Source: Deltaproteobacteria bacterium (GTDB taxonomy: Bacteria > Desulfobacterota > Deferrisomatia > Deferrisomatales > BM512). Taken from it: 64,000 bases of DNA. Of this stretch, positions 1 to 64,000 are shown one piece after another; the stretch's first letter is position 1, and every line of letters starts with the position of its first letter. Made by a program: the position numbers and the translations under genes. The stretch spans positions 95 through 64,094 of the forward strand of contig PKTT01000031.1 of assembly GCA_002869015.1 (NCBI GenBank). The letters run 5' to 3'. The notes under the pieces were generated by a model. It searched no databases. It was not told the origin of the DNA and worked only from the letters and a program-made list of their open reading frames with translations.

Positions 1-891
1 GAATGATATCAGCGAGATGAGAAATCCGCCTATCACCATAATCGCGGATTTCATGGCGAACTCGCCGCTTAGCTCCCCCATTCCCCGGCCCGCCGCTATT
101 ACCCCTGCGGCCAAGACCAATATGTAGAGCGAAAAGCGCAGCTCCCAAAGCTTTGGCGGGGCGGGCCGTCCCTCCTCTGCCCGCGCCATCTCCTCGGGCA
201 CGCGAAGCACTACGTAAAAGAAGAGCTGTGCTATCGTCCACACGGCGGCGATGGAAAAGATGCAGTCAGTTATCCAGTGGGCGTAGGACATCGTTCGCGC
301 AAGCGCCATCATCGCCGCATAGGTGAGAATCGGCAGCGCCAGCAAAATGCGCCTAAACCCTCCCCTGCCCGCCCGTACGCTCCCCGTGGAGTATATGTAA
401 AGGAGGCAGATGAGGCACATCACAGAGGCGGTGTGCCCGCTTGGAAAGCTGCCGTGGTAAAAGCTCTTGGTTATAGCCTGCGGCCCCACCTCGAACCAGT
501 TTGTGAAGGGCAGTCCCGCGTCGCCGAAGACCAGCCTTGGCCGCGCGCGCCCCACGAAAAATTTGAGGAGCCTCACCATTACCAGGGCGCCGGTAAGGCT
601 GGTTGCGAGGATAAAGCCGTAGAAGGGCCTCCACCTCTTTAAAGCCGCCGTTGCTTTGGGCAAATTGGCAAGGAGGTAGAGGAGGAGCGCCATCACGATA
701 AAGAGCGTCACCGGATCTCCGCCGCCGGGGGGATCGCCCTCAAAGATCGTCTGCGCCATAAACTCCCTGAAGCCGACGAGGGAGTGCGCTCTAAGATAGT
801 TTGTTATCTCTATATCGTAGGGGGTGAGCACCGCCATCAGCGGCACAAAAAAAGCTATTAGCCCGTAGAAGCCCTTTTTAAAGGAGCTCAT
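1..891 (-). CDS. PAP2-family membrane phosphatase; the 3' end runs off the left edge of the window
   Basis: Not in the ORF track because there is no stop inside the window. Hand translation of the reverse strand from the ATG at 891..889 is open for 297 codons to position 1 (MSSFKKGFYGLIAFFVPLM...). It contains the PAP2 motifs K-x6-RP (KFFVGRARP), PSGH (SFPSGHT) and SR-x5-H-x3-D-like (ARTMSYAHWITD), plus several hydrophobic helices. Confidence 0.75.
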   Translation of the reverse strand, partial: MSSFKKGFYGLIAFFVPLMAVLTPYDIEITNYLRAHSLVGFREFMAQTIFEGDPPGGGDPVTLFIVMALLLYLLANLPKATAALKRWRPFYGFILATSLTGALVMVRLLKFFVGRARPRLVFGDAGLPFTNWFEVGPQAITKSFYHGSFPSGHTASVMCLICLLYIYSTGSVRAGRGGFRRILLALPILTYAAMMALARTMSYAHWITDCIFSIAAVWTIAQLFFYVVLRVPEEMARAEEGRPAPPKLWELRFSLYILVLAAGVIAAGRGMGELSGEFAMKSAIMVIGGFLISLISF

Positions 892-921
892 ATCATTCTT
901 TCTCCGCCTCTTTGGCGGCGG

Positions 922-1581
922 TCAGCCCAGCCTCTCAATAAGCTCCGGGCGATCGTTCCTGACGTTACCCACCGCGCGTGAGACGGGCCAACACTCCATC
1001 AATCCTTCTGGAAATGGTATGCCGATAGCCTCCTCCACATCGCCGGGGTGCTCTACATCCAGCCACTCGGAGTAATAATCCTCCGGGAGAATGACAGGCA
1101 TCCGTGCATGGACCGGCGACATCAACCCGTTTGCCTCACCTACCAGGATGGTGGAGCTTTGAAGAACCCCCTCTGGCCCCTCCCACCTATCCCAAAGCCC
1201 GGCGAGGGCAAGCGCTTCTCCACCAACTCCGGTGAAGTACCAGGGCTGCTTAAAGCCATCTCTTTGCTGCCACTCGTAAAAGCCAGAGACCGGGATTATG
1301 CAACGCCGCCTTTTAAAGGCGTCCCGAAAGGCGGGTTTCGCGCCGGCGGTCTCCACCCTTGCGTTGAAGGTGGAGAACTTGCTCCTCGGCTCCTTCGACC
1401 AATGTGGCACCAGCCCCCACCTCATATAGGAGAGGACCGGCTGGCCGCCGTCGAGCGAGATCACTGGTATATCGCTCCCAGGGGCGATATTGTAGCTCAC
1501 CCTGACCTCGGGGAACCCGGCGCCCAAGGCCGCCTCAATCTTCCCGAAGCGAGGGGCCGCGATAGCAAATCTCCCGCACAT
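922..1581 (-). CDS. yedK: SOS response-associated peptidase (SRAP/YedK), an abasic-site processing protein
   Basis: The ORF contains MCGRFAI... I placed the start at the ATG at 1581 so that the catalytic Cys is residue 2, as in SRAP proteins. Typical YNIAPG, RWGLVP, FNARVET and SGFYEW motifs are present. Confidence 0.85.
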   Translation of the reverse strand: MCGRFAIAAPRFGKIEAALGAGFPEVRVSYNIAPGSDIPVISLDGGQPVLSYMRWGLVPHWSKEPRSKFSTFNARVETAGAKPAFRDAFKRRRCIIPVSGFYEWQQRDGFKQPWYFTGVGGEALALAGLWDRWEGPEGVLQSSTILVGEANGLMSPVHARMPVILPEDYYSEWLDVEHPGDVEEAIGIPFPEGLMECWPVSRAVGNVRNDRPELIERLG

Positions 1582-1694
1582 TAAACACCTCCCACCGTGG
1601 AGGTTATCCTCCACGCCGCCCGGCGGCAAGGGGCGAGATACTTTTTCGCCCCCACCTCCAATTAAGCGGTTGACTGGGCCGTGGCGGACGATTA

Positions 1695-1722
1695 CCTTTA
1701 GAGTACATTTGTACTCTAAAGG
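1695..1722. promoter_or_regulatory. Perfect 13-2-13 inverted repeat (CCTTTAGAGTACA-TT-TGTACTCTAAAGG); candidate SOS-type operator between divergent yedK and umuD-like/umuC
   Basis: The palindrome was read directly. It ends 7 nt before the ATG at 1729 and overlaps the AAGGTGG ribosome-binding site. Its core, AGTAC-ATT-TGTACT, resembles GTAC-type and GAAC-N4-GTTC-type LexA boxes. A TTGACT at 1670..1675 could be a -35 element. Confidence 0.5.
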
Positions 1723-1728
1723 TGGCTA

Positions 1729-2379
1729 ATGGTCAAATACTCCAAAGATTCGGAATACCTCTCGCTGCTGCGCGAATATTACTCCAAATGGCGCTCCATG
1801 CCCTCCTACAACAAGCTCTGCGAGGTGCTTGGCCTCGCCTCGCGCTCCGCCGTCGCGAAGGTTTTAAACCGCCTCCGGGCGGAGGGGTATTTATCCCGCA
1901 CCCCCGACGGCGTATGGGTGCCGGACAAGCTCTTCTTCGCCTCCCCGCGAGCGCCCGCCCCCTCCTTCATCGGCGCGGCCGGGGGGAGCGCCGGGGGCAG
2001 ATGGCCCCTCTTCGCCCACGGAGTAAAGGCCGGCTTTCCCTCCCCCGCCGACGATTATCTTGAGGGGAGGATAAGCCTCGACGAGTATCTAATCCGCAAC
2101 AAGGAGGCGACCTTCTTCCTCAGGGTGGAGGGCGACTCGATGGAGGGAGAGGGCATCTTCGACGGCGACATCCTAGTAGTAGACAAATCACTCACCCCGG
2201 AGCATGGCAGCGTGGTCATCGCGGTCCTTGAGGGGGAGTTCACGGTGAAGCAGTTCATTCGGTCAGGCGGCGGGGTGCTGCTTCGCGCGGCAAACCCCAA
2301 ATACGCCGACATAATGGTCGGCGACGAGCAGGCGCTTGAGGTGTGGGGGGTCGTGCGCTGGGCGATCCACAAGGTATGA
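1729..2379 (+). CDS. umuD: S24 peptidase with a LexA-like N-terminal wHTH fused to a UmuD-type C-terminal domain
   Basis: The C-terminal half aligns by eye to E. coli UmuD ([11 protein letters not shown]..., GDSM, GDILVVD, EFTVK). An Ala-Gly cleavage site and the Ser/Lys dyad context are present. The N-terminus ([33 protein letters not shown]) looks like the LexA DNA-binding domain. An ATGA overlap links it to the next gene. Confidence 0.8.
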
Positions 2380-3668
2380 GTGTGCCTAAAAGGGCGATCG
2401 CCCTCGTGGACTGCAACAGCTTCTACGCCTCCTGCGAGCGCCTCTTCAGACCGAACCTAAAGGAGCGCCCCGTGGTCGTCCTCTCAAACAACGACGGCTG
2501 CATCGTAGCGCGCTCCCCGGAGGTAAAGGCGCTCGGCATACCCAACGGCTCCCCCTGGTTCAAGGCTAAGGCGCTCGCCGAGCGCCACGGCGTAGTCGCC
2601 TTCTCCTCCAACTACACCCTCTACGCCGACCTCTCCAACCGGGTGATGTCGCTGCTCTCCACCTTCAGCCCCGAGCAGGAGGTCTACTCCATAGACGAGT
2701 GTTTTCTGGACCTGACGGGCATAAAGGCAGCGGACCTCACGGAATATGGCCGCACCATCAAAGAGCGGGTTAAGAGAGATATAGGCCTGCCGGTCTGCGT
2801 CGGCATAGGCGCATCGAAGACCCTCTCAAAGCTCGCCAACCACATAGCAAAGAAGAACCCCGCCCTGGGCGGCGTGATGAACCTTAACGCCCTTGCCGAA
2901 GGTGAGGTTGACGAGCTTTTAGCGCTCCTCCCCGTCGACGATGTATGGGGCGTGGGTAGCCGCATCGCCGGGAGGTTAAGGAGGCTCGGAATAAAGAGCG
3001 CCCTCGACCTAAAGCGAGCGAGGTCGGAGGAGGTGCGCGCGCTCACCAGCGTCGTCACGGGGCGCACTGTGGCGGAGCTTAACGGTATTGAGTGCATCTC
3101 GCTGGAGGAGGTCCTGCCGAGAAAGAAGCAGATAATGTGCTCCCGTTCCTTCTCCAGGAGGGTCGGCGGCCTCCCCGAGCTTGAGGAGTCGGTGGTCCAG
3201 TACATGACGCGGGCGGCGGAGAAGCTGCGGGCAGAGGGCTCTTTGGCGAAGCTCGTCCATGTCTACCTTCGGACCAACCGCTTCAAAAGGGATGAACCGC
3301 AATATAAGCCGGGGGTGACAGTGCCCCTGGCGAACCACAGCGACGATACTATCCTCCTCGTCAGGGCGGCGCTCTTCGGGCTGAGGCGCATCTACCGCCC
3401 CGGCTTCCTCTTCCAGAAAGCCGGGGTCATGCTCTCGGAGCTTGTCGCAAGGGATGAGCGCCAGCCGACCCTCTTCAACGATGGTGAAGCGATCGCGCGC
3501 TCCAGGAGCCTGATGGAGGCGCTGGACGCTGTGAACACTCTCATGGGGAGCGGCACGGTGCGCCTCCTCGGCGAGGGCATCGATAAGGGGTGGGATATGA
3601 AGCGCGGGCTCCTCAGCCCCCGCTACACGACGCGGATGGAGGATATACCAATCGCCAAGGCGATATAA
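2376..3668 (+). CDS. umuC: Y-family translesion DNA polymerase, UmuC-like
   Basis: [28 protein letters not shown]...[15 protein letters not shown] is the canonical UmuC/ImpB N-terminus. I placed the start at the ATG at 2376, which overlaps the umuD-like stop (ATGA). Confidence 0.9.
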
Positions 3669-3684
3669 CGCTAATGCGCTGGTG

Positions 3685-4458
3685 TTAAAGCGCCGCCAAA
3701 AAATCCTTAAGGGCCTCATTTACCGGCCCCGGCGCTTCGAGGGGGAGGAGGTGGCCCGCCTCGGGGATAAGGGCCAACTTGGCGTCCGGTATCTTCTCTT
3801 TCAAGAATTCACCATACTTGGGCGGGGTCAGCTTATCCTCAAGGGCGGAGAGCACCAGCACAGGCTTATTAATCTCTCCAAGGCGGGAGGTTACGTCGAA
3901 GGCGTCGCAAGCGCGAAAATCACCGGCGGTCACCTTTGGTGGGGTCGCCTCCATTACAGTGACCACAGAGGCAAGGGCCTCGTGGGCGCTCGCCGGGGCC
4001 GCAGCCAGTGGTAGTATGCCCCTTGCAAAGGCAGCGTAGTCTTTATCTATCGCATCGAAAATTTTCGGCGAAACCCTGAGGCGGGCGCCTGTACTCACAA
4101 GCACCGCTTTAAAGAGCTCCTCCGGATAATCGAGGAGCAGCTGAAGGACTATTGCGCCGCCTATGCTTAATCCACAGGGCACAGGCATGGGTAGCTGTGC
4201 AGCGCGGATGAACCCGGCAACTTTAGCTGCGTATTCAGATATAGACTTAGATGGTGGTGATGAACTGGCGCCGTGGCCGGGAAGGTCCAGCGCGACGACA
4301 TTGAAGCTGCCGCAGAGGCCCTTAAGCTGCTCGGACCAGAGAGAGTGGTCGCCGCCGGAGCCGTGGATAAAGAGGAGGGTCGGCGCGTCCTCAGCCAGAG
4401 GCCATCCACCGGCCACAAAGCTGATGCCATTTATCTCCCCCGAGTAAAATCGCTCCAT
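3685..4458 (-). CDS. Alpha/beta-fold hydrolase
   Basis: Contains the HGSGG oxyanion motif, the nucleophile elbow GLSIGG, and a C-terminal GH near the end. The length of 257 aa fits the family. Confidence 0.8.
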   Translation of the reverse strand: MERFYSGEINGISFVAGGWPLAEDAPTLLFIHGSGGDHSLWSEQLKGLCGSFNVVALDLPGHGASSSPPSKSISEYAAKVAGFIRAAQLPMPVPCGLSIGGAIVLQLLLDYPEELFKAVLVSTGARLRVSPKIFDAIDKDYAAFARGILPLAAAPASAHEALASVVTVMEATPPKVTAGDFRACDAFDVTSRLGEINKPVLVLSALEDKLTPPKYGEFLKEKIPDAKLALIPEAGHLLPLEAPGPVNEALKDFLAAL

Positions 4459-4493
4459 CTAATCTGCCTAAATGGTGAGGGCAATCCCCCGAT

Positions 4494-5792
4494 TTACTCC
4501 CAGGGGTCCGCCGGCGGCTCACCACCCTCAATTACACCGACGATGGTTGGCGAACCAGGAAGTGATAGGTCCGCGATCTCGCCCCCCTCCCCTATCTCGA
4601 CCAGCGGCTGGAGGACGTCATACTCGCCCTCCGCGAGGATAGTCGCCTCCTTTCCGTCGTTCAAAACGAGCTTTGCGCCGGGGTAAAAAAGTCCGAGGGT
4701 CCGTGCAAAGATGGAGACAAAGACGGGGTGGAGCCTGTTGGCGGCGGCTTCCTTAAGCAGAATGGACATCGCCGCGTGCTGATCCATCGCGTTTTTCTGG
4801 TAGGGGCGAACAGTGCGCACGGCGTCGTATGTATCGGCTACGGCGACCATCATCGCCGCAGGGTGGGGCGGCTGGGAGACCTTCAGCGCAGGGTATCCCG
4901 TGCCATCCATGCGCATATGGTGCTGGAAGGCTATGACCGCTACAAGGGGCGAAATGCTCTCTTCCATTTGTAGTATGTGGGCCGCGCCGTCGACGGGGTG
5001 GCGATTCATTATCTCGCGCTCCTCGTCATTGAGTTTGCCGGGCTTTCTAAGAATCTCGTAAGAGATCCTGGTCTTTCCGAGGTCGTGGCAAAGGGCGCCT
5101 ATACCTATCGAATCAAGAAGTTTTTCCGGCAGGTCCATACGCCGCGCGATGCCCAGCGAGAGGGCGGAGACATTAAGCGCATGGGTGAAGGTGTATTGGT
5201 CGTAGTCCTTCATCTCAAGGATGGGGCTGAAGAGGTCTTCACCGGCGACGATATGGCTTGTGATGAGGCGAGTCACCTCACGCGCCCTCATCCATGATCC
5301 CCTTCTTCCGTTGGCGATCTCATCCATCATCTCCTGAACCATGGGCAGGATGCCGAGATAACCTGCGGCTACATTGTTGTCCTCTCCATCCCCACCCTCT
5401 TCGACTATCTGTATGCTTCCGGCGATGAAGCCGACGGTGATGTATGAGCCCGGCTCGCCCTTTGCGATGTGGTCCAAAACCTCGATAAGTCCCGCTACGC
5501 CGAGTTTTGGGTCAAACTTCATCGACTCCCATTCCAGAGTCGAAAATGAGCTTAAAATCTTATTAAGCTGCGTCGGCACCGGGTAGAGGACATCCTCCTC
5601 AACGACGACATCTTCGTCGACCAGTGTGAGCCTTATCGGCTCCCCGAACTCGCGCATTATCTCAGCGCATCGGGCCGCAGCGTCCTGCACGTGCCTTGTA
5701 CCCGGCGGGTACATGCGGTACGCCTGGAAGAGCTTACCCAGCTGTATTACGAACTGCTTGGGTAGCTCGCGTTTTTTATCGGTTGCACTCAA
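4494..5792 (-). CDS. HD-GYP domain protein (putative c-di-GMP phosphodiesterase) with an uncharacterised N-terminal domain
   Basis: Contains H...HDLGK...HHMRMDGTGYPA motifs. The start appears to be a TTG overlapping the upstream stop (TTGA). Confidence 0.85.
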   Translation of the reverse strand: MSATDKKRELPKQFVIQLGKLFQAYRMYPPGTRHVQDAAARCAEIMREFGEPIRLTLVDEDVVVEEDVLYPVPTQLNKILSSFSTLEWESMKFDPKLGVAGLIEVLDHIAKGEPGSYITVGFIAGSIQIVEEGGDGEDNNVAAGYLGILPMVQEMMDEIANGRRGSWMRAREVTRLITSHIVAGEDLFSPILEMKDYDQYTFTHALNVSALSLGIARRMDLPEKLLDSIGIGALCHDLGKTRISYEILRKPGKLNDEEREIMNRHPVDGAAHILQMEESISPLVAVIAFQHHMRMDGTGYPALKVSQPPHPAAMMVAVADTYDAVRTVRPYQKNAMDQHAAMSILLKEAAANRLHPVFVSIFARTLGLFYPGAKLVLNDGKEATILAEGEYDVLQPLVEIGEGGEIADLSLPGSPTIVGVIEGGEPPADPWE

Positions 5793-7585
5793 ATTTTCAA
5801 CCTGTCGTAGACCCGCTTGGCAAGTTGCCGCTCCTCAACCACGCGGGTTATATCGCCTGCGAAGTTAAATAGTGCCTTTTTGCCCCGCTCTCCCATGAAA
5901 GGCAGCGCCCTCAAGGCCTCCTTTCTTACCTGGGGCTTTTCATGGTCGAGCTGGCTTATGATAAAGGGGAGTGCTCGCTCATCACCCATCCTCCCAAGAA
6001 TGATCAACGCATTTCTAAGAAAATACCATATCGACCCGCGGGCGCGCTGCACAAGTACCGGTGCGTAGCGGGGTGAGAAGTGGCAAAGCATCTCCACGAC
6101 AAAGCGGCGTATCTTCATCCGCTCCTCTGTAAGCAGCAGCTTGAAAGCGGCCTCTATTACCTCATTTTGATGGTGCGCCGCAAAACGGACAAGGCGGCCG
6201 CGAACCTGAGCGGAGTAGTCGGAGACATCTGGCAGCGCTTTGTCAAAGAGCACCTTGAAGACATCATCGCGGTTTTCTAGGGCCTCCGGGCAAGAGGCTT
6301 CTATCGATTCAAGGAACCCCAGGACCCCTACCCCATCCAGCTCCTCCAGCCGCGCCACAATACGGTCGCCGAGGAGCGATTGGCCGTTTTCCGTTTCTAT
6401 CTGCGCGAGGGTGAAGTAGACGTTGTCTATGTGCGGCTCCAGGTCCTCATACATGCCGAAGGAGACCGATTTCTCCCCCTCAATCCTCATCCTGGACGCC
6501 ATCCTGTCAAGGGTGGATTTGTACCCCTCGCCCATGTAGAGGTTTTCGTCATAGTTGAATAAAAAGGACTCAATCCACTCCCACACCTCGCGGGGGTGCC
6601 CGCTGGCAGCAGCATCCAGCTTGTTGTGTGAGGCCATGGAGGCCATGGAGATCATAGCGTCAGGGGGCAGAAACGCTTTTGTGAAAGCGGCCATTCTGCC
6701 TGTCTTGTCTCCGCCTAGCGAGACCAGGTGCGCCATCAGATCCGCGACCTTCTCCCCCTCCACCTTTTCCATCAAGGCGGAGATTGTCTCGCCTGTGCCG
6801 GAGGCGTCTGAGACGAAGACATCAACGAGGCGTGCCAGGTCGGAAGCCTCCAGGGACTCACCGACCCTGGCTAGGTGCTCCAGCACCTCAGTACGGCGCT
6901 CATCGGGCACCAGGCGTATCGCCCTGTCAATCATTGAGCCCATGCGCTCCATGACCTGCGCGAGATTTCTAACCTGCTCCTCTTTATTGTCGCCCACCAG
7001 GACAGCGTTCCAAAACTCCTCGGAGGAGAGAACCCGCGCCATATCCTTCGGGCTCCCAGATTCACCCTGTAGCCAGAGCCAAATCTGCTGGCTGCGGCGA
7101 AAGGCGTCATCCTCTTCGGAGGAGACGCCATCTGTGGAGAGGTGCTGGTGGAGTTCGCCAAGGTCGAGCGGCTCAAGGGTTATGGTGGAGATATCCTCAG
7201 CCTCGAAGCTCTCTACAAGTGCATTTCCTACAAGCTCTCTGTCTGCTATGACATTGGCAAAGGAGTAGAGGTGGCTCTCTTTAAGTTGAGGCGAAAGGGT
7301 AAGGCGTGATAACTGCCGTGCATGGAGGAGGCGCGCGAGCACTTCTGCGCGGCTGTCTTTGCCGCCGAAGAATTCGCCGTAGATGATTAGCTCGTTTGAG
7401 GTTATGCCTATGGAGAGGGGTTCTTCTTCCTCAGAGACCCAATCCACGACCTGATCGGCCATGTTGGCCATCTGGGGGTGACCGGTAGGATAGATCGAGA
7501 CGGTCTTCACCAAAAGGAGCATATCTTTGGCGAAGCTCTCTACCCTTCCTCTTAGCGTTTCGGAGATCTCTATCTCCCCGGTCAT
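5789..7585 (-). CDS. Large uncharacterised protein with C-terminal HEAT-like repeats, co-operonic with the HD-GYP gene
   Basis: A 598-aa ORF that overlaps the HD-GYP gene by 4 nt. The C-terminus (LGRMGDERALPFIISQLDHEKPQVRKEALRALPFMG) is HEAT/PBS-lyase-like. The N-terminus shares a YP-x-GHP-type module with the HD-GYP protein. Confidence 0.6.
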   Translation of the reverse strand: MTGEIEISETLRGRVESFAKDMLLLVKTVSIYPTGHPQMANMADQVVDWVSEEEEPLSIGITSNELIIYGEFFGGKDSRAEVLARLLHARQLSRLTLSPQLKESHLYSFANVIADRELVGNALVESFEAEDISTITLEPLDLGELHQHLSTDGVSSEEDDAFRRSQQIWLWLQGESGSPKDMARVLSSEEFWNAVLVGDNKEEQVRNLAQVMERMGSMIDRAIRLVPDERRTEVLEHLARVGESLEASDLARLVDVFVSDASGTGETISALMEKVEGEKVADLMAHLVSLGGDKTGRMAAFTKAFLPPDAMISMASMASHNKLDAAASGHPREVWEWIESFLFNYDENLYMGEGYKSTLDRMASRMRIEGEKSVSFGMYEDLEPHIDNVYFTLAQIETENGQSLLGDRIVARLEELDGVGVLGFLESIEASCPEALENRDDVFKVLFDKALPDVSDYSAQVRGRLVRFAAHHQNEVIEAAFKLLLTEERMKIRRFVVEMLCHFSPRYAPVLVQRARGSIWYFLRNALIILGRMGDERALPFIISQLDHEKPQVRKEALRALPFMGERGKKALFNFAGDITRVVEERQLAKRVYDRLKI

Positions 7586-7609
7586 CGAATCTCCCCTCTT
7601 CGATTCCCT

Positions 7610-8203
7610 TTAAAAAGTTCCTCGTCCATCAATGGCGCGGCCCAAAGTCAGCGAATCGGCATATTCAAGGTCACCCCCCATCGGCACTCCGCGGGCGATG
7701 CGAGTTACCGCCGCGCCGGTCCCCTCCAAAAGTCTCTTTATATAGAGGGCGGTGGCTTCACCATCGACGTTTGGGTTCGTTGCAAGTATAACCTCCCTCA
7801 CCCCCAGATTGCGAACACGATCTTTTATATCGGGAATATTTAGTGAAGAGGGTCCGACGCCGTCCATCGGCGATAGCCGCCCGCCGAGAACATGATATAA
7901 ACCGTTGAAGTTTCCAGAATTTTCTATCGAAATCAGGCTGACCTGATCCTCGACTATGCAGAGGAGCGTCCTATCGCGGCGTGGCGAAGCGCATATCGCG
8001 CAGGGTGAATCCTCGGTAAGCTGGTGGCACTCTTTACAAGGCACTATCCTCTCCTTCACCTCGGTCAATGCATGGGCGAGGTTCTCGGCGCGCTCCGGCG
8101 GCGCCGTAAGGATGTGCAGCGCCAGCCTCGTAGCGGTCTTTTCACCGACTCCGGGAAGCTTCCTGAGCTCCCGTATCAGGTTTTTAATGGGTCGTGCCAG
8201 CAT
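7610..8203 (-). CDS. recR: Recombination protein RecR
   Basis: Contains the HhH motif (LPGVGEKTATRLALH), a C4 zinc finger (CKEC...CAIC) and a Toprim segment. The length is 197 aa. Confidence 0.95.
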   Translation of the reverse strand: MLARPIKNLIRELRKLPGVGEKTATRLALHILTAPPERAENLAHALTEVKERIVPCKECHQLTEDSPCAICASPRRDRTLLCIVEDQVSLISIENSGNFNGLYHVLGGRLSPMDGVGPSSLNIPDIKDRVRNLGVREVILATNPNVDGEATALYIKRLLEGTGAAVTRIARGVPMGGDLEYADSLTLGRAIDGRGTF

Positions 8204-8320
8204 TTAAAGGCTCCATATCTTTCGTGGTAAATAAAAGGATTCCTTGACCACCCGGAGGCATTCGGGGTTATCCTCTTCTTCAATATTATTTTACCTTGAA
8301 AAGGGGTGCGTGAGTCAAAG

Positions 8321-9415
8321 ATGAGCAGTTCCCGCCTCAAAAAATTTATCCTCGAGAAAATAGCTGAAGAGGGCCCGATAACATTCGAGCGTTACATAAA
8401 CTATTCTCTCTATCACCATGAATTTGGTTACTATTCTTCCGGCAAAGTGTCAATCGGTAGGGAGCGCGCCGACTTTATCACCTCTCCCCATGTATCAAAG
8501 ATTTTTTCCCGCTGCCTCTCAAACTTTATCATCCTTGCCGATAAGTCACTTGGCTCTCCCGAGAAGCTCTGGGTTGTTGAGGGTGGCCCCGGTGAGGGAG
8601 AGCTGGCCAGCACCATCCTGGACACTTTAATGATACGCGCGCCGGAAACGTACGGTCGTATCAGCTACGTGACTGAGGAGGCCAGCCCCGCCCTTACGGG
8701 GAGGCAGGAAAAGCTTCTCGCGCCGCACGCTAAGAGGCTTTGCAAGGAAGCGCCGGATAACTACGAGGGGGTATATCTCTCAAACGAGCTTGTCGATGCG
8801 TTCCCCTTCAACATATTTATAAGCAGGGAGGGGGTGGTGTCGGAGCTCTACGTGGGGGAGGAGGGAGGAGCGCTTGTAGAAATGGAGGGCGCTGTCAAGT
8901 CACCACTTCCTGAGGGCTTCCTTCACGGCAGCGGGAACTTCCGCTTCGAGCACTCTCCGGAGGCTGCGAATTGGCTAAAGCGCACAGCGAAAAAGCTGGG
9001 GCGAGGTTATCTCCTGACAATCGACTACGGGGATGAGAGAGCGCGTCTCTTCGGACCCCATAAAGAGGGGGGCACCGCCCGTGGCTACTCAAAGCACAGG
9101 CATATTGAGAGCATATTGGAAGCGCCCGGTGAGTGCGACCTTACCCGCTCAGTGGACTTCACGGAGCTGATTGACCTTGGCGATGAGTTGGGGCTCTCCT
9201 CCGAGCCGCTCTTTAATCAGCGCGAGCTCCTCTACAGCCTCGGGATGGTCGAAGAGGTTGCGCTAATAGAGGAGGAGTGCGCGGATGAGGTGGAGGCGCT
9301 CGCGAGAAGGCACGAACTCGCCCCGCTCCTCATGGGCGGCGTTGGAATGGGGGAGACCTTTAAGGGGCTCCTACAGGTAAAGGAAGCCCCCGCCGGTCTA
9401 TTAAAGAGGCTCTAA
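8321..9415 (+). CDS. MidA/NDUFAF7-family (DUF185) SAM-dependent methyltransferase
   Basis: ITFERYINYSLYHHEFGYYSSG...DFITSPHVSKIF is typical of this family. I preferred the ATG at 8321 to the GTG at 8306. Confidence 0.8.
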   Translation: MSSSRLKKFILEKIAEEGPITFERYINYSLYHHEFGYYSSGKVSIGRERADFITSPHVSKIFSRCLSNFIILADKSLGSPEKLWVVEGGPGEGELASTILDTLMIRAPETYGRISYVTEEASPALTGRQEKLLAPHAKRLCKEAPDNYEGVYLSNELVDAFPFNIFISREGVVSELYVGEEGGALVEMEGAVKSPLPEGFLHGSGNFRFEHSPEAANWLKRTAKKLGRGYLLTIDYGDERARLFGPHKEGGTARGYSKHRHIESILEAPGECDLTRSVDFTELIDLGDELGLSSEPLFNQRELLYSLGMVEEVALIEEECADEVEALARRHELAPLLMGGVGMGETFKGLLQVKEAPAGLLKRL

Positions 9416-9419
9416 GACC

Positions 9420-11450
9420 TTATCCCTGCGTGTGGTCGTAGCGGCAAAAGGACATGGTGAAGGTGCCGCGCCCCTGGGTGGATGAGCGAAGATCCGTGGA
9501 GTAGCCGAACATCCTCCTAAGCGGGACGAGGGCCGTAATTTCCGAGGAGTTGAGCACGGACTCGACCCCCTGCACCTCCCCCTTCCTCGCGTTGACGTCG
9601 CCTATCACATCGCCGAGGTTCTCCTCTGGCACGACGATCTTCACCTCCATCAGAGGTTCAAGCTCGACGGGCCCTGCGCCGCGCATCGCCTCCGATATCG
9701 CCTGCGCCACGGAGACCTTTACGCTCATCTCGGAGAGGGTAGACTCCTCACCCTCAACAGCGAGCACCGATACGGTGACATCCTCCACGGGAAAACCTGC
9801 TATGCCTGTGTAAAGCGCCTCTTTAACGGCGCTCTCCACGATCGCGACATACTGCGGGTGCGCCTCGCCGATGGAGGGGTTAATCTCTATCGAGTTGCCG
9901 TTGCCGCGTCCGGAGGATGCTACCCGCACCTTGGCGGAGGCGGCATGCCTGTTGTCGCCGAGGACGCGGTCAAAGGTTGCGCTGCCCTCCGCGGAGCCGG
10001 TGACAGACTCCTTGCAGACGACCTGGGGTTTGCCCACTGTAACGCCGACGTTAAACTCCTCCTCCATGCGCGTGACCACTACCTCAAGGTGCAGCTCGCC
10101 CATGCCGGAGATGATCGTCTGGCCCGTCTCCGCATTGGCTTCCAGCTTGAAGGTGGGGTCCTCCTCCTGAATACGCTGGAACGCTTCGAGCATCTTCTCC
10201 TCGTCCTGGGTGCGCTTTGGCTCTACGGCGATGGAGATTACCGGATCGGCGAAGGCTATAGTCTCAAGGAGCAGCGGGTGGTTCTGGTCGCAGAGGGTAT
10301 CGCCGGTGGTGGTCCATTTAAGCCCGGTGAGGGCAAGGATATCACCCGCGTGAGCCTCCTCGACGCGCTCTTTCTTGTCGGCGTGCACGGAGAGGATTGC
10401 GGCGGGCTTCTCCACCCTGTCGCGGGTGGCGTTGTAGAGCCGCCCGCCCTTATAAACGCCTGAGTAGACGCGTATGTAGGTCATTTTGCGCCCCGAGTCC
10501 TGCTGTAGCTTGAAGGCCAGCGCGCTGAAGGGCTCCTCCAGGGTAGGCTTTCGCACCTCGACCTCATCGGTCTTGGGGTGTTTGCCCTCTACCGGGCGGG
10601 CCTCGCCGGGGCTCGGGAGGTAATCGACTACGCAGTCGAGGAGCGGCTGCACCCCCTTGTTTCTAAGGGCGGTGCCGCAAAGTATCGGGACAACCTGCCC
10701 CTTCAGGGTCGCTTTGCGGATGGCGTCTTTCAATACCTCTACGGAGGGCCACTCCCCTTCGAGATAAGCCTCGGCGACCTCATCGTTGTAGTCTGCGAGG
10801 GTCTCCATCAAAACCTCACGGCCCTTCTCCAATAGGGGCAGTGTCGCCTCATCGGGCTCGGAGATCGTCATCGTCGCCCCGAGGGAGGAATCCTCCCAGG
10901 TGCGTACGCGCCCCTCCACCAGGTCAACAATCCCCGCAAAGTCAGATTCAGCGCCGATGGGCCAGAAGAGCGGCAGCGGCTTTGTACGCAGCTTATCCCT
11001 CAGGGAGGCCATTGCCCGCTCAAAATCCGCGCCTATGCGGTCCATCTTGTTGATGAAGGAGATCGTCGGGACATGGTAGGCGATGGACTGACGCCAGATG
11101 GTCTCAGTCTGCGGCTGCACCCCGGCGACGGCGTCGAGCACGAGGACAACTCCATCCAGAACTCTCAGGGAGCGCTCCACCTCAACGGTGAAGTCTACGT
11201 GTCCGGGGGTATCGATAAGGTGGAGGTCGTAGCCGTTCCATTCGACGCGGGTGGTCGCGGCGGTGATTGTTATGCCGCGCTCCTGCTCCTGCTTCATCCA
11301 GTCCATAACCGCTGCGCCGTCGTGCACCTCGCCGATCTTGTGCGTGCGCCCCGTATAGTAGAGCACGCGCTCGGTGATCGTCGTCTTCCCGGCGTCTATG
11401 TGGGCGAAGATGCCGAAGTTTCGTATCTTCTCCATCCTTACTTTACTCAT
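9420..11450 (-). CDS. fusA: Elongation factor G family GTPase; stand-alone, so probably an EF-G2-type paralogue
   Basis: Contains AHIDAGKTT, DTPGH and NKMD G-motifs and a full five-domain length of 676 aa. It is not flanked by rpsL/rpsG/tuf. Confidence 0.9.
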   Translation of the reverse strand: MSKVRMEKIRNFGIFAHIDAGKTTITERVLYYTGRTHKIGEVHDGAAVMDWMKQEQERGITITAATTRVEWNGYDLHLIDTPGHVDFTVEVERSLRVLDGVVLVLDAVAGVQPQTETIWRQSIAYHVPTISFINKMDRIGADFERAMASLRDKLRTKPLPLFWPIGAESDFAGIVDLVEGRVRTWEDSSLGATMTISEPDEATLPLLEKGREVLMETLADYNDEVAEAYLEGEWPSVEVLKDAIRKATLKGQVVPILCGTALRNKGVQPLLDCVVDYLPSPGEARPVEGKHPKTDEVEVRKPTLEEPFSALAFKLQQDSGRKMTYIRVYSGVYKGGRLYNATRDRVEKPAAILSVHADKKERVEEAHAGDILALTGLKWTTTGDTLCDQNHPLLLETIAFADPVISIAVEPKRTQDEEKMLEAFQRIQEEDPTFKLEANAETGQTIISGMGELHLEVVVTRMEEEFNVGVTVGKPQVVCKESVTGSAEGSATFDRVLGDNRHAASAKVRVASSGRGNGNSIEINPSIGEAHPQYVAIVESAVKEALYTGIAGFPVEDVTVSVLAVEGEESTLSEMSVKVSVAQAISEAMRGAGPVELEPLMEVKIVVPEENLGDVIGDVNARKGEVQGVESVLNSSEITALVPLRRMFGYSTDLRSSTQGRGTFTMSFCRYDHTQG

Positions 11451-11486
11451 ATTGCGTTATTGCCTTTCACGCGCCTTTCGGGCGCA

Positions 11487-12119
11487 TCATTCATTAAAAA
11501 GATCATAGCGGGGAGAGAGCGCATCCTCTATGAGTATGTGCCCGGCGAGGGTCTCACTCACCTTGCCGCCAACCAGAAAGCGCACCCGCTCAACCCCCTC
11601 AACATTCTCGACAAGGGTATCGACCATAGAGTAGACGGCGAGGAGCTCCCCCGAAGACCCCCATGAGCGCACCTCATCAAAGGCAGGCTCAAGGTCGACG
11701 ACAAGCTCTCCCTTGCTCCCTAAATATACTTCTCGCGCAGCCGCGCCCTCCGGCAGTGGGGCAGCTTCTCCGCTTCCGGGTGTCTGCGCCAACATGGGGA
11801 TGAGCTTTTTGGCTAACGCAGGCGCTGATCCTGCGGGTGTTATATTCCGCTTCACGGGGACAAGGCGGGTCCATTTGGGGTCGGCGTAATAGAGGATCAC
11901 CTCCCGCTCGGTGCTCTCCTTGGACAATCCCTCCTTGATTATTTTCACCTGCCGGGAAACCTCTCCCTTGAGGGTTTCAACCGTGGAGGGGCTGAAATAA
12001 TAGAGGTAGCCGCCTACGACGGCGAACCCAACGATGAGAAAGAAGGTGAAGAGGTAGAGCCCGGCGCTTGACTTCTTTGCGCGGCGTTTTACAGCGCTCT
12101 TCCTTTTCTTGGCGGCCAT
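11487..12119 (-). CDS. Membrane-anchored GerMN-domain protein
   Basis: A basic N-terminus and one TM helix are followed by a GerM-like pattern (VILYYAD...LVPV, ELVVDL, AVYSMVDTL, VRFLVGG). Confidence 0.6.
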   Translation of the reverse strand: MAAKKRKSAVKRRAKKSSAGLYLFTFFLIVGFAVVGGYLYYFSPSTVETLKGEVSRQVKIIKEGLSKESTEREVILYYADPKWTRLVPVKRNITPAGSAPALAKKLIPMLAQTPGSGEAAPLPEGAAAREVYLGSKGELVVDLEPAFDEVRSWGSSGELLAVYSMVDTLVENVEGVERVRFLVGGKVSETLAGHILIEDALSPRYDLFNE

Positions 12120-12314
12120 AAACTACTCCGGTGCTTTGCGTTTTATATTGTGCGGCCATGCCGCGTCCGGTGGGGAATATAGCACAAGAGGGGCGTTGAT
12201 TTACAGAAACTCTTTCTTGGGGAGGGGGTATGGGGAGCTTTAACCCGGCATATCTTCTGGGTGCATGTGCGCGTTATTTAATTAACGCCAAAGGAGTGCT
12301 CGGATTGGGTGGAG

Positions 12315-12494
12315 CTAACCTTTCATCCGGGGGAGGTGGAGAATATAGAGCGCAAAGATAGCGACGAAGTTGAAAGCGTAGGCAAAGGCCCATGAGAGAA
12401 ACCCTTCATGCGCAAAACTTTCCTTCTCAACTATTCCCGAGCCAAGCCCTCTTTTAAGGAGCTGGAGGCGGGCTTCCGATTCCATGTGACTCAT
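12315..12494 (-). CDS. Small (59 aa) hypothetical tail-anchored membrane protein
   Basis: It falls below the ORF-track cutoff and was read by hand: AAGAGGA Shine-Dalgarno, then ATG at 12494, MSHMESEARLQLLKRG...FNFVAIFALYILHLPRMKG, and a TAG at 12317..12315. No family was recognised. Confidence 0.3.
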   Translation of the reverse strand: MSHMESEARLQLLKRGLGSGIVEKESFAHEGFLSWAFAYAFNFVAIFALYILHLPRMKG

Positions 12495-12608
12495 TTTTTA
12501 TCCTCTTTATATTTGGTAAGTTCAATTTATGGGTGAAGGATAGCCGTGGAGTCACCAAAATCAAAATTAATTATTGCCATCCTGCATTAGCGCATCTAAT
12601 ATCTAAAT

Positions 12609-13502
12609 ATGCTCGACTACAAACTCATTGAAGCACTCGCGATGGTCGTCCGGGAGGGAGGCTTCGAGAAGGCGGCGAAGACCCTCCTCATAACCCAATC
12701 CGCGGTCTCCCAGAGGGTGAGGAACCTTGAGGACCAGCTGGGGATGCCGCTCATTATCCGCGCTAATCCACCCAAGGCCACCGCCGTAGGAAGCGCACTT
12801 GTCGCCCACTACACCAAGGTCACCCAGCTTGAGCGCGACCTGGAGAGCGCCCTCGACCTTTCGACTCAGGCCGAGTTTCTCGCGTTGCCAATCGGAGTAA
12901 ATGAGGATTCGCTCTCGCTCTGGTTTATGAACGCGATCACCCCGCTGGTTAAGGACCGAAACTTCACCCTTCACATATCAGTCGACGATCAGGATGAGAC
13001 GCTAAAACTTTTAAAGGCGGGGCAGGTGCTAGGGTGCATCTCCTCCATCAAGGAGCCGCTGCAGGGGTGCTCCTCAATCTTTCTCGGCAAGGTGGTCTAC
13101 CATTGCCTGGCAAGCGAGGAGTTCATGGAGCGTTGGTTCAAGGATGGAGTGACGGCCGAGGGGATCCGCACCGCTCCGGTGGTGCTCTTCACGCCGCGGG
13201 ACATGAGCCACAACCTCTATATAGAGCGGGTCCTCGGCCTGCCGCCGACACCCTACCCTCATCACTTCATACCCTCCATCATAGGTTTTGAGGCTGCGAT
13301 AAAAAACGGTCTGGGGTATGGTCTATTGCCGCACATACAATCGGGGCGGCTACTTTCCTCCGGCGAGACGGTGGAGATAGTGCCCGGAAAGACCTTAGAC
13401 ATAGACCTCTACTGGCACCATTGGGACCTCAAGGCAGGGCCCATAAGGGAGCTTACAGGGGAGATAGTAACCTTCGCGCGGGAGGTGCTCCCGCAGAGGT
13501 AG
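12609..13502 (+). CDS. LysR-family transcriptional regulator, ArgP/LysG-like
   Basis: The N-terminal HTH (FEKAAKTLLITQSAVSQRVRNLEDQLGMPLIIR) closely parallels ArgP/IciA. The length is 297 aa. Confidence 0.85.
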   Translation: MLDYKLIEALAMVVREGGFEKAAKTLLITQSAVSQRVRNLEDQLGMPLIIRANPPKATAVGSALVAHYTKVTQLERDLESALDLSTQAEFLALPIGVNEDSLSLWFMNAITPLVKDRNFTLHISVDDQDETLKLLKAGQVLGCISSIKEPLQGCSSIFLGKVVYHCLASEEFMERWFKDGVTAEGIRTAPVVLFTPRDMSHNLYIERVLGLPPTPYPHHFIPSIIGFEAAIKNGLGYGLLPHIQSGRLLSSGETVEIVPGKTLDIDLYWHHWDLKAGPIRELTGEIVTFAREVLPQR

Positions 13503-13515
13503 ATGGAGCATTTTT

Positions 13516-14295
13516 ATGGATTCAAATGAGTACGGCGGCAAATTCAGCCGCCTTGTGGATATTGTTGCAAAACTTCGCGCGCCCGACGGCTGCCCTTGGG
13601 ACAGGGAGCAGACCCCCGAGACGATCCTCCCCTACCTCATTGAGGAGACATATGAAGCGGTGGAGGCGATTGAAAATTCAGACGCCCCCCATCTTTGCGA
13701 GGAACTTGGAGACCTGCTGCTTGAGGTGACGTTGCTCGCCCAGATGCACGCTGAGCGCGGCGACTTTACCGTAGCGGATTCCCTTGATTCTATCTGCGAA
13801 AAGCTTATACGCAGACACCCCCATGTCTTTGGCGAGGAGTCGGCGGATGACTCGGAGACGATCCAGAAGAACTGGACGAGGATAAAAGCGGAGGAGAAGC
13901 CGGGCCGTTCTTTGCTCGGCGGCGTCCCCCGCTCCCTGCCCGCCCTTCACAGGGCGCGGCGCGCATCTGAAAAAGCCGCCACGGTCGGCTTTGACTGGTC
14001 CCACGCCGAGGAGGTAGTCGAGAAGCTGGATGAGGAGCTTGCCGAGCTAAGGGAGGCTATGGCGCTCCGAGACCAGTCCAATATGGAGGAGGAGCTTGGC
14101 GACGTGCTCTTCGCCGTTGTCAATATCGCCCGGCACCTTAAGATCGACGCCGAATCCGCGCTTCACCGCACAACGGAGAAGTTCACCAGCCGCTTCAACT
14201 ACATAGAAGAGACCTTAAAAGCCAGAGGCATAGACCCAGCCGCCGCCTCCCTTGAGGAGATGGAGCGCCTCTGGCAGGAGGCTAAGAGGGATTAG
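13516..14295 (+). CDS. mazG: Nucleoside triphosphate pyrophosphohydrolase MazG
   Basis: Contains GCPWDREQT, EETYE and ELGDLL motifs in a tandem MazG-domain arrangement. Confidence 0.9.
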   Translation: MDSNEYGGKFSRLVDIVAKLRAPDGCPWDREQTPETILPYLIEETYEAVEAIENSDAPHLCEELGDLLLEVTLLAQMHAERGDFTVADSLDSICEKLIRRHPHVFGEESADDSETIQKNWTRIKAEEKPGRSLLGGVPRSLPALHRARRASEKAATVGFDWSHAEEVVEKLDEELAELREAMALRDQSNMEEELGDVLFAVVNIARHLKIDAESALHRTTEKFTSRFNYIEETLKARGIDPAAASLEEMERLWQEAKRD

Positions 14296-14298
14296 CGG

Positions 14299-15894
14299 TT
14301 ACTCTCGCCCTCGAAGACGGGCGACGAGTTCGCCAAGGTCAGCCAGCCTCAAGGCTTTTGTCGCAAGGGCGTAGGCCAGCGCCCCAAAGGCGACGAGGGG
14401 CAGAACCAGCAAACCACGAATCACCGTCCCTGCCCCGCTGCCATGCCACACCGGCAGGTAAAGAGCGGCGCTGTATACCAGGGCTGACATCAGTAGGGCC
14501 GCGGCCAGCATCCTCACCATCGGGTCAAAGAGCCCGTCAAAGGGGCTCTCCCCAGTCTTTTCCTTGAACTTTACCGCCAGCCACCAGGCATTGACGCCGG
14601 AGGAGACCGCCGTCGCAAGCGCCAGCCCCCCATGCTCAAGGCCAAGTGGAAAGGCGAAGAGGATGCTCGCCGCGAGGTTGACGATAAGGGCCAAGGCTGC
14701 GGCTTTGACCGGTGTTTTAGTATCCTTAAGAGCATAAAACGCCTGCGCCAATACCCGCGTCGTCGCAACGGGCACCATCGCCAGCGCGTAAAATCTCAGC
14801 GCCGCCGCCACGTCGACGCTCATCGCCGGGGTGAAGCGCCCCCGCTGGAAGAGCAGCGCCACTATGGGCTCGGCGAGGGCGAGCAGCCCAACCGACGCCG
14901 GGAGCACCACGAACCATAGCAGCCTCGTCGAGTGGCGCACCGTCTGGTGGTAGGCGGGCCAATCCTCTCTTGCCGCAAGGCGGCTCAGGCTCGGGAGGGA
15001 TGCGACCCCCACGGATACCGCGAAGACCCCAAGGGGCAGCTGGAAGAGCCGCTCGGCGTAATAGAGGAAGGATACCGCCCCCTCCCTCAGCCAGGAGGCC
15101 AGGAAGGTCGAGATGACAAGGTTCAGCTGGTAAACCGCGACGCCGAAGACCGAGGGGCCGAGAATAAGGAGCATCCTCTTTAGCGCGGGGTCACTGAACT
15201 CAAAGGAGGGCGAGTAGCGAAAGCCAGTGCGGCCGAGGGGCTTAACCTGTAGCAAAAATTGGCTTACCCCGCCAAGGATTACTCCGTAGGCCAGCGATAC
15301 CACCGGCGTCTCCATGAATGGAGAGAGGGCCAGCGCCGAGAGAATTATGAATACATTGAGGAGCACCGGGGCAAGGGCCGGGTATAGAAAGGTTCCCCTG
15401 GCATTCAGTATCCCCCCCGCCAGCGCGGTTAGCGATACAAGCCCGATGTAGGGAAAGACCATCCTCGCGAGCCTTACGGTCAGGTCAAACTTCTCCGGGT
15501 TGCGCGCAAAGCCCATCGCGAGGACCTTTACGATCCAGGGCGCGAGGAACACCCCGGCGATTACAACCAAGAGGAGGGTGATGGCGAGCAGGGTAAAGCA
15601 TATACGCCCGAAGCGGTGCGAAGCCTCCTCCCCCTCCTTCTCCAGCACCTCCGAATAGACGGGGACAAACGCCGCCGAGAGGCTACCCTCGGCGAAGAGT
15701 GAGCGGAGCATATTCGGCAGTCTGAAGGCGACGAAGAATGCGTCCATCGCTCCGCCAGCCCCAAAGAATCCGGCGGTGATGACGTCGCGCAAGAGGCCGA
15801 GTATGCGTGAGAGCATCGTCGCGGAGGAGAGCACCCCCACCGCCCGCGCGATCTTTCCCGCCTCCGACCTTGCCGCGTCCTTTATTTCGCTCAT
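14299..15894 (-). CDS. murJ: Lipid II flippase MurJ (MviN)
   Basis: A 531-aa polytopic protein whose N-terminus (SRILGLLRDVITAGFFGAG...DAFFVAFRLPNMLR) is diagnostic of MurJ. Confidence 0.9.
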   Translation of the reverse strand: MSEIKDAARSEAGKIARAVGVLSSATMLSRILGLLRDVITAGFFGAGGAMDAFFVAFRLPNMLRSLFAEGSLSAAFVPVYSEVLEKEGEEASHRFGRICFTLLAITLLLVVIAGVFLAPWIVKVLAMGFARNPEKFDLTVRLARMVFPYIGLVSLTALAGGILNARGTFLYPALAPVLLNVFIILSALALSPFMETPVVSLAYGVILGGVSQFLLQVKPLGRTGFRYSPSFEFSDPALKRMLLILGPSVFGVAVYQLNLVISTFLASWLREGAVSFLYYAERLFQLPLGVFAVSVGVASLPSLSRLAAREDWPAYHQTVRHSTRLLWFVVLPASVGLLALAEPIVALLFQRGRFTPAMSVDVAAALRFYALAMVPVATTRVLAQAFYALKDTKTPVKAAALALIVNLAASILFAFPLGLEHGGLALATAVSSGVNAWWLAVKFKEKTGESPFDGLFDPMVRMLAAALLMSALVYSAALYLPVWHGSGAGTVIRGLLVLPLVAFGALAYALATKALRLADLGELVARLRGRE

Positions 15895-16007
15895 CGCCGC
15901 CCTGAAGATTTGATAGACTTTGGATAAAGCACCCTCAACCCCGCCCTGCCGTTGGAGATTATCACGGATGGACGCGGGGGCTAAGTAAAATCACTGGAGA
16001 ATCACGA

Positions 16008-17465
16008 GTGGCGAATCTGCTTTGTATCTTCGCTAAGTGCCCGGCTCCCGGCAGGGTAAAGACCCGCCTCGCGCTGGATATCGGCGAGTGGGCGGCGACC
16101 GAGCTCTACCGGGCGATGCTCTTCGACATCGAGAGCGCCTTCGAGGCAGCGCCCTTCGAGGCGCGCTGGTGGGTTTCACCCGACATGGAAGGGTTCAGCC
16201 GGGAGGTCGGCACCGCCCTTCCCGTAAGGTTGCAGCGAGGTGGCGACCTCGGCGCGCGCCTCAGCGAAGCCTTTGAGGAGGGGTTCGCTGAGGGAAGAGA
16301 GCGCATCGCAGTTATAGGCGCGGACTGCCCTGCCCTCGGCGTAAAGGAGGTCCAGTCACTGTTTAAAGCCCTTGCCGACAGTGACCTTGCGATAATCCCC
16401 GCTCTCGATGGCGGCTATGCGGCCCTAGCGCTAAAAACCCCCTGCCCCGCCATTTTCGAGGGGGTTGAGTGGTCCTCCACGCGCACCCTTGAGCAGACCC
16501 TCGCCCGTGCAAGGGAAGCGGGGCTCTCGGTGGCGCTCCTCCCCACCCTTGACGATATCGACGATCTGCCATCTCTAAGAGCCCTCCTTGATGGCAGCCA
16601 GGGGCGTGGGAGCGGAGAGGCCAAAAGGACCCTTGCAACCCTTGAAGCGCTTGGCTTCAAAGGCGGCAACCTTCCGGTTATTGATGACCACGGCTCCATC
16701 CTCGACAGTGGCAAGCCACCAAAGCGGATAATCTCCCTCGTCCCCTCGATAACGGAGACACTCTTTGACTTGGGGGTGGGCGAAAGGGTCGTCGGGCGTA
16801 CGGATTTTTGCATCTACCCCGAGGATGCGGTTAAAAAGATCCCCTCCATAGGAGGGCCGAAGGACTTTGACCCGGCGGCTGTAATAGCCCTTGAACCAAG
16901 CCTTGTCCTCTGCGATGCGGAGGAGAACTACAAAGAGGGCGTAGAGGCACTGAAAGCGGCTGGGGTAAATGTCTTCATCGCCCTGCCCAGAACCCTCCCC
17001 GGCGTAGCCTCGCTGCTCATAAGGTGGGGGCGGCTCCTTGGAGCGGAAGCTCGGGCGCAAAAGTGCGCGCAGGAAATCCTCGACATAATTGGTGAAGAAG
17101 ATAAGGAACGCGCCTCCGTCCTATGCCCGATCTGGCGAGACCCCTGGATGAGCTTCTCCGACGAGACCTACTGCGGCGCAGTTCTAAGGGGTGCGGGCCT
17201 CCACAATATCACGGGGGGCCTCCCTGAGAGCTACCCGGAGCTTGGCCTGGAGCGCCTCTCCGTGGAGGAGGGCACGCTCCTGCTCATGCCCTCCGAGCCC
17301 TACCCATTTACCGAAGAGGACGCCGAAGAGGCCGCCGAAATACTGCCCTTCGCGGCGAAAATCCTCTTTCCCGGTGAGTGGCTTACGTGGTACGGCGCGC
17401 GCACCGCAAAAAGAGTGAAAGCGCTCGCTGAACTCATCGATAGAGAAAAAGCACGAGTTCACTAG
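16008..17465 (+). CDS. Fusion protein: N-terminal DUF2064/TIGR04282-like nucleotidyl-/glycosyl-transferase fold plus a C-terminal BtuF/TroA-like binding domain with no signal peptide
   Basis: The N-terminus (LLCIFAKCPAPGRVKTRLA) matches DUF2064. The C-terminus (RIISLVPSITETLFDLGVGERVVGRTDFCIYP...LEPSLVL) matches class III periplasmic-binding-protein (cobalamin/siderophore) domains. Confidence 0.75.
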   Translation: MANLLCIFAKCPAPGRVKTRLALDIGEWAATELYRAMLFDIESAFEAAPFEARWWVSPDMEGFSREVGTALPVRLQRGGDLGARLSEAFEEGFAEGRERIAVIGADCPALGVKEVQSLFKALADSDLAIIPALDGGYAALALKTPCPAIFEGVEWSSTRTLEQTLARAREAGLSVALLPTLDDIDDLPSLRALLDGSQGRGSGEAKRTLATLEALGFKGGNLPVIDDHGSILDSGKPPKRIISLVPSITETLFDLGVGERVVGRTDFCIYPEDAVKKIPSIGGPKDFDPAAVIALEPSLVLCDAEENYKEGVEALKAAGVNVFIALPRTLPGVASLLIRWGRLLGAEARAQKCAQEILDIIGEEDKERASVLCPIWRDPWMSFSDETYCGAVLRGAGLHNITGGLPESYPELGLERLSVEEGTLLLMPSEPYPFTEEDAEEAAEILPFAAKILFPGEWLTWYGARTAKRVKALAELIDREKARVH

Positions 17466-17601
17466 CAATAAAGGCGATCTTTTTTTGGATAACAAAGGAA
17501 TAGCGCTTGTGTCCGCCTTCGATTCACGATAAATTTTTTAGCCAAGGGAAAATCAGTCAATACGCAATCTTTTAATTATTCCAAACCAGCAGGAGGGGAA
17601 A

Positions 17602-17874
17602 ATGAACAAAGCGGAACTCATCCAGAGCGTAGCCGCAGCGGCGGAACTCAAAGGCAAAGAAGCTGAAGCACTCATGGGTGCCTTCATCGACTCAGTAAGC
17701 GACGCCCTCAAAGGCGGCGACAAAGTAGCACTAACCGGCTTCGGCACCTTCTCCGTAGGAGAGCGCAAAGCCCGCACCGGCCGTAACCCCCAGACCGGCG
17801 CAGAGATCAAAATCCCCGCCTCCAAGGCCCCCCGCTTCTCCGCGGGCAAAGCCTTCAAGGACGCCCTCAAATAA
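17602..17874 (+). CDS. hup: Nucleoid protein HU (DNA-binding protein HU/IHF family)
   Basis: MNKAELI...GFGTFSVGERKARTGRNPQTGAEIKIPASKAPRFSAGKAFKDALK, 90 aa. Confidence 0.95.
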   Translation: MNKAELIQSVAAAAELKGKEAEALMGAFIDSVSDALKGGDKVALTGFGTFSVGERKARTGRNPQTGAEIKIPASKAPRFSAGKAFKDALK

Positions 17875-17900
17875 AGAGGCACTCCTGCTAGAATGAACCA

Positions 17901-17938
17901 AGGCCGCTTCAACACGAAGCGGCCTTTTTTTATTTTTG
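17901..17938 (+). terminator. Rho-independent terminator after HU
   Basis: A perfect 10-bp stem (AGGCCGCTTC/GAAGCGGCCT) with a 5-nt loop, followed by a T-run. Confidence 0.85.
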
Positions 17939-18290
17939 TAAGGTGGGCATGGCTCACCAATTGATAATATTTCGGAGGTTTCACCCCCTGCTCCCCCTTT
18001 GCCACTTTTGTTTGCGCAAAAGTGCCACAAAACGCAGGCCTTCGGATGCGCGCTGCTACACGACCGTGAGCTTAAAGGAATTGAGCGCAAAACTCGGCTC
18101 GCGATGCTCGCCTCAAACAGAATGCGCTCTGCTTATGAAATGCCGCTCACTCGCCCATCCAATAGCCCGTTAGAAAAATCCGACAAACGTAAGTTTGATT
18201 GAGAGGCAGCTTAAATCCTAAAATTCCAACCATCTGAACAAAAAAATTTTCGGCTTTTCATTTGATTCAATTAGATCTTTCTGTTTGCGA

Positions 18291-18327
18291 AAAATAAAAG
18301 AGCCGCCCTTTTGGACGGCTCTTTTTA
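18291..18327 (-). terminator. Rho-independent terminator after pckA, flanked by A/T runs on both sides
   Basis: A stem (AAAGAGCCG...CGGCTCTTT) with a T-run on the minus strand (TTTTATTTTTCG), immediately downstream of the pckA stop. Confidence 0.75.
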
Positions 18328-18361
18328 TGTGCGTGAAGTGGGGCGTGGCCCACGGCTTCTA

Positions 18362-19975
<1,614 letters not shown>

Positions 19976-20182
19976 CTCCTCACGGATTCAAACAAAGAAA
20001 GGATAAGATACATCGAAAAGGCGTTTTAAAGACGAAGAAATTTAACATGGTCGTCACATGAAAACAGCAACTTTTTTTCAAAAAATCACTTTTCTGTAAC
20101 TTGATAGCTTTGGCAATCATCTATACACTTAGAAAGTTAGTAGTGCTTTCCAACTACCCCATGATTACGGGAAGGATGTTAC

Positions 20183-20491
20183 ATGATTGAGATTACAAAA
20201 ATCGCCGAAGAGAAGCTCTTCGAGGCGATAAAGGACAACGGCGACGCATTGACCGTCCGCCTCTATCAGGCTGGAGTAGGCTGAGGCGGCCCCTCTTGGG
20301 GAATGGCTCTGGATGAGTCAAAAGACACCGACACAACCCTCACGCTGGATAACTTCACCCTAACCGCCGACTCCGAGCTGCTTAAAAGCTCAGGCGGCGT
20401 AAAAGTAGACTACTCAGACGGCCCCTTCAGAAAGGGGTTCATAATAAAGTCACTTACCCAGCAGGAATGCGGCTCCGGCTGTAGCTGCTGA
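20183..20491 (+). CDS. HesB/IscA/ErpA-like A-type Fe-S carrier with an in-frame TGA at codon 34 (20282..20284); probable selenoprotein
   Basis: The ORF track reports only the distal 62 aa (20303..20491). Hand reading from the ATG at 20183 (GGAAGGA Shine-Dalgarno upstream) gives MIEITKIAEEKLFEAIKDNGDALTVRLYQAGVG-TGA-GGPSWGMALDE...QQECGSGCSC in a single frame. VRLYQAGVG[U]GGPSWGMALDE aligns with ErpA LRVYITGGG[C]SGFQYGFTFDE. The C-terminal CGSGC matches the carrier CGCG motif. Confidence 0.7.
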
Positions 20492-20518
20492 TCGAAAAAA
20501 GCAAGCAGTGATAAGAGA

Positions 20519-20545
20519 GGGACGCCTTTGGGCGTCCCTTTTTTA
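20519..20545 (+). terminator. Rho-independent terminator after the HesB-like gene
   Basis: GGGACGCC-TTTG-GGCGTCCC, followed by TTTTTT. Confidence 0.85.
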
Positions 20546-20547
20546 TA

Positions 20548-22860
20548 TTACCTCTTCTTCTTTTGCGCCTCGGCGAAGAGGTCGGCGAAGCTGCCGCTGC
20601 CGCCTCCGCCGATACCCTGCCGCTCGGCTCTCTTAATATCCTTGCGGCTTGCCGTTGGCCTTCGCGCCTCACCTTTTGTGCTCTCTTCGGCAGCATTGTC
20701 AAGCCGCATGGTGAGCGAGATGCGGCCGCGCTCCACGTCAACCTCCACAACCTTCACCTTGACCACGTCTCCCGCCCGTACGACCTCTCGCGGGTCTTTG
20801 ACAAACCTATCAGCAAGCTTGGAGATATGGACAAGCCCATCCTGGTGGACGCCGATATCAACGAACGCGCCGAAGTTGGCGACATTTGATACGGTACCCT
20901 CAAGGATCATCCCCGGCTCAAGGTCCCGTATATCCTCAACCCCCTCACGGAAGGAGGCGGTCTTAAACTCCGGGCGAGGGTCGCGGCCGGGCTTTTCAAG
21001 CTCGGCGATTATATCGGTTACCGTTGGCACCCCGAAGCGCTCATCGGTGTAATCCTTTGGATTCAGCTTCTTCAAAAAGGCGCTGTCTCCGATAAGGGAA
21101 TCCACTCCGCGCCCCGCCTTTACCGCTATTCGCTCCACAACCTCGTAGGACTCAGGGTGCACCGCCGAGGCGTCAAGGGGGTTTTCGCCTCCAACGATCC
21201 TAAGGAAGCCCGCAGCCTGCTCAAAGGTCTTCGGACCCATTCGGGGGACGCTTAAAAGCTCTTCTCTCCTGCCAAAGGCACCGTTGACGTTCCTGTGCTC
21301 GACGATGTACTCGGCGAGGGAGGGGTTAAGGCCGGAAACACGGGCAAGTAGCGGCGCTGAGGCGGTGTTGACCTCTACGCCGACGCCGTTGACGCAGTCC
21401 TCCACCACGCCGTCAAGGGCGCGGGCGAGCTTGAACTGATTCACATCGTGCTGATACTGGCCGACCCCGATCGCCTTTGGTTCAATCTTCACCAGCTCGG
21501 CGAGAGGGTCCTGGAGCCTCCGGGCGATGGAGACCGCGCCGCGAAGGGAGACGTCAAGCTCCGGGAACTCTCTCGCGGCAAGCTCGGAGGCGGAGTAAAC
21601 TGAGGCTCCCGCTTCGCTCACAACGACCTTGACGAGGCCGAGCTCAGGGCGGGCGCGCTGAATCTCCGCCACAAAACGGTCCGTCTCGCGGCTCGCGGTG
21701 CCATTGCCGATGGCGACAAGTTTGGCCCCGTGCGTTTCAGCTAGCCGGATTATAGCTCGCGCCGCGCCCGCTTCATCGTTGCGGGGGGGATGCGGGTAGA
21801 TCGTCTCTGTTTCAAGGAGCTTGCCCGTGCCGTCAACCACCGCCACCTTGACCCCGGTTCTAAGCCCCGGATCAAGGCCGATAACCCCCTTTCTCCCGGC
21901 AGGTGCCGCGAGGAGGAGGTCTTTCAGGTTAGCGCCGAAGACCCTTATCGCTTCAGCCTCGGCGCTCTCCTTGACCCTGGACAGGAGGTCAGTCTGGACC
22001 TTGAGGAGGAGCTTTATCCTCCAAGTCCACTTGACCACTCCGGCAAGCCACTCATCGGCGGGGCGGCCTCGGAGCGCCACCCCGGCTGCTGTGGCTACCA
22101 TACCCTCGCAGGGGTGGAAAACCCCCGGCGCGGGCTCCTCGCCAACCTTCAGCTCGACATAGAGCACCCCCTCCATGAAACCTCTGAACATGGCAAGGGC
22201 GCGGTGGGAGGGCACCGTGGATATCGGCTCCGAGTGGTCGAAATAGTCACGGTACTTGGCCCCCTCACCCTCCTTGCCCTCAATGACACGCGCCGTAAAG
22301 AGGCCCCTCTCCCATGAGTAATCACGAACCCGCCCGACGAGGTCGGCGTCCTCAACGAAGCGCTCCATGAGGATATGCTTGGCGCCGTCAAGGGCAGCCT
22401 TTTCATCAGCCACCCCCGCCTCGGCGTTTATGTACTTGGCTGCCTCCTCATCCGGTGTAAGTTCAGGATTATCGAGGAGCGCATCGGCAAGCGGCTCTAG
22501 CCCCGCCTCGATGGCTATCTGCCCCTTGGTGCGGCGCTTGGGCTTATATGGAAGGTAGAGGTCTTCGAGGCGACTCTTTGTATACGCCTCATCGATTTTA
22601 TCTTTAAGCTCCGCGGTGAGCTTACCCTGCTCCTCCACCGACTTTAGTATCGCGGCGCGGCGCTCTTCAAGCTCCCGAAGGTATGTAAGCCTCGTCTCCA
22701 GGAGCCTCAGCTGACCATCATCAAGGCCGCCGGTAACCTCTTTACGGTAACGCGCTATAAAGGGAACAGTGGCGCCCCCATCTAGGAGGGCGACGGCGAC
22801 ATCGACCTGCTGCGCTGTGGCGGCAAGCTCTTCGGCGAGGCGGCTTGTGATTGATTGCAT
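20548..22860 (-). CDS. tex: Tex-family transcription accessory protein (YqgF/HhH/S1 domains)
   Basis: Contains [17 protein letters not shown] near the N-terminus and a C-terminal S1 domain ([26 protein letters not shown]). I placed the start at the ATG at 22860 ([12 protein letters not shown]). Confidence 0.9.
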
Positions 22861-23043
22861 CTCTTCCCTCTTGCTTTGGTAATCAATAAGAAGCGGAGGT
22901 GCATGATAAGCGCCGGTGGTAATTGTGGCAATCCCTTTGGGGCGATAAGGGAGCCGCTCCTTGTGCAACAGAAATTTACTGTTACTTTTATGGTGTGCCC
23001 GAATTTACGGGCGACATCGGAACCTATAAACGAGGAGCTATCC

Positions 23044-23160
23044 ATGGCGACTGAGACTGGACAGGAATATCTTTGTGAAGTCTGCGGAAATAAGGTGAAG
23101 GTTATTGAGAGCGGCGGCGGAGAGCTTACCTGCTGCGGACAGGCGATGACGCTACAGTAA
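23044..23160 (+). CDS. Desulforedoxin (38 aa, Fe(Cys)4 protein)
   Basis: It is hidden inside a longer 101-aa track ORF. A GAGGAG Shine-Dalgarno precedes ATG and MATETGQEYLCEVCGNKVKVIESGGGELTCCGQAMTLQ. This matches D. gigas desulforedoxin almost position for position ([27 protein letters not shown]). Confidence 0.8.
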   Translation: MATETGQEYLCEVCGNKVKVIESGGGELTCCGQAMTLQ

Positions 23161-23262
23161 AGCTTTGCGTAAAAAGATCGCCATAGCACAAACCCTTTAA
23201 GGGAAGGCATAACTTCTGGTAGAGTCCCCACCAGAAAACAACCCGGATAAAGGGCGCTAAAG

Positions 23263-23514
23263 GTGATCATACCATTTAAAGAATTGAGCGATGAGGCGCT
23301 TAACGGCCTCATAGAGGAGTACGTCACCCGCGAGGGGACCGACTACGGCGGGGTGCACCTTGAGCTCGCGAAGAAGGTTCGATTGGTGCGGGCGCAGCTT
23401 GAGCGTGGCGAAGTCGTGGTGGTTTTCGACACCCTTGAGGGCAGCGCAAACCTGGTCACCGCCTCCTCGTTGAAGGGAATAAGCGACGACGGTTATTTTG
23501 AGGGGGTGAAGTGA
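23263..23514 (+). CDS. yheU: YheU-family (UPF0270) small protein
   Basis: IPFKELSDEALNGLIEEYVTREGTDYG parallels E. coli YheU ([27 protein letters not shown]). GTG start. Confidence 0.8.
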   Translation: MIIPFKELSDEALNGLIEEYVTREGTDYGGVHLELAKKVRLVRAQLERGEVVVVFDTLEGSANLVTASSLKGISDDGYFEGVK

Positions 23515-23518
23515 GGCT

Positions 23519-25441
23519 ATGAACGCGATAGATGTCACCGGCCTCACCAAGAGCTACGGCACAACGACTATCCTCTCCTCGGTATCCTTCGCGGTTGGCG
23601 AGCGTGAGCGGGTCGGGATCGTAGGGCGAAACGGCTGCGGCAAGTCCACCCTTTTTCGTATCCTCGCGGGGCTGGAAGAGGCGGACTCCGGCGAGATAGT
23701 TAAGCGGCGCGGCCTTACAATGGGCTACCTCGACCAGCGCCCGGGCCTCAACCCCGGCCTCACCGTGCGAGAGCTCCTTGGAGAGTATCTTGGCGAGCCC
23801 AGGGAGAAGCTTCGGCGGCATGGTGAGCTCTCGCACCTAGTAGCCAAATCATCCGGCGCAGAGCTGGACAAGCTTTTAAGGGAGCAAGAAGAGGTCCACT
23901 CCTGGCTCGACCACCATAATGCCTGGACCCTCGACCACCGCGTTGAGGAGATATGCGCCCGCTTTAATATTCTAGACCCCGACGCAAAGGTAGGGGACCT
24001 CTCCGGCGGCTGGAACCAGCGCGTCGCCCTCGCGGGGATGCTCCTCGCCGCCCCAGACCTCTTACTCCTTGACGAGCCCACGAACCAGCTTGACGCCGAC
24101 ACCGTAGCCTGGCTTGAGGAGTACCTCCTCGACTACCCAGGCGCGATACTGCTCGTCACCCATGACCGCTACTTTTTGGACCGCGTGGTGAAGCGGATGT
24201 TCGAGCTTGAAGGCGGCGCGCTAACAGCCTACTCAGGCGGCTACTCCTCCTACCTTGAGCAGAAGGCGGAGCGCCTTGCCCTTGAGGGGCGCACCCAAAC
24301 CAGGCTCCTGAACCTCCTCAGACGGGAGGAGGAGTGGTTATCCCGCTCCCCAAAAGCTCGCACGACAAAGCAGAAGGCAAGGATCGGCCGCGCCGAGGAC
24401 CTTAAGGAGAAGACCCAGACAACAAAGCGCAGGGAGCTGGACTTTTCAATAACCACCGAGCGCGAGGCCGGGGGGATGGTCCTGGAGGCGGAGAAGCTGA
24501 CCGCTGGCTACAACGGGGTCCCCCTCATAAAAGATTTCTCCCTGACGCTCAGAAAGGGTGAGCGGATAGGCATCCTCGGCCCCAACGGCTGCGGAAAGTC
24601 AACCCTGATAAAGGCCCTCCTCGGGGATCTCCCCCTCATCTCCGGCGAGGTCCGGCGGGGCAACAAAACCCTCCTCGGCTACATAGACCAAGAGCGCAGC
24701 GGCCTAATCGAGGAGGACTCCGTCGAGGAGAACCTCTCCCCCAACGAGTGGGTGACGATCGGCGGGGCCCGCGGTGACCGAAAGCACAGGAAGGGATACC
24801 TTGAGTCCTTCCTCTTCAGCTACAACGATCAGAAGGCCCCCGTATCGACCCTCTCAGGCGGTGAACGGGCGCGGCTCCTACTGGCGAAGCTCCTCCTTTT
24901 GGGAGCTAACTTAATCGTCCTGGACGAGCCCACCAACGATATTGACATACCAACGCTGCAGGTGCTCGACGAGGCGCTCACCGAGTTCACCGGCAGCGCC
25001 CTCATCGTCACGCACGACCGATATTTTTTAGACAAAGTGGCAACTGGAATCCTTCACATGGAGGGCGACGGGCGCGTAGTCTACTATGAGGGCGGCTACA
25101 CCGCTTTCTCCCGTGCGATGGAGCGAAAGAGGGAGGAGGTGCGCGGAAGCCAGAAGCGTATAGAAAAAGCAATGACCCTAAAAGAAGCGCAGCCACAGCC
25201 TCCCCCTCCCTCCAAAAGAAAGGGCCTCTCCTTCAAGGAGAAACGTGAACTTGAAGGAATCGAAGAGCGAATAGCCGCCCTTGAGGAGCGTCACTTGGCC
25301 CTTGAAAAAAGCCTCGCCGACCCTGCCTCAATCGATGGCGGGCACGAAGCGCTTACAGCCATATCCGGTGAGCTTGCAGAGGTCGCCAAAGAGCTGGAAT
25401 CTCTCATGGAGCGCTGGGAGGAGCTTGAAACGAAGAAGTAG
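23519..25441 (+). CDS. ABC-F family ATPase (Uup-like) with a C-terminal coiled coil
   Basis: Contains two ABC cassettes (GRNGCGKST and GPNGCGKST Walker A motifs; LSGGW/LSGGE signatures), no TM domain, and a charged C-terminal helix. Confidence 0.85.
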   Translation: MNAIDVTGLTKSYGTTTILSSVSFAVGERERVGIVGRNGCGKSTLFRILAGLEEADSGEIVKRRGLTMGYLDQRPGLNPGLTVRELLGEYLGEPREKLRRHGELSHLVAKSSGAELDKLLREQEEVHSWLDHHNAWTLDHRVEEICARFNILDPDAKVGDLSGGWNQRVALAGMLLAAPDLLLLDEPTNQLDADTVAWLEEYLLDYPGAILLVTHDRYFLDRVVKRMFELEGGALTAYSGGYSSYLEQKAERLALEGRTQTRLLNLLRREEEWLSRSPKARTTKQKARIGRAEDLKEKTQTTKRRELDFSITTEREAGGMVLEAEKLTAGYNGVPLIKDFSLTLRKGERIGILGPNGCGKSTLIKALLGDLPLISGEVRRGNKTLLGYIDQERSGLIEEDSVEENLSPNEWVTIGGARGDRKHRKGYLESFLFSYNDQKAPVSTLSGGERARLLLAKLLLLGANLIVLDEPTNDIDIPTLQVLDEALTEFTGSALIVTHDRYFLDKVATGILHMEGDGRVVYYEGGYTAFSRAMERKREEVRGSQKRIEKAMTLKEAQPQPPPPSKRKGLSFKEKRELEGIEERIAALEERHLALEKSLADPASIDGGHEALTAISGELAEVAKELESLMERWEELETKK

Positions 25442-25514
25442 GATTTGCCAAGCCACAGTGTTTTGGGTGTATAATTGATACAAGGTCACATGCAAATTGG
25501 AGAGAGGAGGCGGG

Positions 25515-26288
25515 ATGCTTTCAACGGTTATTGATATGCTGGGAAGCGAGAATCAGGAACGCATTGAGGAGGGTCTGACTACCTTCGGCAAAGCCTCGGG
25601 AGACCTCTACGGAGAGGATCTACAGCAGGGGGTTGAGGCAGTCGTCGGCACCTTCTACATAGACACCATGGACCACCCCGAATTCTCCCCTACATTGGAG
25701 CGCGCGGTAGACCTGCTCGCGGGGCTTGGGGTAAAGATAATACCCATCCTCCTTAAATTGCTGGAGGGGAGCGACATGAAGGCGGATTTTCACATCGCCT
25801 CTGTCCTCGGCAAGATGGGTGGCGTTGCGGTTGACCAGCTTATAGCGGCTTACGCCGAAAACCCACCGGAGGTTGCCCGCATCTTTATCCTTTACACCTT
25901 CGGGAAGATAAAGAGCCCCGAAGCCTTAAAAGCGCTCCCCACTTTACTTGAGGCGACCCTCGACGAGAGCGCCGAGGTGAGAGATACCGCCACGCGAGCC
26001 CTTGGCAAGCTCTGTGAAAACATCGAGCCGGAGAGCTTTGACGCCGCCGCTAAGGGGGCGATCTTCGGCAAATTGATGACCCTTACCACTGACACCTTCG
26101 CCGGTATAAGGAGCAAGGCGTTCAGGAGCCTCGGTAAGATGGCGCGGTGCGGACTCATTGGCGATGGTCAGAGAGCGACACTGGAAAACGCTATCACAGG
26201 GGCGCTCGGCGAGGGAGAGAACAACAACCTTTGGGACAATGCCTATATAGTTCGGATGGAAGCTAAAAAATCCCGCGCTTTCCTATAA
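25515..26288 (+). CDS. HEAT-repeat protein
   Basis: The start was moved to the ATG at 25515, behind a GGAGAGAGGAGG Shine-Dalgarno. Helical repeats recur, for example DESAEVRDTATRALGKL and FAGIRSKAFRSLGKM. Confidence 0.6.
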   Translation: MLSTVIDMLGSENQERIEEGLTTFGKASGDLYGEDLQQGVEAVVGTFYIDTMDHPEFSPTLERAVDLLAGLGVKIIPILLKLLEGSDMKADFHIASVLGKMGGVAVDQLIAAYAENPPEVARIFILYTFGKIKSPEALKALPTLLEATLDESAEVRDTATRALGKLCENIEPESFDAAAKGAIFGKLMTLTTDTFAGIRSKAFRSLGKMARCGLIGDGQRATLENAITGALGEGENNNLWDNAYIVRMEAKKSRAFL

Positions 26289-26312
26289 GTCAATTCTGTA
26301 ATCTGTGATCAA

Positions 26313-26350
26313 AGGGGCCTCGCGGCAAACGCGGGGCCTCTTTTTTTTAT
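26313..26350 (+). terminator. Rho-independent terminator
   Basis: A 12-bp stem (AGGGGCCTCGCG/CGCGGGGCCTCT, including two G-U pairs) with a GCAAA loop, followed by T8. Confidence 0.85.
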
Positions 26351-26511
26351 TTATATATATCAAAAGCGGTTGTTCCAAATCTATCTGCCCTGATTACTTC
26401 GTAAATATATGTCATCAGGAGTTTTTATAAATATTTAATATTGTATGATGTTCAAATCATGTCGTTGCGGGAGGGGCCCGAACGGACAACAACCAAGTAA
26501 GGAGCGACACT

Positions 26512-27534
26512 ATGGACACTGAGTTTCACTACTGGATGACCGGAATCATCGCCAAGGCGGCGGGGTTTGAAGAGTCGGAAGCTAAAACAATCGCCTATGC
26601 CTCAGAGTATGTCGATGAAAACGACAGGTCCATAAAAGTTCTGGACCGTTCAAATGGGGAGGTTTACGAAAACTTCATCAGCCAGACGATGAATATCCTA
26701 AAGCCCAAAAGTGAGTTGATGCGCATCTACCCGATTTTCCACTTTCTTCCCGGCGACCCGCAAGCCGATACAGCCAGAAGAAGAGATGGAAAGATGCATA
26801 TTCTAAACACGACCCCCAACAACGAAAACGCCAATAAACTTATGGATGAAGCGTTTGGGGCGGATGAGGAACTCCGGCTATACAGGATAGGCATAGCCAC
26901 CCATGCCTTCGCCGACACATGGGCGCATCAGAACTTCGTCGGGTGGTATGATTATTTCAACAACATAGGGCTTGATGTAAAACCCGACATTGGACATGCG
27001 GATGGCGAACACCATCCCGACTGGCCCGCCCACAGGTGGGTTGACGAGCGCCTGGTCGATGCCCAGCTGGACAACCGGCACCGTTTCCTCTCAGCCGCTG
27101 AAGCAATCTTCAAGCGTTATTGCGCCTACCAAGCCTCTATCAACCGGGAAGATAAAAGCGCAGAGTGGGAAGCGCTTGAGACAAGGCTTGATGACGCTAT
27201 GGGCAAAGGCTTCACCGGCAGCGAGAATTTCTATAAAGAGGAGCGCATAGAAAAATACAAGGCCCTTCTCGGCGACGGCTGGGAGGATTTCGACGAGATG
27301 GTCTGGTTCGACGAGGCCATAGAAACAGAGGTTCGGGGCCTAAGGGATCCGGGAGATGGATTAACAGCGCTGTTTACCCTGTTTCACGACAAATACTATT
27401 GGAAAGAGGGGCTGGACAAACGCGCTACAGAGTGGTTTCGCTTTCAGACCTCTGTGAAAGCGCACGAAATGAAAGCTGTCGAGATACTGGCGCCAACCTT
27501 CGCCAGAATGGGCATAATGCTGGGCAACGCATAA
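26512..27534 (+). CDS. Uncharacterised His-rich protein (possible metal-dependent hydrolase fold) in a lower-GC islet
   Basis: A 340-aa ORF with an AAGGAG Shine-Dalgarno. His motifs are FHYWMTG, HFLPGD, ATHAFADTWAHQNF and GHADGEHHPDWPAHRW. By eye its composition is clearly more AT-rich than its neighbours. Confidence 0.6.
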   Translation: MDTEFHYWMTGIIAKAAGFEESEAKTIAYASEYVDENDRSIKVLDRSNGEVYENFISQTMNILKPKSELMRIYPIFHFLPGDPQADTARRRDGKMHILNTTPNNENANKLMDEAFGADEELRLYRIGIATHAFADTWAHQNFVGWYDYFNNIGLDVKPDIGHADGEHHPDWPAHRWVDERLVDAQLDNRHRFLSAAEAIFKRYCAYQASINREDKSAEWEALETRLDDAMGKGFTGSENFYKEERIEKYKALLGDGWEDFDEMVWFDEAIETEVRGLRDPGDGLTALFTLFHDKYYWKEGLDKRATEWFRFQTSVKAHEMKAVEILAPTFARMGIMLGNA

Positions 27535-27633
27535 AAGCACTCAAAAATTCAACGTTAGCTGCTATCGGGGATGCGCCGGCCGGACCGGTCGGCGCGACTC
27601 CGGCTTTCAAACCCTGTATACCCCCCTACTGGT

Positions 27634-28092
27634 TCACTTCTTCCTGCACGCCAACATATAGTTGTACCCATGCCGCATTACGAGCGCCCCCTCCTGATTA
27701 GACACCTCGCACCTAACTGTCGCAAAACCATTGCCCGGCCTTGTCTTTGAGCGCCTCATATCCGTCCAGTGCGCATTGACTGTGAGAAGATCGCCCGGCC
27801 GGACAGGATGATAAAGAATGGCTTCCTCTATACCAACGCCAGTCAGGATCACCGCTCCGTCGAGCGCTTCGACGACTACTTTGGTGCAGGCCGACAGGGT
27901 GTGCAGGGAGGAGGCAACCAGCCCCTTGAAGATGGAGGCGTTGGCGGAGTCCTCATTGACATGAAAGGGCTGCGGGTCGAAACGGCGGCCAAACTCAAGT
28001 ATCTCCTCCCGGGTGAACTTTACGGGGGCGCAGTTAAGGACCTCTCCCTCTTTTATATCCTCGAAATATCGCGATTCCATGCGCCGTCTCAC
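27634..28092 (-). CDS. MaoC-like (R)-hydratase / hotdog-fold protein
   Basis: PQPFHVNEDSA...GLVASSLHT matches the MaoC dehydratase motif. The start is either the GTG at 28092 or the ATG at 28080. Confidence 0.8.
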   Translation of the reverse strand: MRRRMESRYFEDIKEGEVLNCAPVKFTREEILEFGRRFDPQPFHVNEDSANASIFKGLVASSLHTLSACTKVVVEALDGAVILTGVGIEEAILYHPVRPGDLLTVNAHWTDMRRSKTRPGNGFATVRCEVSNQEGALVMRHGYNYMLACRKK

Positions 28093-28093
28093 T

Positions 28094-29194
28094 TTAAGAA
28101 AATTTGTCGTAGAAGATTTCCTCTTCCCTGATGCCTCTCTCAGTCATCGCCTCTATGCAGGCGTCTATCATCCCCGGCCCGCCGCAGAGGTACCCCTCCA
28201 TACCCTCCATTGACTCGAAGAGCCGCCCGGCGACGTCGGTGACCAGGCCGACTTCTCCCTCCCACCGCTCCTCTTCACGGGGAGAGGAGAGCGCCGGTAC
28301 GAAGCGGAAGTTTGGAATCGTCTCCTCATAGCCGCGCATCTTATCAAGGTCGTAGAGGTCGTCACCATTTACTGCGCCAAAGATGAGGGTGACATTTTTT
28401 TCGTTCTTGTGAGCCGCCATGTCGGCGAGGATCGCCTCGAAGGGGGCGAGGCCGGAGCCGCCCGCGATGAAGATTGCTTCGGCTGGAGTATCTCGAAGGT
28501 AGAAATCTCCATAGGGGCCGGAGAGGGTTAGCTCATCATCGACCTCAATGAGGTCATGGACAAAGGTAGTCGCAACGCCCCGCTTCACCCTGCGGATGAT
28601 CAGATCGATGGAGCTCTTCTCCTGCGGGGGCGAAGCTATTGAGTAGGCGCGCTGTGTGGGTGCCGGCAGTCCATCGTAGATTGGCGTCTCAAGCTGGACG
28701 TACTGACCCGCCCTGAATGAAAACTCCACCCCCTCTCCAAAGGTAAGGGTTACCCTCATGGTGTCGTGGTTCAGGGGCTCCGCGCCCGTGACGAGCACCT
28801 CATACTCCTCTATATCAAGGAGCTCCGTGGGGACCTCGACGACAAGGTTCTCGCGAACTTTTATCTGGCAGGAGAGGCGCACATTCTCCCCACGCTCCTC
28901 CTCCGTTAGGTGCGGCGCTTCGGTGGCGAGTATCTTCCCGCCGCCCTCGAACACCTTGACCTTACACATTCCGCAGCTGCCCCGCCCGCCGCACGCGGAG
29001 GGCACCAATACTCCCTCATCCTTTAGCGCGCCCAGCAGGGAGCCTCCCCCCTCAATCTCTTTTGGCTCGGCGTCGTTGAGCTTCAGGGTAACCGGCCCCG
29101 CCTTTATAATAAGCTTCTCCACGATGACGATCACCAGCGCCAGCGCGACGCTGATGCCCGTGACGACGAGGAGCGGGGTGAGGGAGAAATCCAT
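28094..29194 (-). CDS. nqrF: NqrF-type reductase subunit (N-terminal TM helix, plant-type 2Fe-2S ferredoxin, FNR-like FAD/NADH module)
   Basis: A TM helix is followed by CGGRGSCGMCKV...RLSCQ (2Fe-2S), RAYSIAS (FAD binding) and GGSGLAPF (NAD binding). Confidence 0.85.
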   Translation of the reverse strand: MDFSLTPLLVVTGISVALALVIVIVEKLIIKAGPVTLKLNDAEPKEIEGGGSLLGALKDEGVLVPSACGGRGSCGMCKVKVFEGGGKILATEAPHLTEEERGENVRLSCQIKVRENLVVEVPTELLDIEEYEVLVTGAEPLNHDTMRVTLTFGEGVEFSFRAGQYVQLETPIYDGLPAPTQRAYSIASPPQEKSSIDLIIRRVKRGVATTFVHDLIEVDDELTLSGPYGDFYLRDTPAEAIFIAGGSGLAPFEAILADMAAHKNEKNVTLIFGAVNGDDLYDLDKMRGYEETIPNFRFVPALSSPREEERWEGEVGLVTDVAGRLFESMEGMEGYLCGGPGMIDACIEAMTERGIREEEIFYDKFS

Positions 29195-29206
29195 ATCGTC
29201 CCTCCC

Positions 29207-29800
29207 CTACACCGGCACCATGCCGGAAAAGCCGATGAAGGCTAGCGCCATTATCCCGGTGATGATCAGAGTTATGCCAGGGCCCTCCAGCGCCGGGTGG
29301 ACCCTGGAGCGCTTCATTTTCTCCCTTAGCCCCGCGAGGGCGATTATGGCAAGAGCCCAGCCCAGCCCGCTCCCAGCGCCGTAGGCCACTGAGGTGACGA
29401 AGCTGTACTGCCTAATAACCATGAAGAGGCTTACGCCGAGGATTGCGCAGTTAACGGCGATTAGCGGCAGGAAGATGCCGAGGAGGTAGTAGAGGCCGGG
29501 GGTGTACTTCTCCATAACCATCTCGACCAGCTGCACCGTCGCCGCGATCACCACGATGAAGGCGATGAAGCGAAGATATTCAAGCCCCAGCGGGAGCAGC
29601 ACAAGGTCGTAGACGAGGTAGTTTAGCGCGGAGGTAATCGTCATCACGAAGACTACCGCCATCCCCAGCCCCGCCGCGGGGCGCACCGACTTGGAGATGC
29701 TGAGGTAGGAGCACATCCCCAAAAAGTTGGTCAGCAGGATGTTATTGATGATTATTGAGGCGATGAAGACGGTAATCGCGCTTGGCTGTCCGTTCATCAA
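29207..29800 (-). CDS. NqrE/RnfA-family membrane subunit
   Basis: Contains FLGMCSYL and GIFLPLIAVNCAILG motifs. It mixes RnfA-like (LEYLRFIAFIVVIA) and NqrE-like (YSF..SV.YG.GSG.GW) features. Confidence 0.9.
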   Translation of the reverse strand: MMNGQPSAITVFIASIIINNILLTNFLGMCSYLSISKSVRPAAGLGMAVVFVMTITSALNYLVYDLVLLPLGLEYLRFIAFIVVIAATVQLVEMVMEKYTPGLYYLLGIFLPLIAVNCAILGVSLFMVIRQYSFVTSVAYGAGSGLGWALAIIALAGLREKMKRSRVHPALEGPGITLIITGIMALAFIGFSGMVPV

Positions 29801-30423
29801 TCCCTCCTCTCAGGCGGCAGGAGGCTCCTAAAGAGCCAGACAGTGAGCCCCAGCATAAAGAACGCCCCCGGCGGCATAACCATAATCGTCCAGCGAGCAA
29901 ACCCGTCGCCGAGGACTTGATGGCCGAGGAGCGTGCCAAACCCCAGGAGTTCCCGCCAAAAAGCTATAAAAAGTAGCACCACCGAATATCCGACTCCCGC
30001 AGCGGCGCCATCCAGGAGCGCGGGGATTGGCGGATTGTGATAGGCGAAGGCCTCACAGCGGCCCATTATTATGCAGTTGGTTATTATGAGGCCCACATAG
30101 GGGCCGAGGGTTGCGCTTATCTCCGGGTAGTAAGCCTTAATCGCCAGATCGACGCAGATGACGTAGCTGGCGATGATAAGCACCTGCGCCATTATCCTCA
30201 CGTCTCGCGGAGTGTATTTCCTAAGCAGACTTACAGTGAAGCTGGACATTGCCGCGGTGAAGAAAAGCCCCGCGCTCATCACCAGAGTATTGGCTAGGAG
30301 GTTGGTCACCGCCAGGGCGGAGCAGATTCCCAGCACCTGCCTGAAGACTGGATTCTCATCCCAGATGCCGCGCCTGATGGTGGAGAGCGTAACGTTCTTT
30401 CTGATCGCCTTTATGGTGCTCAT
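29797..30423 (-). CDS. NqrD/RnfE-family membrane subunit
   Basis: Contains NPVFRQVLGICSALAVT and LIITNCIIMGR motifs. ATGA overlaps occur on both sides. Confidence 0.9.
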   Translation of the reverse strand: MSTIKAIRKNVTLSTIRRGIWDENPVFRQVLGICSALAVTNLLANTLVMSAGLFFTAAMSSFTVSLLRKYTPRDVRIMAQVLIIASYVICVDLAIKAYYPEISATLGPYVGLIITNCIIMGRCEAFAYHNPPIPALLDGAAAGVGYSVVLLFIAFWRELLGFGTLLGHQVLGDGFARWTIMVMPPGAFFMLGLTVWLFRSLLPPERRD

Positions 30424-31043
30424 TTGGCATCCCCTCCGGCGAATACGCCCCGCTTTGAGAGGTCAGCCAGAAATGGATTGATGAACCCGGCGAAGCGCGA
30501 AGAGGTCTGCGTCGCGCCCGTCACCGCCTCAACCTCATTGGCTGCAACGGGCTCGCGGTAGACGAAGGAGAGCGGCGCGCTCTTTGAGCTATCAATTCTC
30601 TTGCCCCTGAACTGCTCAGTGAACCACTTCTCTGAGATTCTCCCCCCGAGGCCGGGCGTCTCCTGGTGGCTGATTATCGAAAGTCCAAGGAGGGTGTTGC
30701 CGTCGGGAGCAACCGCGACTACCCCCCTTACGGGCCCCCAGAACCCCGGCGCCGTGAAGGGAAAAGCGTACCCCTTGAGGGCGCCCTCTACATCGCTGGC
30801 GCTATAATATTCCCCCGAGGGCCCCGACTTCTCGGATACCCTTGCACCCCAGAGCTCGGCGAGCGCCTGCGGGGATTCGGGGGCTTTGATTCCCAGCGCC
30901 TCAAGCACCCTTGAACGCTGGGCAGCCACCCTCCCCTGCTCAACCTTCTCGCGGGTGTACTGCTCGACGCCGGAGACAGCGCCGCCGAAGAAGACCGCCA
31001 ATAATGCGATGAAGAGTATCGAGTAAAGTGGAGACTTATTCAT
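30420..31043 (-). CDS. NqrC/RnfG-family FMN-binding subunit
   Basis: One N-terminal TM helix and the covalent-FMN threonine motif VTGATQTSS. The 207-aa length is RnfG-like. Confidence 0.8.
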   Translation of the reverse strand: MNKSPLYSILFIALLAVFFGGAVSGVEQYTREKVEQGRVAAQRSRVLEALGIKAPESPQALAELWGARVSEKSGPSGEYYSASDVEGALKGYAFPFTAPGFWGPVRGVVAVAPDGNTLLGLSIISHQETPGLGGRISEKWFTEQFRGKRIDSSKSAPLSFVYREPVAANEVEAVTGATQTSSRFAGFINPFLADLSKRGVFAGGDAK

Positions 31044-31998
31044 GGGCAGCCTCCACCTTCCTCATCGACTTGAGCCCCTTGATGCCCATCTCGGCGATGG
31101 GGCCGAAGGTGTTGCCTAAGAGAATGGCGAACATAGTCCCCTCGGGGAAGTTCCCGAAATTTCTTATGAGCATAATCGAGAGGCCGATTATCGCCCCGTA
31201 GGCTACCTTCCCCTCCTTTGAGGCGACGGCGCTGACAGGGTCGGTCGCCATAAAAAAGACGCCGAAGAGGAGGCCCCCGGCGAAGATTGCGTAAGCTGGA
31301 TTTAACGGCGCCCCCCACCCCATCAGATAACATGTTCCCGCGGCGGCAAAGTAGGTTACAAGCGCCGAGATAACTATCTCCCGCGAAGCGACCTTTTTGT
31401 AGAGGAGATATAGCCCGCCGAGGATTACCAAAACGGCGGAGGACTCTCCTATGCAGCCGGGGATACGGCCGATGATGAGGTCGACGAGGTCTCTTCCGCC
31501 GCCTGAGGCCATCGCGGCCAGTGGCGTAGCGCCTGTAACTGCTTCATGGGGGCCGTAAAAGATAAATCCTGCGATGGGGCCCCGGAGAGGTTCAAACCAG
31601 GCTCCGGTTATCTGGGCGGGAAAGGAGACGAAGATGAAAGCGCGCCCAACCAGCGCGGGGTTGAAGAGGTTTCTTCCGAAGCCGCCGAAGAGCTCCTTGC
31701 CGAAGGCAACGCCGACAACCGCCCCCACAGCGGCAATCCAGAGGGGGATGCCGGGGGGCAGCGTGAGCGCCAGAAGGGTTCCGGTGACGAATACCGCCTC
31801 CGTAACAGCTTCACCCCGTTTTTTCGTAAAGTAATACTCAGTTGCGTAGGCTGCGATGTTAGTAGTAAGGAGGATTAGCAGCGCCCGCCAGCCATAAAGA
31901 TATATTGAGAAGATGACAAGCGGCGCGATTGCGCGAAGCACGGTGCTCATCACCGGCTGCCTTTTTATCCACGGCAATTTTTTTACATCGCTGCTCAT
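31036..31998 (-). CDS. NqrB/RnfD-family membrane subunit
   Basis: A polytopic protein with the covalent-FMN motif VTGATPLAAM. I preferred the ATG at 31998, which has an AGGTGAG Shine-Dalgarno. The roughly 320-aa length is RnfD-like. Confidence 0.85.
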   Translation of the reverse strand: MSSDVKKLPWIKRQPVMSTVLRAIAPLVIFSIYLYGWRALLILLTTNIAAYATEYYFTKKRGEAVTEAVFVTGTLLALTLPPGIPLWIAAVGAVVGVAFGKELFGGFGRNLFNPALVGRAFIFVSFPAQITGAWFEPLRGPIAGFIFYGPHEAVTGATPLAAMASGGGRDLVDLIIGRIPGCIGESSAVLVILGGLYLLYKKVASREIVISALVTYFAAAGTCYLMGWGAPLNPAYAIFAGGLLFGVFFMATDPVSAVASKEGKVAYGAIIGLSIMLIRNFGNFPEGTMFAILLGNTFGPIAEMGIKGLKSMRKVEAAHE

Positions 31999-32005
31999 CT
32001 TAGTC

Positions 32006-32434
32006 TCACCTGTTACCAACGCCTATCGGCACAACCGCCAGAGTTTGGCTGAGTCTGGCCACCTCACGGCCGTCACCGCCCCACACCTTGCCCTCTGTAA
32101 AAATTATGGATTTACCGGCTCGCACCACCTCGGCGCGGCAAGTGAGGCGCGGCCCCATAGCCGGGCGAAGCATGGAAATCTTGAACTCTACCGAGAGAAC
32201 CGTCTGGTCCCGCCTACAGGAGGTCCATCCGGCGCCACCCCCGGTATGGTCGGCGAGGGTTGCGAGCACCCCCGCGTGGACAAAGCCATCTTGCTGCGTC
32301 ATCCTCTCGGAGACATTCAGCGCCGTCTCCACATAATCCTCACCGACAGCGGTCAGCTCTATCCCCATCTCGCGCACGAAAGCAGCACGAAAGAAGAGCT
32401 CTCTAAGCCAATTGGGGTCTTGCGATGAAGGCAT
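32006..32434 (-). CDS. PaaI/YigI-family hotdog thioesterase
   Basis: Contains GFVHAGVLATLADHTGG and a length of 142 aa. It lies immediately upstream of the nqr/rnf-like genes on the same strand. Confidence 0.8.
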   Translation of the reverse strand: MPSSQDPNWLRELFFRAAFVREMGIELTAVGEDYVETALNVSERMTQQDGFVHAGVLATLADHTGGGAGWTSCRRDQTVLSVEFKISMLRPAMGPRLTCRAEVVRAGKSIIFTEGKVWGGDGREVARLSQTLAVVPIGVGNR

Positions 32435-32523
32435 CGTGGACTCTTGAAATGGTTAAAAAGGTGACAGCAACATGATACAAGAGTACGCGGTTAATCCCAA
32501 ACGTCAATGGGGTTATAAAATAC

Positions 32524-33096
32524 CTAAGAGGCCCCGCCTATCTCCTGGGCGAAGGTTATGGCTTCCTTCTTAACACCCTCTCCCAAATCCTCCGGCGCCG
32601 CGCACCTTCCGATGAAGAGCTCCCCGGCCTTGACCGCCATGTGTGGCCTCTGAAGGCGGTTGAAAGCTGTAAAGGTTGCCTCGGCGTTGTTCTCCCAGGG
32701 CCCCGCGCCGGTAACGAGGAGCGCCTGGCGCTGTCCCTCGACCAGTGAGGCATGGGTCGGCTGATGGTAATCGATATAAAGGGAGTAGCTTCTGTCTATA
32801 AGTGATTTTAGCGGCCCGGCCACACCCCAGAAGTAGAGGGGCGAGGTAAAGAGCACCAGCTCGGCGGCAACCATCTTCTCAAGTATCGAAATGGCGTCGT
32901 CTTTTATAACGCACCCAACTTCATCAGCCTTTCCCTTGCACTTCATACAGGCAAGGCAACCTTTTATATCCTTATCCTGCAAAGTGATCCGCTCGACCTC
33001 ATGGCCCATGCTGCCAAGCTCCTCAACTACCCATCCGGTAACGGTGGAGGTATTGCCGCTCTTTCTGGCCCCACCCTCTAAAACAAGAACCTTCAT
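32524..33096 (-). CDS. Flavodoxin-like / iron-sulfur flavoprotein (Isf-like) FMN reductase
   Basis: MKVLVLEGGARKSGNTS is a NADPH-dependent FMN reductase N-terminus. A compact Cys cluster (CLACMKCKGKADEVGC) resembles that of Isf proteins. Confidence 0.75.
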   Translation of the reverse strand: MKVLVLEGGARKSGNTSTVTGWVVEELGSMGHEVERITLQDKDIKGCLACMKCKGKADEVGCVIKDDAISILEKMVAAELVLFTSPLYFWGVAGPLKSLIDRSYSLYIDYHQPTHASLVEGQRQALLVTGAGPWENNAEATFTAFNRLQRPHMAVKAGELFIGRCAAPEDLGEGVKKEAITFAQEIGGAS

Positions 33097-33386
33097 CCTT
33101 AAAACCTTTCATAAAAACAATTTGTTGAACAATTTGCCGGGGCCCGCGCCAAAGAACGCGGCAACCTAATCGCGGCAGCCGACTATGGCATACCGGGAGT
33201 ACAGCTCACCCATCCTACAACCTTTAATCTGATTTCAAAGTATTTTTTGGATTTTTACGGAAAATTTAAATGGAGAGTATCAACGCTTAAAGATAAATAC
33301 GGTCACTTTGCGCACCCGAGCCTCACCCCGCCGCAGATGATAAAGCGGGGGCAAATAAGATACAAAAACTCCAATTACGGGGTGCG

Positions 33387-33596
33387 CTAGGAGGTGTGGC
33401 ACTCCCTGCTACAGTAATAACAACCATCCGCTGTGGGGTAGAGCAGCTTTGCTTTTGCCATTGCGCCGTGGCAGCTTGGAAAGTTGCCGAGGTCTAACTT
33501 GTTCCACTCATCGGGCCCATGCTCGCAGTCCCATACGTGAACCTCGTGGTCCCTTGTCCCCGATTGTGCATTCTTGTTGACGCAGTATCTCGGCAT
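33387..33596 (-). CDS. Small Cys/His-rich protein (69 aa), function unknown
   Basis: MPRYCVNKNAQSGTRDHEVHVWDCEHGP...SCHGAM...GCYYCSRECHTS. It sits alone between AT-rich spacers. Confidence 0.55.
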   Translation of the reverse strand: MPRYCVNKNAQSGTRDHEVHVWDCEHGPDEWNKLDLGNFPSCHGAMAKAKLLYPTADGCYYCSRECHTS

Positions 33597-33760
33597 CCTA
33601 TTCTCCTTTAATGAAAAATGGCGTTCTTAAATTCGGTGTAAATATTTAATATTATTAATTATTTTACGCCAGAGAGGAGAATAGATCGGAAATAGAAAAG
33701 GTCAAGGCCTTCTTTTCAAAACTACTTATGAGGCAGGATTTAATTTATAGAGACAGCTCT

Positions 33761-34375
33761 TTAAAGCCCCTTAGCGGGCTCAATGGCGTCGAAGGTGCAG
33801 TATTCGGCGCAGCGGCCGCATTCAAGGCAGCGGGAACCGTCCACAACATATATCTCACCCTTTGATATAGCGCCGACGGGACACTCGGGCTCACACGCCC
33901 CGCAAGCTGTGCAAGCCTTGGTTATAAAGGCTCCGGGAACCGAGGGTTCCTCTCCGCCGAAGGCGAAGCGCTCTCTTTCGGGCAGCCCGCCGGAGAGGTC
34001 GAACAGCTCCCCACGCCCTCTGTAGAGTTGGAATACTTCAAGGATGTCGTCCTTGCCTCCGGGGTAGAGTTGTGAGAGCACCGGGTTGTCGATGAATATC
34101 TTCTCTCTCACCTTGGGGTCGGAGTTGGGGCGGACATCGCCTACAACGCGCACGGAGACCCACTCCGGGGTCATCGCTGTAACGGCTACAACTTCACCCT
34201 CTATTATCTCACGGTAAAATGGTTTTCCCCGCCCGGTGAGGAAGTATAGCCCCTCATCATCGACCATCATCACGTCAATTATCCGTGCCGAGGGGACTCC
34301 CTGCTCCACTGTCGCGAAGGTAACGGATTTGATCTCCCTGAGGTAGGCCAGAGCCCTTTTGGCTAACTCATCCAT
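33761..34375 (-). CDS. PNPOx-like FMN-binding domain fused to a 2x[4Fe-4S] ferredoxin domain
   Basis: The N-terminus has a split-barrel-like sequence (VTFATVEQGVPSARIIDVM...LYFLTGRGKPFY). The C-terminus has CTACGACEPECP and CLECGRCAEYC motifs. Confidence 0.8.
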   Translation of the reverse strand: MDELAKRALAYLREIKSVTFATVEQGVPSARIIDVMMVDDEGLYFLTGRGKPFYREIIEGEVVAVTAMTPEWVSVRVVGDVRPNSDPKVREKIFIDNPVLSQLYPGGKDDILEVFQLYRGRGELFDLSGGLPERERFAFGGEEPSVPGAFITKACTACGACEPECPVGAISKGEIYVVDGSRCLECGRCAEYCTFDAIEPAKGL

Positions 34376-34383
34376 AGAAAATC

Positions 34384-35367
34384 CTATCTGCGTCCAAGGA
34401 GCAGACGCGGTTTTGCGCCGTAGTCTATGCGCTCGGTTTTCATGAGGCCTGCGCCGCGCATCATCTCTTCCAGCTCTTTAAATGAGTAAGCCCTGCCGCC
34501 TGGGGTGGCGGCGAGCATGTGTACTCCGAAAAACGCCGCTGCGACAGGCCCATCCTTGTCATCGTCAAGGAAGTGCTCGTGTACGCAGAATACACCATCC
34601 GGCGTAAGGACGTCAGCCAGCCTCCCGACCATCCTCTCCACCTCCGCCTCAGGCAGCATATGGAGGATCTGGCTGGTCCAGATAAAGTCGTAGGGCCCAC
34701 CGAGGGGGTCTTTTAGGAAGTCGCCGGAGATAAACTCGATGCGGTCGCTGCCCTCCTTGCCGGCGATGAAATTTTTGGCTATTGGCGTCACCCTCGGCAG
34801 GTCGAAGTGGAACACCTTCGCGCCTTTAGCCTCCGCCAAAAACGCCAGGGCATAATTGCCAGGCCCTCCCCCCAGATCGAGGATGCTCTCCCTATCTCTC
34901 AGGGGCAGTATGCCCGCCACCTTCGGGGCCATATCACGGGTTATATTCTCCATTCCCAGGATAAAATTCTTTAACGCTTCATCGACCTTCGGGAGGCTCT
35001 CCTTCTTCCGCCTGCACTTGGCGCTGCCTGTGCGCAGGGTAGCCTCAAGGTCGCTCCAATCCTCCCAGCTCGCGTGGATATGCTCAAGCACCGCCCCCCT
35101 GTAACCCTCCCTGCCCTTTACAAGATAACGCTCCGCCTCCTCGGAGAGGGCATAGCCGGAGACCCCCTTAGTCAATATGCCCACCGAGGTCAGGGCGTCG
35201 GCGACTATACCCAGCGCCCTGGGGTCCAAGGCAAGCTTAGCCCCAAGCGCATCCTCTTTTTTGGGTCCATCCGCGAGGGCGTCGAAAAGACCAACCCTTA
35301 GCGCTGTAAGGAAGGTTTTGGCCGGTTGATAGCCTGACGCCATCATTCGCATCTCTTCAAAGGTCAT
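34384..35367 (-). CDS. Class I SAM-dependent O-methyltransferase with an N-terminal dimerisation/wHTH domain
   Basis: Contains the SAM motif ILDLGGGPGNYA and the overall architecture of Methyltransf_2-type O-methyltransferases. Confidence 0.8.
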   Translation of the reverse strand: MTFEEMRMMASGYQPAKTFLTALRVGLFDALADGPKKEDALGAKLALDPRALGIVADALTSVGILTKGVSGYALSEEAERYLVKGREGYRGAVLEHIHASWEDWSDLEATLRTGSAKCRRKKESLPKVDEALKNFILGMENITRDMAPKVAGILPLRDRESILDLGGGPGNYALAFLAEAKGAKVFHFDLPRVTPIAKNFIAGKEGSDRIEFISGDFLKDPLGGPYDFIWTSQILHMLPEAEVERMVGRLADVLTPDGVFCVHEHFLDDDKDGPVAAAFFGVHMLAATPGGRAYSFKELEEMMRGAGLMKTERIDYGAKPRLLLGRR

Positions 35368-35376
35368 AGGTGTACC

Positions 35377-35586
35377 TTATGGAAATTTGGAGGTTATCCA
35401 CTTTAGCGCAATGAGAAAGAGGGGCGCCGAGTGGAGCAGGAGGTCAAAGATGTCGAGGGGCCTTTTAAGCTCACCGCCTAAAAGCATCTTTATCTTTTCA
35501 ACCAGATGGGGCTCGGGGATAAATGGCGCGAGACCAAGGAGGACCGCCGCGCCTATCAGTACACTGTAGGGTACGTTTTCCAGCAC
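35377..35586 (-). CDS. Small membrane protein (69 aa), conserved-hypothetical type
   Basis: Two hydrophobic segments flank PFIPEPHLVEKIKMLLGGELKRPLDIFD. It is tightly packed upstream of the O-methyltransferase gene. Confidence 0.5.
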   Translation of the reverse strand: MLENVPYSVLIGAAVLLGLAPFIPEPHLVEKIKMLLGGELKRPLDIFDLLLHSAPLFLIALKWITSKFP

Positions 35587-35629
35587 GGGGCCTCCCTTCC
35601 GCTTTGGGTTTCGCTATATGTACAGTATA

Positions 35630-36166
35630 TCAGCCACCCTCTTTGGCCGCTATCCATTCGGTAATTTCGGGGAGGGTCCTCTGATGCCACTCCCCCGAGA
35701 GACGAAGGTCCGCGTAGCGCATGAAGAGCCCGTCGACAACCTCCATGCAGTCCCTTATGTAGGCCAGCCTGACCAGCACTGTGCCCTCAATAGGGTCCTC
35801 ATCCTCGTCGGGGAGGACAGTTGGAATCTTCATCGAGGTAACGTCAAAGGTCGCCCCGTCGATGGTGAATGACCACTGATATTCGCCCTTGGTCATGCCG
35901 AAGCGCGCGCGGGTGACCTTCTTGCCGACCGCCAGCGCGGCTGCGGCCTCGGCGGAGCGGGAGACGTCCCCTGTCTTTAGGATGTTCTCCTTGGACTGCG
36001 ACTGGGGAGACTCCAAAACCAGCATATCGTCGATGTAGAGAGCGACGGGGCCGATTTCGCCGCCCAAATCCACCTCGCCCCCCTCTGTTTCGGTTAAGAA
36101 CCATAGCCAGGTGAGGAAATCATGCCCCCAGAAAGCCTTCTCCTCAATTGTCTTCAATATATCCAT
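35630..36166 (-). CDS. RdgC C-terminal-half-like protein, translationally coupled to the upstream gene
   Basis: The ATG at 36166 overlaps the upstream TGA (TGATG). FLTWLWF..., GKKVTRARF and the DEDEDPIEG...LFMRY pattern parallel the C-terminal third of E. coli RdgC by eye. Confidence 0.55.
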   Translation of the reverse strand: MDILKTIEEKAFWGHDFLTWLWFLTETEGGEVDLGGEIGPVALYIDDMLVLESPQSQSKENILKTGDVSRSAEAAAALAVGKKVTRARFGMTKGEYQWSFTIDGATFDVTSMKIPTVLPDEDEDPIEGTVLVRLAYIRDCMEVVDGLFMRYADLRLSGEWHQRTLPEITEWIAAKEGG

Positions 36167-36783
36167 CAGGACTCGCTCCCCGGCGCGAACCAAGCGCCCG
36201 TCACCGCTTCACCGACCTTCTCGTCTCCCTTTTCCCGGGCAAGGAGGGCATAGGGGAAGAGGGGGCGCACCTTTAGGTTGAAGGTCTTTTCAAATAGGGT
36301 GCGGAAGGTCTCAGCGACCTTCTCTGCGCAGGCGAAAAGGTATAGCTCGCCCCGCTTTGTATCCCAGCTGAACTCCACCGTGCGTATGGTGGGCAGCACC
36401 TTCGCCGAGAGCTCCTGCTTGACGATCTCCTTTATCTCCATCTTCTCATTCCTTGAGAGGCGCTCGCGGCCATCGCGCTCCTTACGCTCCTCCTCAAGGA
36501 CCTTGCAGCGGTGATTCAAAATGCGGGCGGGGACCCTCCTCGTATCGATGCGAAGGGTAAGGTTGATTGTGTCGCCAATCTCCCAGCGGCCACGGTAGAG
36601 CTCGGCGTCAAAGACATCATCGATGGTAACCCACCCGACCGCCTCCTCCCGGAGGTCCGCCTCGGTTAACTCTACAAAGGAGTGGCTCTTGATCGACTCC
36701 TCGAATTTATCGAGGTAGCCGGCGGGGAGCTCCCCAATTACCTGGTAACGGCGCAACCTGATTGCGCCGGTTAAAAGTGCCAT
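36166..36783 (-). CDS. RdgC N-terminal-like recombination-associated protein
   Basis: The start is set at the ATG at 36783 (GGAG-N6-ATG), because the longer track ORF would overlap the divergent lysE-family gene. IRLRRYQV, GWVTIDD, RRVPARIL, KEIVKQELSAKVLP and FSWDTKRGELYL follow the RdgC order of motifs. Confidence 0.65.
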   Translation of the reverse strand: MALLTGAIRLRRYQVIGELPAGYLDKFEESIKSHSFVELTEADLREEAVGWVTIDDVFDAELYRGRWEIGDTINLTLRIDTRRVPARILNHRCKVLEEERKERDGRERLSRNEKMEIKEIVKQELSAKVLPTIRTVEFSWDTKRGELYLFACAEKVAETFRTLFEKTFNLKVRPLFPYALLAREKGDEKVGEAVTGAWFAPGSES

Positions 36784-36879
36784 CGTCATCTCCGTAGGGT
36801 GCTGCGGGGTCCAAAGCAATAAGGTTGGTATAATTGGAGGGGCTGGCACTGTCAACCGGGAGCGTGGTACATTTACGCC

Positions 36880-37530
36880 ATGCAGCCCGTTGACTCTCTC
36901 CCCCTCGTCTGGTTTTCCTCCTTCATCCTTGCCTTTTCCGGCGCAATGATGCCAGGGCCGATGCTCGCGGTGACCATAAGGGAATCCGCCAGAAGGGGCT
37001 TCATCGCGGGGCCCCTCGTCGTCGCGGGCCATGCCTTCCTCGAACTCGCCCTCGTCACCGGCCTTTATCTAGGCCTTGCAGCGCTCTTTGAGGAGAGAAT
37101 ATTTCTGGGGTTCATTGGAGTCATCGGCGGCGCGGCGCTCCTTAAAATGGCGTGGGGAATGTTTCATGAGCTCCCCTCCCTCACCCTAGACTTCAGCGCC
37201 AAAGTGGGCAAGGGGGCAAACCCCTTCGTGAGCGGAATCGTAACCTCCGTCACCAACCCCTACTTCACCCTCTGGTGGGCAACGGCGGGGCTCTCGGCAA
37301 TAACCCTGACCTCCCGTGGCGGCATAGCGGCGCCGGGTGTCTTTTACGCGGGTCACATCACCGGCGACCTTGTCTGGTACTCAGTCATCTCCGGGCTCGT
37401 CCACTTTGGCAGGAAGTTTTTGACCGACAGGCGCTACCGCATCCTCGTCGGCCTTATGGCTACGCTTCTCGTTATCTTCTCACTATTATTCATCGTTAAC
37501 GGAGTTTCTCAGTTCGTCACCAACCAGTAA
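36880..37530 (+). CDS. LysE/RhtB-family amino-acid exporter
   Basis: The N-terminal GAMMPGPMLAV motif and six hydrophobic helices over 216 aa. Confidence 0.85.
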   Translation: MQPVDSLPLVWFSSFILAFSGAMMPGPMLAVTIRESARRGFIAGPLVVAGHAFLELALVTGLYLGLAALFEERIFLGFIGVIGGAALLKMAWGMFHELPSLTLDFSAKVGKGANPFVSGIVTSVTNPYFTLWWATAGLSAITLTSRGGIAAPGVFYAGHITGDLVWYSVISGLVHFGRKFLTDRRYRILVGLMATLLVIFSLLFIVNGVSQFVTNQ

Positions 37531-37535
37531 AATAC

Positions 37536-37874
37536 ATGAGGTTTATGATGGAATATCCTGAATTCATTAAGAATATGCCCTCCGCAGAGATACCATTTGA
37601 AGGGGCGGCTGCGAACCTCCTTACCGGCAAGGAGGGGCAGGCGGCATTCTTCAAATTAAAGAAGGGTTTTTTGGTGCCCCCCCACTCCCACGGCGAGCAA
37701 TGGGGCATCATGGTCTCGGGCGAGCTTGAGTTGACCATAGGTGAAGAGACAAAGGTCTACAAGGCGGGTGATTCCTACTATATCGGTGAGGGCGTCACGC
37801 ACTCGGCCAACTGCCTAACAGATGTCCTTGCGATAGATATCTTTGCCGACCCGGAGCGCTACAAGGCCAGATAA
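37536..37874 (+). CDS. Cupin-domain protein
   Basis: G-x5-HSH-x-E...G...H cupin motifs (PPHSHGEQWGIMVSGELE...GVTHSA). Confidence 0.75.
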   Translation: MRFMMEYPEFIKNMPSAEIPFEGAAANLLTGKEGQAAFFKLKKGFLVPPHSHGEQWGIMVSGELELTIGEETKVYKAGDSYYIGEGVTHSANCLTDVLAIDIFADPERYKAR

Positions 37875-37879
37875 CCTCT

Positions 37880-38710
37880 TCAGGCAGGGAATATTTCGCC
37901 ATCGAAGGGGGGAATAAGGTCGAGGTCACGCTGACGGCGCAATAGCTCCCTAACCGCAGCCTCCCCCTCCTCGCCCAGCTCCCTTGAGAACTCATTTACG
38001 TATAGCCCGATATGGCTCTTTACGACCTCTTCGGAGAGCTCCTGAGAGTGCTCGCGCACATACTCCAGCACCTCGCCGGGGTTGGCGAGGGCATACTCAT
38101 AGCTCTCCCTCAACCACCGCTCCACCTTGCGCGGGTCTGGGCCGCCGGGGAGGTCTCTCTTAAGCATGATGCAGCCGAGAGGGATCGGCGCGCCGGTGCT
38201 TCGCTCCCACCACTGCCCCAGGTCCTCCACGGCGACGAGGCCGCGCTCGCCGTAGGTGAAGCGCCCCTCGTGGATGATAACACCCGACCTAACCTCCCCC
38301 GACTTAACCGCTTCCATCACATCGCTAAAGATCATCGGCACACCCTCGACGCCGCCTGTGCGGAGGGTTAGGAGCAGATAGGCGGTGGTGTTGACGCCGG
38401 GGTGCGCCACCGGATACTCCGCGTACTCCTCAGGAGCGCCGGGGCTGGCGGCTATCCAGAGAGGGCCGCAGCCGCGCCCGAGCGCGCCGCCGGAGCGTAG
38501 GCACCAGTAGTCATGAAGGACTTTACCCAAAAGACCGTAGCTCGCCTTGGAGAGCTCCAGCTCCCCATTAAGAGCCATAAGGTTCAGCGCCTCCACATCA
38601 TCCAGAACGGGCTCAAACTGATACCCCTCCGTATCAATGAGGCCCTTCACCAGCGCGTAAAACTGGATAGTGTCATTGGGGCATGGGGAATAGCCGAAGC
38701 GGAGCTTCAT
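37880..38710 (-). CDS. mqnD: 1,4-dihydroxy-6-naphthoate synthase (futalosine pathway MqnD)
   Basis: GYSPCPNDT..FYAL, DVEALN and LRSGGALGRGCGPL are MqnD-type motifs, as opposed to MqnA-type. Confidence 0.8.
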   Translation of the reverse strand: MKLRFGYSPCPNDTIQFYALVKGLIDTEGYQFEPVLDDVEALNLMALNGELELSKASYGLLGKVLHDYWCLRSGGALGRGCGPLWIAASPGAPEEYAEYPVAHPGVNTTAYLLLTLRTGGVEGVPMIFSDVMEAVKSGEVRSGVIIHEGRFTYGERGLVAVEDLGQWWERSTGAPIPLGCIMLKRDLPGGPDPRKVERWLRESYEYALANPGEVLEYVREHSQELSEEVVKSHIGLYVNEFSRELGEEGEAAVRELLRRQRDLDLIPPFDGEIFPA

Positions 38711-39426
38711 TTCGACTCCTCAAGGTACTCAATGAAACGTGTCGCAACCCACCCGGCGGCTTGGGCCGCTTCATCGATCTTCCACGAGGAAAGGTCGCGG
38801 GGGCCGACAAGGTTGGAGATGCCCTTGACCTCGGCGAATTCAGCCCCGGAGATGAGGGCGGCGTGCGCCACCGCCGCGCCCTCCATATTCTCAACAATCG
38901 CCCCGTGCGCACGGTAAAGAGCCTCAGCTCGCTCAGCGGTTGACGTTACGGTGGAGGTAGTTAGAAATGGCCCCTTGAGGGTCGGGTAGCGCTCCTCCGA
39001 GAGGGAGGCGATAATATCGGCGTGTGGTGTAGAGACGGGAAATTCGCCCTGCACCGCTTCGCCCGAGGGCGAGATAAAGCGGGGAACTACGAGAGGCCCC
39101 TTGACTTCACCGCGGGAGCTCTCAACTCCCCAATCCTCATCAAGCTCAGAGGTAGCGACGGCGACCCCGCCGGGAGCAAGGCCAGCGCTTGGGAACGCGC
39201 CGCCAACGCCTACGGATAGGATTAGCGCGGGAGCATAATCGTTAAGATAGCTGCCTAGGGCGAAGGCCGCGCTGACCTCGCCTACGCCTGTAACAAGAAA
39301 TTCGAGATTCAGCCTTCCCCTCGCCTTAAGGTCGCGCACCTTTGTTGAAGCGCTCCACTCAAGCTCCAGCTCCGTCGCCCCCACGATAAGGAGGTCGGTC
39401 CTAATCCGTCTCGGGAGGGCGGTCAA
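38707..39426 (-). CDS. mqnB: Futalosine hydrolase (MqnB), PNP/UDP phosphorylase superfamily
   Basis: A nucleoside phosphorylase fold (LLIVGATELE, GVGEVSAA, ENMEGAAVA) with a 4-nt overlap onto mqnD. The apparent start is a TTG overlapping the upstream TGA. Confidence 0.7.
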   Translation of the reverse strand: MTALPRRIRTDLLIVGATELELEWSASTKVRDLKARGRLNLEFLVTGVGEVSAAFALGSYLNDYAPALILSVGVGGAFPSAGLAPGGVAVATSELDEDWGVESSRGEVKGPLVVPRFISPSGEAVQGEFPVSTPHADIIASLSEERYPTLKGPFLTTSTVTSTAERAEALYRAHGAIVENMEGAAVAHAALISGAEFAEVKGISNLVGPRDLSSWKIDEAAQAAGWVATRFIEYLEESK

Positions 39427-39665
39427 GCTATCCGTCTCATCCTGTCGTTGCAGCAGTAAGGGTCAAGATGCTCAGCGCTGCCTGACACCACGGCTACCTC
39501 TGCGCCGCAGTGGGTGCAGTGGTAGACCTCGTGTACCCTTGGTTTGGGGAGCATCGGGGTGTTGCAGCAGTGCGGGTCAAGCTCCTCCGACGCAGCGCCG
39601 ACGACCATCACCTCCGCCCCGCAGACCGGGCACTTGAAGACCCTGCCCATTGTGACCCTCTCCAT
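39423..39665 (-). CDS. Tandem (two-module) desulforedoxin-like Cys4 protein
   Basis: From the ATG at 39665 the protein reads MERVTMGRVFKCPVCGAEVMVVGAASEELDPHCCNTPM...EVYHCTHCGAEVAVVSGSAEHLDPYCCNDRM. This gives two C-x2-C-G...L-x-P-x-C-C modules. The stop overlaps the mqnB start. Confidence 0.6.
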   Translation of the reverse strand: MERVTMGRVFKCPVCGAEVMVVGAASEELDPHCCNTPMLPKPRVHEVYHCTHCGAEVAVVSGSAEHLDPYCCNDRMRRIA

Positions 39666-39853
39666 CAGCTTTTCCCCTCTACGCTCTCCATCAACTTGCC
39701 GTGGCAACGCGGCTCAAGGGTGCCGGTACCGCCGCGCACAACTATGATTACGTTGCCGCACTCCGAGCATTTATAGGTCTTGCCGACATTTATGGACCAG
39801 GCGGATTGCCACTCGTCTGCGTTCCATTCAGGTCCTGAGAAATTCGAGTCCAT
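39665..39853 (-). CDS. Single desulforedoxin-like module protein (C-x2-C...C-H variant)
   Basis: TYKCSECGNVIIVVRGGTGTLEPRCHGKLM. The stop, TGA, overlaps the ATG of the next gene (TGATG). Confidence 0.55.
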   Translation of the reverse strand: MDSNFSGPEWNADEWQSAWSINVGKTYKCSECGNVIIVVRGGTGTLEPRCHGKLMESVEGKS

Positions 39854-39976
39854 TGTCTACCTCCCTAAAAGATATTGGTCACTACCCGAAAGATACCATG
39901 CGACCTCCCCGTTTTCCATATCCAAAGGGGCGTTGACTCTGGAAAATATCTTTTAAAAAAGGTATCTTACCCCACT

Positions 39977-40999
39977 ATGACTATATCCATCCGTGAACGC
40001 CTTGAGGGCGAAGAGGCGAAGGAGCTGCACCCCCTGGCGGCGCGTTCGGTTAACACGCGCGGCAGGGAGCGTGGCGAAGAGGAGTGCTCGATCCGGCTGG
40101 CCTACCAGGTGGACCGCGACAGGATCCTCCACTCCAAGTCTTTCAGGAGGCTCAGCCAAAAGACCCAGGTCTTCCTCGCCCCCGCCGGAGACCACTACCG
40201 TAACCGCCTCACCCACACCCTTGAAGTAAGCCAGATAGCGAGAACGATCTCACGCGCCTTAGGCCTAAACGAGTACCTGACTGAGGCGATATCCCTCGGC
40301 CACGACCTGGGGCACACACCCTTCGGCCATGCGGGAGAAGCGGTCCTAAACAGACTCTCCCCAAGCGGTTTCCACCACGCAAAGCAGTCGCTAAGGGTCG
40401 TCGAGCGCCTTGAGCGCGGCGGCGCGGGCCTTAACCTTACCGCCGAGGTGAGGGAGGGAATCGCGGGGCATTCAAAGGGCAAGGGTAAAATCCTCAGCCC
40501 CCTGAAGACCCTGGAAGCGCAGGTAGTCCGTGTAGCGGACCTCATCGCCTACCTGAACCACGATCTGGATGATGCGCTGCGCGCGGGGATAATTACCCCC
40601 GGCGAGGTTCCCGCTCCTGTCAGAGCGCACCTGGGGGAGACACATGGTTCGCGGATATCGGCGATCGTGGAGAATACGATCTCCGAGACGATTTCGGCGG
40701 AGCTGGAGTCAATTGTCATATCGGCCGATATGAATGATATTCTGGTCGAGTTCAGGGAGTTCCTGTACCATCGGGTTTACGACAACCCGGAAGTTCACGG
40801 CGACTTCATAAAAGCCACCAAGTTACTGGAAGAGCTCTACCGTCATTATAAGGAAAACCCCGAGGAGTTGCCTGAGGATGACAGGAGCGATGCCCCTGTG
40901 GATGTACAGGTCTCAGACTTCATCGCGGGGATGACGGATAGGTATGCGCTGTCGCTATACAATACGATTTTCATGCCAAGGCCCTGGAAAGTGTTGTAG
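39977..40999 (+). CDS. dgt: dGTP triphosphohydrolase-like HD-domain protein
   Basis: Contains FQVDRDRILHSKSFRRL, RLTHTLEV and GHDLGHTPFGH. I preferred the ATG at 39977 (MTISIRERL). Confidence 0.85.
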   Translation: MTISIRERLEGEEAKELHPLAARSVNTRGRERGEEECSIRLAYQVDRDRILHSKSFRRLSQKTQVFLAPAGDHYRNRLTHTLEVSQIARTISRALGLNEYLTEAISLGHDLGHTPFGHAGEAVLNRLSPSGFHHAKQSLRVVERLERGGAGLNLTAEVREGIAGHSKGKGKILSPLKTLEAQVVRVADLIAYLNHDLDDALRAGIITPGEVPAPVRAHLGETHGSRISAIVENTISETISAELESIVISADMNDILVEFREFLYHRVYDNPEVHGDFIKATKLLEELYRHYKENPEELPEDDRSDAPVDVQVSDFIAGMTDRYALSLYNTIFMPRPWKVL

Positions 41000-41065
41000 A
41001 ATTCCGGGTTGTGCCTCTGTCGGGCAATGTAAAATATGTAGAGGGAACGTGAGGGGAGTAAAAAT

Positions 41066-43486
41066 ATGACGAAGCGTCTGCTCATCCTGGACCCGGAGGG
41101 GGTATTTTCCGCCATCGCCAACGCGGCGGCGAGATCCGCCGGGTGGGACTCGCAGCACATCGACAACCCCGAGGAAGCGTTAAAAGCGCTCTCCTCAGAG
41201 ACATTTGGCGCGCTACTTCTGGCGGTGGATATCAAAGGGGGCACCTCCGCAGACTTTTTAAAGGAGGTCCGCCAGATACCCGGACGTTCCCTGCTCGACG
41301 TTATCTTCCTTGGCGAATTCAAAGACTTTGGACGCCGCACACACAGCCTTCCCCTCCCCCTTCCGGCCGCTGACCTCTCCTCCCTCTTAAAGAGCCTTGA
41401 CGTTAAGCCTGGTGAGCTGAACCTTGAGATGGACGCCTTTGAGGAGGCGATGTTCCGCATCACCGGTGAAGAGGAGGCAAAGGAGACGGAGGAAGAAGCC
41501 GCGAAGATCGAAGAGGAGCGCGTGCCTGATAAGCTGGAGCTCTCCGAGGACGCTATCGAAGAGATGGGCGCTCTCAAAGAGGAGCAAGCACCTGTCGAAG
41601 TGCCCTCTCCTATCGAGGAGGAGGAAGACACCTCCGAAGTAGCAAATGATGAAGAACCCTCCGAAGTAGCGCCTGAAGAGCTTCCCGAGGAGACCTTAAC
41701 TGAGGAGGTCTCCCCAGCAGTAGAGGAAGAGGCACCCTCGCGCTCGGATAAGATACTCTTCCTTGAAGAGGGGTGGATACTCACTGACAAGGGCGGCGAT
41801 TTCGACCTCTTTGCGTTCCGTGTCGACAAGGACGAGGTTGACGGAGCATATAAAGAGCCTGCCTTTGGCCTCGCAGAGACCTCAGAGCCCAGTGAGGATG
41901 AGAAGCTGGAAGCTGCTCTCCAAACGATTGAGGAGGAGGTCGATGAGGATGAAGCCTTAAAGGCTCTGGATGAGAAGGCCGAGGAGGCTGAGCTGACCTC
42001 TGAGGAGCCTCAGGAGCAAGATCTCTCTCAGGATGCTCCTCCGGCGGAAGTGGAGGAGGAGCCCTCTTACGAAGATGAGAAAGCCGATGCAGTTGAGAGC
42101 GCGGCTGCTTTATTTGCGAGCGATGAAGTAGAAGAGGATGAGAACAAGCGGCTGGAGGAGGCATTCCTCTCACTCGCCCTCGCCGAGGAGGGGGAAGCGG
42201 ACCTTCCCGATGAAGATACCGATAGCGGTCGTGGAGAAGAGGCTGCGCTCCCGGTGGTTGAGGAGGAGCTTAAGCCCGCCGAGGAGACGATCCCCGAATC
42301 TGAGCCGGTCTCATTCCTTGAAGATAGCGTAGCCGAGGAGGAACTCCTTCCCCAGGAGGAGTTGCCCTCTGAGGATGAGGAGACACTGGACCTTTCCGCC
42401 CCCGGTGAAGAGGAGCCTCAAGCCCTTGAGGTGACAGAAGAGCTCCCGGTTATCGAGGAGGAGCTTAAACCCGCCGAGGCGACGATCCCCGAATCCGAGC
42501 CGATCTCATTCCTTGAAGATAGCGTAGCGGAGGAGGAGCTCCTTCCCCAGGAGGAGTTGCCCGCCGAGGATGAGGAGACACTGGACCTTTCCGCCGCCGG
42601 TGATGAGGAGCCGCAGACCCTTGAGGTGACAGAAGAGCTCCCGGTGGCCGAGGAGGAGCTTAAGCCCGCCGAGGAGACCACACTCGAATCCGAGCCGGTC
42701 TCATTCCTTGAAGATAGCGTAGCTGAAGAGGAGCTCCTCCTTGAAGAGGCGCCCGGCGACTCCGAAGAGTTGGACGATGGGCAAAATTTTGAAGAATTTG
42801 CTCAGGAATCGGAATCCCTGAAACTTGAGGAAACCTTCCAGTCACTCACCGCTGAATTCAACGAGGCAGATAGCGAAGAGACCCCGGAAGAGCTCTCCGA
42901 GGAGGAGGAGCTTGAGGCGGCTGACGCCCTTGCTACGGAGCTCGTAAAAGCCCCTGATGATGACATCTTCGCCGCGTTGGACGACGCCATGGACGCCTTT
43001 GAGGAGGCGGGTAAAGAAGCTATAGCAGAAAGCACCCCTGATGAAGGGGCGGATTCGGATGACCCCTTCGACCTCGGCATTGAGTTTGACGAGGGCGAGG
43101 AGCTCTTCACCGAGCCTATCAGGGAGTCTAAAGAGGTTGAGCTTGAAGCCGAGGATATGCCGGCACCCTTCCCCGACGACGACCCCTTCGCGGCAGAGTT
43201 GGCGCTGGAGTTCCACGATTCGACTCACCGGGATTTAATCGATTTTAGCTTTGACCGCGCCGAGAGCGAGGTCGGCATAACCGCCACGCAGCTTGCGCCG
43301 GATTTTGAGAAGCTAAAGGCTGATGAGAACCTTCCCGAGTTGGAAAGCCTCCACCCCGCCCCTGAAACCCAGTCGATAATACCTGAAACGGACCTTGATG
43401 ATTCATGGGCGGTATCCCCGGAGGAGGATGACTCCTTCGAGCTTGACTTCGAATCCTACTTTGACAAGTTCGAGCGAGAGGATTAG
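41066..43486 (+). CDS. Receiver-like N-terminal domain followed by a roughly 700-aa extremely acidic, repeat-containing low-complexity region
   Basis: The N-terminus (KRLLILDPEG...ALLLAVDIKGG...VIFLGE) resembles a CheY-like fold. The rest is E/D/P/L-rich and holds three 65-aa repeats. Confidence 0.7.
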   Translation: MTKRLLILDPEGVFSAIANAAARSAGWDSQHIDNPEEALKALSSETFGALLLAVDIKGGTSADFLKEVRQIPGRSLLDVIFLGEFKDFGRRTHSLPLPLPAADLSSLLKSLDVKPGELNLEMDAFEEAMFRITGEEEAKETEEEAAKIEEERVPDKLELSEDAIEEMGALKEEQAPVEVPSPIEEEEDTSEVANDEEPSEVAPEELPEETLTEEVSPAVEEEAPSRSDKILFLEEGWILTDKGGDFDLFAFRVDKDEVDGAYKEPAFGLAETSEPSEDEKLEAALQTIEEEVDEDEALKALDEKAEEAELTSEEPQEQDLSQDAPPAEVEEEPSYEDEKADAVESAAALFASDEVEEDENKRLEEAFLSLALAEEGEADLPDEDTDSGRGEEAALPVVEEELKPAEETIPESEPVSFLEDSVAEEELLPQEELPSEDEETLDLSAPGEEEPQALEVTEELPVIEEELKPAEATIPESEPISFLEDSVAEEELLPQEELPAEDEETLDLSAAGDEEPQTLEVTEELPVAEEELKPAEETTLESEPVSFLEDSVAEEELLLEEAPGDSEELDDGQNFEEFAQESESLKLEETFQSLTAEFNEADSEETPEELSEEEELEAADALATELVKAPDDDIFAALDDAMDAFEEAGKEAIAESTPDEGADSDDPFDLGIEFDEGEELFTEPIRESKEVELEAEDMPAPFPDDDPFAAELALEFHDSTHRDLIDFSFDRAESEVGITATQLAPDFEKLKADENLPELESLHPAPETQSIIPETDLDDSWAVSPEEDDSFELDFESYFDKFERED
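42248..42750 (+). repeat. In-frame tandem repeat with a 195-bp (65-codon) period and about 2.6 copies
   Basis: Copies start at 42248, 42443 and 42638 (CTCCCGGT...GAGGAGGAGCTTAA[G/A]CCCGCCGAGG...). Copies 1 and 2 differ at only scattered positions. Copy 3 diverges after about 105 nt. Confidence 0.85.
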
Positions 43487-43538
43487 CCGGGCAGGCAAGA
43501 GAAAACTTGAAAATCCAGTTGGCGGTACGTACACTTTC

Positions 43539-43590
43539 AGCCCGGCTTTAAAGCCGGGCTAGCTGTTGGGGCAAGCCCCAACCCTTTTAG
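43539..43590 (+). terminator. Two consecutive GC-rich hairpins downstream of the acidic-protein gene; likely a terminator
   Basis: A perfect 22-nt palindrome (AGCCCGGCTTTAAAGCCGGGCT) is followed by GTTGGGGC-AA-GCCCCAAC and then CCTTTT. Confidence 0.55.
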
Positions 43591-43656
43591 GTGGAGGTCT
43601 CCTGATTACTCCGCCGCCGCGCTTTACAGATAACCAAAATTTGCTTTGAGGATAAA

Positions 43657-46320
43657 ATGTCTAAGATAGAGGGCACCTACTCCCCCCAAGAGTTCGAGGA
43701 AAAGTGGTACGATGAGTGGACTCAAAAGGGCTATTTCCATGCCGATCCCCATTCGGACAAGCCGCCCTTCTCCATAGTGATACCGCCGCCCAACGTAACC
43801 GGCATCCTCCACATGGGTCACGCCCTTAACAACACCCTTCAGGACGTCATGACCCGCTACAAAAGGATGGATGGCTACGAGGCGCTGTGGATGCCTGGCA
43901 CCGACCACGCGGGGATAGCGACCCAAAACGTAGTCGAGCGCAAGCTCGCCGCAGAGGGCCTTACACGCGAAGACCTGGGCCGCGACAATTTCATTGAGCG
44001 GGTATGGGAGTGGCGTAAGGAGTACGGCGGCACCATAATACGCCAGCTTAAAAAGCTGGGGGCCTCCTGCGACTGGGACCGCGAGCGCTTCACGATGGAT
44101 GAAGGGCTCTCCCGCGCCGTCAGAGAGGTCTTCTGCACCCTCTACGAAGAGGGGCTGATTTACAAGGGAAGCTACATCATCAACTGGTGCCCACGCTGCC
44201 ACACCGCGCTTGCCGACGATGAAGTAGAGCACAAGGACTCCAAAGGCAACCTCTGGCACCTCCGCTATCCGCTTGAGGATGGCTCAGGCTACATCGACGT
44301 GGCGACCACACGCCCGGAGACGATGCTTGGCGACACGGCGGTAGCTGTCCACCCTGAGGATGAGCGGTATAAAGACCTCATCGGCAAAAACCTCATCCTC
44401 CCCGTGATGAACCGACGCATACCAATAATCGCCGATGCCTTTGTAGACCCCACCTTCGGCTCCGGCGCGGTCAAGGTTACCCCCGCCCACGACCCCAATG
44501 ATTTCGAGATGGGCTTAAGGCACAGCCTACCCACCATCCGAGTCATCGGTGAAAATGGGCAGATGACTGAGGAGGCAGGCAAATACGCAGGACTGGACCG
44601 CTACGAGGCGCGTAAGGCGCTCGTCGCCGACCTCGAAGAGGCGGGCACCCTCATCAAAATTGACGACCACGACCACGCGGTGGGTGGCTGCTACAGATGC
44701 CAGACGGTTATCGAGCCCTTAATCTCCGAGCAGTGGTTTGTTAAGGTCAAACCCCTGGCCGCCAAGGCGGTCGAGGCGGTTGAGCAGGGCGACACGAAGA
44801 TCGTCCCCGACCACTGGAAAAAAACCTATTACCACTGGATGGAGAACATTCGCGATTGGTGCATCTCCCGCCAGATATGGTGGGGCCACAGAATCCCAGC
44901 CTTCACCTGCGACGCTTGCGGTGAGATGAGCGTCTCCCGCGAAGATATAGACACCTGCCCCAAGTGCGGCGCCTCCGGCCTGCGCCAAGAGGATGACGTG
45001 CTGGATACGTGGTTCTCTTCCGCGCTCTGGCCCTTCTCCACTATGGGCTGGCCCGAGGAGACGGCGGAGGTCTCAAAATTCTACCCGACGAGCCTTCTCG
45101 TCACCGGCTTTGACATCCTCTTCTTCTGGGTCGCCCGGATGATGATGATGGGCCTATGGTTCAGAAAAGAGGTCCCCTTCAAAGATGTCTACCTCCATGC
45201 CCTACTCAGAGATGAGCAGGGCCGGAAGATGTCAAAGTCGCTTGGCAACTCCCTGGACCCGCTGGAGCTGATTGAGGAGTTCGGCGCGGACGTCATGCGC
45301 TTCACCCTCGTCGCCTTCGCGGCGCAGGGACGCGACATACGCCTCTCCAAGCCCCGCTTCGAGGGGTATCTACGTTTTGCCAACAAGATATGGAACGCTG
45401 CGCGCTTTGCCTTTATGAACCTAGAAGATTTCGACGAGGCCGCACCGGAGATTCCACTTGCCGAGAGGTCTTCAGCGGACAGGTGGATAATCGGGCGCCT
45501 TTCGGAGGCCGCTAAGGGAGTCCGCGAGGCGCTGGACGACTACCGCTTCAATGACGCGGCGGGGCAGATATACAAATTTCTCTGGCATGAGTTCTGCGAC
45601 TGGTACGTTGAGATGTCAAAGCGCCCGCTCTACGGCGACGACCCCAAGGCCAAGCTTGCGGCGCAGCAGACCATAATAACCGTCTTCGATGCCACCATGC
45701 GCCTGCTCCACCCCTTCATGCCCTTCCTCTCCGAGGAGCTTTGGCAGAAGCTCCCCTTCCCCGCCTACATGGGGCCGCGTGAGGAGTCGCTGGTCATCGC
45801 CGTCTTCCCCAAGGCGGAGGAGATTCCAACGGACAAGGGCGCCGTTGAGCGTGTAGATATGGTCAAAGAGGTTGTGAGCGCTGTAAGAAACGTGCGCGGC
45901 GAGATGCGCCTTCCCCCCTCGAAAAAGCTCACCGCGATTATACAGTGCAGTGACAAGGAGCGTTCACTCCTTCTTGACGAGCGCGACTTTATGATGGCGC
46001 TGGCGCTGGCCGAGAGCGTCGAGTTCATCGCCCCCGGCGAGCCAAAGCCCAAGCAGGCCGCCGCAGCGGTTGCGGGCGGGCTTGAAATATTCGTCCCCCT
46101 CGCAGGGCTTGTTGACCTGGAGGAGGAGGAGCGACGCCTCAATAAAGAGATAGACAAGCTGGCCGCCGACCTCTCCAAGGTCGAGGGAAAGCTCGGCAAC
46201 CCCAACTTCGTCGACAGGGCCCCCGCCGAGGTGGTTGAGAAGGAGCGCGAGCGGGCAGCCGAGCTGAATGAAGCGATTGATAAACTCAAAGCGGGGCTCG
46301 CCCGCATCAAGGGAGAGTAG
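43657..46320 (+). CDS. valS: Valine--tRNA ligase
   Basis: Contains PPPNVTGILHMGH (HIGH) and KMSKS, with a C-terminal coiled coil. The length is 887 aa. Confidence 0.97.
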   Translation: MSKIEGTYSPQEFEEKWYDEWTQKGYFHADPHSDKPPFSIVIPPPNVTGILHMGHALNNTLQDVMTRYKRMDGYEALWMPGTDHAGIATQNVVERKLAAEGLTREDLGRDNFIERVWEWRKEYGGTIIRQLKKLGASCDWDRERFTMDEGLSRAVREVFCTLYEEGLIYKGSYIINWCPRCHTALADDEVEHKDSKGNLWHLRYPLEDGSGYIDVATTRPETMLGDTAVAVHPEDERYKDLIGKNLILPVMNRRIPIIADAFVDPTFGSGAVKVTPAHDPNDFEMGLRHSLPTIRVIGENGQMTEEAGKYAGLDRYEARKALVADLEEAGTLIKIDDHDHAVGGCYRCQTVIEPLISEQWFVKVKPLAAKAVEAVEQGDTKIVPDHWKKTYYHWMENIRDWCISRQIWWGHRIPAFTCDACGEMSVSREDIDTCPKCGASGLRQEDDVLDTWFSSALWPFSTMGWPEETAEVSKFYPTSLLVTGFDILFFWVARMMMMGLWFRKEVPFKDVYLHALLRDEQGRKMSKSLGNSLDPLELIEEFGADVMRFTLVAFAAQGRDIRLSKPRFEGYLRFANKIWNAARFAFMNLEDFDEAAPEIPLAERSSADRWIIGRLSEAAKGVREALDDYRFNDAAGQIYKFLWHEFCDWYVEMSKRPLYGDDPKAKLAAQQTIITVFDATMRLLHPFMPFLSEELWQKLPFPAYMGPREESLVIAVFPKAEEIPTDKGAVERVDMVKEVVSAVRNVRGEMRLPPSKKLTAIIQCSDKERSLLLDERDFMMALALAESVEFIAPGEPKPKQAAAAVAGGLEIFVPLAGLVDLEEEERRLNKEIDKLAADLSKVEGKLGNPNFVDRAPAEVVEKERERAAELNEAIDKLKAGLARIKGE

Positions 46321-47163
46321 ATGGAATACCCCCGCTTTGAAGGCGACCGCGTAATCAATGCGGCTCTTGCGGAAGATGTAGGCCTCGGGGACATTACGAC
46401 CCTCTCCACAGTGCCGGGGGAGGAGCGGAGCGCCGCCCACCTTGTAGCAAAGGAGGAGCTACTCCTAGCCGGGCTGCCAGCTTTTTTCAGGGTATTCGCG
46501 CTGCTCGACCCCGACGATCCGGTGGTCTGGGAGAGCACCTTCAAAGATGGCGACAGGGTCCAGGCGGGAGAGACTATCGCCGTTGGCAAGGGCTCCTCAA
46601 GGACGCTGCTCACCGGCGAGCGCACCGCGCTGAACATTCTCCAGCGCCTAAGCGGAATAGCGACGATGACCGCCGATTGGGCCTCCGAGCTCGCCGGGAC
46701 GAAGACTCGCCTCATCGATACGCGAAAGACCACGCCGGGGCTCCGCGCCCTTGAAAAATACGCGGTACGGGTAGGCGGCGGAGCTAACCACCGCATCGGC
46801 CTCTTCGATGGGGTGCTCATAAAGGAGAACCACATCCGCGCCGCGGGCTCCATAGCCAAAGCGGTCGCCTCAGCGAAAAAGCGCGCTCCTCACACCCTCA
46901 AGGTAGAGGTCGAGGTAACTAACCTGGAAGAGCTGAAAAGCGCTATTGAAGCTGGCGCGGACGCTGTGCTCCTCGACAATATGGATAACGCAACCCTCGC
47001 CGAAGCGGCGCTGGTATCCAATGGACGGCTGATACTTGAAGCCTCCGGCAACATGTCGAAGGAGCGTCTGGCCTCCGTGGCGCAGACGGGGGTCGACCTA
47101 ATTTCAGCAGGCGCGCTGACCCACTCCGCCCCCTCGGTGGACCTCTCCCTGCTCTTTAAGTAA
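46321..47163 (+). CDS. nadC: Nicotinate-nucleotide pyrophosphorylase (quinolinate phosphoribosyltransferase)
   Basis: Contains DITT, ERTALNILQRLSGIAT, DTRKTTPGLR and GGGxNHR motifs. The start abuts the valS stop. Confidence 0.9.
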   Translation: MEYPRFEGDRVINAALAEDVGLGDITTLSTVPGEERSAAHLVAKEELLLAGLPAFFRVFALLDPDDPVVWESTFKDGDRVQAGETIAVGKGSSRTLLTGERTALNILQRLSGIATMTADWASELAGTKTRLIDTRKTTPGLRALEKYAVRVGGGANHRIGLFDGVLIKENHIRAAGSIAKAVASAKKRAPHTLKVEVEVTNLEELKSAIEAGADAVLLDNMDNATLAEAALVSNGRLILEASGNMSKERLASVAQTGVDLISAGALTHSAPSVDLSLLFK

Positions 47164-47170
47164 CCGACAG

Positions 47171-47677
47171 ATGTTTCTCAACGAGGAGGAAATATTTTTC
47201 GAGGTTCCCCTATCGCCTCAGTCGGAGGAGTATCTGGATACGCTTGTGCCCCTTAAGGCGGGGCTCTATCTGGACCCCGGCGTCGTAGAGGAGTGGTCCT
47301 GCGACCCGAAGCGTTGCCGCCCCGCGCTGGGCAGAAACCTCTGCTGCAAGGTTGAGCTTAGGTGCGCCCACCTTGACTCGGAGGGGCTCTGTAAAATCCA
47401 CAGGGACAAGCCTTTTTGCTGTGACCTCTTCCCCCTGGAGCTGCTTCACATCGGCAACGCCCGCTGCGTAGTCTCCGCGAAGGACCCCTTCCTCTACCAG
47501 ATGAATTGGAGCCGCTTCGACCGCGACATGCTGCGCTGCTTCGATGGTGAGGTAAGGGAGGGGCGGCCTATCTTCGAGGTGGCGCTGCCGCTCCTTGAAG
47601 AGGTGCTTACCGCTTCGGAGGTCGCGGTGCTAAAGCGTGGCTATCAAAAACTCCTGGCTTCAGAATCGGCCGCCTGA
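47171..47677 (+). CDS. YkgJ-family (UPF0153) Cys-cluster protein
   Basis: Shows the C-x-n-C...CC...C...CC-x2-FP pattern (CRPALGRNLCC...GLCKIHRDKPFCCDLFP). Confidence 0.75.
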   Translation: MFLNEEEIFFEVPLSPQSEEYLDTLVPLKAGLYLDPGVVEEWSCDPKRCRPALGRNLCCKVELRCAHLDSEGLCKIHRDKPFCCDLFPLELLHIGNARCVVSAKDPFLYQMNWSRFDRDMLRCFDGEVREGRPIFEVALPLLEEVLTASEVAVLKRGYQKLLASESAA

Positions 47678-47678
47678 C

Positions 47679-48551
47679 CTACCAGTGCGGCTGGTTTCCG
47701 ATGCGCCACCCCATGACCTCAACCGTGTCTGCGACTACCAGGAAGGCGTTGGGGTCTATGCGCTTGACCAGCTCCTTTAGCCTGACCATCTCTCTGAAAG
47801 TCACCACCGTATAGAGGACCTTGCCCGGCACCCCGGCGTAGCCGCCCGTCGCCTCAAGGACTGTACCCCCCCTGCCTATATCGTTGATGATGAGGTGCCT
47901 TATGGCGTCCCACTCTTTGGAGACTATCGTAATCGCCCTTCTTTTACTTAGGCCCGATACGACAAGGTCGACTACCTTTGTGGTGACGAACATGTGGATG
48001 AGGGTATAAAGCGCCAAATTAAGGTCGACGATGAAGACGCCTGAGAGGAGGGCGAGGATATTAAGGGCGAGCACGGTGCTCCCGATCTTAATTGAAAACT
48101 TCTTCGCAAAGATGATGGAGATTACGTCGGTGCCGCCAGCAGACCCGGCAGATCTAAGCGTTATGCCGGAGCCGAGGCCGAGCAGTATGCCCGCTATGAT
48201 TGCGGCGGGGACCATCTCCGTAACGGGCACCTGGAATTTTATAAAGGAGAGCGCCAGGGAGAAGATGCCCACCCCCATTAAGCTGTAGAAGAAGAAACGC
48301 CTGCCTACGAAGAACCAACCGGCGATGAATACGGGGATGTTCAGGATTGCATATGCGAGCCCGACATTAATCTCGGGGAATACATAATGCAGGTTGAGGC
48401 AAAAGCCGGTTATCCCTCCCGAGAGAAAGTGCATCGGCACTATGACGCCGTTTACGCCGATGGCGGCCACCGTCGCGCCCAGGCACATGAGGAGAAGGGT
48501 TTTGAAGAACTCCCCCACCCGGGGAGATGAAACTTCACTTGCTACATTCAT
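47679..48551 (-). CDS. YitT-family membrane protein (with C-terminal DUF2179)
   Basis: Five or six TM helices with GGTDV, followed by a soluble C-terminal domain (GGTVLEATGGY...VVTFREMVRLKELV). Confidence 0.85.
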   Translation of the reverse strand: MNVASEVSSPRVGEFFKTLLLMCLGATVAAIGVNGVIVPMHFLSGGITGFCLNLHYVFPEINVGLAYAILNIPVFIAGWFFVGRRFFFYSLMGVGIFSLALSFIKFQVPVTEMVPAAIIAGILLGLGSGITLRSAGSAGGTDVISIIFAKKFSIKIGSTVLALNILALLSGVFIVDLNLALYTLIHMFVTTKVVDLVVSGLSKRRAITIVSKEWDAIRHLIINDIGRGGTVLEATGGYAGVPGKVLYTVVTFREMVRLKELVKRIDPNAFLVVADTVEVMGWRIGNQPHW

Positions 48552-48639
48552 TTAAAGCACCTTGAAACTTTAGGCTGAAAAGGCGTGAAGAATCCTCCAA
48601 TAATCCCGGCTACGCAATAAAAAAATGAACGTGTTGCCC

Positions 48640-49152
48640 TTACGCTTCCTTACCGCAGCTCTCTCGGCAAGCGGCGCTCCTTTTGACCATCCATAACCAG
48701 CTTATGCCGATCATGGCCGACGTAACCAGCGCGACCAGCGGCTTTGCGAAGGGCAGGAATTTTGCTCCAAAGAGGGATATCCAAACGGCGAGCATCGGTG
48801 AGCCGCAGCAGCCCACTAAAAAGCAACCCCCAAGGGCCAAAGCTCCCGCGAAGGTCATTGAGCCTGCGGCTATCTTACCCTCCACCCCACTTTCTCTGGC
48901 GCCCCGCCTCGCTTTAATGAAGCTGCTCAAAGCATATAGGGCAAAGGCCGAGGAGAGGGCGTAGGAGTAGCTTAGCCAGTAGCCGCCTGTTTCAAGGTAG
49001 AGCCTGAACCATTCGCCCTCATCGGGGGTTACCGCCGCCCAACGTGATTGCTCGGGAGCAACCTCGGGGAACCACTTGTACCAAAGGACGTTCAGCACAA
49101 ATACTGCCAAAAATCCCATGGTAGGCAAAAACGCGCCCTTTAGCCGATTCAA
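48640..49152 (-). CDS. Hypothetical polytopic membrane protein with an intramembrane CC motif
   Basis: Four predicted helices, GGCFLVGCCGSPML within a helix, and a C-terminal CRESC. Confidence 0.5.
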   Translation of the reverse strand: MNRLKGAFLPTMGFLAVFVLNVLWYKWFPEVAPEQSRWAAVTPDEGEWFRLYLETGGYWLSYSYALSSAFALYALSSFIKARRGARESGVEGKIAAGSMTFAGALALGGCFLVGCCGSPMLAVWISLFGAKFLPFAKPLVALVTSAMIGISWLWMVKRSAACRESCGKEA

Positions 49153-49171
49153 TTCGATACCCGGCCTTCAA

Positions 49172-49564
49172 TCACTTAAACGTACCCTTATCCGGGGGAG
49201 GCGCTACTTCCTTCACAGCCGAAGCGGTAAAGACGAGGCCTGTCTTGCCCTCCTCGACCACTCCAGTTACATGAACCGTTGAGGCGACCGCAGGCAAAGC
49301 GCCACCCCATATAACGGGCATTGTAAGTTTGGCGCAGTTTACCGACTTACAGGAAGCGAACTCAAAGGAGTCGATTATTCCGAAGCGTCCGCCCTTTGGA
49401 GAGACGACGCTTACCACACCCTCGACAGTAGCGGAGGCACCGGCTTTAGCCCCCTTCATGAACGCATCAAGATGCTCCACCGCCTGCGCGGCAGAAGCAA
49501 AAGAGATGAGAATGAATGTGATTAAAATCAGCCGCCCAAGTTTTCCGTAATTTTTCTTCGCCAT
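49172..49564 (-). CDS. Hypothetical exported protein
   Basis: The start is set at the ATG at 49564 (AAGGGGA Shine-Dalgarno). The signal-like N-terminus is MAKKNYGKLGRLILITFILISFASAAQA, and the mature part contains a CKSVNC pair. Confidence 0.5.
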   Translation of the reverse strand: MAKKNYGKLGRLILITFILISFASAAQAVEHLDAFMKGAKAGASATVEGVVSVVSPKGGRFGIIDSFEFASCKSVNCAKLTMPVIWGGALPAVASTVHVTGVVEEGKTGLVFTASAVKEVAPPPDKGTFK

Positions 49565-49652
49565 TCCGGTCCCCTTAAAAGCCCCCTTTGACAATCAACG
49601 TTGAATACACCAGAGAATAGACGATTTATCAAATTATTATATACGCTTTGAC

Positions 49653-49686
49653 AAAAAAATAGGGGCGCTGCATACGCAACGCCCCC
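49653..49686 (-). terminator. Rho-independent terminator after the MFS gene
   Basis: The minus strand reads GGGGCG...CGCCCC with an inner TGC/GCA extension, followed by TATTTTTTT. Confidence 0.8.
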
Positions 49687-49721
49687 GGCTCCTCCCTCGG
49701 TATTTGAGGGTAACTGAATCG

Positions 49722-51014
49722 CTAGGCGGCTTCGGCGATCCTCTCCTCTTCGCTGACATCCGTGGCGATGGTCTTCGCCTTCTTGTCGCGGAGGGTGAGG
49801 GTCATGCCGGCTCCGAGGAGGAGCAGCACGCCAGCGGTGATGAATGAAAGGTCGTATGAACCCGTTGAGGCCTGAAGCATCTGGCTTACGCGGCCCCAAA
49901 CGAGCCCGCCGACGCCCCACGCGGAGAAGAGTATGCCGTAATTGGTGCCGAAGTTTCTGAGCCCCCAGAAGTCCTTTGCGAAGGAGGGGAAGAGGGAGAG
50001 GTTGGTGCCGTAGCAAAAACCGATACCCGCGGCGAGGGCGACAAGCATGATGCCGCTCGGATTCTGGGCGCCAACTATCGGTATGGCTGTGAACATAAGG
50101 GTCGCCTGGAAGACCATCATCACGAGGAGGGTCTTGGCGCGGCCAATCTTATCCGAGAGGATTCCCGCGACTATACGTCCGCCGGCGTTGCCCACCGCCA
50201 TCAGCGCCACCGCTACGAACGCAGCCTCGCCGAGGGATTTCTTTGCCATTCCGGCAACCGAGCCGATGACCATCAGGCCCGCGCCGGAGCCTACGAAAAA
50301 GGCTGTCCAGAGGGTGTAGAAGCTTGATGTTTTAAAGAGCTCGGAGGGCTTGAAATCTATCTGTCCGGGGGTCGGCGAGTTGGAGCTTTTGGAGCCCGTG
50401 GTTATCGTCCCCTCGGGGATGAAACCCGCCGGGGGGTTACTGAGCAGCATCGAAAGGCCGCCGACAACAGCGGTGAAGGCGATGCCGAAAAAGAGCATCG
50501 ACTGCTGGATTCCGTAGGCGCCGAGCATGTACTTAGCCAGCGGAGCTATGTAGACGGAGGCCAGCCCGAAGCCGGAGACGACTATGCCCGCGATTAGGCC
50601 CGTTTTCGCCGGGGGAAACCATTTGAGGGCGGGCGGTGTTGCGGCGGAGTAGCCAAAGCCGATTCCCAGACCCGCGAGGACGCCAAAGCCGCCGACCCAG
50701 GCAAGGTAGCTGGTGGTCTGGGAGATTACGAGAAACCCCGCGCCTACGAGGAGGCCGCCTACGAGGGCGGTGAGGCGGGGTCCAAAGCGGTCCTGCACGC
50801 GCCCTGCGATTATCATAGCGAAGGCGAAGACCAGGCAGCAAACCGCGTAGGGGTCATTTATCGAGGAGAGGTCCCAGTTAAAGGAGCCTCCCGCTTCGAT
50901 GGACTCCTTGATTGAGCCCTTGAATATTGACCAGGTGTAAAGGATGCCGAGGGCGAGGTTTATTCCGGTGCCCGCCAGGACGACGCTCCAGCCTTTGTTG
51001 GTTTTGCTGCTCAT
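49722..51014 (-). CDS. MFS transporter, oxalate/formate antiporter (OFA)-like core
   Basis: MSSKTNKGWSVVLAGTGINLALGILYTWSIF... with 12 TM helices. A strong internal RBS (AAGGAG-N7-ATG) sits at 51014. The open frame continues upstream with no stop (see next feature). Confidence 0.85.
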   Translation of the reverse strand: MSSKTNKGWSVVLAGTGINLALGILYTWSIFKGSIKESIEAGGSFNWDLSSINDPYAVCCLVFAFAMIIAGRVQDRFGPRLTALVGGLLVGAGFLVISQTTSYLAWVGGFGVLAGLGIGFGYSAATPPALKWFPPAKTGLIAGIVVSGFGLASVYIAPLAKYMLGAYGIQQSMLFFGIAFTAVVGGLSMLLSNPPAGFIPEGTITTGSKSSNSPTPGQIDFKPSELFKTSSFYTLWTAFFVGSGAGLMVIGSVAGMAKKSLGEAAFVAVALMAVGNAGGRIVAGILSDKIGRAKTLLVMMVFQATLMFTAIPIVGAQNPSGIMLVALAAGIGFCYGTNLSLFPSFAKDFWGLRNFGTNYGILFSAWGVGGLVWGRVSQMLQASTGSYDLSFITAGVLLLLGAGMTLTLRDKKAKTIATDVSEEERIAEAA

Positions 51015-51575
51015 CGTTTCGCTCCTTGAATAAAAGTAAGTATTTGAATCGCTCGAATCGTTTTTTTGCTCCAGGGCAACTAGGGCTGCGCTCTCAGGCT
51101 CAACACCCTCGCCAAGGCCGTCAAAGAGATTCTCGACGGTCTCTTTTAGCCTTTTTGATTCCTCACAGATAACGTTGACGAACTTTGCGCGGGTTTCGGC
51201 GTCGCGGTCGGGGTTCTCCCTCAGTATCTCCGCGGAGGAGAGTATCGCCGCAAGCGGAGTTCTTAGCTCGTGCTGAAGAACTCCTCTAGCGACCTCGCAG
51301 GTCGAGGCCGACTCGATGGATGGACGGGGATTGAACCGCTCGACTCTACCCTCACGTGTGCCGCTTGCCATGCCGCTCCAACGCTCAGCGAGCATCTTGT
51401 AGCGTGAGCACCGCGAAAAGTTGCCGTCGCAGTAGCGCACCATGATATTCACATCGCTGGGGGATGGATTTGGACCTCCCACCTCACACCAATCCTCTCT
51501 GCCGAAAAAACGGCAGACGGCGTCGCTTGCTTCTCGCTCTTTAATTCTCTCGCCGTAGGTTGTGTGAGCTGGCAT
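51015..51575 (-). CDS. 4-Cys module plus a HisKA/DHp H-box module, in frame with the downstream MFS gene and not separated from it by a stop
   Basis: An AGGAGA Shine-Dalgarno precedes the ATG at 51575. The sequence reads CRFFGREDWC...VRYCDGNFSRCSRY, then LQHELRTPLAAILSSAEIL...EESKRLKETVENL (a classical H-box and second DHp helix). There is no HATPase_c domain. The track shows one continuous 617-aa ORF. Confidence 0.6.
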
Positions 51576-51610
51576 CCCTTATCTCCTGGAATCTATTTGG
51601 AGGATTTTTA

Positions 51611-51627
51611 CTTCAAGGGTCGTGCCA
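51611..51627 (-). promoter_or_regulatory. Candidate sigma54 (-24/-12) promoter
   Basis: The minus strand reads TGGCACG-ACCC-TTGAA against the consensus TGGCACG-N4-TTGCW (one mismatch, at the -12 C). It lies about 35 nt upstream of the ATG at 51575, next to a sigma54 activator gene. Confidence 0.5.
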
Positions 51628-51715
51628 AACAGTGTTTATTTTTTTGATAGATGATTTTTATTTGTAATTACAGCTAGTTACATGGCACTTAAAACATTGG
51701 AGTAGATTTTTGGAT

Positions 51716-51731
51716 TTCGCATTAATGCAAA
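51716..51731. promoter_or_regulatory. Inverted repeat TTCGCA-TTAA-TGCAAA (candidate enhancer/UAS site 1)
   Basis: Read directly. It lies about 90-100 bp upstream of the candidate -24/-12 promoter. Confidence 0.45.
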
Positions 51732-51841
51732 AATAACGGCGGTATATATAGAGACGGGAGTGGTGTTGCTGGTTAAATAGTCAGTTATTACGGTAGATTA
51801 GGGTTTAATTTCGCAAATCGGCAAGCACAAAAAGAGCACTA

Positions 51842-51857
51842 TTCGCAATAATGCGAA
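51842..51857. promoter_or_regulatory. Inverted repeat TTCGCA-ATAA-TGCGAA (candidate UAS site 2)
   Basis: Read directly. It has perfect half-sites and lies just downstream of the response-regulator stop. Confidence 0.45.
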
Positions 51858-51862
51858 AAATA

Positions 51863-53218
51863 TCAACGTTTGAGACCGTGCTTCTTCATCTTTCGATAGA
51901 ATGTAGCCAGATTAACATCGGCGCGCTTTGCGGCATCCTCCACCGAGCCTCCGGCCTCGGAGAGGAGCCTCGAAAAGTACTCACGCTCAAACCCCGCCAG
52001 GGCTGTGGCGTAATCTTTAAGCGATGAGCCGGCGCCACCCTCCTTCGGCAAAGGCATTACCTGCGCGAGCGACTCAATAGTGAGATATTCTCCCTGTTCA
52101 AGGGCCATGGAGCCCTCTATGACATTCTTAAGTTGCCTGACGTTACCGGGCCATGGATAGGAGAGGAGCGCCTCCTTGGCCTTAGCCGTGAAGCCTTTGA
52201 GCAGCGTTCCGAAGCGTAGGTTGTCCTCGCGCATGAAATGCGCGGCAAGTAGCATTATGTCCTCAACCCGCTCCCTAAGTGGGGGCATAAGGAGCGTTAC
52301 GACTGCAAGCCTGTAATAGAGGTCCTCTCTAAAGCTCCCCTTCTTGACGGCCTCCTCAAGGTCGACGTTTGTCGCCGCGACAACGCGCACGTCCACTTTG
52401 GTTGGGGTGTCATCCCCTACCTTGTAAAACTCCCGCTCCTGAAGGAACCTCAAGAGCACCCGCTGGACGTTCTCTGGAAGGTTCCCCACCTCGTCGAGAA
52501 AGAGGGTGCCTCCCTCCGCCGTTAGGATGAGCCCGGCCCGCTCCTCATCCGCGCCCGTGAAGGCGCCCTTTCTCGATCCGAAAAGCTCTGCTTCAAGGAG
52601 CGATGAGGGCAGAGCCCCGCAGTTTATAGCGACGAAGGGGCCATCCCTCCTCGCGGAGCGCTTGTGAATTGCGCGGGCGACCAGCTCTTTCCCGGTGCCC
52701 GATTCGCCATTTATAAGAACGGGGATATCGCGCTCGGCAACCCGCTCCGCCCGCTCAAGCACCTTCAGAAGGCCGGGGGCTTCACCGATAATCTCGCTTC
52801 TACCCTCAAGCTTCTCCCTCAGCTCACGGTTCTCGGCGATGAGTGAATTTCTCGCCAGGGCATTCCTGATGCGGTGGAGAAGCTCCTCAGGCTCAAAGGG
52901 CTTGGTCAGCATATCGTATGCGCCCTTACGGAGGGCGTCTATCGAGGTCTCAAGTGTCGCGTAGGCTGTGGCGACTATAACAGGCGGCGCGGGCTCCTGC
53001 CCCCTCACCCTGGCGAGCACCTCAAGGCCGCTCATCACAGGCATCCTCACATCGGTTATAACGAGGTCGTAGTCACCCGGCTTGTAGGCGGACAGCGCTT
53101 CATCGGCGCGGATGTTTACCGTGACGTCGTACCCCTCATCCGAGAGGACAGCGTCGACCATCCGGCACATCCCCTCCTCGTCATCGATAAAAAGTATCCT
53201 CGGCCGCGCCTCCATCAA
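51863..53218 (-). CDS. Sigma54-dependent response regulator (NtrC family: REC + AAA+ + Fis-type HTH)
   Basis: REC (ILFIDDEE...LVITDVRMP), Walker A GESGTGKE, the GAFTGA loop and a C-terminal HTH. Confidence 0.92.
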   Translation of the reverse strand: MMEARPRILFIDDEEGMCRMVDAVLSDEGYDVTVNIRADEALSAYKPGDYDLVITDVRMPVMSGLEVLARVRGQEPAPPVIVATAYATLETSIDALRKGAYDMLTKPFEPEELLHRIRNALARNSLIAENRELREKLEGRSEIIGEAPGLLKVLERAERVAERDIPVLINGESGTGKELVARAIHKRSARRDGPFVAINCGALPSSLLEAELFGSRKGAFTGADEERAGLILTAEGGTLFLDEVGNLPENVQRVLLRFLQEREFYKVGDDTPTKVDVRVVAATNVDLEEAVKKGSFREDLYYRLAVVTLLMPPLRERVEDIMLLAAHFMREDNLRFGTLLKGFTAKAKEALLSYPWPGNVRQLKNVIEGSMALEQGEYLTIESLAQVMPLPKEGGAGSSLKDYATALAGFEREYFSRLLSEAGGSVEDAAKRADVNLATFYRKMKKHGLKR

Positions 53219-53631
53219 AACTCCTCGTGGTTCACAGGCAGGGTAACGGTGACGACGGTCCCCTTGCCCGGCTCTGATTCGACGCGTATCTCGCCGCTGT
53301 GACGCTCTATTATCTGCTTTGTTATTGAAAGCCCAAGTCCCGTGCCGCGCTGGCGCGTAGTGAAGAAGGGCTCGAAAATCTGTCTCGCCACCTCTGCATC
53401 CATACCGACGCCGTTGTCCTCGAAGATTATCTCGACATTATCCTCCCCTGACATCCGCGCTGAGACGGTGAGAATCCCCCCTCCCTCCATGGCGGCCCCT
53501 GCGTTGAGGATTATATTTATCGCCATCTGCTTAATAAGGTCTGAATCCAGCGCCACCAGAGGTAGCCCACGTTCAATGTTACGCACAACGCGAACCCCCT
53601 CCATATCCGTATGGGCGCTAGCGAAATCCAC
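53215..53631 (-). CDS. HATPase_c (CA) domain fragment of the upstream histidine kinase, cut off by an in-frame TAG
   Basis: N-box (NIILNAGAAM), G1 (DNGVGM), F-box (FEPFFTT) and G2 (GTGLGLS). It begins 9 nt after the TAG at 53640..53638 in the same frame, and its only start option is a GTG without an obvious Shine-Dalgarno. Confidence 0.6.
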   Translation of the reverse strand: MDFASAHTDMEGVRVVRNIERGLPLVALDSDLIKQMAINIILNAGAAMEGGGILTVSARMSGEDNVEIIFEDNGVGMDAEVARQIFEPFFTTRQRGTGLGLSITKQIIERHSGEIRVESEPGKGTVVTVTLPVNHEEF

Positions 53632-53637
53632 TATCTG

Positions 53638-55197
53638 CTACAGCAGCCCTGAGGTATCGACCTTCTCGTAGGCTGGGCGGGGCGCGCGCGCGTAGCTGAG
53701 GAGGTCCTGCACGATCTTTTTAGAGCGCTTGGTCTCCCGTTTTATCTCCTGAACATAGCGCAGGTTGACATCATCGGGCGGGAGCTTTCGCTCCAGGTAA
53801 CCCGCGTAGCCGAGGATTACTCCGAGGGGGTTGTTAATCTCATGGGCCACACCTGCGGAAAGGACGCCCAGGGAGGCCATCTTGCCCTGCTGCGCCAGCT
53901 TGGACTCCATCTCCCGGTTCTGGCGTATAGCCTCGGTCATGTCGTTATAGGCGCTGGCCAGCTCCGCCAGCTCATCGCCCCCTCCAGCCTCCATCCTGTC
54001 GGTTAGGCTTCCGCCGCGCACCCTTCGAATTACTTCGGTCATTCGGGTAATTGGCCGCGTATATACCTTTGAGAGCAGATATATCAGCGCCAGCGCCACG
54101 AGGAGGACTCCCGCAACCACAAGGCCCATGAAGCCTAGCACCTTCTCCTTTATCAGGTTGGCATCATGGAAAAACTCATTTTCATAGGAGCCCACCGCTA
54201 CCACCCACCCCAATGGCTCAAAAAACTCGTAGCGCACGATCTTCATACGGGGCACCTCGTCGCCTGCGTTCATCCAGGGATACCTTATCCACCCCGAGCG
54301 ATTTTTTAGCATCTCGCGTATGAAGTATCTTCCGTCGCGGTCCTTTTCGTCGAGGAGGTTCTCGCCCTCACGGAATGGATGAATAACGGCGTTTCCACCC
54401 GCGTCAAGGGCGTAGATGTAGCCTGTCTCCCCCACCCGCTTCGCCTCAATGCGTGCCTTGAGCTCCGCGTATGAGCGCTCCTCAAAGGCGGTGTCCTCAT
54501 ATGTTTCGTCCAGATAGCTTGAGCTCGCTATTATCCAACGCCAGGGCTTGAAGTAGCGGTAAGCAACCGCTTTTCTGCGGGGGAACTCATCCCCCAGCGC
54601 CTCGTTGCGCCAGGGGTATTCTGTGTAGAGCACCTCCCCCGTAGCGGCAGCGGGAGCATTATGAGTCATCTCACGTATGAAGTAATGTCCATCCTCATCT
54701 TTGGAATCGATGATGTTCCGCCCCTCCTGCGCTATGTGAACAAGGAGGTCGCCTTCTGGGTTCATTACATAGAAATAGCCTGTTTGACCTACGGCAAAAG
54801 CTCTTAACGCGGCGGCGGTCTCCTTCTTGGCGGTCTCAAGGGAGATGCGCCCCTCGGCAAACTCCTGATCTTTCTCTTCGGCGAGGCGGTAGGCGAGATT
54901 CACCAGGGTGGAAAGGTCGCGGCGCACCGTCTCCTTTTTGTCCTCGCGATAAACATCGAACTGTTGGTAGTGGGAGTTCAGAAGGTCAAGGGTAAAGGCG
55001 GCCATGTGCTCCAGGTCTGCGCGGCTCGCTGCGGTGACCCCTTGAAAGGCGAGGCGTGAGGAGACAGTCCCGACAATACCACCGGTAATGAGCACCGCCC
55101 CCAGAAGGAGGGGCAAGAGCATTAACAGTAGCTGGTTTCTCAGCTTAAATTTGCGCAAAAAATTCATATCAAAGGGTCTCGCCAGGGCTCTGCCCAC
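53638..55197 (-). CDS. Sensor histidine kinase N-terminal part (TM, tandem Cache-like repeats, TM, HAMP, DHp with H-box), ending at an in-frame TAG
   Basis: Two similar periplasmic repeats (GYFYVMNPEGDLLVH...DEDGHYFIREM and GYIYALDAGGNAVIH...DRDGRYFIREM), a HAMP region and the H-box AHEINNPL. The likely true start is the ATG at 55167 (MNFLRKFKL). Confidence 0.75.
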   Translation of the reverse strand: MGRALARPFDMNFLRKFKLRNQLLLMLLPLLLGAVLITGGIVGTVSSRLAFQGVTAASRADLEHMAAFTLDLLNSHYQQFDVYREDKKETVRRDLSTLVNLAYRLAEEKDQEFAEGRISLETAKKETAAALRAFAVGQTGYFYVMNPEGDLLVHIAQEGRNIIDSKDEDGHYFIREMTHNAPAAATGEVLYTEYPWRNEALGDEFPRRKAVAYRYFKPWRWIIASSSYLDETYEDTAFEERSYAELKARIEAKRVGETGYIYALDAGGNAVIHPFREGENLLDEKDRDGRYFIREMLKNRSGWIRYPWMNAGDEVPRMKIVRYEFFEPLGWVVAVGSYENEFFHDANLIKEKVLGFMGLVVAGVLLVALALIYLLSKVYTRPITRMTEVIRRVRGGSLTDRMEAGGGDELAELASAYNDMTEAIRQNREMESKLAQQGKMASLGVLSAGVAHEINNPLGVILGYAGYLERKLPPDDVNLRYVQEIKRETKRSKKIVQDLLSYARAPRPAYEKVDTSGLL

Positions 55198-55267
55198 TCA
55201 AGCAAGGCTCATTTTAAAATAGTGTTTTGCGGGACAAAGGCTACGCCCATCATAAGCCTGGGTCAAG

Positions 55268-55283
55268 TTCGCATTTTTGCGAA
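55268..55283. promoter_or_regulatory. Perfect inverted repeat TTCGCA-TTTT-TGCGAA (site 3) in the divergent intergenic region
   Basis: Read directly. On the kinase-gene strand it abuts a TTGACC hexamer. Confidence 0.45.
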
Positions 55284-55379
55284 TATGATATTTTAAGTTA
55301 AAATAGTCCCCGTATTTGATATCCTTCTTTATGGCAAAGATTTCATTTTCAATTTATTTGTTAATTTTAAGGTTAAACC

Positions 55380-55829
55380 ATGAAAACCAGCCGTTCACTT
55401 GCACTTGCGCTAATTTTCCTATTAATCCAGCTCCCGGCGCTGGCTGCTCCGATTGGCGACCAGCTCTCGACCTCGGTTGAGCTATCCGAAGAGGAACGCG
55501 CTTCCCTTGAGCCGATGCTTGCCCATTATTATGGAATGAGGGGCGCCAAAGAGGTGCTGGCGGAGGTGATTGAAAATTGCGCTGGGTGCGGGTGCAGGGA
55601 GGGGTGCCTTACCGACGTAGTAAGCCACCTCATAAAGCGGATGCGCGCAGGCAAATCAGACCAAGAGGCGGGAGAGGATATCCTCTCTGCGCTAAGCGCG
55701 GCAAAGGGCTACTGTAACGACAAGGGAATCGACCCGGCGGAGGCCAATCTATCCCGCGCTGTAGCTTCTCATCTTGACGCCCTTGATAAAAAGGATGGGG
55801 CGGTAACCCCCTCGCCTATGGTTCGCTGA
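55380..55829 (+). CDS. Hypothetical exported protein with a CAGCGCREGC cluster
   Basis: The signal peptide is MKTSRSLALALIFLLIQLPALAAP. The protein is 149 aa and no family was recognised. Confidence 0.55.
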   Translation: MKTSRSLALALIFLLIQLPALAAPIGDQLSTSVELSEEERASLEPMLAHYYGMRGAKEVLAEVIENCAGCGCREGCLTDVVSHLIKRMRAGKSDQEAGEDILSALSAAKGYCNDKGIDPAEANLSRAVASHLDALDKKDGAVTPSPMVR

Positions 55830-55846
55830 ATCAGCCTCAAGTTCAG

Positions 55847-57292
55847 CTAGTGGGTATCAAGGCGCTCCCGAAGAAAGGCGAGCGCCTCCTCCTTCGTCGA
55901 GATATCACCCCGCTCCTCGGCATCAGCCACCGCGGAGAGCAGCTCTCCCACCAGCACCCCCTCACCCACTCCCAGGATATCGACAATCTCGCGCCCACGG
56001 AGCAACGGCTCGCTCCTCTCCACTGCAAAGAGGCTCTCACGGTATAGCTCCAGTATCTCCTCCGCAGTAGCTTTTAGCTTATCAAGGGCTGGAGCGTTAT
56101 CGCCGGTGGCGCGCTCATCACATAGGGCGAGGAGCGCCGTCTCCGGCGACTCCTCCCCTAGATCGCGAAGAAAGCGGAGCCGTGACCGCTCAGTCGGCCG
56201 CTCCTGATTTGCAAGGCCATAGAGGCGCATGTGGCCGGCTACAACCCGCTTTGCAGCCAGACGGGCCCGCTTGCCGACCCTCAAAGACTCAAGGAGCTTG
56301 GAGATCATCTTTGCCCCAAGGGTATCGTGGGTTATGAAGCGGACGCGCCCGCCCGGCTCAACCCTGCGCGTCTCTGGTTTTCCAATGTCGTGGAAGAACG
56401 CTGTGAAGATAAAAAGCGCCCTGCGGCTTATGTTCTGCTCCAGCTCTTCTGAGAAGTGCTCTAAAAGCCACCCCTCACACTCTCCGGCGACCCTGACCGC
56501 CTCCTCGGCGGCCCTTAAAGCGTGCTCAAGGAGGTCATGGGAGTGGTAATCACCCTGATCCATTCCCTCCCAGTCGCTCACAAATGGGAAGAGGGTGAAG
56601 AGAACGCCGCTACGCTGTAGTGACCTCAGCGCTGCCCCCGCCTCCCCTCCTCCAAGGAGCTTGAAAAGCTCATCCCTTATCCGCTCCGGCGAGATTCGCC
56701 CGGCGTCGGGAGCCAGCTGCCCTTTTGTAAGGGCAATCTGCCCGCTAAGTGCCGGGGAGATAGCGAGTGAGTGGGTGGCTCCAAGGCGGAATGCGCGGAG
56801 GATTCTTAAGGGGTCTGCCTCCATTGCCTCCCCGGAGCAGGGTATCAGCGTGCCCTCGAATAGCGCCGCGTATCCGTCAAGGGGGTCGGTAAAAGCCCCG
56901 TCAGCGAGGGAGACCGCCATAGCATTCAAGGTAAAATCGCGACCCCTTAGATCCCCCTCTATATCTTCGGCGCGAAAGCCGACAAGGTCTGCCTCAAAGG
57001 TTTTGGTTACGACTCGGTAGGCGCGCTCGCCCTCGTCGAGGGCAAAGCCGCTTCCCCCGAGCGCTTTGGCGACTTTTTCGGCAATTTTGAGGGAGGAATT
57101 TCTTAACGCGATATCAAAATCCGGCAGCTCCCGCTGAGTTTTTAGGGCAATGTCTCGTACGCTGCCGCCTACTAGATAAGCCTCTCCCGCGCCTGCATCA
57201 AAGAGCGCTTTGGAGATAGCGCCGATTCGGCGGTCAGCCGACACGCAAGCGGAAATTTCTTCCGGGGTAGCCATAACGCCTGAATAAGCCAT
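55847..57292 (-). CDS. cca: CCA-adding enzyme / poly(A) polymerase family tRNA nucleotidyltransferase with an HD domain
   Basis: Contains YLVGGSVRD...DFDIA in the head domain, RDFTLNAM, and HD residues (FFHDIGKP). Confidence 0.8.
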   Translation of the reverse strand: MAYSGVMATPEEISACVSADRRIGAISKALFDAGAGEAYLVGGSVRDIALKTQRELPDFDIALRNSSLKIAEKVAKALGGSGFALDEGERAYRVVTKTFEADLVGFRAEDIEGDLRGRDFTLNAMAVSLADGAFTDPLDGYAALFEGTLIPCSGEAMEADPLRILRAFRLGATHSLAISPALSGQIALTKGQLAPDAGRISPERIRDELFKLLGGGEAGAALRSLQRSGVLFTLFPFVSDWEGMDQGDYHSHDLLEHALRAAEEAVRVAGECEGWLLEHFSEELEQNISRRALFIFTAFFHDIGKPETRRVEPGGRVRFITHDTLGAKMISKLLESLRVGKRARLAAKRVVAGHMRLYGLANQERPTERSRLRFLRDLGEESPETALLALCDERATGDNAPALDKLKATAEEILELYRESLFAVERSEPLLRGREIVDILGVGEGVLVGELLSAVADAEERGDISTKEEALAFLRERLDTH

Positions 57293-57430
57293 AAATTACC
57301 GCCTTTTAATCCATTTACACCTTATTCACTTCTACCATACTCCACGTTTTGTTATAAGGTTCAATAGTGAATGCCCGGCCCGGGGGGGCAGAGCTATAGC
57401 GGTACCCACAGAATCGAAAGGGTTGGCAAA

Positions 57431-60130
57431 ATGCCAAGGCAGATGTTTGTCAACGTGAAGAATGAGGAGGAGAGCCGCATCGCCATCTTAAACGATGGCC
57501 TCCTTGAAGAGCTCTCAATCGACACTTCACACGACACCCTCATTGAGGGAAATATTTACAAGGGAAAAATTGAGCGTGTAGTTCCGGGGCTGGAGGCTGT
57601 CTTTGTCGATTTCGGCAGGGAAAAAAACGGCTTTCTCGCCTTCCACGAAATCCATCCCGATTATTACAAATCCGGTGAGAGAAAGGCCGACAACCTCCGG
57701 CGAGGCCAGGAGGTCATGGTCCAGGTGAAGAAGGGTGAGATCGGCGACAAGGGCGCCGCCCTGACCACCTACATCTCCATCCCCGGGCGATACCTGGTCC
57801 TGATGCCCCTTGTAGCGAAGCGCGGAGTCTCTAAACAGATAGAGGACGGCAAGGTCCGCGATAAACTGCGTAAGGCCGTTGACGAAACCGCAATACCCGA
57901 GGGTATGGGCTACATCATACGCACTGCCGCCGAGCTCCAGACCAAGCAGGATATCCAGCGCGATGTCACCTATATGCTCCGCCTCTGGAAGCGGGTAAAT
58001 GACCTCTCAGAGAACTCCAAAGCCCCCGCTATCCTCTATCAAGAGAGCGATATTGTCATCCGCACCATCCGCGACTACTTTACCCCGGACATCAAAGAGC
58101 TTCTTGTAGACGATGCGCTTATATATAAGCGGGTAAAGGCTTTTTTCTCCTCCGTGATGCCTTGGAACACCTCCCGAGTGCGCTACTATGAGGGCAACTC
58201 CCCGCTATTTTCCAAGCACAACCTTGAGGGGCAGATATCCTCAATACACTCGGAGAAGGTCAAACTGCCCTCCGGCGGCTCCATCGTCATACAGCGCACA
58301 GAGGCGCTTGTATCGGTCGATGTGAACTCCGGCGCGGGGCCAGGCGCTAACGATATCGAGAAGACCGCCACCGTTACCAATATTGAGGCGGCCTCAGAGG
58401 TTGCCAGGCAGCTGAGGCTCCGCGACCTTGGCGGCCTCATCGTCATAGACTTCATCGATATGCGCTCCTCCGCGAACCGCACCAAGGTCAAGAAAGAGCT
58501 GGTCAAATCCCTCAAGGGCGATAAGGCGCGCATTGATGTAGGGACAATCTCGAAGTTCGGCCTCCTTGAGATGAGCCGCCAAAGGCTCAAGTCGGCGCAG
58601 GGGACAAAGCTCACCTCCCCATGCCCGATATGCCAAGGCACGGGCAGACTAATCGCTACCGAATCATTCGCGCTCTCAGTGCTTCGAGTGGTACAGGCGG
58701 TCCTCGCGAAGGGCAAGGGCGCACGCTCCGCTTGCGTAGGGGTCCCGGTTGAGACCGCGACATTCCTGATGAATAGAAAGCGCCAGAGCCTAAGAGAGCT
58801 TGAGCTTAAGTTTGGAGCGCCGGTTTCAATCTTCGCGGAGACGGCGCTATTGCCCAACCAGTACTACGCAGAGTTCTCGCTGGGCGAGCGCGTCCGCGTG
58901 GAGACAAATCTACCCTCCAACTTCCACCTTGACCGCCTCTCGTCGAAGGGCACCGCTTTACGCCCAGAGTACCAGGTGAAGACAGAGAAGGAGGAGGCCG
59001 CTACCGCTTCATATACGGCAATCAATGAAGATGAAGATGGTGGGGCTAAGGAAGAGCCCGAGGCGCTTAAGCAGGAGCAAAAGGAGCAAGCCGCCGGCGA
59101 TGAAGCCACAGCCCCGAAGAAGAAGCGCCGCCGCAGGCCCCGCAGGAAAAAATCTTCCGCCAACGTAGCTGAAGCAGCCAGCAAGTCAGAGGGCGCCGAG
59201 AAGGTCGAGGAGGATGCTGACACGAAATCCGCCGAGGCGGATATCAAGGAGGCAACCGAAGAAGTCAAGGGTCCTCAACCCGAGGCTGATACCCCCCCCC
59301 AGACTAAGGAGGAGGCTCAAGAGAGCGGCTCCACCGATGATGGCGCAGAGCAGCCCAAGAAGAGGCGCCCGAGGCGCCGGGGAGGCCGAGGCAGGGGTCG
59401 CGCTAAACCCGCCTCAGAAAACGCCGACGCGGCTGAAGTTGCCGCCGCCGCAGTGGAGACCACCCAGGACAGCGCTACTAAAAAGCAGATTGAAGTAGAG
59501 AGCGCTATAGATGCCTCCGAATCCAAGGCTCCCGCCACTTCAGAAGCGCCTGCTCCATCTGAGCCTGCTCCTAAAGTTGATGCGGCTCAGGAATCGCCAA
59601 ACGCTGAGCCTGAGACAAAGAGCGAGCCTGAAAAGAAAAGTGCACCCAAAAAGCGCGCCAGCCGCTCACGGGCGAAAAAGAAGCCTGCAGAGGAGCAGCC
59701 CGCAACAGCAGCTAAAGCTGAGGAAAAGGAAGCCGTCGAGGCTGGAGATAAGAAGGTGGAGGAGAAGAGCGCTCCCAAAAAGAGAGCCACCTCACGGGCT
59801 AGAAAACCGGCGGCGAAGAAGCCCTCCGCGAGGGAGATTGTAGACGCAATTGCCGCGGGCCCCTCCCTTGAGGAGACACCCCCCAAAGATAATAAAAGCG
59901 ATGAGCTTAAGGTAGTGGAGCAAGATAAAGAGGTAAAGAAGCCGGCAAGAAAACGCACCCCCAGGAAGAAGAAGGCTGAAACGACGGAGGCCGAGCCCCA
60001 AAAGGTTGCTGAGAAAGCCGCGAAGGAGGAGCCATCTTCCGCTAAGGAGGAGAAGCCCAAAACGCCTCGCCGCAGGCGCTCTACTGCCGCGAAGAAAAAA
60101 GCGGATGACGCCCCGCCGAAAGAGGGCTGA
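57431..60130 (+). CDS. rne: Ribonuclease E/G family endoribonuclease with a long basic/acidic low-complexity C-terminal tail
   Basis: An S1 domain (GNIYKGKIERVVPGLEAVFVDFG), DNase-I-like and Zn-link CPxCxG motifs (CPICQGTG), and Arg-rich patches (KKKRRRRPRRKK, RRPRRRGGRGRGR). The start is at the ATG at 57431. Confidence 0.9.
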   Translation: MPRQMFVNVKNEEESRIAILNDGLLEELSIDTSHDTLIEGNIYKGKIERVVPGLEAVFVDFGREKNGFLAFHEIHPDYYKSGERKADNLRRGQEVMVQVKKGEIGDKGAALTTYISIPGRYLVLMPLVAKRGVSKQIEDGKVRDKLRKAVDETAIPEGMGYIIRTAAELQTKQDIQRDVTYMLRLWKRVNDLSENSKAPAILYQESDIVIRTIRDYFTPDIKELLVDDALIYKRVKAFFSSVMPWNTSRVRYYEGNSPLFSKHNLEGQISSIHSEKVKLPSGGSIVIQRTEALVSVDVNSGAGPGANDIEKTATVTNIEAASEVARQLRLRDLGGLIVIDFIDMRSSANRTKVKKELVKSLKGDKARIDVGTISKFGLLEMSRQRLKSAQGTKLTSPCPICQGTGRLIATESFALSVLRVVQAVLAKGKGARSACVGVPVETATFLMNRKRQSLRELELKFGAPVSIFAETALLPNQYYAEFSLGERVRVETNLPSNFHLDRLSSKGTALRPEYQVKTEKEEAATASYTAINEDEDGGAKEEPEALKQEQKEQAAGDEATAPKKKRRRRPRRKKSSANVAEAASKSEGAEKVEEDADTKSAEADIKEATEEVKGPQPEADTPPQTKEEAQESGSTDDGAEQPKKRRPRRRGGRGRGRAKPASENADAAEVAAAAVETTQDSATKKQIEVESAIDASESKAPATSEAPAPSEPAPKVDAAQESPNAEPETKSEPEKKSAPKKRASRSRAKKKPAEEQPATAAKAEEKEAVEAGDKKVEEKSAPKKRATSRARKPAAKKPSAREIVDAIAAGPSLEETPPKDNKSDELKVVEQDKEVKKPARKRTPRKKKAETTEAEPQKVAEKAAKEEPSSAKEEKPKTPRRRRSTAAKKKADDAPPKEG

Positions 60131-60133
60131 TTC

Positions 60134-60163
60134 TTGACGGAACGCCTCGGCAAAAGTTAAACT
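60134..60163 (+). promoter_or_regulatory. Candidate sigma70 promoter (TTGACG-N18-TAAACT) upstream of the serC-like/serA/hisZ genes
   Basis: The hexamers were read directly. There is no experimental support. Confidence 0.3.
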
Positions 60164-60241
60164 GCGTGGCTTCTTTACCGACCTAGTTGAACCGATAAAA
60201 TTACGGGGCTTAAACCTTGAGCCCCGACATATTTTTCAGAT

Positions 60242-61402
60242 ATGGAGGATTTAGCTTTGAAGAAGAACGTTCTGCTCGCCCCCGGGCCGACCCCGGTACC
60301 CCCCGAAGCACTTATGGATATGGCGCTGCCTATAATCCACCACCGCGAACCTGAATTCAAACCTATCTTCGAGGAGTGCCTGGAGGGTCTTAAATACCTC
60401 TTCCAGACTGAGCGCGATGTTGTAATCCTCGCCTCTTCCGGCACCGGCGCGATGGAGGCCGCGGTCACATCCTTTTTGCGCACCGGCGACAAGGCTATCT
60501 TTGTCAACGGCGGTAAGTTCGGCGAGCGTTGGGGCAAGATTTTAAAGGCCTATGGCTGCGTCCCCATCGAGGTCAAGGTCGAATGGGGTAAAGCCGTCGA
60601 CCCCGCAGTAATAGAGAAGCTTCTTGACGAAGACCCCGAAATCCGCGCCGTCTACTTCCAGGCCAGCGAGACCTCCACGGCGGTCAAGCACCCCGCCAAG
60701 GAGATCGCGGCGATAACCGCCAAGCGCCCCGGCGTAATCTGCGTCGCGGACGCTATCACCGCCACCGGCGTCTTCGACCTGCCGATGGACGCGTGGGGGC
60801 TGGATATAGTCGTAACGGGAAGTCAGAAGGCGCTAATGCTCCCCCCGGGGCTGGGCTTCATCGCCTCCTCCGAGAAGGCTGACGCTTTCCTTGAGACGGC
60901 GAACATCCCCCACTACTACTTCGACATCAAGCTGGAGAAGAAAAAGCTGGCGGACAAGCAGACCGCCTGGACACCGGCTGTCTCCCTCATCGTAGGCCTG
61001 AGAAAGGTCCTCGCGATGATAAAGGAGGAGGGGCTGGAGAACGTGCACAAGCGCACCGCCCGCTTCGCCAAGGCAGCGCGTGAAGGCGCCAAGGCTATCG
61101 GCCTTGAGCTCTTCGCCCCCGACTCACCCTCCGACGCGCTCACCGCGGTCAAAATTCCAGATGGAATCGACGGGCTCAAGGTGAAGAAGATTCTCCGTGA
61201 ATCCTACGCGGTCACCGTAGCGGGCGGTCAGGATGAGGCAAAGGGCAAGATTGTTCGCCTCGCCCACCTAGGCTACGCCGGGACCTTTGACGTTATAACC
61301 GGGCTCTCCGCCCTTGAGATGGCGCTTGCCGACGCCGGCTACGAGTTCGAGATGGGCAAGGGCGTCGCGAAGGCGATGGAAATTCTCAGGGAGGGTGCAT
61401 AG
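60242..61402 (+). CDS. Class V PLP aminotransferase (serine-glyoxylate/phosphoserine aminotransferase type)
   Basis: LLAPGPTPVP...HHREPEF is a class V N-terminus, and the lysine region is SQKALMLPPG. It abuts serA, which suggests a phosphoserine aminotransferase role. Confidence 0.8.
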   Translation: MEDLALKKNVLLAPGPTPVPPEALMDMALPIIHHREPEFKPIFEECLEGLKYLFQTERDVVILASSGTGAMEAAVTSFLRTGDKAIFVNGGKFGERWGKILKAYGCVPIEVKVEWGKAVDPAVIEKLLDEDPEIRAVYFQASETSTAVKHPAKEIAAITAKRPGVICVADAITATGVFDLPMDAWGLDIVVTGSQKALMLPPGLGFIASSEKADAFLETANIPHYYFDIKLEKKKLADKQTAWTPAVSLIVGLRKVLAMIKEEGLENVHKRTARFAKAAREGAKAIGLELFAPDSPSDALTAVKIPDGIDGLKVKKILRESYAVTVAGGQDEAKGKIVRLAHLGYAGTFDVITGLSALEMALADAGYEFEMGKGVAKAMEILREGA

Positions 61403-62986
61403 ATGAAGCGCGTCCTTATAAGCGACAACCTCGCCAAGGAGGGCATCGACATCCTGAATGCCTTTGAGGGTCTTGAGGTAGATGTAAACACCGGCCTTAA
61501 GCCTGAGGAGCTAAAGGAGATCATCGGTAATTACGATGGCCTCGTCATCCGCTCCGCGACCAAGGTCACCGCTGAGATTCTCGAAGCGGCGAAAAACCTC
61601 AAGGTCGTTGGACGCGCAGGCATCGGCGTTGACAATGTGGACGTTCCGGCAGCCACCAACAAGGGGGTAATCGTAATGAACACCCCCGGCGGCAACACCA
61701 CGACCACCGCCGAGCACGCCCTCTCCCTAATGATGAGCCTCGTAAGGAACATCCCCCAGGCCACCGCCTCGATGAAGGAGGGCAAGTGGGAGAAGAAGAA
61801 GTTTCAGGGCCACGAGATGTGCGGCAAGACCCTCGGCGTAATCGGCCTTGGCGCTATCGGCTCAATAGTCGCGGACCGCGCCCTGGGCCTCAAGATGAAG
61901 GTGCTCGCCTACGACCCCTTTATCACCCCTGAGCGCGCTGCGGAGCTCGGCGTTGAGAAGGCTTCTCTTGAGGAGCTCTTCGCCGGCGCGGACATTATCA
62001 CCATCCACGTTCCAAAGCTAAAGGAGACCACTGACCTCATCAACGCGGCAACAATAGCCACGATGAAGGACGGCGTCTATATCGTCTGCGCTGCGCGCGG
62101 CGGCATCGTAAATGAGGGAGACCTCCTCGCAGGGCTTGAGTCCGGCAAGGTGGCTGGTGCGGCGCTCGACGTTTTTTCCGAGGAGCCCCCAGGCCTGACA
62201 CCCCTCGTTTCACACCCTAACCTCATCTGCACCCCCCACCTCGGCGCATCCACCGAGGAGGCGCAGACCGCGGTTGCGATACAGGTGGCTGAGCAGATCG
62301 GCAACTATCTGCTTAAGGGGGTAATCGTAAACTCCATAAACGTACCCTCCGTTTCGCCGGAGGCCCTTGAGCAGATGGGCCCCTTCCTCCACCTCGCCGA
62401 GAAGCTCGGCGCGCTTCAGGCGCAGCTCGGCCTTGAGGCTATACGCGCAGTGGAGATTGAATACAGCGGGAAAGCCGCTGAGGGGCGCACCCCGCTCCTA
62501 ACGGCGGCAGCACTCTCCGGCCTCTTGAAGCACGCTGCCGGTGAGTGGGTCAATATCGTAAACGCACCCGTTACCGCCAAAGAGCGTGGTATTGATGTAC
62601 GTGAGACGGTCTCCTCCAAGGGTGGTGATTACACCTCCCTCATCCGCCTCAATGTTGTAGCGGACAAGGGCGGACGCCCCCTCGCCGGCGCGGTCTTCGG
62701 CAAGAACGAGCCCCGCGTGGTTGAGATAGACGGCATAGATATCGAGGCGACACCGGAGGGCAACATGCTCATACTCTGGAACAATGACCGCCCCGGTCTC
62801 GTTGGCGCTATCGGCACCACCCTCGGCGAGCGTGGGATAAATATCGGCCAGCTTCAGTTTGGCCGCTCCGCCCCCGGCGGCGATGCGATCACCGTAATCA
62901 ATGTAGACTCCGAGCCCGACGATGCGACGCTTGAAGCGCTCGGTGCACTTGATAATGTGAATAATCTGCATAAGGTCTATCTATAA
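61403..62986 (+). CDS. serA: D-3-phosphoglycerate dehydrogenase (long form with ASB and ACT domains)
   Basis: Contains the GLGAIGS NAD motif, the catalytic R/E/H context (CTPHLGAST) and a C-terminal ACT domain. The length is 527 aa. Confidence 0.95.
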   Translation: MKRVLISDNLAKEGIDILNAFEGLEVDVNTGLKPEELKEIIGNYDGLVIRSATKVTAEILEAAKNLKVVGRAGIGVDNVDVPAATNKGVIVMNTPGGNTTTTAEHALSLMMSLVRNIPQATASMKEGKWEKKKFQGHEMCGKTLGVIGLGAIGSIVADRALGLKMKVLAYDPFITPERAAELGVEKASLEELFAGADIITIHVPKLKETTDLINAATIATMKDGVYIVCAARGGIVNEGDLLAGLESGKVAGAALDVFSEEPPGLTPLVSHPNLICTPHLGASTEEAQTAVAIQVAEQIGNYLLKGVIVNSINVPSVSPEALEQMGPFLHLAEKLGALQAQLGLEAIRAVEIEYSGKAAEGRTPLLTAAALSGLLKHAAGEWVNIVNAPVTAKERGIDVRETVSSKGGDYTSLIRLNVVADKGGRPLAGAVFGKNEPRVVEIDGIDIEATPEGNMLILWNNDRPGLVGAIGTTLGERGINIGQLQFGRSAPGGDAITVINVDSEPDDATLEALGALDNVNNLHKVYL

Positions 62987-62993
62987 AGTGAAT

Positions 62994-64000
62994 ATGCCAA
63001 ACGACAAGGGCGGCAGGCTCCACCTGGAGCTGCCTGCAGGCGTCGCGGATATACTACCGGAGGCGGCGGAGCGTTTCATCGCGCTGCGCCGCACCATCCT
63101 TATTACGATGGCGGGCTGGGGCTATCGCCCCGTACAGCCCCCACTCATCGAACACGCGGAGGCGCTCGCGAGGGCGCTCCCCGACTCCGACGAGGAAGTC
63201 TCCTTCTACAAGATGGTAGACCGCCTAAGCGGCCGTGTCCTTAGCTTGCGCGCGGACTTCACCCCCCAGCTTGCGCGCATTGCGGCGTCCCGCTTCGCCG
63301 AGGCCGCCCTCCCCTTGCGCTTTTTCTATGAGGGGCCGGTGGTTCGCCATGTACCAAACCTTAAGGGCAAACGCCGCGAACTCCATCAGGCTGGTGCGGA
63401 GCTTATGGGGGTTATGGACCCCGAGGGCGACGCCGAAGCAATTGCGATGATGGTCGATTGCCTAAGGGCGTCGGGCCTTGCGGAATTCAAGGTGGATGTT
63501 GGGCAGGTCGAGTTCTTCAAGGGGATATTCAAGGACGTTACGCTGGCGCCGGATATGCTCTTCGCGATAACAGATGCGGTCAAAAGAAAGGACCTCTCCG
63601 ACCTTGAGACCGCCCTCGCCGATGCGCCCCTATCCGACGCAAAAAAAGAGCTTCTTCTAGCCCTCCCCCTCCTTGCTGGTGGGCCTGAGGTATTAAAACG
63701 TGCCGGGACTCTGGCCGAATCAGACCACTCCAGGGCGGCGCTTTTAAACCTCTCACGCGCCCTTGAGTTCGTGGATAAGCATGGGCTCGGCGAGTACCTG
63801 ACCGTTGACCTCGGCGAGATTCGCGGCGTCAACTATTACACAGGGATAATCTTCGAGGGGTTCGTCCACCACGTAGGCACCCCGCTCTCGCGCGGCGGCC
63901 GCTATGACGACCTTGTAGGGGCTTACGGCAGGACACTCCCTGCTTCGGGCTTTTCAATTGATATTCTATCAGTGGCTGAGGCACTGGCCCTTCAGAGCAA
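62994..64000 (+). CDS. hisZ: ATP phosphoribosyltransferase regulatory subunit HisZ (HisRS paralogue); the 3' end runs off the right edge
   Basis: Not in the ORF track because there is no stop inside the window. Hand translation from the ATG at 62994 gives MPNDKGGRLHLELPAGVADILPEAAERF...LRADFTPQLARI...FFYEGPVVRH...ELHQAGAELMG...GVNYYTGIIFEG...RGGRYDDL. This is class II HisRS-like without an anticodon domain in view. Confidence 0.8.
   Translation, partial: MPNDKGGRLHLELPAGVADILPEAAERFIALRRTILITMAGWGYRPVQPPLIEHAEALARALPDSDEEVSFYKMVDRLSGRVLSLRADFTPQLARIAASRFAEAALPLRFFYEGPVVRHVPNLKGKRRELHQAGAELMGVMDPEGDAEAIAMMVDCLRASGLAEFKVDVGQVEFFKGIFKDVTLAPDMLFAITDAVKRKDLSDLETALADAPLSDAKKELLLALPLLAGGPEVLKRAGTLAESDHSRAALLNLSRALEFVDKHGLGEYLTVDLGEIRGVNYYTGIIFEGFVHHVGTPLSRGGRYDDLVGAYGRTLPASGFSIDILSVAEALALQS

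Follow-up and report, generated by a model that had tools for sequence, protein, structure and literature searches.

The operon carried by the 64-kb stretch of DNA analysed here (the window) probably belongs to an NqrA-less, short-NqrF 'BCDEF' clade of the Rnf/Nqr superfamily and encodes an NADH-oxidising membrane complex. This NqrA-less class is already known, being widespread and noted in genome papers of 2014 and 2018; the genus studied here differs in having lost the sixth gene X and gained two acyl-CoA hotdog genes at the operon ends. The preliminary description of this DNA had recognised the hybrid character and the lack of NqrA, and both stand. Its five-subunit complex does not describe the class, its evolutionary intermediate is not the preferred reading, the flanking hotdog genes are weak evidence for coupling, and RnfC and RnfB, absent from the window as it said, are encoded elsewhere in the genome.

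Gene calls placed seven packed genes between 32434 and 27634 (Table 1), joined by overlaps of 4-14 nt or gaps of 7-13 nt, and together with Pfam and subfamily profile scores they bear out the seven-gene minus-strand order described earlier. The start of B is more likely the ATG at 31998, which gives 320 aa and matches the sister-species locus L010, and the start of the MaoC-type gene is more likely the ATG at 28080 (148 aa). A candidate sigma70-like site lies at 32500-32472, 5' of the PaaI-type gene.

Table 1. Genes of the operon and its upstream context gene, in positions of the window.
Gene product	Position	Strand	Length and remarks
FMN_red-family flavoprotein (context gene)	32524..33096	-	same strand, 90 nt upstream of the PaaI-type gene
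PaaI-type / 4HBT hotdog thioesterase	32434..32006	-	142 aa; first gene of apparent operon; genus-specific addition
B, NqrB/RnfD-like membrane subunit	32019..31036	-	327 aa as called
C, NqrC/RnfG-like	31043..30420	-	207 aa; N-terminal membrane anchor and extracytoplasmic FMN-binding domain
D, NqrD/RnfE-like membrane subunit	30423..29797	-	208 aa; half of intramembrane 2Fe-2S site
E, NqrE/RnfA-like membrane subunit	29800..29207	-	197 aa; other half of intramembrane 2Fe-2S site
F, short-form NqrF	29194..28094	-	366 aa; TM helix, 2Fe-2S ferredoxin and FNR-like FAD/NADH domain
MaoC-type (R)-hydratase-like hotdog protein	28092..27634	-	152 aa as called; genus-specific

Locus L010, from an independent MAG of a sister species (BM525), keeps the identical order Isf-like, PaaI, B, C, D, E, F, MaoC with 83-98% amino acid identity per gene, and the locus is therefore not an assembly artefact. 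The operon is intact and its genes are under purifying selection, with dN/dS values against L010 of 0.02-0.09 for B-F (0.02 for D and 0.03 for E) and 0.05-0.14 for the flanking genes (0.05 for the PaaI-type and FMN_red genes, 0.14 for the MaoC-type gene). The sequencing runs containing the stretch were DNA metagenomes only.

The mixture of Rnf and Nqr features noticed earlier is confirmed, with B and C Rnf-like in length, D and E leaning towards Nqr, and F having a true NqrF architecture. Subunit B matches Pfam NQR2_RnfD_RnfE (PF03116) with 297 bits and exceeds the cut-off of rnfD TIGR01946 (243 bits, cut-off 207), while it stays under that of nqrB (221 bits, cut-off 414). Subunit C gives 52 bits with FMN_bind, 79 with nqrC and 74 with rnfG, and D and E give 195 and 188 bits with Pfam Rnf-Nqr. 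D reaches 229 bits with nqrD NF006777 (cut-off 235) versus 170-186 with the rnfE models. As had been said of subunit E, RnfA and NqrE signatures are mixed in it, the nqrE (228 bits, cut-off 247.55) and rnfA (221 bits, cut-off 229.3) scores both falling under their cut-offs. F combines the Pfam domains Fer2, FAD_binding_6 and NAD_binding_1, and scores 240 bits with nqrF TIGR01941 (cut-off 295). At the ends, the PaaI-type protein matches 4HBT (Pfam, 61 bits) and TIGR00369 (65.8 bits), and the MaoC-type protein matches Pfam MaoC_dehydratas (56 bits) and retains the hydratase motif DPQPFH.

B aligns over its full length to C. tetanomorphum RnfD (7zc6_D), whereas its alignment to V. cholerae NqrB is confined to residues 132-397; its N-terminus is short and RnfD-like, with no NqrB N-terminal extension. 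The residues T165, D260 (V. cholerae D346) and E310 (V. cholerae D397) are kept, and the FMN threonine is present in 24/24 class members and the riboflavin-binding Asp in 23/24. The flavinylation motifs named earlier were found at B 162-167 (TGATPL) and C 175-181 (TGATQTS), the equivalent of C T178 being Thr in 23 of 24 class members, and the genome also encodes an ApbE flavin transferase (G000:C34:5274-6071). Judged from the determinants as read from Hau 2023 (PMC10643135), the NQR-type quinone pocket is not conserved in the B sequence: G141 is replaced by Y58, N156 by T and F159 by V, and about 48 aa precede the pocket versus about 130 aa in NQR. Replacement of G141 does not preclude quinone because this Gly is not universal in NQR, 5 of 25 NQR sequences having Leu. 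Cysteines C34 and C117 of D are invariant across all 67 aligned sequences, and C30 and C118 of E are invariant too. The alignment of F with V. cholerae NqrF (8a1t_F) extends from the TM helix through the C-terminal Phe. F lacks the stretch around V. cholerae residues 176-205 (about 299 residues from the Cys motif to the C-terminus versus about 339 in NQR), and contains the family-invariant Cys68/74/77/109, RAYS 182-185, GGSG 245-248 and F365. The window, like 24 members of the class, keeps every cofactor ligand, so the complex very probably functions as an ion pump that oxidises NADH.

As claimed previously, the window lacks NqrA, RnfC and RnfB: tblastn gave no match to NqrA or RnfC within the 64 kb, and the sole match of an RnfB seed was to the ferredoxin domain in a PNPOx-Fer4 protein (33761-34375). 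The genome-wide search proposed in the preliminary description had a divided outcome. No NqrA was found anywhere in the genome, a 95%-complete MAG in which a missing gene might fall in a gap, while RnfC and RnfB are encoded on contig C54, as part of a canonical rnfABCDGE operon that is complete. Of 30 genomes that carry the class, a single one has an above-cut-off match to the NqrA model and six have no NqrA/RnfC-like match of any sort; a canonical rnf operon is co-encoded in most.

The class is a large clade, present in at least 549 species genomes. The B-C-D-E-F order was found in 80 loci spread over at least six phyla, none of these loci having an adjacent gene for A, C (RnfC-type) or RnfB, and the complete seven-gene order in the genus of the window and L010. 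In a concatenated B+D+E tree (67 taxa, 718 columns; IQ-TREE, LG+C20 PMSF), the class falls inside neither RNF nor canonical NQR but forms a separate clade (support 100/99); NQR itself receives 100/100 and hybrids plus NQR 100/97, all F-bearing forms split from RNF with 100/100, and the F tree is congruent. The class is sister to NQR plus the forms whose A subunit is still RnfC-like and Fe-S-bearing, with RNF outside, the RNF outgroup being drawn solely from genomes also carrying the class. On this topology, secondary loss of the A/C subunit is the most parsimonious explanation, and the suggestion that the operon represents an evolutionary intermediate is disfavoured; B, C and F keep ancestral short forms.

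Compared with Na+-NQR (NqrABCDEF; V. cholerae 7xk3, 8a1t), the operon shares the NqrF module of TM helix, 2Fe-2S and FNR-like FAD/NADH domain, the four Cys of D and E for an intramembrane 2Fe-2S cluster, the flavinylation threonines in B and C, the riboflavin Asp, the C-terminal acidic residue of B, the order B-C-D-E-F and a core on the NQR side of the RNF/NQR split. It differs in its separate clade, in having no NqrA, in the changed pocket positions of B and in the lack of about 80 N-terminal residues of B, including the amphiphilic helices that close over quinone; C and F are shorter by about 40-60 and about 40 aa, respectively, and all five subunits miss the NCBIfam NQR equivalog cut-offs. 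With Rnf (RnfABCDGE; C. tetanomorphum 7zc6, A. woodii 9eri, A. vinelandii 8ahx) it shares the full-length, above-cut-off likeness of B to RnfD, the lengths of B and C, and the same membrane core and cofactors. Unlike Rnf, the operon has no RnfC and RnfB, its core is set apart by the 100/100 branch, and a true rnfABCDGE operon is separately encoded in the same genome; as the input module is NqrF, the donor would be NADH and not ferredoxin.

Fe-S-A NQR-type operons (loci L107, L108 and L220) resemble the window operon in their short-form NqrF, B-C-D-E core and anaerobe hosts. In contrast, they keep an A/C subunit that bears the two [4Fe-4S] motifs of RnfC, matches the nqrA model with 122-130 bits and includes an RnfC-type ferredoxin domain; the NQR-type GG/N/F pocket residues are present in their B, and they are sister to canonical NQR and not to the class described here. 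One of these operons falls in the phylum of the window. The two-subunit 'NQR/RNF-like' systems (Meheust et al. 2021, 2024 preprint) likewise have NqrB/RnfD- and NqrC/RnfG-like parts and an NAD-binding domain without A/C; however, that domain is fused to B, D and E are missing and B has no flavinylation site, whereas in the window D, E and F are genes of their own and the B site is kept.

The five-gene arrangement had been noticed before: nqrBCDEF without nqrA was annotated in Thermotoga thermarum and T. lettingae (PMC4148951, 2014), Clostridium ultunense (PMC5924567, 2018) and 'Ca. Izimaplasma' ZiA1 (PMC6256511, 2018). These clusters have the same five genes in the same order, no nqrA and a co-occurring canonical Rnf, and from their descriptions and the clostridial members of the tree we infer that they belong to the same clade. 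The reports consist of annotation only, mention no sixth gene and give the acceptor as unknown. The window's genus differs from them in lacking X and in carrying hotdog genes at both ends.

Of the 81 related loci whose sequence continues beyond F, 79 have the gene X (about 152 aa) after it, and the claim of a five-subunit complex consequently fails for the class. X has a confident structure model with no PDB match. Five sister genomes contain it, with matches at about 1e-56, as does the same-family genome L219, whereas G000 and G023 gave no match at E<=1. Thus, the genus has lost the otherwise constant sixth gene of its class; since two independent genomes of the genus both lack it, a gap effect is unlikely. 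X is missing only from this genus, where the MaoC gene sits in its position. Loss of X may mean altered function, or dependence on another partner.

Judged by homology from the solved structures of NQR and RNF, NADH would reduce FAD in F, and electrons would move on first to the 2Fe-2S cluster in F and next to the one that D and E bind within the membrane, reaching the covalent FMN on outward-facing C, the covalent FMN in B and finally the riboflavin in B; by analogy, the complex would run in this direction and couple the path to Na+ or H+ export. In view of the lack of both an NqrA/RnfC-type subunit and an NQR-type quinone pocket, electrons would exit from the B riboflavin. The acceptor, proposed tentatively, might be menaquinone, bound at a site unlike that of NQR in this X-less, menaquinone-making lineage; it ranks first among the candidates, narrowly ahead of a soluble protein. 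Only 11 of 31 host genomes have a MenG/UbiE match above the cut-off, among them the window genome and order-level relatives; as over half of the hosts are without it, the class as a whole cannot depend on quinone. This deficit speaks for a soluble cytoplasmic redox protein instead, such as the FMN_red flavoprotein, the PNPOx-Fer4 protein or a rubredoxin-type protein, a somewhat unlikely acceptor here. Electrons would then feed O2/peroxide detoxification or another soluble reductase while energy is conserved, an equally uncertain role. It is consistent with this that B is RnfD-like, and RnfD in RNF donates electrons to a cytoplasmic subunit (review PMC12174285). Moreover, the FMN_red and PNPOx-Fer4 genes lie directly upstream on the same strand in both the window and L010. 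The 131 immediate neighbours of related operons include four rubrerythrins and three desulfoferrodoxins, above chance by rough estimate; however, such neighbours occur at only about 10% of loci and none is constant. Furthermore, X, the presumed adaptor, is missing in this genus, and rubredoxin-type CxxC pairs occur in none of the 81 X proteins sampled. The FMN_red protein (Pfam FMN_red, 71 bits; kept at the same position in L010) has a putative likeness to iron-sulfur flavoproteins, judged from its compact Cys motif C47-x2-C50-x2-C53-x7-C61; it gave no NCBIfam match and weak PDB matches only.

Exit on the outer face, from the C FMN to a periplasmic or extracellular acceptor with B mainly structural or ion-conducting, is improbable. 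It would fit the absence of any cytoplasmic output subunit, and the outward-facing flavinylated domain of C recalls ApbE-dependent extracytosolic electron-transfer systems (Meheust 2021, PMC8238504), but the near-complete conservation of the B FMN threonine and riboflavin Asp would be needless if electrons ended at C, and no conserved periplasmic partner gene adjoins the operons. Least credible is an alternative membrane core borrowing RnfC and RnfB from the C54 operon as a second Rnf or a chimera. The complete rnf operon there, the canonical rnf of most hosts and the RnfD-like architecture of B would allow it; however, D, G, E and A subunits are already encoded in the C54 operon itself and share only 33-49% identity with their counterparts in the window, six of the 30 host genomes have no RnfC/NqrA-like match, NqrF is already an input module, and NADH input with NAD+ output would be a futile cycle. 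Functional partnership of the hotdog proteins, with the MaoC-type protein replacing X at the cytoplasmic face, coupling to acyl-/enoyl-CoA metabolism and the pump possibly reversed during fatty-acid or aromatic-acid oxidation, is very unlikely as well. The MaoC gene lies exactly at the X position with similar length, PaaI and MaoC are within 7-13 nt of B and F in the window, and both are under purifying selection and kept in the sister species. Nevertheless, the flanks, which had been taken to hint at acyl-CoA coupling, are weak evidence for it because they are confined to one genus and absent from the other loci. No hotdog family, 4HBT included, is among the most frequent families (at least two members) of the 131 immediate neighbours of related loci. 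In addition, L010 has a spacer of about 180 nt between F and MaoC, the MaoC-type protein is unrelated to X (hhalign probability 0.3%), and hotdog hydratases and thioesterases are not known to carry a redox cofactor. MaoC orthologues (about 60% identity) in same-order genomes sit elsewhere, away from BCDEFX operons. As read from ORF translation, these orthologues adjoin a putative AraC-type regulator gene.

The preliminary description proposed a seven-gene minus-strand operon of hybrid Rnf/Nqr character, and both proposals were borne out, the former by open reading frames over the same interval and by Pfam and NCBIfam, which upheld all seven gene assignments (Table), and the latter by the family scores. 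B passed the NCBIfam rnfD subfamily cut-off (243 vs. 207) and missed that of nqrB (221 vs. 414); it was the only subunit to clear an Rnf subfamily cut-off, and all five subunits stayed under the NCBIfam NQR equivalog cut-offs. C scored 79 bits with nqrC (cut-off 144) and 74 bits with rnfG, D scored higher with nqrD (229, cut-off 235) than with rnfE (170–186), and E was near balance between nqrE (228, cut-off 247.55) and rnfA (221). F is a short form that fell below the nqrF equivalog cut-off (240 vs. 295); its three Pfam domains provide an NqrF-type NADH input with a TM helix, 2Fe-2S and FAD/NADH parts, and its residues 9–365 align to 8a1t_F. The PaaI-type protein matched 4HBT at 61 bits (gathering score 20.6) and the MaoC-type protein matched MaoC_dehydratas at 56.5 bits (gathering score 27), with no specific NCBIfam equivalog cut-off reached by either. 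B more probably starts at the ATG at 31998, which gives 320 aa, the length found in the sister species (locus L010, isolate BM525), and the MaoC-type gene more probably starts at the ATG at 28080.

Table. Positions of the genes and gene clusters discussed (window coordinates unless a locus or contig is named)
Feature	Position	Strand	Length or remarks
PaaI-type thioesterase	32434..32006	minus	142 aa
B (NqrB/RnfD-like)	32019..31036	minus	327 aa
C (NqrC/RnfG-like)	31043..30420	minus	207 aa
D (NqrD-like)	30423..29797	minus	208 aa
E (NqrE-like)	29800..29207	minus	197 aa
F (NqrF-like)	29194..28094	minus	366 aa
MaoC-type protein	28092..27634	minus	152 aa
FMN_red-family flavoprotein	32524-33096	minus	C47-x2-C50-x2-C53-x7-C61 motif; small, soluble
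PNPOx-Fer4 protein	33761-34375	minus	PNPOx-like domain fused to 2x[4Fe-4S] ferredoxin domain; small, soluble
His-rich protein	26512-27534	plus	340 aa; DUF6765 full-length, 226 bits
X, example	L012:9135-9602	plus	
X, example	L011:9120-9584	plus	
X, example	L013:9116-9574	plus	76 further loci
rnfA-B-C-D-G-E	C54:7789-2729		window's own genome
rnf operon, then nuoA-B-C-D	C54:20-7789		same strand
nuoA-B-C-D-H-I-J-K-L-M-N	G000:C30:72001-81743		window's own genome; without nuoE, F, G

As the preliminary description had stated, NqrA, RnfC and RnfB are absent from the window: tblastn found no NqrA or RnfC there, and the RnfB query matched only the ferredoxin domain of the unrelated PNPOx-Fer4 protein. 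The source genome, in which the window corresponds to contig C22, is a 2.53-Mb, 95%-complete MAG from a bioreactor metagenome, and the nqrA model TIGR01936 found nothing above its cut-off genome-wide. The best match (42 bits) was the RnfC of an rnf operon, and an nqrA elsewhere in the genome was rejected, as the search recovered RnfC only. The absence thus extends to the whole genome for nqrA and is confined to the window for rnfC and rnfB, the sole copies of which lie in a complete canonical rnf operon that the preliminary description had missed. The D, G, E and A subunits of that operon are only 33–49% identical to those of the window, and the window cluster is therefore a distant paralogue and not an Rnf fragment. 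Since the same gene order is found in the independent MAG of the sister species, the operon is not an assembly artefact. The sequencing runs that contain this stretch are DNA metagenomes only.

The F subunit (366 aa) has thousands of homologues of equal length, and at least 549 of 185,579 species genomes were confirmed by a pattern scan to carry B-C-D-E-F operons, which makes this class very widespread in anaerobes. Its carriers belong to Spirochaetota, Clostridia, Planctomycetota, Lentisphaerota/Kiritimatiellota, Mcinerneyibacteriota and Deferrisomatales-type bacteria. Among 84 annotated loci, the order B-C-D-E-F was found in every locus with room for it, and A, C or RnfB was never adjacent; the window shows the same order, with no A/C or RnfB alongside. 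Operons of nqrBCDEF without nqrA have been noted in Thermotoga thermarum and T. lettingae in 2014 (PMC4148951) and in Clostridium ultunense in 2018 (PMC5924567), and have been listed for 'Ca. Izimaplasma' (PMC6256511). The main evolutionary study of NQR (Reyes-Prieto 2014) did not include the A-less class, no functional study of it was found in the literature, and the 'NQR/RNF-like' systems of Meheust 2021 (PMC8238504) differ from it in having a two-subunit design. The class is already known from genome papers but uncharacterised, while the window operon is a new, X-less and hotdog-flanked variant of it. A major family of redox-driven ion pumps has two textbook representatives, Rnf and NQR, and this class would add a third.

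The preliminary description viewed the complex as five-subunit; A is truly absent, but the sixth gene of the family, X, had been missed. X (~152–157 aa) directly follows F in 79 of the 81 loci with downstream sequence, and the only X-less loci are the window and L010, in both of which a MaoC gene fills its position. The invariant residues of X (L012 numbering) are G23, D28, R30, G86, P91, K100, H122, F129, G132 and P141, with zero invariant cysteines. Neither Pfam nor NCBIfam gave a match to X, and its AlphaFold2 model, which is very confident (pLDDT 96.3, pTM 0.90), retrieved nothing from the PDB by Foldseek at E<0.001. Of 81 sampled X ORFs, none was fused to a rubredoxin. The X profile found nothing at E<=1 in the whole genomes of the window and L010, and tblastn in the window's genome returned noise only, whereas the same profile detects X at ~1e-56 in five sister-clade genomes and X is kept in a same-family genome of another genus (L219); X was therefore lost within the window's genus. 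The MaoC gene was considered as a divergent X and rejected, with an hhalign probability of 0.3% and 12–21% identity in a MAFFT alignment. In six of 30 BCDEF-X host genomes (G003, G012, G015, G018, G025 and G029), the nqrA model, able to pick up RnfC as well, had no match, and these hosts, mostly MAGs of unstated completeness, may lack Rnf too.

The position of the class was examined in a concatenated tree of B/RnfD, D/RnfE and E/RnfA (718 columns; IQ-TREE LG+C20 PMSF), with supports as ultrafast bootstrap/SH-aLRT and the root on RNF assumed, not inferred. It comprised 24 class members, 25 canonical nqrABCDEF operons spanning many phyla, 16 canonical rnf operons, a narrow sample taken mostly from the class members' own genomes, and two hybrids with an RnfC-like A subunit, B-C-D-E and a short F. 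The window's subunits do not fall inside the canonical Nqr clade (100/100) but belong to a separate one, the A-less class (100/99), and a branch of 100/100 parts the window core from the 16 RNF cores (RNF clade 100/100), that of its own genome included. The two hybrids group together (100/99) and with NQR (100/97), and all NqrF-bearing forms separate from RNF (100/100). The nearest relatives of the window are L010, then L012 (Deferrisomatales MAG), L017 (Thermodesulfobacteriota MAG) and L021. The F tree recovers the same three groups as the core tree and places the window inside the class (SH-aLRT 96), from which it follows that NqrF was gained a single time and has since evolved together with the core.

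The A subunits of the hybrids score 124–130 bits on nqrA and carry the C-terminal 2x[4Fe-4S] domain of RnfC, and the A subunit of a further hybrid from the window's phylum (L220, genome G055) scores 241 bits on rnfC. When RNF is taken as the outgroup, the most economical account would be that an Rnf-type core kept RnfC and exchanged RnfB for NqrF. On the branch to NQR, A would then have lost its cofactors, B gained an N-terminal extension and F gained ~40 aa; on the other branch, which is this class, A/C would have been dropped and X acquired. The tree and the Fe-S-A forms would thus order the rise of NQR from Rnf, with the gain of NqrF first and the loss of A cofactors later, and present the class as a branch that split off and dropped A/C. 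To call the complex an evolutionary intermediate was therefore an overreading; the complex instead represents a 'minimal' sister lineage, itself derived, in which B, C and F keep their ancestral short forms. The operons of hybrids L107 (genome G020) and L108 (genome G004) end in a conserved helical protein of ~151 aa with no family match, and L108 has extra genes between E and F, including a radical-SAM-like ORF. Within the class, the core-tree branch to the X-less pair measures 0.52 substitutions per site and that of the X-containing sister group 0.18. Compared with same-family L219, D and E of the window are 73–75% identical and F only 58%, and B is 53% identical to that of same-order L221; B and F may have changed faster after the loss of X.

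All of the cofactor ligands established by NQR and RNF structures are retained, both in the window and throughout the class. These are Cys68/74/77/109, RAYS, GGSG and the C-terminal Phe in F, C34 and C117 in D, C30 and C118 in E, T178 in C, and T165, D260 (the riboflavin-binding D346 of V. cholerae) and E310 (D397 of V. cholerae) in B. The flavinylation motifs are TGATPL at residues 162–167 of B and TGATQTS at residues 175–181 of C, and ApbE, which is needed to attach FMN to both, is present in the genome. By homology with established structures (reviewed in PMC12174285; Hau 2023, PMC10643135), electrons would pass from NADH to FAD and then 2Fe-2S in F, on to the intramembrane 2Fe-2S of D/E, and from there to FMN on C, FMN on B and riboflavin in B, presumably coupled to ion export. 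For B–F, comparison of the window with L010 gives dN/dS of 0.02–0.09. The window offers a natural variant: its genus is the only sampled one that has lost X as well, yet all cofactor ligands are kept under strong purifying selection. Either the complex can do without X, or the role of X can pass to a different partner.

In both known pump classes, the output side is formed by a subunit that this class does not have, and identification of its acceptor would alter how energy is budgeted in many fermenters and syntrophs. In V. cholerae NqrB, quinone lies at the rim, where it contacts L138, G141, N156 and F159 beneath a lid of two N-terminal amphiphilic helices (PMC10643135). Class B subunits start ~80 residues later, without these helices, and ~48 residues precede the pocket motif in the window vs. 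~130 in NQR. The pocket positions hold F/V/Y/L (G141), S/T (N156) and V (F159) across the class and Y58, T73 and V76, respectively, in the window, where the NQR quinone site is thus not recognizable; the Fe-S-A hybrids retain the NQR-type pocket residues. Of 31 host genomes, only 11 had a MenG/UbiE match above the cut-off; the protein is missing in the spirochaete and clostridial hosts and present in the window's genome and its order-level relatives. Quinone is therefore ruled out as an acceptor common to the whole class. The MenG/UbiE orthologue in the window's genome does make menaquinone available, and for this X-less, menaquinone-making genus, reduction of menaquinone at a non-NQR site is possible, although we hold this reading only tentatively.

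Reduction of a soluble flavoprotein or rubredoxin-type protein in the same genus is a rather doubtful proposal. In the window and L010, an FMN_red flavoprotein bearing a compact four-Cys motif and then the PNPOx-Fer4 protein lie upstream on the same strand in conserved order; the former has no NCBIfam match and only weak PDB matches. Among 131 immediate neighbour genes of 70 operons, no constant neighbour names an acceptor. Rubrerythrin (4 genes) and desulfoferrodoxin (3 genes) occur at a minority of the loci, in numbers that seem above chance by a rough, uncomputed estimate. Periplasmic exit of electrons from C is disfavoured by the strict conservation of the flavin sites of B and appears quite unlikely in this genus, and a hotdog-linked substrate would be a highly improbable acceptor. 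Tentative as it is, menaquinone at a non-NQR site is the reading that we prefer for the window's genus.

The two hotdog genes had been taken as a hint of coupling to acyl-CoA metabolism, which overreads an association with BCDEF confined to one genus. The PaaI-type and MaoC-type genes are real, conserved in the sister species and subject to purifying selection (dN/dS 0.05 and 0.14, respectively); in that species, a spacer of ~180 nt parts F from MaoC. In same-order genomes, the MaoC orthologues (~60% identity) lie on other contigs, with X still after F; in one of these genomes (G048), the orthologue adjoins a putative AraC-type regulator and an Fe-S protein, as read from ORF translations. Hotdog families are not among the neighbour families listed for the other operons (131 neighbours, 70 operons). 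In L205, a MaoC gene also follows a canonical nqrF, but 1.2 kb downstream rather than adjacent, and was taken as a coincidence. The hotdog genes may thus be linked functionally to acyl-CoA metabolism, but this is weakly supported. It is very unlikely that the MaoC-type protein, maybe with the PaaI-type protein, replaced X as the cytoplasmic partner in a class with swappable outputs and a non-quinone acceptor. If true, NADH-driven or ion-gradient-driven reverse electron transfer would be tied to a step that handles CoA thioesters, and the BCDEF(X) clade would stand beside Rnf and NQR as the third functional kind of pump in the family. The gene for the His-rich protein converges on the operon at its MaoC end.

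The genome carries two nuo clusters, one without nuoEFG and the other divided across contig ends. The former, on contig C30, would encode an 11-subunit complex I without the NADH module. The latter begins with nuoA-B-C-D, placed directly after the rnf operon on contig C54, and continues on contig C3; it is unusual for two ion-pumping complexes to be encoded side by side in this way.

What the first reader, a model, noticed from the sequence alone, without database searches (positions are those of the whole stretch)
37880..39853. Three desulforedoxin-like Cys4 modules translationally coupled to futalosine-pathway genes mqnB-mqnD
- **Operon.** Four minus-strand genes are chained by overlapping stop/start codons (TGATG at 39663..39667, TTGA at 39423..39426, and a 4-nt overlap at 38707..38710).
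- **Gene content.** They are a single Dx-like module (CSEC...RCHG), a tandem two-module Dx-like protein (CPVC...HCC and CTHC...YCC), MqnB and MqnD.
- **Variant spacing.** The modules share Y/F-x-C-x2-C-G-x-x-V-x-V-V...L-x-P-x-C-[CH]. That is the desulforedoxin knuckle pattern with one extra residue before the CC pair.
- **Novelty.** I am not aware of a link between rubredoxin- or desulforedoxin-type metal centres and menaquinone biosynthesis.
- **Hypothesis.** The futalosine route depends on radical-SAM enzymes (MqnE, MqnC) that need a low-potential reductant. Dedicated small electron carriers, or metal or redox sensors, are therefore a plausible but untested role.
Basis: partly seen in the sequence, partly recalled or inferred. 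Interest (0 to 1): 0.6.

Follow-up and report, generated by a model that had tools for sequence, protein, structure and literature searches.

The report
Conserved desulforedoxin-like gene pair beside mqnB-mqnD
Two small desulforedoxin-like metal-binding proteins really do sit in one operon with two menaquinone-synthesis genes, but the same pair occurs in bacteria that lack that pathway, so it is probably a stress-related redox module and not a dedicated part of vitamin K2 synthesis.

Summary
Four minus-strand genes are chained by overlapping stop and start codons:
- Dx1, 62 aa, with Cys3-His ligands.
- Dx2, 80 aa, with two Cys4 modules.
- MqnB.
- MqnD.

Both small proteins pass the Pfam threshold for PF06397. 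Their models fit desulforedoxin 1DXG best, and both are under purifying selection.

The futalosine reading does not hold.
- Dx1 and Dx2 form a fixed two-gene unit found in at least four phyla.
- They precede mqnB only in Deferrisomatales (12 of 12 genomes that carry the pair).
- Eight other Deferrisomatales genomes have mqnB without the pair. Two of them keep the window's exact LysE-mqnD-mqnB|dGTPase layout.
- Four near-complete Thermodesulfobacteriota genomes carry the pair but have no MqnB, MqnA or MqnD.

Elsewhere the neighbours are redox or stress genes:
- a rubredoxin-less rubrerythrin-like protein, a ferritin and a geranylgeranyl-reductase homologue;
- thioredoxin reductase;
- a flavodiiron protein, RIC and the hybrid-cluster protein behind an Rrf2 regulator;
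- HSP20 and Lon.

My best reading is an uncharacterised rubredoxin-type electron-carrier pair for oxidative or nitrosative stress enzymes. In this order it is co-transcribed with mqnBD. No metal or function has been measured.

The parts
39665..39853 (-). Dx1: a 62-aa protein with a Trp-rich N-terminal motif (PEW..DEW..AW.I.VG) followed by one desulforedoxin-fold module. The ligands are C29, C32, C50 and H51, a Cys3-His variant.
   Evidence: - PF06397 at 27.6 bits, cut-off 23.
- Invariant residues across homologues.
- AF2 mean pLDDT 70; best PDB hit 1DXG with TMt 0.68 and 44% identity.
- 19 synonymous against 4 non-synonymous codon differences versus G001.
39423..39665 (-). Dx2: an 80-aa protein with two tandem desulforedoxin-fold modules (C12, C15, C33, C34 and C50, C53, C71, C72). 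Its ATG overlaps the Dx1 stop codon.
   Evidence: - PF06397 at 50.8 bits with two stretches.
- Eight invariant Cys.
- AF2 mean pLDDT 83.5; best PDB hit 1DXG with TMt 0.87 and rmsd 1.4 A.
38707..39426 (-). mqnB, futalosine hydrolase. Its TTG start overlaps the Dx2 stop codon (TTGA).
   Evidence: TIGR03664 at 162.5 bits, above the 124.7 cut-off; PF01048.
37880..38710 (-). mqnD, 1,4-dihydroxy-6-naphthoate synthase. Its start overlaps the mqnB stop by 4 nt (ATGA).
   Evidence: PF02621 at 218.8 bits.
39854..39976 (.). Probable divergent promoter region between Dx1 and the dGTPase-like gene.
   Evidence: - The family match of the dGTPase-like protein starts at residue 37 of the longest ORF. Its true start is therefore probably near 39977.
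- No sigma-70-like site was found by the simple scan.
39875..40999 (+). Divergent dGTP triphosphohydrolase-like HD gene. It is a neighbour, not part of the module.
   Evidence: - NF002327 at 478 bits.
- Conserved beside the locus only within the window's own family, with or without the Dx pair.

Best explanation
**What it is (shown)**
- Dx1 and Dx2 are an autonomous, always-adjacent two-gene module of desulforedoxin-fold metal-binding proteins.
- Dx1 is one module with a Trp-rich N-terminal helix. Dx2 is two modules in tandem.
- The module is scattered over Thermodesulfobacteriota, Planctomycetota, Abyssubacteria and Lindowbacteria.
- The pair is not specific to the futalosine pathway.

**What it most likely does (inferred)**
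- The proteins bind iron through Cys4 (here Cys3-His in Dx1).
- They act like rubredoxin, as mid-potential one-electron carriers.
- They would pass electrons from an NAD(P)H-linked flavoprotein to di-iron or flavodiiron enzymes that remove O2, H2O2 or NO.
- The two modules of Dx2 may mimic the desulforedoxin homodimer within one chain.

**The link to mqnBD**
- In the ancestor of Deferrisomatales the pair landed between the promoter and mqnB-mqnD.
- It has since been co-transcribed and translationally coupled with them.
- The pathway does not need it. The link is co-regulation or operon hitch-hiking.
For: **Fixed unit**
- Dx2 follows Dx1 in every locus with enough downstream sequence. This holds in 51 distinct Dx1 loci and in five more read later.

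**Fold and ligands**
- PF06397 passes its threshold.
- 1DXG is the best structural match for both models.
- The Cys ligands are invariant.

**Independence from Mqn**
- G038, G147, G178 and G318 carry the pair but have no MqnB and no PF02621 protein.
- Eight Deferrisomatales genomes have MqnB without the pair. Two of them have the identical locus minus the pair.

**Redox and stress neighbours elsewhere**
- About 15 loci read ferritin, mini-rubredoxin or cytochrome-b5-like protein, Methyltransf_28, Dx1, Dx2, small zinc ribbon, rubrerythrin-like protein, geranylgeranyl-reductase homologue. The rubrerythrin-like protein has no rubredoxin domain.
- Seventeen Planctomycetota-type loci. Ten show Dx1-Dx2-trxB, and eight of those continue to dut. 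The other seven contigs end before trxB. trxB scores 384 bits on TIGR01292 and carries CATC.
- Two loci read Rrf2 ... flavodiiron protein / RIC / Dx1-Dx2 / hybrid-cluster protein. The flavodiiron protein lacks the rubredoxin domain that is fused in E. coli NorV.
- Two loci read Dx1-Dx2-HSP20-Lon.

**Precedents**
- From established knowledge, rubredoxin reduces flavodiiron proteins and rubrerythrins.
- Campylobacter jejuni desulforubrerythrin carries a desulforedoxin-like centre alongside its rubrerythrin centres (PMC7482061). That the desulforedoxin domain is fused to the rubrerythrin is my own knowledge.
Against: - No metal content, spectrum or expression data exist. No RNA run holds the locus.
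- In this genome no redox enzyme neighbours the pair.
- Dx1 here has His in place of the fourth Cys, a pattern common in structural zinc sites.
- The trxB, HSP20 and Lon contexts fit a thiol or zinc redox switch equally well.
- The Dx1-Dx2-mqnB adjacency outlasted the flanking genes in four Deferrisomatales families. That hints at some selective value of the linkage.
- Neighbour inference rests on about 55 loci, many from the same few lineages.
Confidence: 0.5

Rival explanations
1. The pair is a set of zinc-ribbon thiol redox switches or small adaptors. The Cys clusters would hold structural or redox-labile zinc, as in Hsp33, RsrA or Trx2. The proteins would sense or buffer oxidative stress, or escort partner proteins, and would not carry electrons.
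For: - Dx1 in this order is Cys3-His.
- A genuine thioredoxin reductase follows the pair in Planctomycetota.
- HSP20 and Lon follow it in Abyssubacteria and Lindowbacteria.
- A DsbA-like neighbour occurs in L140.
- Weak zinc-ribbon family hits occur for Dx2.
Against: - The best sequence and structure matches are iron-binding desulforedoxin and the desulfoferrodoxin centre I domain.
- The adjacent C-C pair is the hallmark of the desulforedoxin iron site.
- Neighbours such as rubredoxin-less flavodiiron and rubrerythrin-like proteins need an electron donor.
Confidence: 0.25
2. One reading: the three modules are dedicated electron donors or sensors for the futalosine pathway, for example reducing the radical-SAM enzymes MqnE and MqnC.
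For: - The pair is translationally coupled to mqnB-mqnD.
- The adjacency to mqnB is kept in 12 of 12 pair-bearing Deferrisomatales genomes, although the flanks differ and a primase-like gene is inserted in one lineage.
- The Cys3-His form of Dx1 is the form found beside mqnB.
Against: - The pair is present in genomes with no MqnA, MqnB or MqnD.
- The pair is absent from eight Deferrisomatales genomes that have the pathway. Two of them have the identical locus.
- mqnE and mqnC lie elsewhere without Cys4 genes.
- MqnB and MqnD are not redox enzymes (established knowledge).
- Rubredoxin and desulforedoxin centres titrate near 0 mV (PMC7482061).
- One Cys3-His pair stands without mqnB.
Confidence: 0.08
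3. The small ORFs are not real genes, and the Cys patterns are chance.
For: None beyond their small size.
Against: - Homologues exist in several phyla with invariant Cys.
- Synonymous changes greatly outnumber non-synonymous ones.
- Shine-Dalgarno motifs precede both genes.
Confidence: 0.01

Closest known systems
Desulforedoxin of Desulfovibrio gigas (PDB 1DXG)
   Same: - Small stand-alone protein with the same beta-hairpin knuckle fold.
- CxxC plus an adjacent CC as ligands in both Dx2 modules.
- Best PDB match for both models.
   Different: - Two extra residues lie before the CC pair (17 against 15).
- Dx2 is a tandem fusion, where desulforedoxin is a homodimer.
- Dx1 adds a conserved Trp-rich N-terminal helix and here has Cys-His in place of Cys-Cys.
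- The two always come as a gene pair.
- The NCBIfam domain model TIGR00319 scores below its cut-off.
N-terminal centre I domain of desulfoferrodoxin (2Fe superoxide reductase; PDB 1DFX, 2JI1)
   Same: Same Pfam family, PF06397, and same fold.
   Different: No superoxide reductase catalytic domain is attached or adjacent.
Desulforubrerythrin of Campylobacter jejuni
   Same: It joins a desulforedoxin-type centre to a rubrerythrin di-iron domain. In about 15 loci of other Thermodesulfobacteriota the pair sits beside a rubrerythrin-like protein that has no rubredoxin domain (PMC7482061).
   Different: - There it is a fusion; here the genes are separate.
- In the window's own genome no rubrerythrin gene is adjacent.
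Rubredoxin as electron donor to flavodiiron proteins (ROO, FprA) and rubrerythrin
   Same: The proposed role and gene neighbourhood match: Rrf2 - flavodiiron protein - Dx1 - Dx2 - RIC - hybrid-cluster protein in two loci.
   Different: - The fold subtype differs (desulforedoxin, not rubredoxin).
- Three modules are spread over two proteins.
- The function has not been tested.

Membership tests
Desulforedoxin / desulfoferrodoxin N-terminal domain (PF06397, TIGR00319) | Profile match above the curated threshold. | tested here: inconclusive
   - Pfam passes: Dx1 27.6 bits and Dx2 50.8 bits against a cut-off of 23.
- NCBIfam TIGR00319 falls below its cut-off: 26.5 and 32.1 bits against 36.05.
Desulforedoxin / desulfoferrodoxin N-terminal domain (PF06397, TIGR00319) | Four Cys ligands arranged as CxxC plus an adjacent CC. 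| tested here: inconclusive
   - Met in both Dx2 modules, where the Cys are invariant.
- Dx1 of this genome and of all Deferrisomatales has C-H in place of C-C.
- Dx1 of other lineages has C-C.
Desulforedoxin / desulfoferrodoxin N-terminal domain (PF06397, TIGR00319) | Canonical spacing of 15 residues between the two Cys pairs. | tested here: not met
   All three modules have 17 residues. The genome's own canonical 38-aa desulforedoxin at 23044-23160 has 15.
Desulforedoxin / desulfoferrodoxin N-terminal domain (PF06397, TIGR00319) | Desulforedoxin fold. | tested here: met
   1DXG is the top hit for both models: TMt 0.87 with rmsd 1.4 A for Dx2, and TMt 0.68 for Dx1. Foldseek E-values are weak because the domains are small.
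Desulforedoxin / desulfoferrodoxin N-terminal domain (PF06397, TIGR00319) | Binds iron in a distorted tetrahedral Fe(Cys)4 site and forms a dimer. | not testable with these tools
   Needs purified protein, metal analysis, and UV-visible and EPR spectra.
Futalosine (Mqn) pathway component | Co-occurs with mqn genes across genomes. | tested here: not met
   - Four near-complete genomes carry the pair without MqnA, MqnB or MqnD.
- Eight Deferrisomatales genomes have MqnB without the pair.
Futalosine (Mqn) pathway component | Gene adjacency to mqn genes. | tested here: inconclusive
   - Met in 12 of 12 pair-bearing Deferrisomatales genomes.
- Not met in any of the 35 or so loci of other lineages whose neighbours could be read.
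Rubredoxin-type electron carriers of oxidative or nitrosative stress systems | Encoded beside the acceptor enzyme (flavodiiron protein, rubrerythrin) or beside a reductase. | tested here: inconclusive
   - Met in other lineages.
- Not met in the window, where the neighbours are mqnB, mqnD and a dGTPase-like gene.
Rubredoxin-type electron carriers of oxidative or nitrosative stress systems | Reversible one-electron transfer to those enzymes. | not testable with these tools
   Needs biochemistry.

The most novel reading that the evidence does not exclude
In Deferrisomatales the Cys3-His form of Dx1, together with Dx2, has taken on a new role tied to menaquinone. It could be a redox or metal sensor that tunes mqnBD output, or a carrier that links the quinone pool to stress enzymes. 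The persistence of Dx1-Dx2-mqnB across four families would then reflect function and not inertia. Separately, the pair as a whole would be an undescribed three-centre desulforedoxin-type carrier used by several phyla.
Probability: 0.12. Interest if true: 0.65.

Novelty: new variant of a known kind. Interest (0 to 1): 0.4.

Why it matters
- The proposed new link between Fe(Cys)4 proteins and menaquinone synthesis is probably an operon accident confined to one order.
- The work does expose a small, uncharacterised but well conserved family: a Trp-rich desulforedoxin-like protein always paired with a tandem desulforedoxin.
- The family spans at least four phyla. Every database name I saw for it is "hypothetical protein", a generic name such as "desulfoferrodoxin-like iron-binding protein", or a mis-assigned zinc-finger or ribosomal label.
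- It repeatedly sits where rubredoxin-less flavodiiron and rubrerythrin-like enzymes would need an electron donor.
- If that role is confirmed, it would fill a gap in how some anaerobes feed electrons to their O2 and NO defences.
- Deferrisoma camini carries the pair and is cultured, so the idea can be tested.

Tried and rejected
- **Literature.** No paper holds 'desulforedoxin' together with 'futalosine' or 'menaquinone'. 'Desulforedoxin-like' gave only two Clostridioides difficile papers, useful for redox potentials.
- **Expression.** No RNA run holds the locus. Only metagenomic DNA runs do.
- **Promoters and terminators.** The scan found nothing informative inside the operon.
- **Earlier scan notes.** None bears on this locus.
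- **Fusions.** I looked for Dx1 fused to other domains among 1.84 billion representative proteins. There were none, only stand-alone proteins of 55-85 aa and a few proteins with four modules.
- **Strict His-mqnB rule.** I considered that the Cys3-His variant always goes with mqnB. One Cys3-His pair stands alone on a 10-kb contig.
- **Ferritin / rubrerythrin-like cluster in this genome.** It is not kept together here. Only scattered, distant homologues exist on other contigs, plus a Methyltransf_28 gene at 8306-9415.
- **Gene calling.** My own greedy ORF caller was unreliable in high-GC contigs. I replaced it with seed-based tblastn and conserved-ORF comparison.
Full report
**1. Observation**

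The four minus-strand ORFs are at the stated coordinates.
- Dx1 is at 39665-39853 (62 aa).
- Dx2 is at 39423-39665 from its ATG (80 aa).
- MqnB is at 38707-39426 (239 aa, TTG start).
- MqnD is at 37880-38710 (276 aa).

Reading the minus strand confirms the junctions. TGATG lies at 39667..39663, TTGA at 39426..39423 and ATGA at 38710..38707. GGGAGG and GAGGGG precede the Dx1 and Dx2 starts.

The family matches are as follows.

| Protein | Model | Score (bits) | Cut-off (bits) |
|---|---|---|---|
| Dx1 | PF06397 | 27.6 | 23 |
| Dx2 | PF06397, two stretches | 50.8 | 23 |
| Dx1 | TIGR00319 | 26.5 | 36.05 |
| Dx2 | TIGR00319 | 32.1 | 36.05 |
| MqnB | TIGR03664 | 162.5 | 124.7 |
| MqnD | PF02621 | 218.8 | 26 |

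So Pfam passes, but the stricter NCBIfam desulforedoxin-domain model does not.

The three modules have 17 residues between CxxC and the second Cys pair. Canonical desulforedoxin has 15. This genome's own 38-aa desulforedoxin at 23044-23160 also has 15. The insertion is therefore two residues.

**2. The small genes are real**
- All eight Cys of Dx2 are invariant in homologues.
- C29, C32 and C50 of Dx1 are invariant, as is a Trp-rich N-terminal motif with E9, W15, W19, I21, V23 and G24.
- Against the sister genome G001, Dx1 shows 19 synonymous and 4 non-synonymous codon differences. Dx2 shows 24 and 6.
- The AlphaFold model of Dx2 has mean pLDDT 83.5. Its best PDB match is desulforedoxin 1DXG, with TM 0.87 on the target and rmsd 1.4 A. 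Desulfoferrodoxin N-terminal domains follow.
- The Dx1 model has mean pLDDT 70. It shows a helix at residues 12-18 followed by the hairpins, and again matches 1DXG best, with 44% identity over 36 columns.

**3. Who carries the pair, and next to what**

The genome is a Deferrisomatales MAG of the phylum Thermodesulfobacteriota.

Dx1 and Dx2 are always adjacent. Every locus with enough downstream sequence has Dx2 right after Dx1. This holds across 51 distinct Dx1 loci. It also holds in the five loci read later (L137-L140 and the window's relatives).

Full-length Dx1 is rare. It gives 64 clusters at 90% identity. Among 1.84 billion proteins it gives about 17 representatives at 50% identity, and none is fused to another domain. 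Dx2 is somewhat commoner, with 295 clusters. Named sources are Planctomycetota, Brocadiia, Thermodesulfobacteriota, Deferrisoma camini, Abyssubacteria and Lindowbacteria. The names given are "hypothetical protein", "desulfoferrodoxin-like iron-binding protein", or mis-assigned zinc-finger and ribosomal labels.

I found five main neighbourhoods, plus stand-alone pairs.

| Context | Lineage | Gene order | Loci |
|---|---|---|---|
| A | Deferrisomatales | Dx1 (Cys3-His) - Dx2 - mqnB (- mqnD) | 12 of 12 pair-bearing genomes in four families |
| B | Other Thermodesulfobacteriota | ferritin - mini-rubredoxin or cytochrome-b5-like - Methyltransf_28 - Dx1 - Dx2 - 52-63-aa CxxC..CxxC protein - rubrerythrin-like - geranylgeranyl-reductase family | about 15 |
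| C | Planctomycetota type | pgsA (opposite strand) / Dx1 - Dx2 - trxB - dut | 17; ten reach trxB, eight of those reach dut, seven end earlier |
| D | Abyssubacteria, Lindowbacteria | apgM - Dx1 - Dx2 - HSP20 - Lon | 2 |
| E | Brocadiia and one unassigned contig | Rrf2 regulator, flavodiiron protein, RIC, Dx1 - Dx2, hybrid-cluster protein | 2 |
| Stand-alone | One unassigned Cys3-His pair (L137) and one unassigned pair (L140) | Pair alone, or beside a DsbA-like gene | 2 |

Notes on the contexts:
- **A.** The flanks differ between families. They are a dGTPase-like gene, tyrS, or a WYL regulator with CRISPR-Cas genes. In G020 a gene with a primase C-terminal domain sits between Dx2 and mqnB. G009 shows a gap of the same size there, and G010 has a similar gap of about 1.3 kb. 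I did not read the content of either gap.
- **B.** The rubrerythrin-like protein is 176-179 aa and has no rubredoxin domain. The reductase scores 233 bits on TIGR02032.
- **C.** trxB is a genuine thioredoxin reductase. It scores 384 bits on TIGR01292 (cut-off 343) and carries the CATC motif. A rubrerythrin gene lies nearby in one locus.
- **E.** The flavodiiron protein lacks the rubredoxin domain that is fused in E. coli NorV.

**4. Test of the futalosine hypothesis**
- G038, G147, G178 and G318 are 99-100% complete and carry Dx1-Dx2. They have no MqnB at E <= 1e-10 and no PF02621 protein, meaning neither MqnA nor MqnD.
- Among 21 Deferrisomatales genomes, 20 have MqnB and 12 have the pair.
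- Of the eight with MqnB but no pair, six are at least 95% complete.
- I fetched six of those eight mqnB loci. None has a Dx module within 5 kb.
- G002 and G005, in the window's own family, keep LysE - mqnD - mqnB | dGTPase in the same order as the window, only without the pair.
- In the window's genome, mqnE and mqnC lie together on contig C8 behind a UbiA-like gene (that label rests on my reading of its N-terminus, not on a family search). No Cys4 gene is near them. mqnA lies on C64.
- MqnB and MqnD are not redox enzymes (established knowledge).
- Rubredoxin centres generally titrate at -50 to +50 mV, and desulforedoxin-like centres near 0 mV or higher (PMC7482061).
- From my own knowledge, radical-SAM clusters need roughly -450 mV. 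The pair is therefore a poor candidate reductant.

The pathway does not need the pair, and the pair does not need the pathway.

**5. Most likely function**

The constant element is the pair itself. The variable neighbours are mostly enzymes of oxidative, nitrosative or thiol stress. Several of them are versions that lack their usual built-in rubredoxin module.

Two precedents support a carrier role.
- Rubredoxin is the established donor to flavodiiron proteins and rubrerythrins (established knowledge).
- Campylobacter jejuni desulforubrerythrin carries a desulforedoxin-like centre alongside its rubrerythrin centres (PMC7482061). That the two domains are fused is my own knowledge.

I therefore rate a rubredoxin-like electron-carrier role as most likely, at about 0.5. 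The steps from fold to iron binding to electron transfer are inferred, not shown.

A zinc or thiol redox-switch role is the main rival, at about 0.25. It is favoured by the trxB, HSP20-Lon and DsbA-like contexts and by the Cys3-His site of Dx1 in this order.

The mqnBD linkage is best read as an ancestral insertion upstream of mqnB in Deferrisomatales. At least three later losses followed, in g2 and g3 of family f1 and in three genera of f2. Its persistence while the flanks changed leaves some room, about 0.1, for a lineage-specific functional tie.

**6. Novelty**

The modules belong to a known fold. Three things are new:
- the conserved hetero-pair architecture (a Trp-rich single module plus a tandem double module);
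- the two-residue longer loop;
- the recurrent placement beside rubredoxin-less stress enzymes.

I found no literature on the pair. It is a new variant of a known kind and of moderate interest. The specific claim of a link between metal centres and menaquinone is not supported.

Noticed in passing
window 23044-23160 (+): A canonical stand-alone 38-aa desulforedoxin (MATETGQEYLCEVCGNKVKVIESGGGELTCCGQAMTLQ) with the standard 15-residue spacing. It is the best PF06397 hit in the genome (53.7 bits). It lies between a Tex-like gene and an ABC-F gene; those two labels are my reading of the translations, not family searches.
   Followed up: partly
window 8306-9415 (+): A Methyltransf_28 (MidA/NDUFAF7-like) gene, about 30% identical to the methyltransferase that directly precedes Dx1 in other Thermodesulfobacteriota. 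Here it lies 30 kb away, between genes that look like recR and EF-G.
   Followed up: partly
L035 6475-6648, L037 6467-6625, L039 7018-7209; also L107 3106-4212 and L108 499-1752: A conserved 52-63-aa protein with the motif CxxCGK...IC.xCE..[LI]RGEAL always follows Dx2 in the ferritin / rubrerythrin-like cluster. A similar motif opens 370-417-aa proteins near the pair in Planctomycetota-type contigs. No family match above threshold.
   Followed up: no
L076 9506-10681 (G020); same-sized gap in G009 (L075): In L076 a 391-aa gene with a primase C-terminal domain (PriCT_1) is inserted between Dx2 and mqnB. This suggests a mobile-element insertion that did not break up the cluster. In G009 only the 1.2-kb gap was seen, not the gene.
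   Followed up: no
G000 contig C8, 8328-11376 (-): mqnC and mqnE sit together behind a UbiA-like prenyltransferase gene and are followed by a PilZ-like gene. This is the radical-SAM half of the futalosine pathway, in a separate operon. The UbiA and PilZ labels are my reading of the translations, not family searches.
   Followed up: partly
P0217, P0231, P0241 (195-196 aa): Proteins with four desulforedoxin-like modules in tandem exist in the representative library.
   Followed up: no
L129 5488-6333: In a 5.97-Mb Planctomycetota-type assembly, the trxB after the pair matches the thioredoxin reductase model only over residues 13-143 and then diverges. This is a likely frameshift or assembly error.
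   Followed up: no
window 39875-40999 (+): The longest ORF of the dGTPase-like gene starts 21 nt from Dx1, but the family match begins at residue 37. The real start is probably near 39977, which leaves a divergent intergenic region of about 120 nt.
   Followed up: no

Follow-up and report, generated by a model that had tools for sequence, protein, structure and literature searches.

What would a transporter do with the phospho-acceptor hairpin of a histidine kinase when no ATPase domain comes with it? This question is raised by a gene in a 64,000-nucleotide stretch of DNA from a Deltaproteobacteria bacterium (GCA_002869015.1, PKTT01000031.1:95-64094), the whole of which is called the window below. 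A 4-Cys domain, a HisKA/DHp hairpin, a linker and an MFS transporter lie here in one uninterrupted open reading frame (ORF) of 617 amino acids. That the frame is single and continuous had been predicted from the sequence and is borne out. The gene has the following features:

49722..51575, minus strand: whole ORF, 617 aa, stop codon TAG at 49722-49724; 94-100% of its length is covered by the full-length homologs P0001-P0010 and P0016
51582..51587, minus strand: Shine-Dalgarno sequence AGGAGA of the long form
51378..51527, minus strand: 4-Cys domain, aa 17-66 (C21, C30, C49, C56), an uncharacterised family, probably metal-binding
51114..51317, minus strand: HisKA-type DHp hairpin, aa 87-154, no ATPase domain; His102 (codon 51270-51272) and Thr106
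51015..51113, minus strand: linker from DHp to transporter, aa 155-187, variable in length and not conserved
51022..51027, minus strand: internal Shine-Dalgarno sequence AAGGAG
51012..51014, minus strand: internal ATG (Met188), predicted start of a bare transporter
49725..51014, minus strand: SfMCT-type monocarboxylate (probably L-lactate) MFS transporter, aa 188-617 (NF049980, PDB 6g9x)
49651..49686, minus strand: intrinsic terminator-like hairpin (11-bp stem) with a T run, 3' of the ORF

The fused gene and its split relatives

A missed stop, a frameshift or an assembly error could have merged the MFS gene with a small gene upstream of it. Split orthologs do exist, some with a single same-frame stop between both parts, and the window contains at least one other suspicious codon, a TAG in the kinase gene; however, the same unbroken frame is shared by L011, L004, L012, L001 and L003, as well as by 12 database proteins whose samples are unrelated, and classes that lack the DHp add 26 further fused loci, so that an artefact is barely credible. 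The relatives with this continuous architecture are independent and share 53-92% identity. A database search for the same fusion yielded at least 12 further proteins with 4-Cys domain, H-box and MFS transporter, with loci in independent assemblies. These fusions were found with the full-length query, while no match came from a word-index search that used only the 187-aa module, which is a limit of the tool for embedded modules.

In the comparison with the 92% ortholog (L011), where dS was near saturation (about 1.3 for the 4-Cys domain), dN rose from 0.019 in the MFS part to 0.035 in the DHp and 0.052 in the 4-Cys domain. The linkers gave values of 0.18-0.35, and the one between DHp and transporter, with 0.18, is at about nine times the MFS value. 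Judged by these rates, purifying selection acts on both the 4-Cys and the DHp segment and, with the conserved frame of the relatives, the fusion is real, conserved and selected.

Both predicted ribosome-binding sites are present, AGGAGA-N6-ATG at 51575 and AAGGAG-N7-ATG at 51014. The start codon at the MFS boundary is kept in 32/32 fused loci and is the counterpart of the codon at which the separate MFS gene starts in the split loci. Moreover, the internal site is real and conserved, since a Shine-Dalgarno match of at least 5 nt precedes this ATG in 26 of the 28 fused loci scored, as against 22 of 550 other in-frame ATGs (4%). A conserved in-frame Shine-Dalgarno sequence and ATG within an ORF is the mark by which we recognised a two-product gene, and it is found here. 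The bare transporter is therefore probably also made from the internal start. A separate promoter for it was considered and rejected, as no sigma70-like site was found upstream of the internal ATG.

The module also occurs as a separate gene of about 175 codons, mostly in Competibacteraceae. In 13 split loci, which like all loci compared here are phylogenetically related and do not count as independent events, the stop of the module mostly lies 11-25 nt before the Shine-Dalgarno sequence and ATG of the MFS gene; the outliers are L051 with 77 nt and L091, whose stop is immediately followed by the ATG. Three of the 13 have module and MFS in one frame with a single stop between them. Split modules end 20-40 residues past the DHp. 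At least 69 database clusters contain stand-alone modules, a number from a search that hid fused forms and thus gives no ratio of fused to split genes. The original prediction had taken a separate small gene with its own stop in orthologous loci as speaking against the fusion. Many orthologous loci do have such a gene; what these loci point to is not an artefact. By this comparison the module stands as an independent partner of the transporter, fused to it in some loci only, and the fusion is the covalent version of a conserved two-gene unit.

The transporter and the 4-Cys domain

The transporter had been assigned to the OFA type. The MFS assignment stands, while OFA holds only loosely: the OFA models remain below their cut-offs (TIGR00890, 207 against 374.85; TIGR04259, 152.7 against 335), whereas the equivalog NF049980 of NCBIfam (SfMCT L-lactate MFS transporter) matches residues 196-584 with 401.9 bits at a cut-off of 320. 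The best PDB match is SfMCT itself (6g9x, E 2.5e-46). Substrate binding in SfMCT involves L28, Y119, L145, N276, R280, Y331, F335, F359 and C362 (PMC6573034). L28, Y119, N276, R280, Y331 and F359 are kept and three residues are changed (L145F, F335L, C362W), which suggests that the carboxylate-binding core is intact and that the residues lining the specificity site are different from those of SfMCT. Only Y383 is kept from the proton site (H250, R256, D257, K377, D378, Y383), the other positions being S, K, K, Q and A, and proton coupling may differ from that of SfMCT. The N-termini of MFS proteins are cytoplasmic.

The 4-Cys domain belongs to a family of 83 representative proteins, and C21, C30, C49 and C56 are the sole invariant columns in 94 aligned homologous domains; it probably binds a metal. 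No match was found in Pfam or among PDB sequences, where the profile search matched only the DHp. AlphaFold2 modelled this part poorly with an alignment of 13 sequences (block-mean pLDDT 35-57) and better with 94 sequences (mean pLDDT up to 77). A Foldseek search of the PDB with the model of the domain gave no fold match. An N-terminal four-cysteine element of Fe-S type directly upstream of a DHp is known from the sensors NreB and AirS, which are complete kinases, and no sequence or fold likeness of the 4-Cys domain to them was detected in Pfam, PDB profile and Foldseek searches.

The same domain is also fused to YaaH acetate channels, and there are 4-Cys-MFS fusions without a DHp, joined by a linker with a WPLP motif or by a short linker. 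As these fusions show, the 4-Cys domain, a family without annotation, is a marker of monocarboxylate carriers with two distinct folds. A stand-alone 4-Cys protein of 72 aa was seen on a contig of 454 bp, whose context is uninformative.

Promoter, regulator and kinase

The upstream region contains the following features:

51612..51627, minus strand: sigma54-type promoter TGGCACG-N4-TTGAA (TGGCACGACCCTTGAA), 52 nt before the ATG, with the GG at -24
51716..51731, minus strand: enhancer-like palindrome 3, TTTGCA-TTAA-TGCGAA, conserved in L011
51810..51825, minus strand: degenerate palindrome 2, CTTGCC-GATT-TGCGAA, about 310 nt before the first Cys codon (L004, -307; L006, -329)
51842..51857, minus strand: enhancer-like palindrome 1, TTCGCA-TTAT-TGCGAA, a putative site for the NtrC-type regulator, at the same relative position in L011 and most module loci
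51863..53218, minus strand: NtrC-type response regulator (REC, sigma54 AAA+, HTH_8), presumed to activate the promoter; related loci have orthologs in the adjacent position
53215..55197, minus strand: dCache-HAMP-HisKA-HATPase sensor kinase, with one in-frame TAG at 53638-53640

The sigma54-type promoter of the original prediction is conserved together with the enhancer-like palindromes, with the reservation that its -12 element has GA instead of the consensus GC. This variant is shared by L011 and L012, and most relatives have TTGC. The promoter element is identical in L011, and nearly all module-bearing loci have a comparable element 60-165 nt upstream of the first Cys codon (about 45-115 nt when counted from the start codon). 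Two to three palindromes of the form TTYGCA-N4-TGCRAA are conserved in position across the loci, and between the window and L011 promoter and palindromes are conserved while the spacers have diverged.

The regulator has the domains REC, Sigma54_activat and HTH_8. Of 14 loci with a DHp module, 13 have orthologs of it and of the kinase immediately upstream and in the same orientation; of 46 plain-MFS loci, five have such a pair at all and three have it in this arrangement. In the split locus L009, the available 1.5 kb of upstream sequence contain no two-component system. Relatives that carry the 4-Cys domain without a DHp sit under the same kinase/regulator pair.

The kinase had been described as split into a sensor-DHp ORF and a CA-only ORF. 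This does not hold up, as the two ORFs share one frame with a single TAG between them, a nonsense codon specific to the window; L011 has GAG at this position, and one G-to-T change separates the two codons. In every annotated related locus that holds the whole gene the kinase is intact (635-658 aa), and in 29 further loci tblastn matches run through both halves, with a conserved H-box region. Recoding of the TAG, for example as pyrrolysine, was rejected: the ortholog has GAG and no further gene of the window has an in-frame interruption, the remaining same-frame ORF pairs in the window being adjacent genes or non-coding frames.

The cognate kinase has a DHp (AHEINNPLGVILGYA, HEINNPL) that is nearly invariant in all locus classes, and the HExxN phosphatase motif is kept everywhere. 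No kinase defect that the module might compensate was found, H-box and phosphatase motif being invariant in all locus classes. Differences between classes in helix 1 of the regulator receiver showed no interpretable pattern.

A DHp without a kinase and its possible role

The presence of a 4-Cys motif and a DHp without an ATPase domain had been predicted, and both parts of this claim are confirmed. Pfam HisKA (PF00512) matches residues 100-152 with 43.4 bits (E 3.5e-11), and the module alone scores 45.8 bits, both above the gathering score of 26.9; the H-box thus also passes the profile check. The segment matches HK853 (PDB 3dge) in a profile search (E 1e-8). AlphaFold2 predicts a helical hairpin of residues 87-120 and 126-154, with block-mean pLDDT of 86-94 over residues 101-150, and disorder past helix 2 (pLDDT below 50, residues 157-195). 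No HATPase_c domain was found in the 617-aa protein at E up to 1, and none is recorded in the fused and split homologs. Hence the 617-aa protein is not a kinase, and a complete sensor histidine kinase is ruled out for it. The DHp of the module (QHELRTPLAAILSSA) has CreC, PnpS, PhoR and VanS as its best named matches.

The H-box of the window reads QHELRTPL, with the histidine at position 102. Among 96 modules, 94 retain the His and 94 the Thr at H+4, and Arg at H+3 and Pro occur in all, although the lineages compared share only 30-45% DHp identity. The kinase-specific Glu at H+1 is kept in 66 modules and lost in about 31%. Two modules lack the histidine, the fused P0012 with Glu and one split module with Arg. 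In HisKA proteins the acidic residue at H+1 is needed for kinase activity only, and Thr or Asn at H+4 for phosphatase activity only (PMC3510030). The pattern of the H-box therefore favours phosphatase or phosphotransfer chemistry and not autokinase activity.

We propose that the gene is the fused form of a cytoplasmic regulatory module, made of a probable metal-binding 4-Cys domain and a CA-less HisKA DHp dimer, with an SfMCT-type transporter. The adjacency and the motifs suggest that the dCache kinase and the NtrC-type regulator would drive the gene via the three palindromes and the sigma54-type promoter. From one mRNA, the two conserved starts would give a long module-transporter protein and a bare transporter. 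The DHp should not be able to autophosphorylate, because it has no ATPase domain and the kinase-specific acidic residue is relaxed, and in nearly every module it retains both the His that accepts phosphate and the Thr critical for phosphatase activity. On account of these lost autokinase features and kept residues, its most likely role would be to dock a receiver domain, for which the neighbouring regulator is the most plausible source, and either to dephosphorylate this receiver or to reclaim the phosphoryl group. The outcome would be a transporter-linked negative feedback on its own expression, which the redox or metal state of the 4-Cys centre, and possibly the transport cycle, may tune.

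Such chemistry has precedents. Spo0B, ChpT and the isolated DHp of EnvZ form dimeric four-helix bundles with a conserved His that exchange phosphate with receivers without ATP-dependent autophosphorylation, and the isolated EnvZ domain has phosphatase activity towards OmpR-P. Spo0B and ChpT are soluble and retain a degenerate CA-like domain; in the fused gene, in contrast, the DHp is followed by a disordered linker and the transporter, or by nothing in the split form, and is preceded by the 4-Cys domain. HisKA without a catalytic domain, as here, is also found in archaeal REC-(PAS/GAF)n-HisKA proteins, for which a function in dimerisation and protein-protein interaction was proposed by the authors; their partner domains are others, with no transporter and no 4-Cys domain (PMC5847659).

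It can plausibly be inferred that the DHp communicates with the regulator. Against docking, the DHp of the module (HELRTPL) is of a type unlike that of the cognate kinase, and it is not evident that both dock the regulator with the same specificity. Since the cognate kinase keeps its HExxN motif, there is no missing activity to supply, and the DHp seems dispensable for the core circuit, because the DHp-less 4-Cys relatives share the kinase/regulator pair. The two modules without His and the locus L009 were also counted against the feedback. Taken together, we consider feedback through docking of the receiver, with dephosphorylation or phosphoryl take-back, a possible reading to which we give just under an even chance. 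A broader one, in which the 4-Cys domain is a new kind of metal or Fe-S redox sensor that controls monocarboxylate uptake as the head of two unrelated carrier families, SfMCT-type MFS transporters and YaaH/SatP channels, and only a DHp subclass exchanges phosphate with the sigma54 regulator, seems rather unlikely to us.

The DHp might instead be only a four-helix-bundle dimeriser or spacer without phosphoryl chemistry, which pairs 4-Cys domains or transporters and leaves regulation to the 4-Cys centre. The 4-Cys domain is indeed the common denominator, P0012 has lost its His, and the two DHps differ in type. However, a purely structural role is hard to reconcile with an H-box that is kept at such low overall identity while the adjacent kinase-specific Glu varies, and we regard it as unlikely. 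Alternatively, the His could be phosphorylated by back-transfer from the phosphorylated regulator or by another kinase, and gate transport rather than transcription. This would fit the conserved His, the fusion or translational coupling of module and transporter, and the occurrence of one 4-Cys head on two unrelated monocarboxylate carriers, which suggests a direct action on transport. Yet we found no precedent in the literature, the long, variable and poorly conserved linker to TM1 argues against tight mechanical coupling, and split versions work without a tether, all of which makes gating quite improbable.

The original prediction had raised the idea of a modular relay, in which a free CA-only protein phosphorylates the transporter-borne DHp in trans and the DHp then passes the phosphoryl group to the NtrC-type regulator. 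The HATPase_c part of the window kinase does form a separate ORF of 138 aa (53215..53631), and the module His is kept, but the idea fails because the relatives have an intact kinase and hence no free CA domain; together with the in-frame kinase ORFs and the frequent loss of the H+1 acid, this leaves the relay very improbable.

Returning to the proposed feedback, transporters that inform two-component systems are to our knowledge known in two forms only, as non-covalent partners or as a domain of a complete kinase. In DctA-DcuS, BceAB-BceS, UhpC-UhpB and PstSCAB-PhoU-PhoR the presence or activity of the transporter is reported to the two-component system that controls its expression, and the transporter contacts a complete kinase non-covalently. 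We know of no transporter among these that carries the DHp itself, unlike the one described here. For the other form, CbrA is an example, whose partner CbrB is an NtrC-family regulator, as here. CbrA and CrbS/MxtR are sensor kinases with an SSS transporter domain from Pseudomonas and Vibrio (PMC7918813). They resemble the fused gene in combining a solute transporter and a DHp in one polypeptide and in their tie to carbon-source and monocarboxylate (acetate) utilisation. However, they are complete kinases, in which an N-terminal SSS transporter is followed by STAC, PAS, DHp and CA, whereas the order is reversed in the fused gene, with the module at the N-terminus of an MFS transporter. No STAC, PAS or CA domain was found in the 617-aa protein, only HisKA and MFS_1 besides a weak NFD4_C match, and unlike in CbrA/CrbS, a separate kinase of complete type is encoded next door.

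In layout, the locus is similar to LurSR of Desulfovibrio vulgaris, where the regulator binds at three sites ahead of a promoter predicted to depend on sigma54, and where the system activates a lactate permease and genes for lactate oxidation (PMC6456213). The likeness covers the two-component system, the three sites, the sigma54-type promoter and a permease of lactate type; no 4-Cys or DHp module is described for the LurSR permease (PMC6456213), in contrast to the fused gene. A HisKA-MFS fusion, or any fusion of a transporter with a DHp only, was not found described in the literature.

Overall, the fused gene appears to represent a means, not described before, by which a transporter can act back on its own regulation. 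If a transporter-borne DHp does exchange phosphate with the sigma54 regulator, the transporter would itself be a node of phospho-signalling, and this kind of two-component output or feedback has not yet been described. With its His and phosphatase Thr retained, a DHp that lacks the kinase would be a compact third route for need-based or flux-based feedback, here fused to a lactate-type transporter or coupled to it in translation, and the widespread "HisKA without ATPase" architecture would gain a first function open to testing. Candidatus Competibacter and Contendobacter, glycogen-accumulating organisms that are rivals for organic acids in wastewater plants, commonly carry the unit, which is also present in Desulfuromonadales-type anaerobes. 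It may thus bear on the regulation of organic-acid uptake in these organisms.

The fused gene and its two-gene counterpart

We found that the 4-Cys/DHp module and the MFS transporter are joined in one reading frame without interruption, in agreement with the original prediction.

49722..51575 (-): 617-aa fusion ORF; first start AGGAGA-N6-ATG
51014 (-): in-frame internal ATG behind AAGGAG-N7
Residues 87-120 and 126-154: helical hairpin (AlphaFold2; block-mean pLDDT 86-94 over 101-150)
Residues 100-152: HisKA (Pfam; E 3.5e-11; 43.4 bits, gathering score 26.9)
Residues 229-559: MFS_1 (Pfam)
Residues 196-584: NF049980, SfMCT L-lactate MFS transporter equivalog (NCBIfam; 401.9 bits, cut-off 320)

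The predicted H-box passes the HisKA profile, and the Pfam search found no HATPase_c in the 617-aa protein. Moreover, a profile of the module matches the DHp of HK853 (3dge) with an E value of 1e-8.

The full-protein search retrieved full-length homologs of 574-643 aa with annotated HisKA and MFS_1 (P0001-P0010 and P0016; 56-92% identity, 94-100% query coverage), and P0012 (625 aa) has the same architecture with a degenerate H-box that lacks HisKA annotation. The loci of the fused homologs originate from unrelated metagenomes and MAGs. In a dN/dS comparison per segment with the 92% ortholog L011, where dS is near or beyond saturation, dN was 0.052 for the 4-Cys domain, 0.035 for the DHp, 0.019 for the MFS and 0.18-0.35 for the two linkers. 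We conclude that the two N-terminal domains are translated and under constraint, whereas the linkers drift. This constraint, together with the same build in unrelated samples, makes an artefact very unlikely.

A separate small gene in orthologous loci had been considered as evidence against the fusion. Such genes do occur in some lineages, and we read them not as a sign of error: the module is best described as an autonomous partner of the transporter, and the two genes form a unit that is fused in some loci. In these split loci (L008, L009, L010 and ten Competibacteraceae genomes, including Candidatus Competibacter denitrificans) the 4-Cys + DHp gene has its own stop, and a separate SD-ATG opens the MFS gene, in most cases 11-25 nt further on; in the Competibacteraceae the module stop adjoins the MFS SD (ccaTAAggagg...ATG). 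In L009 (about 2020-2050), L013 and L014 (about 6530-6620) both genes share one frame with a lone stop, adjoining the MFS SD, between them, and one substitution or stop-codon readthrough would give a fused protein. Stand-alone modules form at least 69 database clusters; the word-index protein search misses modules embedded in long fusions, which biases its counts of fused versus split forms. The DHp of the fused P0007-P0010 is 43-55% identical to split modules versus 38-44% to the window's group, and fusion or fission has thus probably occurred more than once.

The predicted internal ribosome-binding site of the transporter is conserved. An ATG about 10 residues ahead of the first transmembrane segment is present in 32 of 32 fused loci, and 26 of 28 scored loci have an SD match of at least 5 nt at 4-17 nt before this ATG, against 22 of 550 for the remaining in-frame ATGs in these genes. 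At the protein level the SD leaves a trace (K-E-E, G-G or R-E-E right before Met) in an otherwise unconserved linker. No sigma70-like promoter was found ahead of the internal ATG, and we infer that a single mRNA would be translated into the long form as well as the bare transporter.

The closest solved structure is SfMCT (6g9x, E 2.5e-46), and the NCBIfam oxalate/formate models stay below their cut-offs on this transporter. Mapping the residues described for SfMCT (PMC6573034), we found the carboxylate-binding core (Y119, N276, R280, Y331) as well as L28 and F359 conserved, and L145, F335 and C362 substituted. Because the core is kept but five of the six proton-site residues are substituted, we assign the protein as a monocarboxylate carrier; lactate is its probable substrate, and its coupling may not be that of SfMCT.

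The 4-Cys domain family

The N-terminal 4-Cys domain is shared by 40 of the best 120 MFS homologs, which carry it with a DHp (class A, the window type), with a conserved PF(K/R)VxWPLP linker motif (class B) or with a short linker (class C). In an alignment of 94 domains, no column other than the four cysteines is invariant. It has no family in Pfam and no sequence match in the PDB, its model has no fold match in the PDB, and we found no description of it in the literature searched. It is an unannotated domain family. Among 1.84 billion representative proteins, a profile search gave just 83 matches: stand-alone proteins of 60-100 aa, stand-alone 4-Cys + DHp proteins of 164-183 aa and fusions to Gpr1/Fun34/YaaH (SatP-type) acetate channels (P0136, P0148, P0154, P0162, P0175, P0184). 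One such YaaH fusion (L093, 6001-6888) lies directly behind a window-type dCache kinase and NtrC-type regulator. The motif PF(K/R)V(K/R)WPLPF..RY takes the place of the DHp in P0017, P0022, P0029, P0031, P0055 (Desulfuromonas versatilis DESUT3_31150) and P0148, and is found with both MFS and YaaH carriers.

Promoter and neighbouring two-component system

The predicted sigma54-type promoter, TGGCACGACCCTTGAA, lies 52 nt upstream of the first ATG and is preceded by TTCGCA-TTAT-TGCGAA, a degenerate copy and TTTGCA-TTAA-TGCGAA; a terminator with an 11-bp stem follows the ORF. L011 keeps promoter and palindromes with different spacers, and nearly all module-bearing loci have TGGYAY-N6-TTGCW and, at comparable distances, one to three TTYGCA-N4-TGCRAA palindromes. 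Both elements also precede the transporter gene without an adjacent kinase/regulator pair in L005 (Desulfuromonas versatilis), L016, L025, L027, L069 (Geobacter hydrogenophilus) and L086 (Citrifermentans bremense), which suggests that they belong to a regulon whose regulator gene lies elsewhere. As a precedent, LurSR of Desulfovibrio is a sigma54 two-component system that activates lactate permease genes (PMC6456213).

Gene order ties the module to the two-component system: orthologs of the dCache-HAMP-HisKA-HATPase kinase and the NtrC-type regulator of the window occur next to it far more often than next to the plain MFS.

Loci with the kinase/regulator pair, by class
DHp module, fused or split: 13/14; directly upstream, same strand
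Class B: 10/14; downstream, opposite strand
Class C: 4/13; upstream, same strand
Plain MFS: 5/46; same strand and upstream in 3, opposite strand in 2

Two further ORFs lie near the fusion gene; a 167-aa gene occupies the matching position in the syntenic locus L004.

47171..47677 (+): cysteine-rich 168-aa ORF with CxxC-type and CC motifs
48640..49152 (-): 170-aa membrane ORF with a GCCGSP motif

The original prediction had also described the kinase as split into sensor-DHp and CA-only ORFs, and had raised the idea of a free CA domain that communicates with the transporter-borne DHp. The two ORFs (53638..55197 and 53215..53631, -) are one frame with a single TAG (53638-53640), at which L011 has GAG (LL*QIVDF in the window, LLEQIVDF in L011). 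The kinase is unbroken (635-658 aa) in every related locus whose called gene was seen whole, and all locus classes have nearly the same kinase H-box region, AHEINNPLGVILGYA. We found no further in-frame interruption of a gene in the window: the other same-frame ORF pairs listed are adjacent genes or non-coding frames. By sequence comparison, the split comes down to a single changed base, which is either a base-call error or a nonsense mutation that inactivates or truncates this organism's kinase. There is therefore no basis for a relay through a free CA domain; the fusion, the HisKA assignment, the promoter, the internal start and the regulator link stand.

Possible role of the transporter-borne DHp

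Among 96 modules, the H-box histidine (His102 in the window protein) is conserved in 94, with Glu in its place in P0012 and Arg in one split module. Arg at H+3 and Pro at H+5 are present in all, Thr at H+4 in 94 and Glu at H+1 in 66. In HisKA domains the acidic residue at H+1 is needed for kinase activity only, and Thr/Asn at H+4 for phosphatase activity only (PMC3510030). The pattern fits a DHp that has lost autophosphorylation, in keeping with the absence of an ATPase domain, and that would still carry out His/Thr-dependent chemistry on a receiver domain.

Since adjacency to the kinase/regulator pair is near-obligate, we favour a mechanism in which the DHp would dock the NtrC-type regulator and then dephosphorylate it or take phosphate from it. 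The outcome would be negative feedback linked to the transporter, to which the 4-Cys centre would add an extra input. Several observations speak against this reading: the module DHp is of another sequence type than that of the cognate kinase, the kinase retains its own phosphatase motif, classes B and C have the same two-component system but no DHp, the histidine is missing from two of the 96 modules, and a comparison of locus classes gave no class-specific signal in receiver helix 1 of the regulator.

In the literature searched, no DHp-only module attached to an MFS transporter or next to one is described. The nearest described architecture is that of the SSS-transporter sensor kinases CbrA and CrbS/MxtR, which, in contrast, are complete kinases with an N-terminal transporter (PMC7918813). 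Archaeal REC-PAS/GAF-HisKA proteins likewise have HisKA without HATPase and have no function assigned (PMC5847659). We rate the finding as belonging to transporter-coupled two-component signalling, with an unannotated domain family included.
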